Below, piece after piece: positions 1 through 34,124 of a stretch of DNA of 34,124 nt. A program made the position numbers and the translations under genes. Source of the stretch: an uncultured Lachnospiraceae bacterium (GTDB lineage: Bacteria; Bacillota; Clostridia; Oscillospirales; CAG-272); contig CAYPKQ010000002.1 in assembly GCA_964411355.1 (NCBI GenBank), forward strand, positions 1-34,124, written 5' to 3'. The notes under the pieces are model-generated. The model was not told the origin of the DNA. It did no database searches and was given only the letters and a program-made list of their open reading frames with translations. How positions within the stretch are numbered: the first letter of the stretch is position 1; each line of letters opens with the position of its first letter.

Positions 1-104
1 GACAGCGACCGGCGATGACGCCGACTCCCAAAAACTTTTGAAAAAAGTTTTATCAAAACTTTCCCTGACAACGTCCAAGGCTACTCTTTGCTAAATTACT
101 GTTT
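1..104. repeat. Partial copy (right arm, cut by the window edge) of a hairpin-rich intergenic repeat ending in AAATTACTGTTT
   Basis: nt 1-62 align by eye at roughly 90% with 4711-4772. It has the same sub-hairpins (CGGCG..CGCCG; AAAACTTTT..AAAAGTTTT). It ends in the family terminal 12-mer at 93-104. Confidence 0.75.
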
Positions 105-153
105 ACAAAAATAGAAAAAATAAAATTTTACATAAAAACTAAGGAGAACAAAA

Positions 154-948
154 ATGGTTAACGAGTTTGAAATCAAAAAACAGATATGCGAAATTGGCAA
201 GCGTATCTACGCAAAGGGAATGGTTGCTTCAAATGACGGTAATATTTCCGTTAAGCTGAACGACAATGAGTTTCTCTGCACACCCACAGGCGTTTCCAAG
301 GGCTTTATGACCCCCGAATACATCTGCAAGGTTGACAGAGACGGTAAGGTCCTTCAGGCAAATGCTGGTTTTAAGCCCTCTTCCGAGATCAAGATGCACA
401 TGAGAGTTTATAAGGAAAGACCCGATGTAAATTCTGTTGTTCATGCTCATCCTCTCTATGCAACATCTTTCGCTATTGCAGGTATTCCGCTTACAGAGCC
501 TATCATGCCCGAGGCAGTTATCGCTCTCGGATGCGTACCGATAGCTGAATACGGAACACCCTCAACAGAGGAAATCCCGGATGCTGTATCAAAGTACCTC
601 CAGCACTATGATGCTGTTCTTCTTGCAAATCACGGCGCACTTTCCTTCTCCGATAGCCTTCTCAATGCTTATCACAAGATGGAATCCCTTGAATTCTATG
701 CACAGCTTCTTTATCAGTCAAAGATGCTCGGTGGCCCTAAGCAGCTTACAGATTCTCAGGTTCAGAGACTTTACGAGATCCGTCGTCAGTTCGGTCTTAA
801 GGGCAAGCACCCCGCAGACATCTGCCCCAATGTAAAGGCAGGCAAGCCCAGCTGTCACGGCTGCGGCGGCTCTTGCTCCCACGGCAGTGCAGATGCTGAT
901 ACAGTTGCAATGATAACAAAGCTCGTTCTTGAGCAGCTTGGCAAATAA
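154..948 (+). CDS. Class II aldolase/adducin-family enzyme (fuculose/rhamnulose-1-phosphate aldolase-like) with a Cys/His-rich linker and a C-terminal encapsulation-peptide-like helix
   Basis: 264-aa ORF with an AAGGAG RBS 8 nt upstream. Family hallmarks are NDGNISVK, TPTGVSKG, PSSEIKMH and VVHAHP (metal-binding His region). The C-terminal tail is ...CPNVKAGKPSCHGCGGSCSHGS-ADADTVAMITKLVLEQLGK. Confidence 0.85.
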   Translation: MVNEFEIKKQICEIGKRIYAKGMVASNDGNISVKLNDNEFLCTPTGVSKGFMTPEYICKVDRDGKVLQANAGFKPSSEIKMHMRVYKERPDVNSVVHAHPLYATSFAIAGIPLTEPIMPEAVIALGCVPIAEYGTPSTEEIPDAVSKYLQHYDAVLLANHGALSFSDSLLNAYHKMESLEFYAQLLYQSKMLGGPKQLTDSQVQRLYEIRRQFGLKGKHPADICPNVKAGKPSCHGCGGSCSHGSADADTVAMITKLVLEQLGK

Positions 949-957
949 TTTTGCTCC

Positions 958-1431
958 ATGAACGAGGCTGAAATCAAAAGAATAGTTGAAAATACCGTCT
1001 CGGCTCTCAAAGGCAAGAAGGAAATGACACTCATGCTTGCCGAAAGGCTTTGCGATGCTGTGATGGAAGAAGCAAAACGCATAGGTGTTAAGGCTGTTGT
1101 CTGCATTTCCGACGGTGCGGGAAATCCAAAGCTTGTCAAAAGCATGGATGATGCCTATATCGCAAGCTATGATGTGGCTCTCGGCAAGGCATATACTGTG
1201 GTGGCTCTGAAAATGTCCACCAAAAAGCTGTCTTCTCTTGCAAAACCGGGTGAAAGCCTTTACGGAATTCAGTTTACGAACGGCGGAAAGATAGTGATAT
1301 TCGGCGGTGGTGACCCTCTCCTTGGAGATGGTGGCAAGATCATCGGTGGTCTTGGCGTAAGCGGGGGCACCGAGGAGCAGGACACGGCTCTTTCAGCCTT
1401 CGGAAAACGGTATTTTGAAACTCAAATGTAA
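958..1431 (+). CDS. GlcG/DUF336 (PduO C-terminal-domain-like, putative heme-binding) protein with an N-terminal encapsulation-peptide-like helix
   Basis: 157-aa ORF lying 9 nt after the aldolase stop. It has a Gly-rich DUF336-type C-terminus (GGLGVSGGTEEQD). The N-terminus MNEAEIKRIVENTVSAL matches the amphipathic BMC targeting pattern. Confidence 0.7.
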   Translation: MNEAEIKRIVENTVSALKGKKEMTLMLAERLCDAVMEEAKRIGVKAVVCISDGAGNPKLVKSMDDAYIASYDVALGKAYTVVALKMSTKKLSSLAKPGESLYGIQFTNGGKIVIFGGGDPLLGDGGKIIGGLGVSGGTEEQDTALSAFGKRYFETQM

Positions 1432-1448
1432 TAAGAAAGGAAATAAAA

Positions 1449-2654
1449 ATGGATATTAAATCCACTGATATTGAAAGAATTGTCAGACAGGTGCTGGAAA
1501 ATATCGGAAACGACGCTTCAGCACCAAATTCCTCTGCTAAAAGCGGAAATATTCCCGAAAAGAGCAGAGTTGCAATGCTGACAAAGCTTGAGCATTTTGA
1601 TATCGAGGAGCATCCCATTCCCGAGCTTGGCGATGATGATATTCTCGTTAAGGTTGAAGGATGCGGTGTTTGCGGAACAGATGCTCATGAATTTAAGCGT
1701 GATCCATTTTCGCTTATTCCCGTGGTTCTCGGACATGAGGGCACGGGAGAGGTGGTGAAGGTCGGTAAAAATGTTAAAAAGGACAGCGCAGGCAAGCCTC
1801 TCGGCGTTGGCGATAAGGTCGTTACCTGCATGATCTTTAAGGACAACCCCGATATCACCATGTTTGACCTTAACAAGCAGAATGTTGGCGGTGCGGATGT
1901 TTACGGACTCCTTCCCGACGATGACAAAAAGCTTAATGGCTGGTTTGCGGATTACATACTCGTAAGAGGCGGCTCGACTATCTTCAATGTAAGCGATCTT
2001 GACCTTGATTCGAGAATCCTTATCGAGCCATGCGCAGTTCTCATCCACGCGGTTGAAAGGGCAAAGACAACGGGCATTCTCCGCTTCAACTCAAGAGTTG
2101 TGGTTCAGGGATGCGGACCTATCGGTCTTATCTGTATAGCAGTTCTCCGTGCAATGGGAACGGAAAACATCGTTGCTGTTGACGGCGAGGCAAAGAGACT
2201 TGAATTTGCAAAGCTCATGGGAGCAAATGAAACAGTAAACTTCAAGGAACACAAGGGAATCGAAGCTCTTGCCGGAGCTGTCAAGGACGCATTTGGCGGT
2301 TATCTTGCAGATTTTGCCTTCCAGTGTACAGGCTCTCCCATAGCTCATGCAAATATATATAAGTTCATCCGCAATGGCGGTGGACTTTGCGAGCTTGGCT
2401 TCTTCATAAACGGCGGAGATGCCACCATCAATCCTCATTTTGACATCTGTTCAAAGGAGATCACAACTGTCGGCTCTTGGGTATATACTCTGCGCGACTA
2501 TGTCACAACATTTGATTTCCTTAAGCGTGCAAAGGCAATTGGACTTCCCATGGAGAAGCTGATAACTCATAAATATCCCCTTGAAAAGATCAACGAAGCA
2601 CTTGAGACCAATCTTAAAATGGAAGGTCTTAAGATCGCCATTGTAAATGAATGA
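1449..2654 (+). CDS. Zn-dependent medium-chain (MDR) alcohol/polyol dehydrogenase with an N-terminal encapsulation-peptide-like helix plus linker
   Basis: 401-aa ORF. It carries the MDR motifs GCGVCGTDAHEF and GHEGTGEV, and a Rossmann motif VVVQGCGPIG. The first ~40 aa (STDIERIVRQVLENIG followed by the low-complexity stretch NDASAPNSSAKSGNIPEKS) precede the catalytic domain. Confidence 0.85.
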   Translation: MDIKSTDIERIVRQVLENIGNDASAPNSSAKSGNIPEKSRVAMLTKLEHFDIEEHPIPELGDDDILVKVEGCGVCGTDAHEFKRDPFSLIPVVLGHEGTGEVVKVGKNVKKDSAGKPLGVGDKVVTCMIFKDNPDITMFDLNKQNVGGADVYGLLPDDDKKLNGWFADYILVRGGSTIFNVSDLDLDSRILIEPCAVLIHAVERAKTTGILRFNSRVVVQGCGPIGLICIAVLRAMGTENIVAVDGEAKRLEFAKLMGANETVNFKEHKGIEALAGAVKDAFGGYLADFAFQCTGSPIAHANIYKFIRNGGGLCELGFFINGGDATINPHFDICSKEITTVGSWVYTLRDYVTTFDFLKRAKAIGLPMEKLITHKYPLEKINEALETNLKMEGLKIAIVNE

Positions 2655-2668
2655 TAAAGGGTGATAAA

Positions 2669-2983
2669 ATGGGAAAAGCAGTTGGAATAATCGAGGTTTT
2701 CGGTCTCACTGCGGCAATGGTCGCAGTTGATGCGGGCTGTAAGGCGGCAAATGTTACCGTTGAAACACTCGATAAGAACAAGCCCGGCAATGCAGATGCG
2801 CTTCCTGTTCCGCTTATCGTGGCGGTGAAATTCAGAGGAAGCGTTGATGCGGTAAGTGCGGCGGTAGATGCCGCAGAGCAGGCGGCAAATAATGTTTCGG
2901 GAGTTATCACAAAGCATATTATTGCAAATACCGAGGACTCTACCGAAAAAATGCTAAAATTAAATGCATTTGATAAGAATTAA
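2669..2983 (+). CDS. Divergent BMC-H (Pfam BMC-domain) shell protein with an enlarged pore-loop region
   Basis: I moved the start to the ATG at 2669 (an AAGGGTGA RBS lies upstream; the ORF-track start at 2651 overlaps the ADH stop). The BMC signature is GIIEVFGLTAAMVAVDAGCKAANV ... GSVDAVSAAVDAAEQAA. The usual K-I-G-x-G segment is replaced by LDKNKPGNADALPVP. Confidence 0.75.
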   Translation: MGKAVGIIEVFGLTAAMVAVDAGCKAANVTVETLDKNKPGNADALPVPLIVAVKFRGSVDAVSAAVDAAEQAANNVSGVITKHIIANTEDSTEKMLKLNAFDKN

Positions 2984-3001
2984 CGAAAGGAAATTGAAAA
3001 A

Positions 3002-3277
3002 ATGGCAATGGAAGCACTTGGAATGATAGAAACAAGAGGACTTGTTGCGGCAATCGAAGCGGCAGACGCAATGGTAAAAGCGGCAGAGGTAACTCTTATA
3101 GGAACAGAAAAGATCGGCAGCGGACTCGTATCCGTTATGGTAAGAGGCGATGTTGGCGCAGTTAAGGCGGCAACAGAGGCAGGAAGCACTGCTGCATCCC
3201 GCCTTGGAGAGCTTGTTGCAGTTCACGTAATTCCTCGTCCTCATGCAGATGTTGAGAAGATTCTTCCCACTCTCTGA
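3002..3277 (+). CDS. BMC-H shell protein, PduA/EutM-like (paralog 1 of 3)
   Basis: 91 aa with the canonical motifs [46 protein letters not shown] and VIPRPH. An AAAGGAAA RBS-like stretch lies upstream. Confidence 0.93.
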
Positions 3278-3293
3278 TTTTTAAGAGGAAAAT

Positions 3294-3677
3294 ATGAGAT
3301 CACTTGGATTTGTTGAGGTCAGCGGCGTAACGGCGGCGATAGATGCCCTTGACATTATGTGCAAGAGCGCAGATGTAACTCTCGTTTCCTGGGAGAGAAA
3401 GCTGGGAGGCAGACTTGTTACCCTTATGATAGAGGGGAGCGTTTCTGCGGTGAATGCGGCAGTGGAAAACGCCTGCGCATCCTGCATAAAAAAACCTGTG
3501 GCACACGCTGTTATAGCAAATCCGCATCCTGAGCTTGTACGTCTTGTTGAGCTTTCGGCATCAAGAATAAAGATGGCAGAGGGCGAAGCAGGGGGAAAGG
3601 TGGAAAGGGCTCAAAAAGAAGAAAAAAAGTCTCAAACGGCTAAAAAAACTGTAAAAACTAAAAAAGGAGATAAATAA
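3294..3677 (+). CDS. BMC-H shell protein with a ~45-aa Lys/Glu-rich C-terminal extension
   Basis: 127 aa with an AAGAGGAAAA RBS. The BMC domain is [25 protein letters not shown] ... [13 protein letters not shown] ... ANPHPE. It is followed by the tail [35 protein letters not shown]. Confidence 0.85.
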
Positions 3678-3679
3678 TT

Positions 3680-3958
3680 ATGGCACTTGAAGCACTTGGA
3701 ATGGTAGAGACAAGAGGACTTGTTGCGGCAATTGAAGCGGCAGACGCAATGGTAAAGGCAGCAAATGTAACTCTTATAGGAACAGAAAAGATCGGTAGCG
3801 GACTTGTATCCGTTATGGTAAGAGGCGATGTTGGCGCAGTTAAGGCGGCAACAGAGGCAGGAAGTGCTGCTGCATCTCACCTTGGTGAGCTTGTTGCAGT
3901 TCACGTAATTCCCCGTCCTCATGCAGATGTTGAGAAGATCCTTCCAACACTTAAGTAA
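3680..3958 (+). CDS. BMC-H shell protein, PduA/EutM-like (paralog 2 of 3)
   Basis: 92 aa and about 90% nt identity by eye to 3002-3277 and 3988-4266. It has the same canonical motifs. Confidence 0.93.
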
Positions 3959-3987
3959 TTCGAAATAATTTAAGGAGGTAATATATT

Positions 3988-4266
3988 ATGGCACTTGAAG
4001 CACTCGGAATGGTAGAAACAAGAGGTCTTGTTGCGGCAATCGAAGCGGCTGATGCAATGGTAAAGGCAGCAAATGTTGAGCTTATCGGCACAGAGAAGAT
4101 CGGTAGCGGACTCGTTTCTGTTATGGTAAGAGGCGATGTTGGCGCAGTTAAGGCGGCAACAGAGGCAGGAAGTGCTGCTGCATCTCACCTTGGTGAAATT
4201 GTTGCAGTTCACGTTATTCCCCGTCCTCACGCAGATGTTGAAAAGATCCTTCCTTCTCTCAAGTAA
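3988..4266 (+). CDS. BMC-H shell protein, PduA/EutM-like (paralog 3 of 3)
   Basis: 92 aa with an AAGGAGG RBS at 3972-3978. It is near-identical to paralog 2. Confidence 0.93.
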
Positions 4267-4275
4267 GAGGAAAAC

Positions 4276-4341
4276 GGAAAACAGACCGCTTTGCGGTTTG
4301 TTTTCCGGGCAATGTGCTCCCGTGCGGAGCATGCCGCCCGG
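4276..4341 (+). other. Two consecutive stem-loops immediately after the last BMC-H gene, with no U-tract
   Basis: The first hairpin is GGAAAACAGACCGC-ttt-GCGGTTTGTTTTCC (4276-4306, one G:U pair). The second is CCGGGC..GCTCC/GGAGC..GCCCGG (4305-4341, with an internal loop). Neither is followed by a T-run, so they are not classical terminators. They could be an mRNA-stability or processing signal, or a partial terminator. Confidence 0.45.
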
Positions 4342-4363
4342 AAAATAAACGGTTTTAATGGAT

Positions 4364-4811
4364 AAACAGTAATTTGTCGGTGAGTGAGAGCGCAGTCAGT
4401 TGAAAGTTTTGATCGACCTTTTTCAAAAGGTCGCGCTGCTCAAGCGTGCGTGCGCTTGCCGCCTCCGCAGAGGCGGAATCTCTTTGCGGCGCTTTCTTTT
4501 GCCAAGCTTTTCTTTGCGCCTTCAGCACCAAAGAAAAGCGGATAAACGATCAGCACTTACAATATTTAGTTAGTAATTTAGACACAAAATCAATATTTTC
4601 ACACTAAATTAAGCAGATTTAAACCCTTTGCCCGCTTTTTCTTTGACACCAAAGGCACAAAGAAAAAGCTTAGCAAAAAGAAATGCCGCTGAGAGCGTTT
4701 CGCTGTCTGCGGACAGCGACCGGCGATGTCGCCGGCTCCCACAAACTTTTGAAAAAGTTTGATCAAAACTTTCACCTTGCGCTCGTCCTCACTCACCGAT
4801 GAGTTACTGTT
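4364..4811. repeat. Imperfect palindromic, MITE-like element of ~450 bp built from nested GC-rich hairpins, inserted inside the BMC operon
   Basis: The left end AAACAGTAATTTGTCGGTGAGTGAG matches the reverse complement of the right end CTCACTCACCGATGAGTTACTGTT. The arms share modules GTGAAAGTTTTGATC...CTTTTTCAAAAG and GCTTTTCTTTG..CAAAGAAAAGCGG. Local hairpins include CGACCTTTT/AAAAGGTCG, CCGCCTC/GAGGCGG, CCGGCGA/TCGCCGG and GCTTTTTCTTTG/CAAAGAAAAAGC. There is no credible ORF. Confidence 0.85.
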
Positions 4812-4847
4812 AAAATTGTAAAAAATCTCTTTAAAAGGAGTAAAAAT

Positions 4848-5120
4848 ATGATAATTGGAAAAGTTGTTGGAAGTGTTGTTTCCACGAGAAAGAATGAAAA
4901 GCTTATCGGCAGCAAATTCATGATAGTTGAGGCTCTTGCAAAAACGGGCAACTGTCAGAGAGTCGTTGCTGTTGATAATGTTGGCGCGGGTATCGGAGAG
5001 CTTGTTCTCGTAACTCTCGGAAGTGCTGCAAGAATTGGTCTTGACTGCGCAAATTCTCCCGTTGATGCGGCAATCGTCGGCATAATTGATGATGAAAACG
5101 GAATACCCGACCTTAAATAA
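4848..5120 (+). CDS. eutN: BMC-P pentameric vertex protein (EutN/PduN/CcmL family)
   Basis: 90 aa with an AAAGGAG RBS. Typical motifs are MIIGKVVGSVVSTRK, VAVDNVGAG.GE.VLV and DAAIVGIID. Confidence 0.9.
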   Translation: MIIGKVVGSVVSTRKNEKLIGSKFMIVEALAKTGNCQRVVAVDNVGAGIGELVLVTLGSAARIGLDCANSPVDAAIVGIIDDENGIPDLK

Positions 5121-5122
5121 AA

Positions 5123-6439
5123 ATGGAATTAAATAAGCTTAAAGATATTTTAAGAAAAGGCGGAGTTGTGGGGGCGGGCGGCGCAGGTTTTCCCACCTAT
5201 GCAAAGCTTTCGGAAAATATCGACACGGTGATCTTAAACTGTGCCGAATGTGAACCTCTGCTAAAGCTTCACAGACAGCTTCTTGAAGAATATACAGCCG
5301 AAATTCTCACAGCATTTGATGAGATACTTGACGCCACGGGCGCAGAGTGCGGTATTATTGCTGTCAAGGCTCATTATAAAAACGCAATTTCTGCTCTTGA
5401 AGCGGAGATCGGTGAGCATAAAAGGCTTTCGATCGTGAAGTTGGGTTCGGTCTATCCGGCAGGAGATGAGCTGATACTTATAAAAGAGGTGACGGGAAGA
5501 CTTGTTCCTCCCGGAAAGCTTCCTGCGTCTGTAGGAGTTATGGTCAGCAATACCGAAACCGTCTATAATGTCTATAATGCCATAAAGGGTAAGCCGGTTA
5601 CCGAAAAATTTGTAACCGTTGCTGGCGAGGTGGCATCCCCCGTTACTCTTTGTGTGCCAATTGGAACAAAGCTCTCGGAGCTTGTGAAGAGGGCAGGCGG
5701 TCTTACGCACGAGGATGTTGAATATATAAACGGCGGTCCAATGATGGGAAGGATAGTTTCAAGTGCCGATGTGGTTACCAAAACAACCAACGCACTTCTC
5801 GTTCTTCCAAGCGATAATGTTGCCGTGATGAATAAAAAACGAAATGCAAAAATAGGGCTTCGCCGCGCCATGTCGGTTTGCTGTCAGTGCAGAAGCTGCA
5901 CCGAGCTTTGCTCAAGACATAATCTCGGATACGGTGTTGAACCCCATATGGTCATGAGAGTCCTCTCAAACGGAGGAAGCGGCGAGGTTTATAGGCTTGC
6001 AGAGTCGCTTTTCTGCTCGGGGTGCGGTCTTTGCGAGACTTATTCCTGCCCCCAGGGACTTTCTCCCGGAAGCCTTATTGCAGAGCTTAAGGCAAAGGCG
6101 AGAGAGAACGGATTTAAAGCGGAAAATCCGAAAATTTATGAACGCCGTGACAGTGATCTGCACCGTGTTTCACTTGAAAGACTCCGTAGCAGACTTGGTC
6201 TTAATAAATATGATGTTCCCGCTCCACTTGACGGAAAAATTGAGGTAAAAGCTGTAAAGATCCCATGTCAGCAGCATATAGGAGCACCTTCCGTGCCTTG
6301 CGTTAAGGAAGGCGACAGAGTTAAGGCGGGCACTCTTATTGCAGAAGCTCCCGAAGGGGCTCTCGGAGTAGATATTCACGCATCCATTGACGGAAAAATA
6401 GAATCGGTCACACAAAAATACATAAAGATTGTAAGGTAA
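5123..6439 (+). CDS. pduS: PduS/RnfC-like Fe-S flavoprotein (NADH/FMN-binding, two 4Fe-4S motifs)
   Basis: 438 aa. It has a GAGGAGFPT nucleotide/FMN motif near the N-terminus. Two ferredoxin-type Cys clusters are present (CCQCRSCTELC and CSGCGLCETYSCP). The C-terminus is an RnfC-type barrel-sandwich segment (GAPSVPCVKEGDRVKAG). Confidence 0.8.
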   Translation: MELNKLKDILRKGGVVGAGGAGFPTYAKLSENIDTVILNCAECEPLLKLHRQLLEEYTAEILTAFDEILDATGAECGIIAVKAHYKNAISALEAEIGEHKRLSIVKLGSVYPAGDELILIKEVTGRLVPPGKLPASVGVMVSNTETVYNVYNAIKGKPVTEKFVTVAGEVASPVTLCVPIGTKLSELVKRAGGLTHEDVEYINGGPMMGRIVSSADVVTKTTNALLVLPSDNVAVMNKKRNAKIGLRRAMSVCCQCRSCTELCSRHNLGYGVEPHMVMRVLSNGGSGEVYRLAESLFCSGCGLCETYSCPQGLSPGSLIAELKAKARENGFKAENPKIYERRDSDLHRVSLERLRSRLGLNKYDVPAPLDGKIEVKAVKIPCQQHIGAPSVPCVKEGDRVKAGTLIAEAPEGALGVDIHASIDGKIESVTQKYIKIVR

Positions 6440-6440
6440 A

Positions 6441-6989
6441 ATGATGAAAAAAGCACTTGGAATGATAGAATTTAAAACGGTCGCATCGGGCATCACAGCC
6501 ACCGATATAATGCTGAAAACAGCAGAGGTTGAGGTCGTTCAGGCAAATCCCGTTTGCCCCGGAAAATATCTTGCAACCATTGCCGGTGAAATAAGTGCCG
6601 TCAAGGCGGCAATCGAGGCGGCAGAATCTTATAATTCCGCTATGCTTATTGACAAATTCATCCTCGGAAACCCCCATGAGAGCGTGCAGGGCGCAATTTG
6701 CGGATGTCTTGAGGTTGTGAATAAGGCTGCCATAGGAATAATTGAGACCTTTACTGCGGCAAGTGCCGTGGTTGCGGCAGATACAGCGGCAAAAACAGCG
6801 CTTGTTGAGCTTGTTGAGGTGCGCCTTGCAAAGGGAATGTGCGGCAAATCTTACGTTATCCTTACGGGAAGCGTTTCCAGCGTCACAGCCTCAATTGAGC
6901 GAGCAAAGGCGGGAATCGAAGACGGTCTTTTCCTTGATTCGTCCGTTATTGCAGGTCCCGACCCCGGACTTTGGGAAAGTATTCTTTAA
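6441..6989 (+). CDS. pduT: Tandem-domain BMC-T shell protein, PduT-like (conserved pore Cys)
   Basis: 182 aa with two BMC domains (ALGMIEFKTVASGITATD... and AIGIIETFTAASAVVAADTAAK...). The motif PVCPGKY aligns with the ICPGKF Cys that ligates the 4Fe-4S cluster in characterised PduT. Confidence 0.85.
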   Translation: MMKKALGMIEFKTVASGITATDIMLKTAEVEVVQANPVCPGKYLATIAGEISAVKAAIEAAESYNSAMLIDKFILGNPHESVQGAICGCLEVVNKAAIGIIETFTAASAVVAADTAAKTALVELVEVRLAKGMCGKSYVILTGSVSSVTASIERAKAGIEDGLFLDSSVIAGPDPGLWESIL

Positions 6990-7001
6990 GGAGAGAGCAA
7001 A

Positions 7002-13995: not shown

Positions 13996-15473
13996 GCTTT
14001 TTCTCCCATTGCATAGCCGTTGTATTCATTAAGGAATGCTTCGGCATTTTTTATCATTCTGACAGCTATTCTGTTATCCTTAAATGAGAATATCATGCAG
14101 ACATTACCGAAATATTTATCAATAACCTGAACCTTGAGGCGAAGCTTTTTGTCCTCTGTCCAGATTCCCGATGTTGCGCAGTCGTATTTGTTTCCGGGGC
14201 AGGGAACTGTTCCTATCATGTCGGAATAGTTCTCTTCGGGGAATTTTGCAAATTCATTATATCCCATGCCAAAGGGAAGCTTTTTTTCGCCTTGAGCATT
14301 TTTATAGTGCAAAACCGCCTTGCCGTTTTCCGCAAAGTCAAAGCGCATCCAATCGATCCCCATGGGATTTTTCTGCATATTGTATGTAACTCCGTTTATC
14401 TCTGCGGCAAAATCGTTCACTGTTCTGCCCGTGAGAGACATAAGCTTTCGTGAAGAGATATATTCTTCAAGCTCGGAGAGTGCTTCGGGGTTTTCGGGGA
14501 GAGGTTTATCCGATACCGAGCGCACAAAATCGAAGCAGAATTTGTGGAAAATTATAGGACGGGATACGGTACTGCCCTGATTATCCGAATTTATAATCAT
14601 TATTATATCGGTTTTGGGATCATATATGGCAAATTGGTCACCCATTCCGTTGAACATAAAGCCGCCATTGTGGCATCCCCAGATCTGGAAGCCGTAGCCG
14701 CAGTGATTATAGGCAACGGCACCGTAAGCATCATTATCAACAAGGGGAGAGACAGCCTCCTCCATAAATTCACGGCTTATATACTGAACTCCGTCCCATT
14801 CTCCTTTGTTTGCAACGAAGCGGGCAAAGGTCAGAAGATCTCTTGGAGTGCAGAGGATAGCCGAATCGCTCCATGAATATCCACCGGGGCATTTGAGACA
14901 GTAGGATTCCTCGCTGAACCCGATCTTTGTGAGGAATTTTTCCTTCATGTATTCAAGGAAGGACTTGCCCGTAACCTTTTCAACGATAGTGCCCAGCATA
15001 AATGAGCCTTGGCTGTCGTATTCGTAGAGTGTTCCGGGAATTTTTCCGTCATTCTGCTTGAAATGAGCCTCCTCGCGTTTTTCAAGTCCAGCAGTGAACC
15101 AATAACATTCATCTGTTCTTGTTGTGGACATGGTCAGCATATCCCGAAGTGTTGTTTCTTTGAGATTGTCATTCCAATTTTCGTTTTCAAATTCCGGGAA
15201 GTATTTAATGAGCTTATCGTCAATGGAAAGAAGCCCATCATCCTGCGCAAGTCCAACGGAAACTGCCATAAAGCTCTTTGTTACCGAATAGAGCCTATGG
15301 AGAAAATCACGGTGGAAGGGCGTGTAATATACCTCGGTGAATACTTCTCTGCCTTTAGCCAGAATAATATCGTGTGTTGAAAGCTGATATTCGTCATATG
15401 TTTTTATGAGGTCAAGCACAGCCTTTGACGAAACTCCGACGCTTTCGGGAGTGCATTTTGAAAATCCAAACAT
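13992..15473 (-). CDS. Beta-lactamase-fold serine hydrolase (class C beta-lactamase/PBP-like family), cytoplasmic
   Basis: 493 aa. The SxxK motif is LYSVTKSF, and the fold shows typical downstream conservation. There is no signal peptide. Its stop overlaps the GH92 start by 4 nt (ATGA). Confidence 0.75.
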   Translation of the reverse strand: MFGFSKCTPESVGVSSKAVLDLIKTYDEYQLSTHDIILAKGREVFTEVYYTPFHRDFLHRLYSVTKSFMAVSVGLAQDDGLLSIDDKLIKYFPEFENENWNDNLKETTLRDMLTMSTTRTDECYWFTAGLEKREEAHFKQNDGKIPGTLYEYDSQGSFMLGTIVEKVTGKSFLEYMKEKFLTKIGFSEESYCLKCPGGYSWSDSAILCTPRDLLTFARFVANKGEWDGVQYISREFMEEAVSPLVDNDAYGAVAYNHCGYGFQIWGCHNGGFMFNGMGDQFAIYDPKTDIIMIINSDNQGSTVSRPIIFHKFCFDFVRSVSDKPLPENPEALSELEEYISSRKLMSLTGRTVNDFAAEINGVTYNMQKNPMGIDWMRFDFAENGKAVLHYKNAQGEKKLPFGMGYNEFAKFPEENYSDMIGTVPCPGNKYDCATSGIWTEDKKLRLKVQVIDKYFGNVCMIFSFKDNRIAVRMIKNAEAFLNEYNGYAMGEKA

Positions 15474-15493
15474 TTTTATACTTTAATCCTTTC

Positions 15494-15886
15494 TCAAAAT
15501 ATCTCTTTTGCAAGCTTTTCGGCACTTTCGCTGTTGCCAATAAAGGTAACAGTGCTTTTCCCCTCGCTCTTTATTGCCTTCAGAGCTTCTGCCGTTTCTT
15601 CGTCGCTCTTCGAGGCATATTCGCCCTCCAGCATGAGCTTGGCTTCGTCTCCATCTGCAAAGAGGATGCCCTCTTCCTGCAGGGAATAAAGCCTCTCATA
15701 TGTATCGGAAACGTCCTCGCTGTCGTATTTTGCAAGCTCGTAGCGGAGAGAGGTGGGGCATACGGGAGAAAGAGGTGCGGTGAGTGCGCCCATCATTTTA
15801 TTGGCAAGTGCGGTAATAGAAATAAATGCCCCGCTTGCGCTGTCAAATGCAATTTTCTTGCCGGAAACCTTAAATAAATGTACCAA
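15494..15886 (-). CDS. Small protein resembling only the N-terminal peptide-recognition (RRE/PqqD-like) domain of SPASM radical-SAM peptide maturases; no radical-SAM core
   Basis: 130 aa. The segment MVHLFKVSGKKIAFDSASGAFISITALANKMM ... ELAKYDSEDVSDTYERLYSLQEEGILFADGD follows the pattern I recall for N-termini of SCIFF-type/anaerobic-sulfatase-type maturases. There is no CxxxCxxC motif anywhere, and the ORF ends 20 nt before the hydrolase gene. Confidence 0.5.
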   Translation of the reverse strand: MVHLFKVSGKKIAFDSASGAFISITALANKMMGALTAPLSPVCPTSLRYELAKYDSEDVSDTYERLYSLQEEGILFADGDEAKLMLEGEYASKSDEETAEALKAIKSEGKSTVTFIGNSESAEKLAKEIF

Positions 15887-15889
15887 TTT

Positions 15890-16381
15890 TCACAGTCCTT
15901 TCATTTGTTTGATTCTTTGTCTTTTACGCCGAAATTTTTCGGCTCTTTTTTTCATATTTGATTTTTTCCGTTTGGAAATGATTATCGGGAAAAGTACGCC
16001 AAGTGCAGAGAAGGCGAGACAAAAGAGCATATAGAGTCCCGAGCCTTCGATGCCATGTCTTCCCATCATCGGCAGCTTGACAGCCGAGAAGAGAAGGAAG
16101 GCTGCCGCGGTATAAATGAGCCCCGCAATGAGTCTCATGGAAGCCCCTTTTTTTGATGCCGCAATTCCACCCGCAAAAATGCTCATATAAAGAGAAGCAA
16201 TGCCAAGGGGAAATGTCAAGGAAGATGGGTCTGAACCGGAATAAGCAATTGCCGAGAAGCAGAGCATTGTCAGAATTGCTGTTAAAGCCATTGTCAGGAT
16301 ACCCCACAAAACCGAGTGAAAAAGCACCGAAAAACCGAAAGCTTCTTTTGCGCCTCTTCCGTCTTTTGTCCTTTTTTTCAT
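15890..16381 (-). CDS. Integral membrane protein (YrzE/TIGR04086-like) with a Lys/Arg-rich C-terminal tail
   Basis: 163 aa with four predicted hydrophobic helices. The tail is SKRKKSNMKKRAEKFRRKRQRIKQMKGL. The RBS is GGAGG-N7-ATG. Its position directly downstream of yajC matches B. subtilis yrzE; the family assignment is tentative. Confidence 0.6.
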   Translation of the reverse strand: MKKRTKDGRGAKEAFGFSVLFHSVLWGILTMALTAILTMLCFSAIAYSGSDPSSLTFPLGIASLYMSIFAGGIAASKKGASMRLIAGLIYTAAAFLLFSAVKLPMMGRHGIEGSGLYMLFCLAFSALGVLFPIIISKRKKSNMKKRAEKFRRKRQRIKQMKGL

Positions 16382-16437
16382 AAAAACGCCTCCGAAATAT
16401 AATTTTACTAAATTATAATGCTTCGGAGGCGTTTTTT
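16382..16437 (-). terminator. Long hairpin with a U-tract after yajC whose 3' arm contains the RBS of the next gene
   Basis: AAAAACGCCTCCGAA (16382-16396) pairs with TTCGGAGGCGTTTTT (16422-16436). On the minus strand, stem plus TTTTT runs directly into the ATG at 16381. The GGAGG of the downstream gene (16389-16393) lies inside the stem. Confidence 0.65.
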
Positions 16438-16445
16438 ATGACATA

Positions 16446-16784
16446 TTATTTCTGTGCGTCTTCTGCCTTAACGTCAACATTTCTTACTGCGCTCTTTAAA
16501 ATGCGGATTTTTGTTCTGTCGTGACCTGTTTCGATCATGCAGGTCTCTTCCTTAATGCTGATGATCTTTCCGATGATACCTCCGATGGTGGTGATCTCAT
16601 CGCCAACCTGAAGAGCATTGCGCATAGCCTGAGTTTCCTTCTCCTGCTTTTTCTGGGGACGGATCATAAAGAAATAGAGGATGGCAAGCATTGCCACTAT
16701 CATTATGATGGACATCCATGAACCCATGGAATTCCCGGCATTTTCGCCGTCTACTGCGGCAGCGTCAAGTAATCTTGTAAGCAT
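16446..16784 (-). CDS. yajC: Preprotein translocase subunit YajC
   Basis: I moved the start to the ATG at 16784 (GGAGG-N7-ATG). The YajC signature is ILYFFMIRPQKKQEKE...LQVGDEITTIGGIIGKI. Confidence 0.9.
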   Translation of the reverse strand: MLTRLLDAAAVDGENAGNSMGSWMSIIMIVAMLAILYFFMIRPQKKQEKETQAMRNALQVGDEITTIGGIIGKIISIKEETCMIETGHDRTKIRILKSAVRNVDVKAEDAQK

Positions 16785-16901
16785 TTTTGTACCTCCAAAT
16801 TGATATTGCATCTATTTTATCATATTTTTTCTATATTTGCAACAGTTTTTGCAAATTATTCAAAAATAAAATGTTTGCAAATTATTTAAAAATGAAAACT
16901 A

Positions 16902-16930
16902 TTGAAATATATTGAATTTTATGGTACAAT
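16902..16930 (+). promoter_or_regulatory. Sigma-A promoter with extended -10 for rimM-trmD
   Basis: TTGAAA (16902-16907), a 17-nt spacer ending in TGg, then TACAAT (16925-16930). Confidence 0.6.
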
Positions 16931-16962
16931 ATAATAAATAGACTTTTTTGGAGCGGAAAAAT

Positions 16963-17475
16963 ATGGCAAGATCACTTTATCTCGAATGCGGAAAGATAAT
17001 AAATACACACGGTGTTAAGGGGGCGGTAAAGGTTGAAAACCGATGCGACACCCCAAAGGTGTTGTCCTCACTAAAGAGGATATATTTTGAGAAGAACGGT
17101 GTGTACAGTGAAAGAAAGGTGCTTCACGCTTCGGTTTTCAAGGAGTTTGTTATAATGGAGCTTGAAGGCGTGAGTGATTTTGATGCCGCTCTGCTTCTTA
17201 AAAATACCCTTATCTATGCTGCCCGTGAGGATATTCCTCTTGCAGAGGGTGCATATTTTCTGGCAGACCTTGAAGGGCTACCTGCTGTGGATTTTGAGAG
17301 CGGAAAGCTTTACGGCACGCTTCGTGAGGTCATAAACTGCGGAGCTTCGGATATTTACGTTATAGACACTCCCGATGGAGAGAGGATGATGCCGGCGGTG
17401 GCAGAATTTGTTAAGAAGATAGATATAGAAAAAGCCGTTTATGTCAGCCCCATTCCCGGTATGCTGGAGGATTGA
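16963..17475 (+). CDS. rimM: 16S rRNA processing protein RimM
   Basis: I moved the start to the ATG at 16963 (GGAG RBS). It has the GKIINTHGVKGAVKV motif and a PRC-barrel C-terminus. Confidence 0.88.
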   Translation: MARSLYLECGKIINTHGVKGAVKVENRCDTPKVLSSLKRIYFEKNGVYSERKVLHASVFKEFVIMELEGVSDFDAALLLKNTLIYAAREDIPLAEGAYFLADLEGLPAVDFESGKLYGTLREVINCGASDIYVIDTPDGERMMPAVAEFVKKIDIEKAVYVSPIPGMLED

Positions 17476-17481
17476 TCCACA

Positions 17482-18180
17482 ATGAGATTTGATATAATGA
17501 CGCTTTTTCCCGAGCTTGTTACAACCGTTCTTGGGGAGAGCATAATAGGGAGAGCACAGAAAAGCGGTGCAATTGAAGTAAAGGCTCACAATATAAGGGA
17601 CTATTCCGAGGACAAGCACAGAAGAGTTGACGACACTCCATACGGGGGCGGAATGGGAATGCTCATGGCGGCGCCACCTATTTATAATTGCTACGAGGCA
17701 ATCATGAATGAGGTGGGGGAGTGTGATAATAAAAGAGTTATCTTCATGTCGCCAAAGGGAAAGATCTTTGATCAAAAAAAGGCTGAGGAGCTTTCAAAAT
17801 ATGATGAGCTTATCCTCCTCTGCGGTCATTACGAGGGCGTTGATCAGCGAATTATTGACGAGATAGTGGATGAGGAGATTTCCATTGGAAATTATGTTCT
17901 CACAGGAGGCGAGATACCCGCCTGCATCCTTGTGGATGCGGTATCAAGGCTTGTCTCGGGAGTGCTTTCGGCGGACGAATGCTTTGAGGGCGAGAGCATT
18001 GCCTGCGGAATGCTTGAATATCCCCAATATACGAGACCTTATGAATTTCACGGAGTAAAAGTGCCCGATGTTCTTATATCGGGACATCATGAAAACATTG
18101 AAAAATGGCGCTATGAGAGGGCACTTGAAATGACCCGTAAAATGCGCCCCGATCTTCTAAGGGAGGAGGAAAAGGATTGA
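17482..18180 (+). CDS. trmD: tRNA (guanine37-N1)-methyltransferase TrmD
   Basis: 232 aa with MRFDIMTLFPE, DDTPYGGGMGM, LLCGHYEGVDQR and ISIGNYVLTGGE. Confidence 0.95.
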   Translation: MRFDIMTLFPELVTTVLGESIIGRAQKSGAIEVKAHNIRDYSEDKHRRVDDTPYGGGMGMLMAAPPIYNCYEAIMNEVGECDNKRVIFMSPKGKIFDQKKAEELSKYDELILLCGHYEGVDQRIIDEIVDEEISIGNYVLTGGEIPACILVDAVSRLVSGVLSADECFEGESIACGMLEYPQYTRPYEFHGVKVPDVLISGHHENIEKWRYERALEMTRKMRPDLLREEEKD

Positions 18181-20105
18181 AATTAAAAAATAGCAAAGCC
18201 GCAGCTTTTTTTGAAAACAGTGCCATAATGCGTTTTTCAAAAAAATGTTATGATGCAATGCTTTCGGGATTTTTCGGCTCGATGATAACAAGCTATTCGT
18301 CACTTGAAGGGCACTTTGAGAACGGATTTTTTGGCGGTGCTTCGGATGGCTCTTCCTGGGAAAAAAGCGTTTTTTCGAGAATGAGAAGAAGGATAATCGT
18401 CTCCTATGAAAAAAGCGGCTTTATCGGAGCTATGCAAAAGGCGAAGGATTGGCTTCTTGCCGCTCCTATGCGTTTTTACGGATTTTTCTTTGCATATTTC
18501 GGAATATGCGTTCTTCTGGGAAATCTGATAAAGAGATTTGCCTTTACCGGGTATGATACGAGCTTCCTCGGCTGGATAGTAGGTGCGCTTTTTGCCTTTG
18601 CGGCATTCCCTATGCTGTTTTCGAGCAAAAATCTTGCCGGAGCTATTGGTGATAGCCTTATTTTTTCAACGATAGTATTTGACCTTCTCGGTTTTTCCTC
18701 TGTGGCTCTTAAAAGATACTATGAGATGCGGGATAGCTCAAAGCGATATTTTATATCGGCACTTTTAGGTGCTGTTCTCGGTTGTCTTTCGTTCTTTATT
18801 TCACCGGCTCTGCTTGCGATAGGTGCGTTAGGCGTGGTTTGGTGCATTCTTGTCTATTGCAATCCGGAGATCGGAGTTCTAACGGCGGTTTTTGTTGCAC
18901 CTTTTCTTACCTTTATCGGCTCACCCTCGATAATTCTTGCCCTTCTTGTTCTTTTTACCTTCATTTGTATGTGCATAAAGGCATTTTTCGGCAAAATTAT
19001 AATAAAGCTTGAGCTGTCGGATGCCTTTGTGGGGATCTTTATGCTGATAATGCTTGCCGGCGGCATCATTTCTATCGGCGGCACGGCTTCCTTTAAGGAG
19101 TCAGCTATATATGTCTGCTTTATGCTTATGTATTTTATGATAGTAAACCTCATAAACACGAGAGAATGGCTGGGGAGAATTTCGGTAGCACTCGTTTCTT
19201 CCGGAACTCTCACTGCTCTTTACGGGATCTATCAGAAGCTAAGCGGAAATATGGAAATGGGAACGATGGATAAGGATGTTTTCGGAGATATAGGAGGAAG
19301 AGTTACCTCCACCTTTGAAAATTCCAATATGCTTGGCGTTTTTATCATTATGGTATTTCCCTTTGCCCTTTCATATGTTTTCAGTTCAAAAAAGCTTTAT
19401 ATGAAGCTGGCTTCTCTTGTGAGCTGCGGAATTTTGGGTGTTTGCCTTATTTACACCTGGTCGAGAGGTGCTTGGCTTGGACTTATACTTGCTTGCTTTG
19501 TTTTTGTTCTGCTTTATGGTCATTATATAATTCCTATTCTCGTTCCCGCAGGTGCGCTGGGGGTAACCCTTTTTTGGAATAAAATAGGCGGAAACGGTCT
19601 TTTCGGAAATCTTATATCCAGATTTTCAAGCATCGTTACAATGTCCGATACCTCATCTGTTTACCGACTCGGAATTTGGCGAGGCTCGCTGAAGGTTGCA
19701 GAGGAAAATTGGTTTACGGGTATAGGAGTAGGACCTGAAGCCTTCAGAAAGGTCTATATAAAATTTGCCGAATCGGGAATAGAGACAGCGGTCCACAGTC
19801 ACAATCTGTTCCTTCAGATATTCATAGAAAACGGTGCTGTGGGATTTGCTGTATTCATTATCGCTCTTGCTCTTTGCGTTGGAAGCGGTCTTGAGCTTGT
19901 GAGAAGAAGCAATTCCGCATCTGCCCCGGAAAAAGCCATAACGGTTGCGGCGATAAGCGGACTTTTTGCGGCACTTTTGCAGGGAATGACAGATTTTATA
20001 TGGTTTAATTACAGAATATTTTTCTTCTTTTGGGTGGTGGCGGCGCTTATATCTGTATCTGCCCGCATCGGAATGAAGAAGATAAAGCTTAAAAGCGATT
20101 TTTAA
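18177..20105 (+). CDS. Polytopic membrane protein with an O-antigen ligase/polymerase (Wzy_C-like) domain
   Basis: 642 aa with more than 10 hydrophobic segments. It has a YTWSRGAWLGL motif and HSHNLFLQIFIENG, typical of O-antigen-ligase-like proteins. The TTG start is preceded by GGAGGAGG and overlaps the trmD stop. An internal ATG start cannot be excluded. Confidence 0.7.
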   Translation: MKLKNSKAAAFFENSAIMRFSKKCYDAMLSGFFGSMITSYSSLEGHFENGFFGGASDGSSWEKSVFSRMRRRIIVSYEKSGFIGAMQKAKDWLLAAPMRFYGFFFAYFGICVLLGNLIKRFAFTGYDTSFLGWIVGALFAFAAFPMLFSSKNLAGAIGDSLIFSTIVFDLLGFSSVALKRYYEMRDSSKRYFISALLGAVLGCLSFFISPALLAIGALGVVWCILVYCNPEIGVLTAVFVAPFLTFIGSPSIILALLVLFTFICMCIKAFFGKIIIKLELSDAFVGIFMLIMLAGGIISIGGTASFKESAIYVCFMLMYFMIVNLINTREWLGRISVALVSSGTLTALYGIYQKLSGNMEMGTMDKDVFGDIGGRVTSTFENSNMLGVFIIMVFPFALSYVFSSKKLYMKLASLVSCGILGVCLIYTWSRGAWLGLILACFVFVLLYGHYIIPILVPAGALGVTLFWNKIGGNGLFGNLISRFSSIVTMSDTSSVYRLGIWRGSLKVAEENWFTGIGVGPEAFRKVYIKFAESGIETAVHSHNLFLQIFIENGAVGFAVFIIALALCVGSGLELVRRSNSASAPEKAITVAAISGLFAALLQGMTDFIWFNYRIFFFFWVVAALISVSARIGMKKIKLKSDF

Positions 20106-20120
20106 AGGGGGACACAACAA

Positions 20121-20618
20121 ATGTCAGTGAATTTCAAACTGAAAAAGAGACGCTGGAACGGCATGGATCTTTTCTTTGTTTTGATAGCTGCGGCGGTTAT
20201 AGCTGCGGCGGTATTTGTGCTTGGAAACATGGATAAAGGCAATAAGGAGCAAAGTGCAGAAATTATAAATATTGAATATACCGTTGAGTTCAGACAGGTA
20301 AATAACCAAGCACTGGGCAAGATAAAAGAGGGAGACACTGTCAGAGATCCCGATAATAAAAGGAATATCGGAACTGTTGTTTCGGTTCAGAGTGCTCCTT
20401 TCTCAAAGATCGCTTATAACAGCACGGACGGAAGCGTATATATGGCGGAAAACCCCGACCTTTCCGATCTTCTTATAACTATCAGAGCCGAGGCAACTCA
20501 TTCGGATATGGGGTATTATGTAAATGACGCAAGATTCCTTGTGGGCAAGCCCACAAATATCTGGTCTCAGGGCTTTGCAGGCTCAGGATATTGCATAAGC
20601 ATAAGAGAAATTGACTAA
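20121..20618 (+). CDS. Small membrane-anchored protein (possibly DUF4330-like), paralog 1
   Basis: 165 aa with RBS AAAGGGGGA. The N-terminus is basic, followed by one TM helix (MDLFFVLIAAAVIAAAVFVL) and a soluble domain. Confidence 0.6.
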   Translation: MSVNFKLKKRRWNGMDLFFVLIAAAVIAAAVFVLGNMDKGNKEQSAEIINIEYTVEFRQVNNQALGKIKEGDTVRDPDNKRNIGTVVSVQSAPFSKIAYNSTDGSVYMAENPDLSDLLITIRAEATHSDMGYYVNDARFLVGKPTNIWSQGFAGSGYCISIREID

Positions 20619-20630
20619 GGAGTGAGTAAA

Positions 20631-21113
20631 ATGGAGAATAATAAAAAACGCTTCGGTGCGCTGGATCTGGTGATCCTTATAGTTTTACTTCTTTGTGCCG
20701 CTGTTTTCACCTTGCGGTTCGGATATAAAGAGCAGATAAGCGGTGAGAAGCTTACTTCAAAATATGCCATATCCTTCTGCATAACGGACGTCAGATATAC
20801 TACCGCAGATGCCTTTGTTAAGGGAGATAGGGTTTATGTTGCAACAGATGATACCTATATCGGTGTTTTTGACAGACTTGATTCAAATAACCCTGCGGCG
20901 TATTTTGTTGAAAACAGCAATACAAAGGTGTATTATCCCGAGGGAACGAGAGTTGATCTTACGGGCACTATAATTTCCGAGGGTATTATGAATGATGACG
21001 GATATTTTGCGGGGGGCAGCTATTTCCTTGCTCCCGGTAAAAAGATCACCATTTATACAGGTCATGTTTTTATAGATATTGTGCTTACAGATATCTATGA
21101 ATATATTGAATGA
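20631..21113 (+). CDS. Small membrane-anchored protein (possibly DUF4330-like), paralog 2
   Basis: I moved the start to the ATG at 20631 (AAGGAG-N9-ATG). It has the same architecture: KKRFGALDLVILIVLLLCAAVF followed by a soluble domain. Confidence 0.6.
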   Translation: MENNKKRFGALDLVILIVLLLCAAVFTLRFGYKEQISGEKLTSKYAISFCITDVRYTTADAFVKGDRVYVATDDTYIGVFDRLDSNNPAAYFVENSNTKVYYPEGTRVDLTGTIISEGIMNDDGYFAGGSYFLAPGKKITIYTGHVFIDIVLTDIYEYIE

Positions 21114-21200
21114 TCTGCATTTTTTACAAAAATGTAACTTTTGTATGATAAAACTTCGTTTTTTGCGAAAATGTTTATCGAAAATGCCCGAAAATTTTTG

Positions 21201-21229
21201 TTGATTTTATGAGAAAAATTTGATATACT
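21201..21229 (+). promoter_or_regulatory. Sigma-A promoter with extended -10 upstream of ptsH
   Basis: TTGATT (21201-21206), a 17-nt spacer ending in TGa, then TATACT (21224-21229). Confidence 0.55.
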
Positions 21230-21281
21230 ATTATTAGGAAAGATATATTTGTAAAATCAATGCGTTTGGAGAGTAGAATAT

Positions 21282-21545
21282 ATGGTAACTCGTGAAGTTA
21301 AAATCATCAATAGCGTTGGCCTTCATGCAAGACCCGCTACATTTTTCATTCAGAAAGCTCAAAGCTATAAGTCTTCAATATGGGTAGAAAAGGAAGACCG
21401 CAGAATAAATGCAAAGAGCCTTCTCGGTATTCTTGCTCTTGGAATATCCAAGGGAATGTCAATAAATCTCATAGCTGACGGTCCCGATGAGGCCGAGGCA
21501 CTTGACGGACTTGCCGAGCTTATCAATACCGGCTTTGCCGAATAA
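21282..21545 (+). CDS. ptsH: Phosphocarrier protein HPr
   Basis: 87 aa. It has the His15 context GLHARPA and the Ser46 context NAKSLLGIL. Confidence 0.92.
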   Translation: MVTREVKIINSVGLHARPATFFIQKAQSYKSSIWVEKEDRRINAKSLLGILALGISKGMSINLIADGPDEAEALDGLAELINTGFAE

Positions 21546-21559
21546 GTTTTATGCACGGT

Positions 21560-21590
21560 GGTGGTGATGCTTCTGCATGACCACCTTTTT
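21560..21590 (+). terminator. Rho-independent terminator after ptsH
   Basis: GGTGGTGATGC-ttct-GCATGACCACC (one mismatch) followed by TTTTT (21586-21590). Confidence 0.7.
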
Positions 21591-21612
21591 GTTTACAGAA
21601 GGGGGGATTTTT

Positions 21613-23448
21613 TTGGAAAACAGACTTGAATTACTTCTCGAAAAAGCAAATACTCTCCCTCTGTCTCCCGGGGTCTATATAATGAAGGACAAGGCGGGAA
21701 AGGTCATCTATGTGGGAAAATCTAAAAAACTGAGAAACAGAGTTTCCCGGTATTTTCAGAATAGTGAAAAGAATCTGAAAACCATGAAGATGGTCTTGCT
21801 TGTCCATGATTTTGATTATTTCCTTTGCGATACGGAAATTGAAGCATTGACTCTCGAAAACCGTATGATAAAGCAGTATAGCCCCAAATATAATATAAAG
21901 CTGAAGGATTCAAAGAGCTATCCCTATATAAAGGTGACGGGCGGAGAATATCCGCAAATAGTTTATACAAGACGCAGAACTGCCGAGAGGGGTGCAAGAT
22001 ATTTCGGTCCATATTCGGGAACGGGAACTGTTTTTTCTGTTATAAATCTTCTTCAAAAGAGTCTTGGAATCCCCTCCTGCAAAAGAAGCTTTCCCCGCGA
22101 TATCGGAAAGGAGCGTCCCTGCCTTTATTATCAGATGGGGCAGTGCATGGGCGTTTGTACGGGAAAGGTAAGCCCGAAAGAATATGAGGAAACTGTAAAA
22201 TGTGCCGTAAATATACTGCGTGGAAATACCTCTGCCGCAAAAAAAGAGCTTAGCGAGCAGATGATGCGCTATGCCGAGGAGGAAAAATTCGAGGTTGCCG
22301 CAAGATGCCGAGATGCGATTTCCGCTCTTGAGAGCCTCAGCCAGAAGCAAAAGGTGGTTGCTGCGCCTGATGCGGATAAGGATGTTTTTGCGCTTTATTC
22401 CGATGAAAGCTGCTCGGTTATTTCCGTGTTCAATATCAGAGAGGGAGCAGTTACCGATAAAAATGAGTTTTATTTCGGTGCGGATAAGATTGCTGATGAG
22501 GAGGCAATGCCGTCCTTTATCGGAGATTATTATTTGAAGAGGGAATATATCCCCCATGAGGTTCTTCTGGATTTTACCATAGATGAGGAGGAAGCGGAAA
22601 TGCTTACCGAATATCTTGGAAGTATGGCGGGAAGAAGGGTTGAGATAAGAACGCCCGAGAGGGGCGATATGAGAACGCTTTGCCGCATGGTCTATGCCAA
22701 TGCCAAGGATAAGGCAAAGCTCTATAAGATAAATGCGGAAAAGGATGAGAGCTCGCTGGTGCTTCTTGCATCGCTTCTCTCCCTTGAGGTTATTCCGGAG
22801 CGCATCGAGGCATACGATATATCAAATATCGGATCGGAGCATAAAACGGCCGGAATGGTGGTTGCAAAGGAAGGTAAACTTCGCCGCTCGGATTACAGAA
22901 GCTTTACTATAAGGACTGTGGAAGGAATTGACGATTATGGGAGTATGCGCGAGGCACTGAAGAGAAGGCTTGAGCATCTTTCGGACGAGGTGGGCTCTTT
23001 CTCGGAAATGCCCGATCTTATTCTGCTTGATGGCGGAAAAGGTCATGTTTCAAGTGTCAGGGCATTGATGCGTGAAATGAGCATCGACATACCCACATTT
23101 GGTATGGTAAAGGACGATTTTCATAAAACAAGAGCACTTTGCGATGAGGAAAGAGAAATAAGCATCGCAAGGGAACAGTCTGTATTCTCGCTGATTTACA
23201 GAATACAGGAGGAGGTTCACAGATATAGCGTTTCGAGAATGGATAGCGCAAAACGCAAAACTCTCACAACTTCGTCTCTTGAAAAGATCGACGGAATAGG
23301 AAAGGCAAAGTCAAAGGCTCTTCTCACCTATTTTGGAGGACTTTCAAAGGTCAAAGAGGCAACAAAAGAAGAGCTTTGTACTGTAGGCGGCATCGGAGCA
23401 AAGGATGCAGAAAATATATATCGGTATTTTCACGGGGATGAAAACTGA
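21613..23448 (+). CDS. uvrC: Excinuclease ABC subunit C (UvrC)
   Basis: It has a GIY-YIG N-terminus (PGVYIMKDKAGKVIYVGKSKKLRNRV), a UVR domain and a C-terminal HhH (IDGIGKAKSKALL). I prefer the TTG at 21613 (RBS GAAGGGGGG) because the ATG at 21577 lies inside the ptsH terminator. Confidence 0.9.
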   Translation: MENRLELLLEKANTLPLSPGVYIMKDKAGKVIYVGKSKKLRNRVSRYFQNSEKNLKTMKMVLLVHDFDYFLCDTEIEALTLENRMIKQYSPKYNIKLKDSKSYPYIKVTGGEYPQIVYTRRRTAERGARYFGPYSGTGTVFSVINLLQKSLGIPSCKRSFPRDIGKERPCLYYQMGQCMGVCTGKVSPKEYEETVKCAVNILRGNTSAAKKELSEQMMRYAEEEKFEVAARCRDAISALESLSQKQKVVAAPDADKDVFALYSDESCSVISVFNIREGAVTDKNEFYFGADKIADEEAMPSFIGDYYLKREYIPHEVLLDFTIDEEEAEMLTEYLGSMAGRRVEIRTPERGDMRTLCRMVYANAKDKAKLYKINAEKDESSLVLLASLLSLEVIPERIEAYDISNIGSEHKTAGMVVAKEGKLRRSDYRSFTIRTVEGIDDYGSMREALKRRLEHLSDEVGSFSEMPDLILLDGGKGHVSSVRALMREMSIDIPTFGMVKDDFHKTRALCDEEREISIAREQSVFSLIYRIQEEVHRYSVSRMDSAKRKTLTTSSLEKIDGIGKAKSKALLTYFGGLSKVKEATKEELCTVGGIGAKDAENIYRYFHGDEN

Positions 23449-23465
23449 TTTTTGAGGTGAATTAT

Positions 23466-24071
23466 ATGATGAGAATAATAACGGGCAAGGCAAAGGGAAT
23501 AAGACTTGCTACTCTTGACGGTGAAGCGACACGTCCAACCTCCGAGAGAACAAAGGAAGCTGTTTTTTCCATGCTTCAATTCGATATTGAGGACAGACGA
23601 GTGCTTGACCTTTTTGCAGGCTCGGGACAGATGGGGCTTGAAGCCCTCAGCCGAGGGGCGCAGAGTGCGGTTCTGGTGGATCACGCAAAGGCGGCAATTT
23701 CAGTTATAAAGCAGAATATAGAAAAAACAAGGCTTGACGGGGCAACGGCTGTTTGTGCCGATTCTCTTGAATATCTCCGCGCCGAGGGCAGATGCAGAGA
23801 GGGAAACGAGAGCGCAAAATTTGATATAGTTTTTCTTGATCCCCCCTATGCCGACAGAATAATTCCGCGAGCCATAGAGCTCCTTCTTAGTGGCAGACTT
23901 ATCAAGCGTACTTCTCTTATTGTTTGCGAAAGTGCTTCAAATGATGATGTTTTCGGTGGAAATCATGAGCTTGAAGCACGCTTTGAGGTTCTTCGCACCA
24001 TGAAGCACGGAATTGCATATATAAATCTTATAACGCCGAAAAAAGGCGAGGACGATGAAAATGATGGGTGA
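23466..24071 (+). CDS. rsmD: 16S rRNA (guanine966-N2)-methyltransferase RsmD
   Basis: It has MRIITGKAKG, RPTSERTKEAVFSML, LDLFAGSGQMGLEALSRGA and FLDPPY. The start is the ATG at 23466 (GAGGTG RBS). Confidence 0.88.
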   Translation: MMRIITGKAKGIRLATLDGEATRPTSERTKEAVFSMLQFDIEDRRVLDLFAGSGQMGLEALSRGAQSAVLVDHAKAAISVIKQNIEKTRLDGATAVCADSLEYLRAEGRCREGNESAKFDIVFLDPPYADRIIPRAIELLLSGRLIKRTSLIVCESASNDDVFGGNHELEARFEVLRTMKHGIAYINLITPKKGEDDENDG

Positions 24072-24570
24072 TAATAAATACCGCATTGCCATCGTTCCCG
24101 GCAGCTTTGACCCAATAACGGTGGGGCATATAGACATTCTGAGGCGCACCGCAGCTCTTTATGATAAGGTCTATCTTGCGCTTCTGATAAATCCCGGTAA
24201 AAAGTACCTTTTCGATACCGAAACAAGGATAGAGATCGCACATCTTGCAGCAAGTGATATCCCCAATGCCGAGGTGGTATATAGCGATGGTATGCTTTAT
24301 GCTCTTGCGAGAGAGCTTTCTTGCTCTGTCATTGTAAAAGGCGTTCGGAACGAGACTGATTTTGCATATGAAATGAAAATGGCACTCTATAACAGAGAGC
24401 TTGCTCCCGAAATCGAAACGGTTTTTCTTCCCTGCGATGAAAAAAATGCGGATATCAGCTCAACTCTTGTCCGAAATCTTCTTGCCGAGGGAAAAGAAGA
24501 CGAGGCTGCGAAAATTTTGCCGCAGGGCGCAATAGAAATAATAAAAAAACGAGGTTTTAGCTTTAAATGA
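24055..24570 (+). CDS. coaD: Phosphopantetheine adenylyltransferase CoaD
   Basis: It has IAIVPGSFDPITVGHIDIL and ISSTLVR. The true start may be the ATG at 24061 or 24064, which have better spacing to GAGG. It overlaps the rsmD 3' end. Confidence 0.9.
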   Translation: MKMMGDNKYRIAIVPGSFDPITVGHIDILRRTAALYDKVYLALLINPGKKYLFDTETRIEIAHLAASDIPNAEVVYSDGMLYALARELSCSVIVKGVRNETDFAYEMKMALYNRELAPEIETVFLPCDEKNADISSTLVRNLLAEGKEDEAAKILPQGAIEIIKKRGFSFK

Positions 24571-25877
24571 TACCGGTCAGAATAAATGCGGGAAGGGGAA
24601 AGCTTCTCGCAGTAAAGACAGATAAATTTAAGATAGAGCTTTTGACTCTCAGTATGGCTTTTCCCGCATCGCCAAGGAAAAGAGGACTGTGTTCGCTTCT
24701 TTTCAGCACACTCAGATGCGGCTGTGTACCATATCCCGATATTGCATCTCTCAGCCGCAGGCTTGACGACCTTTATGATGCAAATATCACAACCATGATG
24801 AATCCTATAGGGGATAGCGTTTCTGCAGGATTTTTCTGCGAATGTCTTGCGAAAGAATGTGCCCCCGGTGAAGAGGATCTGCTTGGAGGCACTCTTGATA
24901 CTCTTCATAAAATGCTCTATGAACCATTATTTGATGAAAACGGCTTTTTCAGAAAAAAAAACGTTGAGATAGAAAAAAAGAACCTCTGCGACAGCATAAG
25001 AGCATCTGAAAATGACCCCAAATACCTCTCGGCAACTCTTTGCCGAGAGGTGATGTTTGCGGACGAGATCGGCGGACTTCCTCATTATGAACCTGTTGAG
25101 AAAATAATGGAGATAACTCCAAGGGATATAACCGAATTTCACCGTGAATATCTGACGCTCTCAGAGCCGCTCTTTATTTATGTGGGGAGCCGAGATGCCA
25201 CGGAGGTGAAGTCTCTTATAGAGTGCTATTTCCCCGAGCTTGGGGGCAGTTCTGCCGAATTTGAGAGACCCGAAATTAAAAAAGCTCCTTCCGAGATGCG
25301 ATATGCAGAGGAGGAGATGGCGGTGCTTCAGGGCAAGCTTACTATGGGCTTTCGCGCGGATATCGGTGCAAATGACCGGGGCAGATATGCCGCAATGCTC
25401 TTAAATGAGATCTTCGGAGGCTCACCGGCTTCAAAGCTCTTTAAAAATGTAAGAGAAAATCAGAGCCTTTGCTATTCCTGCTCATCAATTTATAATTATA
25501 ATAAGGGGGCGATTTTCGTTCAGTCGGGGATCAGCAATGAAAATAAGGATAGGGTCATAGGTGAGATAATTTCCCAATTTGATGATATCAAAAAGGGGGA
25601 GATTACCGAATACGAGCTGATGTGCGCAAAGCACTCAATGGAAAACTCAATAAGACAATCCTTTGACTCTCCCTATTCGATCGAGCATTTTTACAGAGCA
25701 CGGACGATTTCGGGAATAGATGAAACGCCAAGTGATATAATTTCATCCCTTGAGGGGCTTGACGCTGCCGATATTGCGAGTGCTGCCCGCCGATTCGGAG
25801 CAGACACCTGTGCCTTTATAAGAGGAACGCTTACGGGAGACGGTGAATATGACGAGGAGAGCGAATATGACGAATAA
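24567..25877 (+). CDS. M16 (pitrilysin/insulinase) family protein, non-catalytic partner (no HxxEH)
   Basis: 436 aa with the M16 fold pattern but no zinc motif. It has an ATGA overlap with coaD and a C-terminal acidic tail. It is paired with the next gene, as in YmfF/YmfH-type pairs. Confidence 0.7.
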   Translation: MIPVRINAGRGKLLAVKTDKFKIELLTLSMAFPASPRKRGLCSLLFSTLRCGCVPYPDIASLSRRLDDLYDANITTMMNPIGDSVSAGFFCECLAKECAPGEEDLLGGTLDTLHKMLYEPLFDENGFFRKKNVEIEKKNLCDSIRASENDPKYLSATLCREVMFADEIGGLPHYEPVEKIMEITPRDITEFHREYLTLSEPLFIYVGSRDATEVKSLIECYFPELGGSSAEFERPEIKKAPSEMRYAEEEMAVLQGKLTMGFRADIGANDRGRYAAMLLNEIFGGSPASKLFKNVRENQSLCYSCSSIYNYNKGAIFVQSGISNENKDRVIGEIISQFDDIKKGEITEYELMCAKHSMENSIRQSFDSPYSIEHFYRARTISGIDETPSDIISSLEGLDAADIASAARRFGADTCAFIRGTLTGDGEYDEESEYDE

Positions 25878-27177
25878 TGAAATAAAAACTGTAAAAAGCA
25901 CTCTTCTCGGTGAGGAATATAAGCATATAAAGCATAAAAGCGGACTTGATATTTATGTCTATCCCAAAAATCTCAGCACTACATATGCTGTTTTCGGGAC
26001 GCATTATGGCTCCATCGACAATTGCTTTAAGCTTGAGGGGGAGGATGAATATACCACGGTTCCCGGGGGAATAGCTCATTTTCTTGAGCATAAAATGTTC
26101 ACAAACGAGGATGGAAGTGACTCCTTTGAGCGCTTTTCTGAGCTTGGCGCAGATGCAAATGCATATACCTCCTATGATAAAACGATCTTCCTTTTCAGTT
26201 GCACTTCAAATTTTAGTGAGTGCCTTACAGAGCTTCTCCGCTTTGTGACTCATCCCTATTTCACAGAGGAATCTGTCGCAAAGGAGCAGGGAATAATCGG
26301 TGAGGAGATAGGAATGTATGATGATATGCCTCATAACCGTTCCTATTATGGGATGCTTGAGGGGCTTTACAGCGAGCACGATATAAAAAATAATATCTGC
26401 GGAACGGTGCAGAGCATTTCACGAATAACTCCCGAGCTTCTTTACCGCTGTCATGAGGTTTTTTACAACCTTTCAAATATGGCACTTGTGGTTTGCGGAA
26501 ATGTTTCTGTGGAGGAAGTGCTCACGGTTGCAGACGAGCAGCTTTCCTATGAGAAGCCTGTTAAAATACAGAGAAAAAGAAGAGAAGAGCCGAGCTTTGT
26601 TGCGTCTCCCCGAAAGGAGCAGAAAATGCAGCTTGCAAAGCCAATCTTCGATATAGGAATAAAGGATACCTGCGTTCCAACGGAAGCTATAATGCGTGAG
26701 AGACGTGAGGTTGCAATGTCTATTGTTCTCGATCTGATTTTTTCTCAAACAGGAGACCTTTTCAGCGAGCTTTATGAGGGAGAAATGATATCCTCTTCAC
26801 TTCATTGCTCATATACAGTTTCCGAGGACTTCGGATTCTGTGCTGTGACGGGTGAAGCGGATGAACCCTATAAGGTTTACGAAAGAATAAAGGAGTATAT
26901 CCTTGAAAAAAGAGAAAAGGGCTTTTCGGAGGAGGATTTTGAGAGATGCCGTAAAGTATTCTATGCATCCTTTGTGAGAGGACTGGATTCTGCCGAGGAT
27001 ATTGCCGAGGACCTCATTGAGCACATTTTTGACGGCTATGATTATTTCGGATATGCCGATATAATAAATGAAATAAGTCTTTCTGAGGTGATGGAGATAT
27101 TCCGTTCATCATTCTCCGAGGAGAGCTTCACCCTTTCGGCTGTTTTCCCATTTGATGAAAAAACGGAGGTTAAATAA
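25867..27177 (+). CDS. M16 family zinc peptidase (catalytic subunit)
   Basis: It has the HxxEH motif in GIAHFLEHKMF. The start is the ATG at 25867 (AGGAGA-N6-ATG), overlapping the upstream stop. Confidence 0.8.
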   Translation: MTNNEIKTVKSTLLGEEYKHIKHKSGLDIYVYPKNLSTTYAVFGTHYGSIDNCFKLEGEDEYTTVPGGIAHFLEHKMFTNEDGSDSFERFSELGADANAYTSYDKTIFLFSCTSNFSECLTELLRFVTHPYFTEESVAKEQGIIGEEIGMYDDMPHNRSYYGMLEGLYSEHDIKNNICGTVQSISRITPELLYRCHEVFYNLSNMALVVCGNVSVEEVLTVADEQLSYEKPVKIQRKRREEPSFVASPRKEQKMQLAKPIFDIGIKDTCVPTEAIMRERREVAMSIVLDLIFSQTGDLFSELYEGEMISSSLHCSYTVSEDFGFCAVTGEADEPYKVYERIKEYILEKREKGFSEEDFERCRKVFYASFVRGLDSAEDIAEDLIEHIFDGYDYFGYADIINEISLSEVMEIFRSSFSEESFTLSAVFPFDEKTEVK

Positions 27178-27179
27178 AG

Positions 27180-28034
27180 ATGACACAGATTGCTTTTCCC
27201 GGACTTGGGATAGATATGTTCAGTATAGACCCCGTGGCAATAAGGCTGCTCGGACTTGAGATAAGATGGTACGGTCTTATTATCGTAACGGGAATAATAC
27301 TCGCATTTGCCTGTGCAGTTTACCGTAGCAAGAGAGAGGGCTTCACAAATGACGATATGCTTGATCTCTTTATATATACGGTGCTTTGCGGAGTGGTCGG
27401 AGCAAGGCTGTATTATGTACTTACGAGCCTTGACAGATATGACAGCTTCTGGCAGTTTTTTGAAATATGGAATGGCGGAATCGGTATTTATGGCGGTATA
27501 ATCGGCGGATGCATCGGTATTTTTGCGGTGTGCAAGGTCAAGAAAAAGAGCTTTATTCGAGCTTTTGATATGGCTGCACCTGCCGTTATGATAGGTCAGA
27601 TTGTTGGAAGATGGGGCAATTTCTGCAATGGTGAGGCATATGGTGATATATCGAAATTTGAGTTTTTCGGAAAGGTCTTTGAAACACCGAATGCCTCCTC
27701 TCTCCCGTGGGTGATGCAGGTGAATTCCTATGCCAGCGGATATGAGACTGTAATGGCACATCCGACCTTCCTTTATGAGTCACTCTGGAACCTTATCGGA
27801 TTTGTTATTATCAATGCAGTATATAAAAACAAAAAATTTGACGGTCAGATTTGCCTTATGTATTTTGCATGGTACGGCTTTGGCAGAATGTTCATAGAGG
27901 GATTCCGTGCCGACAGCCTTTATGTTGGATCTATTAAGATATCACAGCTTATCGGACTTCTCAGCGCAGTTCTGTGCAGCTTTGCAATAGTATTTATTTT
28001 GATCAGAAAGAAAAAGGAGACAAAAAATGGCTAA
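27180..28034 (+). CDS. lgt: Prolipoprotein diacylglyceryl transferase Lgt
   Basis: 284 aa with IRWYGLIIVTG, GARLYYV, GGIGIYGG and GRWGNFCNGEAYG. Confidence 0.92.
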   Translation: MTQIAFPGLGIDMFSIDPVAIRLLGLEIRWYGLIIVTGIILAFACAVYRSKREGFTNDDMLDLFIYTVLCGVVGARLYYVLTSLDRYDSFWQFFEIWNGGIGIYGGIIGGCIGIFAVCKVKKKSFIRAFDMAAPAVMIGQIVGRWGNFCNGEAYGDISKFEFFGKVFETPNASSLPWVMQVNSYASGYETVMAHPTFLYESLWNLIGFVIINAVYKNKKFDGQICLMYFAWYGFGRMFIEGFRADSLYVGSIKISQLIGLLSAVLCSFAIVFILIRKKKETKNG

Positions 28035-28878
28035 AATAATTGACGGAAAGGCAATATCTGCCGCTATAAGAGAGGAAATAACAGAGGAAGTAAAGGTTTT
28101 TGAGAGCGAAAACGGCTTTCGTCCCGGACTTGCCGTTATAATCGTCGGAGAGAATCCCGCATCGAAGGTTTATGTCAGAAATAAAAAGCTGGCTTGCGAG
28201 CAGGTGGGATTTAATTCCGAGGTCATCGAAATGCCCGAGGTAACAACAGAAGATGAGCTTCTTTCGGTTATCGAGCGTCTCAATGAAGATAAGAATACTC
28301 ATGGAATTCTCGTTCAGCTTCCTCTGCCGAAGCATATAAATGAGGAGTCTGTCCTCTTAAAGATCGATCCCTCAAAGGACGTTGACGCTTTCCATCCCTT
28401 TAATGTGGGCAAGATAATGACGGGCAATTTTGACCTTGCGCCCTGCACCCCTGCGGGAGTTATGGAGCTTATCAGACGCAGCGGAATCGAGACAAAGGGT
28501 AAGGAATGTGTTATCGTAGGAAGAAGTAACATCGTTGGTAAGCCCCAGGCAATGCTTATGCTTCAGGCAGATGCAACGGTAACCATCTGTCATTCGAGAA
28601 CTAAGGATCTTGCTGCTGCTTGCCGCCGTGCGGATATTCTTATTGCCGCCATCGGAAAGCCTAATTTTTTCACAGCAGATATGGTGAAGGAAGGTGCAGT
28701 GGTTATTGACGTTGGAATCAACCGCAACGATGACGGAAAGCTTTGCGGTGACGTGAACTTTACCGAGGTTGAGCCTAAGGCTTCCTATATCACCCCCGTT
28801 CCGGGCGGTGTCGGACCTATGACCATCACAATGCTTCTTAAAAATACCCTTAATGCCGCAAAGGCAAGTCTTAAATAA
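28027..28878 (+). CDS. folD: Bifunctional methylenetetrahydrofolate dehydrogenase/methenyl-THF cyclohydrolase FolD
   Basis: 283 aa with IIDGKAIS, PGLAVIIVGENPASKVYVRNK, GILVQLPLP, VIVGRSNIVGKP and PVPGGVGPMTI. Confidence 0.95.
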   Translation: MAKIIDGKAISAAIREEITEEVKVFESENGFRPGLAVIIVGENPASKVYVRNKKLACEQVGFNSEVIEMPEVTTEDELLSVIERLNEDKNTHGILVQLPLPKHINEESVLLKIDPSKDVDAFHPFNVGKIMTGNFDLAPCTPAGVMELIRRSGIETKGKECVIVGRSNIVGKPQAMLMLQADATVTICHSRTKDLAAACRRADILIAAIGKPNFFTADMVKEGAVVIDVGINRNDDGKLCGDVNFTEVEPKASYITPVPGGVGPMTITMLLKNTLNAAKASLK

Positions 28879-28880
28879 GA

Positions 28881-28924
28881 ATAGCCGTGACAGAGTTTCT
28901 CGCTCTTGCCACGGCTATTTTTTC
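28881..28924 (+). terminator. Rho-independent terminator after folD
   Basis: ATAGCCGTG (28881-28889) pairs with CACGGCTAT (28910-28918) and is followed by TTTTTT. Confidence 0.8.
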
Positions 28925-28926
28925 AT

Positions 28927-29043
28927 AAACAGTAATTTAGCGAACTGTAGGATACCGATTAAAAAATGAGCTGATCTGTAGGGGACGTCGAGGTCGCCGT
29001 CCCCTACAAAATACATCTTCAACAGTTCGATAAATTACTGTTT
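28927..29043. repeat. Compact complete copy (117 bp) of the AAACAGTAATTT-terminated palindromic repeat family
   Basis: The terminal inverted repeats are AAACAGTAATTTAGCGAACTGT (left) and ACAGTTCGATAAATTACTGTTT (right). The central hairpin is TGTAGGGGACG-tcgaggtcgc-CGTCCCCTACA. Confidence 0.85.
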
Positions 29044-29053
29044 GAAAACATTA

Positions 29054-29257
29054 TTACTTGTTGTGATACTCATCAAAAAGGTCGTTTGGAGTACATTCGA
29101 GAATGTCGCAAAGCGCTTTAAGATTCTCGTATTTTATTCCCGAGGTTTTATTATTGACCATGTTATTAAAATTCTGGTAACTTAATCCCAACTGAATATA
29201 AAGCCAATATTTTGTTTTTCCTTTTTCCTTTAAAATATCAAGTACGCGCAGTTTCAA
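29054..29257 (-). CDS. XRE/Cro-C1-family HTH transcriptional regulator (67 aa)
   Basis: It has the pattern LRVLDILKEKGKTKYWLYIQLGLSYQNFNNMVNNK...LKALCDILECTPNDLF. The TTG start is preceded by GGAGG-N8. Confidence 0.8.
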   Translation of the reverse strand: MKLRVLDILKEKGKTKYWLYIQLGLSYQNFNNMVNNKTSGIKYENLKALCDILECTPNDLFDEYHNK

Positions 29258-29258
29258 G

Positions 29259-29377
29259 ATGTATACCTCCGTTATATAATGTAAAAATCAGTGTATGTAT
29301 ACATAATATATCAAAAAAGGACTTGACAAATAGATTTTTACATTGTATAATGTATACATTACATATTATGTATACAT
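29259..29377. promoter_or_regulatory. Divergent control region: a consensus promoter for the SLH gene plus a reiterated ATGTATACAT operator-like palindrome
   Basis: TTGACA (29323-29328), a 17-nt spacer, then TATAAT (29346-29351). The perfect 10-bp palindrome ATGTATACAT occurs at 29295-29304, 29350-29359 (overlapping the -10) and 29368-29377. A 9/10 copy, ATGTATACC, lies at 29259-29267 and overlaps the XRE gene RBS. Confidence 0.75.
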
Positions 29378-29434
29378 AACATCGATCATATGCCTGCGGG
29401 TATTTGAAATAAAAATTACAAAAGGAAAAAAATC

Positions 29435-30112
29435 ATGAAAATCAAAAAAATGCTCTGTTTAGCTCTCGCAATTACTTGCTGCATCGGAATACTTGCAACA
29501 AGTGCTTTTGCAAAAAAAGAAATGCCATTTGACAATTATGTCAAAAACAAAACTATGTACAATTATACTTTTAAAGATGTTAAAAGAAGTGATTGGTATT
29601 ATTCCTGCATTAAAAACTGTTATGAGCTTGGTCTTATCAACGGGAAAGGCAACAACACTTTTGAGCCGGACGGTAATATGACAGTTGGTGAAGCAATTGC
29701 GTTTGTTGTAAGGGCTCATGTAAGAAGAAACGGTACTCCCATTATAGCCCCCTTTGACAATACGGATCCACTCTATGCAACATACGTTGATTATGCCATG
29801 AGACATCATTTTAAACTATTTAATACTAAGCTTAATAAAGATGTTGAAATCGATTGGTCGGTTCGAAATTATATTGATCTTGACAGAAAGATAACATTTG
29901 CTGAATTTTGGGTTTTGGCATATTCGGCACTTGGCGAAAATGATCTTTACGGTAGTATTTTGACGGCTTCCGATATTATGCTTGATATTTATCCTTGCTC
30001 ATCACTTCATAGCCGCATTGTTGCTTATAGAAATAGCCTTGAAAACGATTTGACAGCTCCCATTACCCGTGCCGCGGCAGCCCGCATTATCAATTGCTTT
30101 TTCTCAAAATAA
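29435..30112 (+). CDS. Secreted SLH (S-layer homology) domain protein
   Basis: 225 aa. The signal peptide is MKIKKMLCLALAITCCIGILATSAFA. The SLH motif is FKDVKRSDWYYSCIKNCYELGLINGKGNNTFEPDGNMTVGEAIAFVVRA. A degenerate SLH-like C-terminus (LTAPITRAAAARII) follows. Confidence 0.8.
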   Translation: MKIKKMLCLALAITCCIGILATSAFAKKEMPFDNYVKNKTMYNYTFKDVKRSDWYYSCIKNCYELGLINGKGNNTFEPDGNMTVGEAIAFVVRAHVRRNGTPIIAPFDNTDPLYATYVDYAMRHHFKLFNTKLNKDVEIDWSVRNYIDLDRKITFAEFWVLAYSALGENDLYGSILTASDIMLDIYPCSSLHSRIVAYRNSLENDLTAPITRAAAARIINCFFSK

Positions 30113-30152
30113 TATTATTGTTTTAGCATAAGTTTTTCCAAATGTCGCCGAT

Positions 30153-30193
30153 AAACAGTAATTTAGCGCACTGTAGGCGAATGAATTTCATTT
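30153..30193. repeat. Half copy (left terminus only) of the AAACAGTAATTT repeat family
   Basis: AAACAGTAATTTAGCGCACTGTAGG matches 28927-28951 at 24/25 positions. A short AATGAA/TTCATT hairpin follows. I found no right terminus. Confidence 0.7.
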
Positions 30194-30203
30194 GAATTAT
30201 TGC

Positions 30204-30253
30204 AAAAAATCGGGACTGAGTCAAAAGCTTACCGAAAGCAAATGACTCAGCCC
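30204..30253 (-). terminator. Rho-independent terminator of pyk (minus strand)
   Basis: The minus strand reads GGGCTGAGTCA...TGACTCAGTCCC followed by GATTTTTTG. Confidence 0.75.
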
Positions 30254-30258
30254 CTCTA

Positions 30259-31671
30259 TTATATCGTTTCAACTTTAATAAGACTTGTATTACCGGTTGC
30301 GCCGTTTGTGATACCGCCGGTGATGAGAATGTTATCGCCTTCCTTTAGCGACATGGTTTTTTTCGCAATCATTTTTGCGGTGTAGAAAAGAACGTCGGTA
30401 GAGTTGAATTCCTCAGCCATCATTGGAATAACCCCCCATGAAAGAGCCAGCTTACGCCATGTTATCTCATTTGTGGTAAGTCCTATGATGTCAACCGGCG
30501 AGCGGAATCTGGATACCATTCTTGCGGTAATTCCCGTTATCGAGCAAACAACGATCGCCTTTGCTCCGAGATCGATGGACATTCCGCAAGCGGCATGAGA
30601 TAATGCATCGACCGTATTCTTTATTTTGAACTCGCTTGTAAGGAATCTCTTTTCATAATGAATTGATTTTTCTGTTCTCTCGGCAATTTTTGACATAGTC
30701 TCTACCGTCAGAACAGGATATTTACCCGCCGCAGTTTCGCCCGAGAGCATAATTGCGCTTGTGCCGTCATAAACCGCATTTGCAACGTCGCTTATTTCCG
30801 CTCTTGTGGGGCGGGGATTGTTTATCATGCTTTCCAGCATTTCGGTTGCTGTAATAACTCGCTTTCCAAGCATACGGCAGGTGGTTATCAGATGCTTCTG
30901 AATGGTCGGAAGCTCTTCAAAGGGGATCTCAACACCCATATCTCCTCTGCCGATCATGATTCCGTCGCATTCGCGGCAAATTTCCTCAATATTGTCGATG
31001 CCCGCCTGGTTTTCGATTTTTGCGATGATATCAGCTTGGGAGCCGCCGCTCTCTTTTATATAATTCTTGACATCGATAAGATCCTGCGCACAGGAAACGA
31101 AGGAGCAGGCGATAAAATCAACTCCGTTTTTAATGCCGAATGCGATATCGGCTTTATCATGCTCGCTAAGGTACACTTGCTTAAGGACTTTATTAGGAAA
31201 TGCCATGCTCTTTCTGTTTGAAAGCTCGCCGCCGATTAGAACTTTGCATTTTGCTTCATTTTCCGAAAGCTCCTCAACCTCAAAATGAACGAGACCGTTA
31301 TTGAGAAGTATTTTGTCGCCTATGCTGAGATCTGCTATCATGCCCTTATAGCTGACAGAGACCTTCTCGCTGTTTCCAATAATGTCCTCTGTGGTAAAGG
31401 TAAAGCTGTCGCCGTCGTTCAGCATGATCTTGCCATCCTCAAAGGTGCCGATTCGGTATTCGGGTCCCTTTGTGTCGAGAAGAATAGCAATGGGAAGCCC
31501 CAGCTTTTCTCTGACCTTTTTAATTATATCTATCTTTTTCTGATGATCCTCGTGCTCTCCGTGTGAAAAATTGAGACGGGCAACGTTCATGCCCGCAAGG
31601 CACATCTCTTCAATGGTTTTTTCGTTTTCGCATGCAGGACCTATTGTGCATACGATCTTGGTTTTTCTCAT
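30259..31671 (-). CDS. pyk: Pyruvate kinase
   Basis: 470 aa with MRKTKIVCTIGPA, NVARLNFSHG, MIGRGDMGVEIP and MLESM..NPRPTRAE.SDVANAV.DG. Confidence 0.95.
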   Translation of the reverse strand: MRKTKIVCTIGPACENEKTIEEMCLAGMNVARLNFSHGEHEDHQKKIDIIKKVREKLGLPIAILLDTKGPEYRIGTFEDGKIMLNDGDSFTFTTEDIIGNSEKVSVSYKGMIADLSIGDKILLNNGLVHFEVEELSENEAKCKVLIGGELSNRKSMAFPNKVLKQVYLSEHDKADIAFGIKNGVDFIACSFVSCAQDLIDVKNYIKESGGSQADIIAKIENQAGIDNIEEICRECDGIMIGRGDMGVEIPFEELPTIQKHLITTCRMLGKRVITATEMLESMINNPRPTRAEISDVANAVYDGTSAIMLSGETAAGKYPVLTVETMSKIAERTEKSIHYEKRFLTSEFKIKNTVDALSHAACGMSIDLGAKAIVVCSITGITARMVSRFRSPVDIIGLTTNEITWRKLALSWGVIPMMAEEFNSTDVLFYTAKMIAKKTMSLKEGDNILITGGITNGATGNTSLIKVETI

Positions 31672-31785
31672 TTGATCTTGACCTCCGATGTAAAAAACAA
31701 ATTCTCACATATACTATTATACTCGTAATGTTTTCAATGTCAAGTATGTAAATATTTTTTACAATTTATACATATTCTGCCTTCC

Positions 31786-31814
31786 TTGACATTGGCAGTA
31801 CTTTGTGATACAAT
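31786..31814 (+). promoter_or_regulatory. Sigma-A promoter with extended -10 for the padR operon
   Basis: TTGACA (31786-31791), a 17-nt spacer ending in TGa, then TACAAT (31809-31814). Confidence 0.65.
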
Positions 31815-31842
31815 ATAGGCAACTAAAATTTTGGAGCGGGAA

Positions 31843-32181
31843 ATGGAATTCGATAAATCACAGCTTATGCGCGGCACTCTTGAAGGATGCATCCTTAAGG
31901 TTATATCAAGAAAGACAACATACGGATATGAGATACTTGAATATCTGAAAAAGCACGGCTTTTCGGATATTGCCGAGGGAACTTTATATCCGCTTCTTCT
32001 GCGCCTAGAAAAGCAGGGTAATATCCATAGCTCTCTTTTGCCTTCGCCTTTCGGCCCGCGCCGCAAATATTTCAGCATAACCGAAAAGGGGAGAGAATAT
32101 CTCAGTGGATTTGAGCTTTGCTGGGGTGCACTTGCGGAAAATGTTGGAAAAATTATTGAGGGAGGAGAAGAGGACAGATGA
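31843..32181 (+). CDS. padR: PadR-family transcriptional regulator
   Basis: The start is the ATG at 31843 (GGAGCGGG RBS). It has LEGCILKVISRKTTYGYEILEYL...GTLYPLLLRLEKQGNI. Confidence 0.88.
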   Translation: MEFDKSQLMRGTLEGCILKVISRKTTYGYEILEYLKKHGFSDIAEGTLYPLLLRLEKQGNIHSSLLPSPFGPRRKYFSITEKGREYLSGFELCWGALAENVGKIIEGGEEDR

Positions 32182-32852
32182 ATAAGGAATACTGTGCGCT
32201 GCTCAAAAAGCTTTCAAAGGATAACAAAAGAACCATCGAAAAAATGCGTCATTATCTTGAGACCTGCTATATAAACGAGGTGGTTTTTGAGGATATGATG
32301 TGCGATCTTGCGGGAATGGCTCTCGAATGTGAGGAGCGGGGCGAAAGATTTGAGGACTCCATCGGCATGGACTATAAAACCTTTTGCCGTTCTCTTGCTG
32401 AAAATGCGAAAAAACAGACCTTTGCGGAGCGATTTTTTGATGTTCTTCGTTGGATAATATATTTTGACGGTATTATTATTCCACTTTTGTACATTCTTTA
32501 TTCGATTTTCGGCTTCACAAAGCCGAGCCTTGACGGACTTGTTCTGAGGGCGCCTGCGGGGCAGCTGCTTATGTATTTTTCTGTTGCCACATTTACCGTT
32601 CTCGGATATTTTATTGCCAAGAGATTTACCTATCATGCCCAGACTTTGGTTATATCAAGCTATCTTGCGGCGGTCATACTCGTCTTTCTTTTAACTGATT
32701 TTCTCGGTGATTTTTTCTTCAGTGAAAAAACGATATCGGTGAGTATAATCTCATGGGGCATAATTATATGCGTGTTGCTTCTGATCTGCTGCCTTGCAAG
32801 AAGGCTTATCGCAACAAATATTGCCTATAAAGCAAAAAATCGCCATCAATAA
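32178..32852 (+). CDS. PadR-associated membrane protein (DUF1700/HAAS-like soluble N-domain plus 4 TM helices)
   Basis: 224 aa with an ATGA overlap with padR. An N-terminal helical soluble region is followed by hydrophobic segments. The family call is tentative. Confidence 0.55.
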   Translation: MNKEYCALLKKLSKDNKRTIEKMRHYLETCYINEVVFEDMMCDLAGMALECEERGERFEDSIGMDYKTFCRSLAENAKKQTFAERFFDVLRWIIYFDGIIIPLLYILYSIFGFTKPSLDGLVLRAPAGQLLMYFSVATFTVLGYFIAKRFTYHAQTLVISSYLAAVILVFLLTDFLGDFFFSEKTISVSIISWGIIICVLLLICCLARRLIATNIAYKAKNRHQ

Positions 32853-32892
32853 AAAAAGACTGCCTCATTTTTTTATGAAGCAGTCTCTTTTT

Positions 32893-33960
32893 TCATCTGT
32901 CTATTATAATTTCTCTTGTGACATTGTGCTCTTCATCGGTAAAGCGGCAGATTATCTTATCCTTCATAAGAGTTATTGCCGAGCCGCCGAGGGAGCTGCC
33001 GCTCTTTTTTGAGGCAACTATGAGGGGATATTTATGCTCAAATTTTTCCTCGTGCTCACCGGGGCAGAGTGAATAGGAATGCATATGACCGCAGATAAGG
33101 CAATCAATGCCTATTCTGTCAAGCTCTTTCGACCATGCATGATAAAGCTCTGTGTCGATATTAAAAATGTCATCTTTGAACTTATAGCTGAAAGGAATAT
33201 GGCAGAAGGCGAGACGGTATTTTTCTTTTTCGAGGGAAGCTGTGCCTTTAAGGAAATCAAGCTCATCGCGGCGGTATTGTTCAAAATAGTTGACTCCGCC
33301 GTATTCGTCACAGCCGTCAAGCTTATCCTCTCCGCAATCCAAAATTATTCCCGAGATCGGACCTATGCTGTATGTAAAATAGGTCCTTCCTTCGTCTGTT
33401 GAAATATAGTCGGTGATAAGCTCGGACATATTTCCTCTGGCATCGTGGTTTCCTCTGCCGATTATAACGGGAATAGTGCCGCCCGTGAGCCTTGCAATAA
33501 AGGCGTTCAACTCTTCAATGGAGTCTCTTGAATTTGATTCGCCGTAATCACCGTTTACAACGAGAATATCAAGGTCATCACCGAAAAATGTACAGCATTT
33601 TTCGGCAGATTCATAGCATGAATGGATATCCGCAGTATAATAAAGGTTGATATTTTTGTCCTTTTTCAGCGCTTTGAATTTGAAGGTCTGTTTTTCAGCC
33701 TCATCCATTTTTGTCCAATAATCTTTTTTTGAGGAGCAGGGGTGGAAATGGACGGTGTATTCTTCTGCCTCATCGAGCACGCTTTGAGGGACAGTTATCT
33801 TATGAACGGGGGTGTGGATCTTAAAAATTCCCGAGCCGTTTTCCCTATATTGCTTACCGTCAACGGTGATATAGCATTTGCCTTCGCATTTGCACACGAT
33901 AACAATATCATAATTATTACGAACTACAAAAACATTTGGTGCGAATTTCAAATTTTTCAT
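32893..33960 (-). CDS. Calcineurin-like metallophosphoesterase
   Basis: The start is the ATG at 33960 (GAGGTAAAAAAATG). It has the motifs YYTADIHS, VVNGDYGE, GRGNHD and CGHMHSY. Confidence 0.8.
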   Translation of the reverse strand: MKNLKFAPNVFVVRNNYDIVIVCKCEGKCYITVDGKQYRENGSGIFKIHTPVHKITVPQSVLDEAEEYTVHFHPCSSKKDYWTKMDEAEKQTFKFKALKKDKNINLYYTADIHSCYESAEKCCTFFGDDLDILVVNGDYGESNSRDSIEELNAFIARLTGGTIPVIIGRGNHDARGNMSELITDYISTDEGRTYFTYSIGPISGIILDCGEDKLDGCDEYGGVNYFEQYRRDELDFLKGTASLEKEKYRLAFCHIPFSYKFKDDIFNIDTELYHAWSKELDRIGIDCLICGHMHSYSLCPGEHEEKFEHKYPLIVASKKSGSSLGGSAITLMKDKIICRFTDEEHNVTREIIIDR

Positions 33961-34021
33961 TTTTTTACCTCGAAAAGAATTATTCACATAATTATAACAC
34001 GGAACGATAAAAAAAGCAATG

Positions 34022-34124
34022 TTATTTTGTGCGAATGACATCGCAAAGTGCTTTTATACCTTCTTTTAGCGTAAGATCCTTTTTGAACACACTTGAAGTT
34101 CCCGCAACGAAGATATTTGCGCCC
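34022..34124 (-). CDS. rpe: 3' end of the ribulose-phosphate 3-epimerase gene (partial, runs off the window)
   Basis: The minus-strand translation is GANIFVAGTSSVFKKDLTLKEGIKALCDVIRTK*. GAN.FVAGS.VF is the conserved Rpe C-terminal block. Confidence 0.65.
   Translation of the reverse strand, partial: GANIFVAGTSSVFKKDLTLKEGIKALCDVIRTK

Follow-up and report, generated by a model that had tools for sequence, protein, structure and literature searches.

The window, by which we mean the whole stretch of 34,124 nucleotides that was analysed, comes from an uncultured Lachnospiraceae bacterium and carries near its start a BMC operon whose ORFs span 154–9869. The operon encodes a class II aldolase, an HbpS-like protein, a zinc alcohol dehydrogenase, five BMC-domain shell proteins, EutN, an RnfC-like protein, a double-BMC-domain protein, a DeoR regulator, an aldehyde dehydrogenase and PduL/PTAC (exact-protein look-ups with the window's EutN and RnfC-like proteins gave no record). 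Its ORFs are tightly packed, and the 581 nt at 4267–4847, between BMC-H and EutN, are the sole large gap among them. Three BMC-H paralogues (2986–3285, 3664–3963 and 3972–4271) are 87–89% identical in DNA sequence, and some relatives carry one BMC-H more or one fewer (L128 compared with L127), showing that the shell-gene array is itself variable in copy number.

Within the gap lies a 448-bp palindrome that consists, in order, of a terminal inverted repeat, a unit, an AT-rich spacer, an inverted unit and a second terminal inverted repeat:

4364–4811, no strand assigned: complete foldback (MITE-like) element of 448 bp, delimited by its inverted repeats, its fold and the empty sites in L001 and L127
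4364–4388, plus strand: left terminal inverted repeat AAACAGTAATTTGTCGGTGAGTGAG; L138 has this terminus at the corresponding site, and other elements of relatives carry it too
4399–4541, plus strand: left arm, one four-hairpin unit of ~150 nt (nhmmer profile match, E = 5e-22)
4542–4632, no strand assigned: AT-rich central spacer (foldback loop), not conserved within the family
4633–4776, minus strand: right arm, a second unit, inverted, with its 3' end toward the left unit (nhmmer, E = 6e-30)
4788–4811, minus strand: right terminal inverted repeat (CTCACTCACCGATGAGTTACTGTT on the plus strand), resembling the right end of the L139 element

The terminal arms (4365–4388 and 4788–4811) are 24 nt long and 88% complementary, with all three mismatches becoming G-U pairs in plus-strand RNA. 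Inner inverted-repeat blocks pair 4398–4429 with 4746–4777 (91%), 4480–4511 with 4664–4695 and 4508–4537 with 4637–4666, at complementarities of 78–91%. Global alignment of the left half with the reverse complement of the right half gave ~70% identity including gaps and a score of 152, as against −24 ± 12 for shuffles, and the terminal 24-mer (at up to three mismatches) was found at two places in the window but in none of 100 shuffles. The RNA of the gap has a predicted minimum free energy of −251.7 kcal/mol (z = −14.7 versus shuffled sequence), and that of the opposite strand is just as stable (−262.1 kcal/mol, z = −14.4).

Several claims of the first-pass annotation were borne out by these searches: the single large gap in a packed operon; an imperfect inverted repeat, with ends and halves alike to the extent just given; short GC-rich hairpins within each arm, which our inverted-repeat search recovered; and two stem-loops upstream, which we map to 4275–4289/4293–4307 and 4296–4320/4326–4350. 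Its statement that there is no convincing promoter inside agrees with our consensus scan, which found no two-hexamer sigma-70-type promoter on the plus strand within the element, with the caveat of a motif at the junction between the right terminal repeat and the flank. There, TGTTAAAAT at 4808–4816 resembles an extended −10 (TGnTATAAT with one mismatch; TGnTAAAAT) ~32 nt upstream of the eutN start codon and, judging by its sequence, might serve as a weak promoter at the junction; L138 and L122 do not share it. A terminator scan within the element returned weak look-alikes only and no canonical terminator. The element's single ORF (4599–4796, minus strand, 65 aa) matched no Pfam family, and Rfam 15 gave zero gathering-level matches over the whole window, its matches in 4200–4900 being sub-threshold miRNA-hairpin look-alikes only.

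The palindrome is an insertion. Looking up the operon's last BMC-H protein retrieved the same operon in a sister species (L001), with a glycyl-radical enzyme and activase upstream, at 90.7% nucleotide identity to the window upstream of the gap and ~82–84% downstream. Its BMC-H/EutN gap is 126 nt long and has no palindrome; the alignment ends at window position 4355 and restarts at 4806, so that the palindrome is exactly the piece that L001 is missing. The site is likewise empty in three more distant lineages, represented by the ten assemblies L127–L136 (gap of 119 nt), by L147 (109 nt) and by L151 (similarly short), giving empty gaps of 109–126 nt overall. These are the empty-site alleles of the operon that the earlier annotation had proposed to seek in relatives.

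In other relatives the same position is filled, by different sequences. A distant lineage (L122/L123) carries there an element of ~180–195 nt with termini AAACAGTAATTTATC...ATAAATTATTGTTT and a hairpin cargo, bounded by AAACAGTAATTT and AAATTATTGTTT, that is unrelated to the window's. In species C, which is 91.4% identical to the window and whose strains are 98.2–100% identical to one another, L138 and L141 have at the same junction a 165-nt element with a left end matching the window's and a REP-like inverted pair as cargo, while L139 and L142 on the one hand and L144 on the other hold different, longer cargos; cargo differs even between strains with 98.6% identity. Over 364 nt, the L139 element in turn matches an element from the PFL/AE gap of L138 at 82% identity, and the PFL/AE, pduV/aldolase and post-PTAC gaps are all filled in some strains and empty in others. 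We also observed that L138 has elements with AAACAGTAATTT-type termini in four intercistronic or flanking gaps of the operon (277–596, 2189–2427, 6686–6850 and 11971–12136), and that both occupancy and cargo of the species-C operon gaps vary between strains 98.6% identical. Several metagenome contigs terminate at these operon sites. Elements with shared termini have repeatedly landed in, or been exchanged at, the BMC-H/EutN gap, as they have in other gaps between genes of this operon. The constant occupancy of the junction in the window species, species C and the L122 lineage could reflect selection instead of a hotspot.

The window itself contains more of this material. The terminal 12-mer AAACAGTAATTT has six exact occurrences in it (at 93, 4364, 9930, 28927, 29032 and 30153), compared with 0.32 expected, and a profile search found three unit copies in the 34 kb: 4399–4541 (plus), 4776–4633 (minus) and 66–1 (minus). 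Outside the BMC-H/EutN gap we recognise the following:

1–104, minus strand: 3' portion of a second copy of the element, truncated by the start of the window, with unit 1–66 and terminus AAATTACTGTTT at 93–104
9930–9941, minus strand: solo terminus AAATTACTGTTT, downstream of the pduL/PTAC terminator
28927–29043, no strand assigned: mini-element of 117 bp with termini AAACAGTAATTTAGCGAACTGT and ACAGTTCGATAAATTACTGTTT, its cargo a REP-like GTAGGGG...CCCCTAC hairpin
30153–30177, plus strand: solo terminus, matching the mini-element's left end at ~96% identity

The copy at 1–104 sits at the pduV/aldolase junction of the same operon, its positions 1–45 being 93% identical to 4712–4756; L001, L139 and L142 have an empty site here (30 nt), and L138, L140 and L141 a different foldback. 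In relatives the pduV stop codon lies within AAAAAATAAAATTTTAC, a sequence that in the window stands at 115–131, to the right of the element, so the last codons of pduV have possibly been altered or duplicated by the insertion, whose left junction falls beyond the window start. The terminus at 9930–9941 is probably an element remnant, L138 carrying a complete element after PTAC, and the mini-element is in part up to 92% identical to that post-PTAC element of L138. The first-pass annotation did not mention these other copies and ends in the window; an absence of further copies, which it had named as part of what would refute its reading, is contradicted by the copies found.

Some smaller observations concern the distal part of the window. 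A 27-nt direct repeat, ATAAACAGTAATTTAGCG[A/C]ACTGTAGG, 96% identical between its copies at 28925 and 30151, flanks the mini-element together with a 1.1-kb low-GC (33%) segment that holds an SLH-domain ORF (29435–30112) and AT-rich palindromic promoter-like DNA; the stretch 28925–30177 may represent a small islet linked to these ends. REP-like palindromes with a GTAG head occur as cargo, inside elements that share these termini, both here (GTAGGGGACGTCGAGGTCGCCGTCCCCTAC, 28966–29010) and in L138 (an inverted pair of GTAGGGGCGATCATTGATCGCCC, 6720–6820), which hints at a REPIN/RAYT-type system in these Clostridia.

Beyond the window, the 24-base arm pattern was found in at least 120 contigs from Clostridia, Oscillospiraceae and Acutalibacteraceae MAGs of animal and human guts, with ~15 contigs from a single MAG among the matches listed. 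A profile built from the matches to this pattern defined the ~150-nt unit and gave 154 matches, half of which lay no more than 400 nt from a locus end. Metagenome assemblies are fragmented by the family, as is seen from the many contigs that end in it; repeats of this type can also give rise to spurious ORFs. Where two units lie close together at other loci, ~16 pairs are convergent (plus then minus, with spacers of 45–260 nt), three are in the same orientation and none is minus then plus. Since convergent pairs recur and the opposite order was never seen, the foldback is the family's normal architecture. A foldback chimera from sequencing or assembly would be another source of such a structure, given that chimeric reads can yield palindromes and that many metagenome contigs break here, but the arms of a chimera would be nearly identical, whereas those in the window are just ~70% identical and their hairpins differ by compensatory changes. 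With the same architecture present in ~16 independent assemblies, we regard an artefact as exceedingly improbable.

Within the family alignment, 16 of the 23 predicted pairs in the unit hairpins have changes on both sides, and this sub-hairpin covariation implies some constraint on single-strand structure. Family neighbours in other genomes are unrelated housekeeping genes, for example DnaA, HPr kinase, EF-G and gyrase, and by a crude ORF heuristic 20 sites are co-directional, 18 convergent and 10 divergent, with no decisive bias. The covariation and the very stable predicted fold would also suit a structured non-coding RNA gene or a riboswitch-like cis-regulator in the gap. Both strands fold equally well, however, the units are found in either orientation and in every kind of gene context, the site is polymorphic for presence and absence, and no Rfam family or promoter was found, so that we give this explanation very little credence.

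Plasmid and phage collections held no match, and IMG/VR only two, indicating that the element is not phage- or plasmid-borne; a metagenome scan with the terminal repeat AAACAGTAATTTAKCGNACTGT gave one match, unrelated-looking. Searching the literature by topic and by sequence string brought up no name under which the repeats have been published, and this hairpin-mosaic family, widespread in uncultured gut Clostridia, is apparently unnamed.

The elements are clearly mobile or exchangeable, and we looked for the enzyme that might move them. No transposase was found in the window, no recurrent transposase near 132 elements, and no transposase or RAYT-type gene with matching ends in the window or near family units. 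Clustering of 815 ORFs near units revealed no recurrent family (the largest cluster being a BspA-type LRR protein), and a Pfam census of 109 neighbouring ORFs returned housekeeping genes only and no RAYT-like gene. In one widely spaced unit pair (2.9 kb apart, L049), the enclosed ORF resembles an ordinary transporter gene, as judged by eye from its translation. A comparison of 10 elements showed no consistent flanking direct repeats, and no clean target-site duplication was found at four sites: filled and empty PFL/AE alleles differ by none, and at pduV/aldolase there is a possible AAAATAA duplication, but in A-rich low-complexity sequence. The likeness of the subterminal GTCGGTG to the IS26 end is presumably coincidental, as, we assume, are those to a dif/Xer site and to the IS608 TTAC target.

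These data bear on the possibility that the AAACAGTAATTT termini are recombination sites, and that a dedicated recombinase or gene conversion swaps hairpin cargos between them instead of classical transposition. At least five different cargos, in two species, share an identical left junction, the ends are mosaic (the window's left end is like that of L138, its right end like that of L139) and a target-site duplication is not detectable, as this reading would have it. At the same time, no recombinase was found, elements with the same termini lie at many unrelated sites, as transposition predicts, and allelic recombination via the flanking genes combined with nested insertions and deletions could look alike; we therefore think such a docking site unlikely.

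Among known repeats, one close parallel is with foldback MITEs of bacteria. At 448 bp the element is below ~600 bp, non-coding and bounded by terminal inverted repeats; it is multi-copy and intergenic, with dispersed copies that include paralogues within species C (L139 and the PFL/AE element of L138); and it shows presence/absence polymorphism among relatives, shared ends with variable cores and breaks in short-read assemblies. It differs in that an insertion sequence sharing its ends was not found in the window or beside family units, nor a clear target-site duplication at the sites compared, and in that it consists mostly of long (~190 nt) arms of conserved sub-hairpins rather than of short repeats around a neutral core. 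REPINs and BIMEs are inverted REP doublets mobilised by RAYT transposases (PMC3116915, PMC3337134), and the element resembles them in being an inverted doublet of a hairpin unit with a spacer, extragenic and with compensatory changes, in lacking an obvious target-site duplication and in its mosaic modules, while sister elements contain REP-like GTAGGGG...CCCCTAC cargo. However, REPs are 20–40 nt long and the present units are ~150-nt four-hairpin structures with distinct 24-nt terminal repeats; no RAYT gene was seen here, and the host belongs to gut Clostridia, not Proteobacteria. The element is not a short REP doublet with a GTAG-type head, GTAG-headed palindromes being cargo of sister elements only.

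Correia elements (CREE, Neisseria) and ERIC (enterobacteria) are MITEs within transcription units and are co-transcribed with them, as the present element would be. The terminal repeats of Correia elements form an RNase III site, ERIC alters mRNA decay, and the expression of flanking cistrons can shift (PMC10969869). No sequence relationship exists: Correia elements are 100–155 bp long, with 26-nt terminal repeats and TA duplications, and may carry promoters and an IHF site, whereas the window element differs in size, termini and host, shows no TA duplication and is not a CREE. The comparison bears on a possible mode of action, by analogy, and not on membership. The pneumococcal BOX, RUP and SPRITE repeats (PMC3049150) are, like the present family, modular, hairpin-forming interspersed repeats of Firmicutes, often co-transcribed and variable between strains; they differ in sequence and module structure, BOX being built of tandem A-B-C modules and the window element being a long foldback with terminal inverted repeats.

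Conserved at this junction, upstream of the element, is a pair of hairpins at 4276–4350, directly 3' of the BMC-H stop codon in all seven lineages examined:

4276–4306, plus strand: hairpin P1 (4276–4289 with 4293–4306), a 14-bp stem with the invariant U-rich GUUUGUUUUCC as its 3' strand
4307–4339, plus strand: hairpin P2 (4307–4320 with 4326–4339), with covariation
4296–4350, plus strand: alternative extended P2 helix, in which GTTTGTTTTCC (4296–4306) pairs with GGAAAATAAAC (4340–4350); it excludes P1

Across the seven lineages 99% of P1 cells are paired, with compensatory changes; in P2 both sides have changed in 4 of 10 lower-helix pairs and 2 of 2 apical-helix pairs. The alternative helix is paired in 97.5% of cells, and a G-C to A-U change in it also preserves P1 pairing. 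Its 3' strand GGAAAATAAAC is a repeat of P1's 5' strand and offers the invariant GTTTGTTTTCC an alternative partner, so that GTTTGTTTTCC can pair with either of two GGAAAAYARAC copies. Both conformations are 97–98% paired in lineages whose coding DNA is merely 71–90% identical, and 7–8 pairs have changes on both sides, while slid controls drop to 36–62% paired. A covariance model found one match per locus, at this junction only (83–106 bits), and none elsewhere in 414 kb; the module at 4276–4350 matched no Rfam family. Separate from the mobile element, it is what the BMC-H/EutN gap ancestrally contained. In sequence, P1 resembles a weak, short-stemmed intrinsic terminator with an A-tract and a U-tract, consisting of a core stem ACCGC/GCGGT followed by the invariant TTTGTTTTCC. 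The terminator scan flags the P1 site on the minus strand only and the core stem is short, so P1 could be no more than a leaky terminator; it would act as such and/or as a 3'-end stabiliser of the shell-gene mRNA.

We conclude that 4364–4811 is very probably a non-autonomous foldback element of the MITE/REPIN kind, which the operon tolerates and which would be transcribed along with it. The empty sites, the further copies, the at least 120 loci of the family and the lack of coding capacity strongly support the first of the two readings offered by the first-pass annotation, that of a tolerated MITE-like insertion. The element inserted a few bases downstream of the conserved two-hairpin module and would be carried passively, most likely as part of the operon mRNA, since it contains no gene, no internal promoter by the consensus scan and no canonical terminator. 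In that RNA, the terminal repeats would close a 24-bp helix, continuous with G-U pairs, under an imperfect duplex of ~190 bp. Correia elements are co-transcribed and cut by RNase III at their paired terminal inverted repeats (review PMC10969869); by analogy, the duplex here would be an RNase III substrate, and RNase III may cut the element RNA. Cleavage would separate the shell-gene mRNA from the eutN-to-pduL mRNA, and the 3' end of the former would be protected by the conserved hairpins.

The second reading in that annotation was that the palindrome has been co-opted as an attenuator or processing element, an RNA duplex kept because it holds expression of eutN and of the enzymes after it below that of the shell hexamers. 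The window species, every species-C strain sampled and the L122 lineage all have the junction filled, to the same nucleotide position, every cargo is hairpin-rich, the terminal repeats would give a 24-bp RNA helix and no internal promoter was found, all of which could be expected of such an element; Correia elements provide a precedent (PMC10969869), and pentamer gene dosage and position matter for BMC morphology according to a preprint (bioRxiv 10.64898/2026.05.01.722140). However, the operon is intact without the insert in the sister species L001 and in three further lineages (L127–L136, L147 and L151), and since these relatives with the same operon lack the palindrome, it is not required. 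Cargo varies in sequence and in length (165 to 448 nt), even within one species and between strains 98.6% identical, the same elements occur in the PFL/AE, pduV/aldolase and post-PTAC gaps and, as a family, beside unrelated housekeeping genes, and the conserved hairpin module would already be able to serve such a role. A co-opted hexamer/pentamer attenuator is not supported by these findings, and we consider it doubtful; any regulatory effect of the palindrome, including one on protein ratios, is best viewed as a by-product of a tolerated insertion and not as a designed attenuator.

The attenuator idea fits the two-hairpin module better than the palindrome. Being single-copy, syntenic and supported by covariation, the module is the better candidate for setting shell-to-vertex expression, as a putative leaky terminator or RNA switch between the two. 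The palindrome is mobile DNA; in these glycyl-radical-enzyme BMC loci it is the module that is the candidate for a native control point. Cargo turnover at fixed junctions of one operon offers a natural system for studying the effect of co-transcribed MITEs on the processing of polycistronic mRNA, and this turnover, together with the conserved two-state hairpin, is of more interest than the element itself. A combination of the readings above, in which the gap after the module is a dedicated docking site where strains exchange AAACAGTAATTT-bounded hairpin cargos and so tune BMC stoichiometry through the RNA duplex, seems to us improbable; if true, it would amount to a strain-variable, selectable modular insulator or processing cassette acting with a previously undescribed two-state RNA element.

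Two other features of the operon may be mentioned. Between the element and eutN, CTCTT...AGGAG at 4827–4840 forms, in the minimum free energy fold of the gap, a possible 5-bp hairpin hiding the eutN Shine-Dalgarno sequence; it is common to L001 and L138 and absent from the distant lineages, and, on this predicted fold, may damp translation of the pentamer gene. Downstream of the operon, ~650 nt at 10016–10700 are AT-rich (36% GC) and have no convincing ORF, yet are ~84% conserved with L001; their minus strand contains two copies of an AAGGAG-N8-ATGAACTAA mini-ORF (Met-Asn-stop).

Follow-up and report, generated by a model that had tools for sequence, protein, structure and literature searches.

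The window analysed here, the whole stretch of 34,124 nt, contains a bacterial microcompartment operon (154-9869) and also encodes housekeeping genes. The operon starts with genes for a class II aldolase, an HbpS/GlcG-like protein and a zinc alcohol dehydrogenase, continues with five BMC shell genes (three of them tandem paralogues, 87-89% identical, at 2986-4271), EutN, a PduS/RnfC-like protein and a tandem-BMC protein, and finishes with a DeoR regulator, an aldehyde dehydrogenase and PduL. A 12-mer, AAACAGTAATTT or its complement, occurs six times as an exact match, at 93-104 (-), 4364-4375 (+), 9930-9941 (-), 28927-28938 (+), 29032-29043 (-) and 30153-30164 (+), just as a sequence-only reading of this DNA had listed. 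That reading had placed all copies between genes, and none of the six falls within a called gene, although 0.93 of the window is coding by a crude gene call. The 12-mer is well above chance frequency: shuffled sequences give an expectation of 0.32 even with one mismatch allowed, the observed six being a ~20-fold enrichment; none of 100 shuffles attained six copies, and allowing one mismatch still yields six in the window.

Similarity extends beyond the 12-mer. Conservation of the ends reaches ~22-25 nt inward and stops abruptly at position -1, where the base is a pyrimidine (Y). An end profile made from 96 distinct end sequences of relatives and searched against the window finds precisely these six ends and nothing else convincing, with a weak match at 4790-4811, the degenerate mate of 4364-4375. 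A literature search with the 12-mer returned only primers and genes of no relevance, and an Rfam scan of the window and of element-rich loci, part of which covered loci without full elements, matched no element at gathering or E-value thresholds.

The copies differ in completeness. The leftmost is a partial element cut by the window start (1..104, minus strand, terminal 12-mer 93-104), lying 50 nt ahead of the gene for the class II aldolase (154-948) and matched by the end profile at 83-105 (E 2e-4); its interior, a GC hairpin and a CTTTTGAAAAA...GATCAAAACTTT module, runs leftwards beyond the window. The microcompartment operon harbours an element of ~448 nt (4364..4812) that divides the shell genes from eutN, its neighbours being a BMC shell gene (3988-4266) on one side and eutN (4848-5120) on the other. 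The left 12-mer of this element (4364-4375) is exact and its right end degenerate, the mate claimed at 4802-4811 being present as AACAGTAACTC at 4801-4811; both ends are of the type that we call B (GGTGAGTGAG), the arms bear differing GC-rich sub-hairpins, and the whole folds as a single long imperfect hairpin (-122.6 kcal/mol, z -13.6). Positions 1-45 and 4712-4756 are 93% identical, and the modularity proposed earlier is borne out, as the 1-104 and 4364-4811 copies have modules in common that are missing from the 117-nt copy described below. The junction upstream of eutN that is orthologous to the right end of the ~448-nt element is occupied in two relatives (L145, L148).

Downstream of the terminator of pduL (PTAC) stands a solo 12-mer (9930..9941, minus strand) with 14 nt of the end consensus (profile E 0.014) and no hairpin (z -0.5). 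An element end follows the pduL terminator in the relative L145; the window's solo 12-mer at this place is probably the relic of a truncated element. The ~780 nt that follow (9942-10718) are AT-rich (GC 0.36 for 10001-11000) and contain no convincing open reading frame, and a terminator-like hairpin lies at ~10025-10050 in the minus-strand reading.

The complete 117-nt element (28927..29043) starts 49 nt past the folD stop codon, immediately beyond the folD terminator (stem 28884-28915), and precedes a convergent gene for a 67-aa XRE-type protein (29054-29257). The 22-nt terminal inverted repeats claimed for it are there, with arms 95% complementary; both ends are of type A (CGAACTGT), and the element folds as a hairpin (z -8.2 and -9.1). 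The predicted inner hairpin, TGTAGGGGACG...CGTCCCCTACA, is found at 28977-29008: this GC-rich cargo, TGTAGGGGACGTCGAGGTCGCCGTCCCCTACA, has a GTAG head (28978-28981) and a CTAC tail (29004-29007), is REP-like, and is 87-93% similar to the GTAGGGGACGGCGACC hairpins of relatives.

A solo A-type end, AAACAGTAATTTAGCGCACTGTAGG (30153..30177, plus strand; profile E 2e-5), lies between the gene for an SLH-domain protein (29435-30112) and the pyk terminator, at a break of synteny with relatives. A 1.2-kb stretch is flanked by directly repeated left ends, 28925-28951 and 30151-30177, which are 96% identical. The low-GC DNA within it (29044-30152; GC 0.33 for 29001-30000) encodes the XRE-type regulator on the minus strand and the SLH-domain protein, has a perfect TTGACA-17-TATAAT promoter match at 29323-29351, and is missing from the folD and pyk neighbourhoods of relatives; bracketed as it is by near-identical left ends, it may be acquired DNA. 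The post-pyk terminator of the window (30204-30258; GGGGCTGAGTC...GACTCAGTCCC and ...ATTCATTCG), compared with L089 (11700-11750) and L093, is homologous to the post-hprK terminator of relatives and not to their pyk terminator, and no further copies of it were found among the relatives' loci examined.

The repeat family in related Clostridia

A scan of a genome collection (one genome per species) with the 12-mer and a degenerate 10-nt extension matched at least 87 loci. Among the matches listed, most loci belong to the sheep-rectum MAG JAFXAN01 ('Clostridia bacterium RGIG6239') and a second set to the roe-deer MAG JAFUIY01; the remaining listed matches are scattered and single, and are either chance-like or one orthologous site in Christensenella. 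In the Christensenella MAGs L006, L008 and L049 a single 12-mer followed by AGCG stands at what is apparently one orthologous site, and in these (as also in L037 and L072) it lies directly upstream of a ribosome-binding site and start codon; such copies may be due to chance or be a distant relic. Many JAFXAN01 contigs start 117-177 nt inside an element, as expected of a high-copy repeat longer than the assembler word size.

Related assemblies, obtained via homologues of Pyk, FolD and PduS, show 83-84% DNA identity to the window, as does JAFXAN01, and the window therefore represents a sister species. The comparison material consists of 8-kb MAG pieces, all from metagenome assemblies, and contains 160 distinct ends (an earlier set had 119) and 54 complete elements of 69-366 nt. 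The complete elements fall into several subfamilies and into length classes of about 98, 166, 203, 250, 270 and 346 nt, with identity averaging 84-94% within subfamilies and reaching 98%. None of the 54, nor the ~448-nt element of the window, has a protein-family match. Density is ~1 element per 7-8 kb in loci picked by protein and not by motif, close to the one copy per 7 kb that the sequence-only reading had put forward for the window; any copy number per genome is an extrapolation from this density. The 12-mer marks the ends of a genuine high-copy family of small non-coding hairpins in uncultured ruminant-gut Clostridia.

The elements carry an invariant terminus, Y-AAACAGTAATTT-RKCG, at both ends and in inverted orientation, and in a single strand the two termini pair as a ~16-bp stem. 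Across the 160 ends, conservation begins sharply at the first A of the 12-mer, with a pyrimidine before it. Subterminally there is one of two main modules, A (GAACWGTC) or B (GGTGAGKGA or a GGYGCG variant), which are not complementary to each other. An A end is paired with a B end in 38 of the 54 complete elements, so that most elements have an internal bubble; in the window, the 117-nt copy (A/A) and the ~448-nt copy (B/B) are exceptions. All complete elements tested are long imperfect hairpins closed by the paired termini (z -8 to -13.6).

The interiors are variable and contain GC-rich sub-hairpins, several of them GTAG-headed (for example GTAGGGGCGATCATTGATCGCCC(CTAC)), as inverted dimers. 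The 166-nt class has two GTAG hairpins in inverted orientation, and the 98-nt form is a deletion between these two hairpins. Within ~650 kb, 30 of the 32 GTAG-headed hairpins lie within 250 nt of a 12-mer; they are found in some subfamilies only, many others having none, and the family-wide invariant motif differs from the GTAG/CGTC tag. With respect to the terminus, a ~95-nt block (AAAGTTTTGATC...CTTTTTCAAAAG plus two GC hairpins) is oriented oppositely in the window and the MAG. The 12-mer is far more conserved than the interiors, with 11 single mismatches in 47 pairs, and is at the same time species-variable: one more distant relative has AAACAATAATTT as its terminus, and in the roe-deer MAG AAACAGTAATTT ends are paired with AAATCAGAATTT ends. 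This conservation and the concerted change of the 12-mer within species suggest a protein that recognises it.

Unusual forms are also present. One element of the roe-deer MAG (L053, 4190-4300) contains four tandem units of ~24 nt, in each of which GTGATATAT precedes another small hairpin, looped by C(TTCG)G or C(TGCG)G. Stem sequences vary from unit to unit without loss of pairing, and loops of the UNCG type could be a sign that an RNA fold is under selection. A unit of ~300 nt that starts with the 12-mer and ends in ...CTTGTATTTTAATTC without a 12-mer of its own (L063, 6586-6984; L015, L051, L060, L087, L030) always abuts the outer end of another complete element, and there the 12-mers are direct. 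A minimal 43-nt element (L018, 5065-5107) has an A end followed immediately by a degenerate right 12-mer, and a solo A end follows a terminator in L047 (~2165-2200); truncated copies like those at 30153 and 9930 in the window thus occur in relatives too.

Fixed positions and exchanged interiors

The copies occupy the predicted untranscribed gap behind terminators: a typical element starts 35-60 nt past a stop codon, just beyond the terminator, and among the 42 elements with both neighbours called, the neighbouring genes are convergent in 23 cases, tandem in 15 and divergent in 4. With either end type, left flanks are rich in T and right flanks in A, as expected beside terminators; a target motif in the flanks was looked for and rejected, only this terminator-like composition and the Y at -1 being found. 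Orientation relative to the gene strand shows no significant bias (7 vs 14, p = 0.19). One 345-nt element (L033, 5171-5515) has a gene for the bacterial large SRP RNA (4776-5040, 162 bits) ~130 nt away.

Positions are conserved between species and contents are not, even between strains. At least three of the five window sites (folD, upstream of eutN, downstream of pduL) are occupied at the same position in species ~84% identical, and in strains of one species (98% identity) all three sites compared differ in interior while keeping the same 12-mer boundaries. The element after folD measures 117 nt in the window and 166 nt in the sister species, where it lies beyond a homologous folD terminator as in the window; in a strain 98% identical to that sister it is 281 nt long and belongs to another class, the order of its A and B ends being reversed relative to the 166-nt one. 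In a 10.9-kb alignment of four strains, the post-folD element is the sole structural difference. The pyk-hprK site, whose strains were compared by pairwise BLAST, has identical flanks around alleles of 203 nt, a 70-nt perfect hairpin, a diverged 203-nt copy, and one allele that is cut by a contig end and starts like the 70-nt allele and other GTCGGTCTGT-type elements. At the third site, the beta-lactamase site, four strains have four alleles, two of which differ solely in a 24-nt module reaching from the GTAG hairpin to the 12-mer.

Exchange points lie at the 12-mers or at internal modules in common, such as the 27-nt GTAG hairpin, and swaps of whole interiors share merely 12-16 nt at each end. 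The L100 element at site 1 is 90% identical to the L089 element at site 2 in inverted orientation; interiors are copied between sites in either orientation. Since some sites are common to both species, the copies are too alike to have diverged in place since before the species split, and sequence must still be copied between sites. Assembly errors are an unlikely source of the strain differences, because unique flanks anchor 140 subterminal nt at either side at the word sizes used (as inferred from the 'k141' contig names) and both flanks are syntenic.

Neither insertion nor an empty site was seen within a species: the three sites compared are always occupied and show no filled/empty polymorphism, and no de novo insertion was observed at the sites compared. 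The only unoccupied case is a more distant species (FolD 87%), which has the terminator alone after folD. A scan for empty frames, with two 12-mers 0-30 nt apart, gave 21 matches in a metagenome collection that may not include the family's lineage; none belongs to the family, and all were rejected as single palindromes on unrelated contigs, mostly AT-rich and without the family's extended ends. Conserved positions with replaced interiors mean that sequence is mobile between fixed sites, and none was seen to insert at a new one. The sequence-only reading had held that strict conservation of all positions across distant relatives would speak against mobility, and positions are indeed partly conserved: the sites are shared, but the contents have been replaced between strains 98% identical.

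Breaks in gene order coincide exactly with elements. Beyond folD lie the XRE and SLH-domain genes in the window, and marR and ABC transporter genes in the sister species; beyond pyk, relatives have a full element, hprK and other neighbouring genes in place of the window's solo end. At the window's GH92 and metallophosphatase junctions the far-side neighbours are not orthologous to those of the MAG.

Search for an enzyme and competing explanations

No transposase domain was matched in the window ORFs scanned, in agreement with the absence noted earlier. The ~650 kb of element-rich loci, which sample an estimated fifth of one draft genome, contained no credible RAYT/Y1-type ORF in a screen for the HUH...Y motif, whose lone match was spurious, and the multicopy ORFs near elements encode AraC regulators, ABC ATPases, GH26 proteins and similar, and no transposase. 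Neither these loci, nor the window, nor the plasmid and phage collections yielded an autonomous insertion sequence bounded by such ends. A 269-nt element compared with those collections by BLAST gave no plasmid match and one 38-nt phage match, in an unannotated record; the sole match in viral contigs lay in a coding region and is ascribed to chance. The matching transposase that the sequence-only reading had proposed to look for was not found in the window or in the ~650 kb, and a single-copy enzyme gene could lie elsewhere in the MAGs, beyond the pieces examined. Target-site duplications, also proposed, are absent, direct repeats at the junctions of the 54 complete elements being as frequent as in permuted controls; nor does the inverted repeat continue into their flanks beyond chance.

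These results bear directly on whether the elements are classical MITEs, that is, derived by deletion from an insertion sequence that encodes a DDE transposase, carrying the ~22-nt terminal inverted repeats of their parent and cut and pasted in trans to new intergenic sites. Their small size and many copies, the common ends across several subfamilies, the terminal inverted repeats of 16-25 nt (12 nt of them invariant), the contigs that break within repeats and the varying abundance among related species would all suit such an origin. The classical reading nonetheless fails on the missing duplications in 54 elements and the missing insertion polymorphism, positions being kept across species ~84% identical; with no transposase in ~650 kb and no annotated plasmid or phage record matched (the 38-nt match being to an unannotated phage record), we consider it very unlikely. 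Still less probable, and in our judgement scarcely tenable, is that the 12-mer is a signal used by the host, for instance in DNA uptake or in binding a chromosome-organising protein, to which the hairpins are secondary. A short, invariant, over-represented motif, often in inverted pairs near terminators and at positions kept across species, might be read in this way. Known uptake sequences, however, are frequent inside genes, and none of the six copies is in coding sequence though 93% of the window is coding; moreover, the motif always comes with 10-13 extra conserved bases and multicopy interiors, and close relatives use another motif or have none.

The main rival is host recombination alone, acting on enzyme-less relics: an ancient burst would have left fixed palindromes from which recombination, slippage and template switching make mosaics, truncations and rearrangements. 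The exchange points at common internal modules such as the 27-nt GTAG hairpin, the derivation of the 98-nt form from the 166-nt form by deletion, the solo and truncated ends and the breaks of synteny at elements are all what this explanation would produce. Against it, three of three sites differ between strains only ~2% diverged, whole interiors are swapped on 12-16 nt of common sequence per end, which is short for RecA-dependent exchange, and the 12-mer both outconserves the interiors and changes in concert within species. We therefore regard this explanation as distinctly unlikely, while noting that host recombination alone could account for the replacement of content, which counts against an enzymatic step.

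Interpretation and known systems

We conclude, with a probability of roughly 0.6, that the family is lineage-specific and consists of palindromic mosaic repeats, non-coding and non-autonomous, that are of the REP/BIME (REPIN) kind, on the grounds of palindromes without target duplication, heterodimeric ends, mosaic interiors, GTAG hairpins, persistence at orthologous sites and a species-variable terminus. The family is new for its lineage; the kind of repeat is already known. The sequence-only reading had offered a MITE or a REP/BIME-like family mobilised in trans, and it is the latter half that fits well; for a strict MITE, no duplication, partner or filled/empty polymorphism was found. An enzyme acting in trans and leaving no duplication probably services the family, whose copies recombine often. 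Such an enzyme would spread the family and keep it homogeneous; the most economical guess is a single-copy HUH/Y1 transposase of RAYT/TIRYT type acting on the folded single strand of the hairpins. Frequent ectopic conversion between copies would then produce the modular mix, and the repeats would also serve as breakpoints of genome rearrangement. Against the REP/BIME reading stand the failure to find a RAYT/Y1-type ORF in the ~650 kb screened, an invariant motif other than a GTAG or CGTC tag, the many subfamilies without a GTAG hairpin, and the orientation data: a lagging-strand, single-strand mechanism might give a bias, and none is significant.

An unlikely possibility is that the paired 13-mers are docking sites of an undescribed cassette-replacement system in which resident interiors are exchanged. 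The resident element would be cut by an enzyme at its terminal motif or slightly inward of it, and any other family member could then supply, in either orientation, the sequence that fills the gap, so that more than 100 fixed intergenic docks would swap hairpin cassettes and never appear empty; the nearest analogy is the targeted replacement of P elements in Drosophila. The invariant terminal motif on every copy lets the replacement of interiors be read directly from a comparison of strains, and if an enzyme that co-varies with the motif were found, it would offer a fresh way to learn how such repeats spread and are kept uniform. The repeats also break metagenome assemblies and coincide with breaks in gene order, and hence matter for assembly, binning and genome comparison.

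Several known systems resemble the family in part. Bacterial MITEs such as Correia of Neisseria, RUP of pneumococcus and bcr1 of Bacillus cereus share its size, terminal inverted repeats, hairpins, intergenic location and division into several subfamilies, but they make target duplications (for example TA) and show insertion polymorphism, neither of which was found here. Integron attC sites are likewise folded hairpins with conserved inverted core sites at the base, an unpaired bubble and a top very variable in length and sequence; the resemblance is limited to shape, as there is no cassette array, adjacent integrase or RYYYAAC/GTTRRRY core here, and the elements lie among housekeeping genes. 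Closer are the REP dimers within constant palindromic frames and the families of terminal inverted repeats around RAYT-like genes (TIRtrons/TIRYTs) described by Di Nocera et al. 2013 (PMC3733652). Those frames, too, have a constant outer palindrome around REP dimers and were never found empty (PMC3733652), as no empty frame of the present family was, and those terminal-inverted-repeat families also form dimers and clusters; however, the frame sequence is another, a single frame here holds many unrelated interiors, and interiors are exchanged between strains at fixed sites.

Most similar are the REP/BIME/REPIN repeats of Proteobacteria, those of E. coli among them, with their RAYT (TnpA-REP) enzymes, high-copy extragenic palindromes that make no target duplication (PMC3333891, PMC3116915, PMC2817692) and whose BIME content at a locus has been described as strain-variable (PMC3333891). 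The present family departs from them in its invariant part, a 13-16-nt AT-rich terminal motif in place of the GTAG tag, in the many subfamilies devoid of GTAG hairpins, in the failure to find a RAYT in ~650 kb of loci, and in its host, an uncultured Clostridia lineage and not one of the Proteobacteria. It shares with them the high-copy extragenic imperfect palindromes without target duplication, the inverted dimers of two partner types, the mosaic make-up, GTAG-headed GC-rich hairpins in several subfamilies, the location at gene 3' ends, the long persistence at orthologous sites and the strain-variable content at a locus. Firmicutes and Clostridia go unmentioned in three surveys of REP sequences (PMC3733652, PMC2817692, PMC3333891), and on the reading preferred here REP/BIME-type repeat biology would extend to an uncultured lineage of Clostridia.
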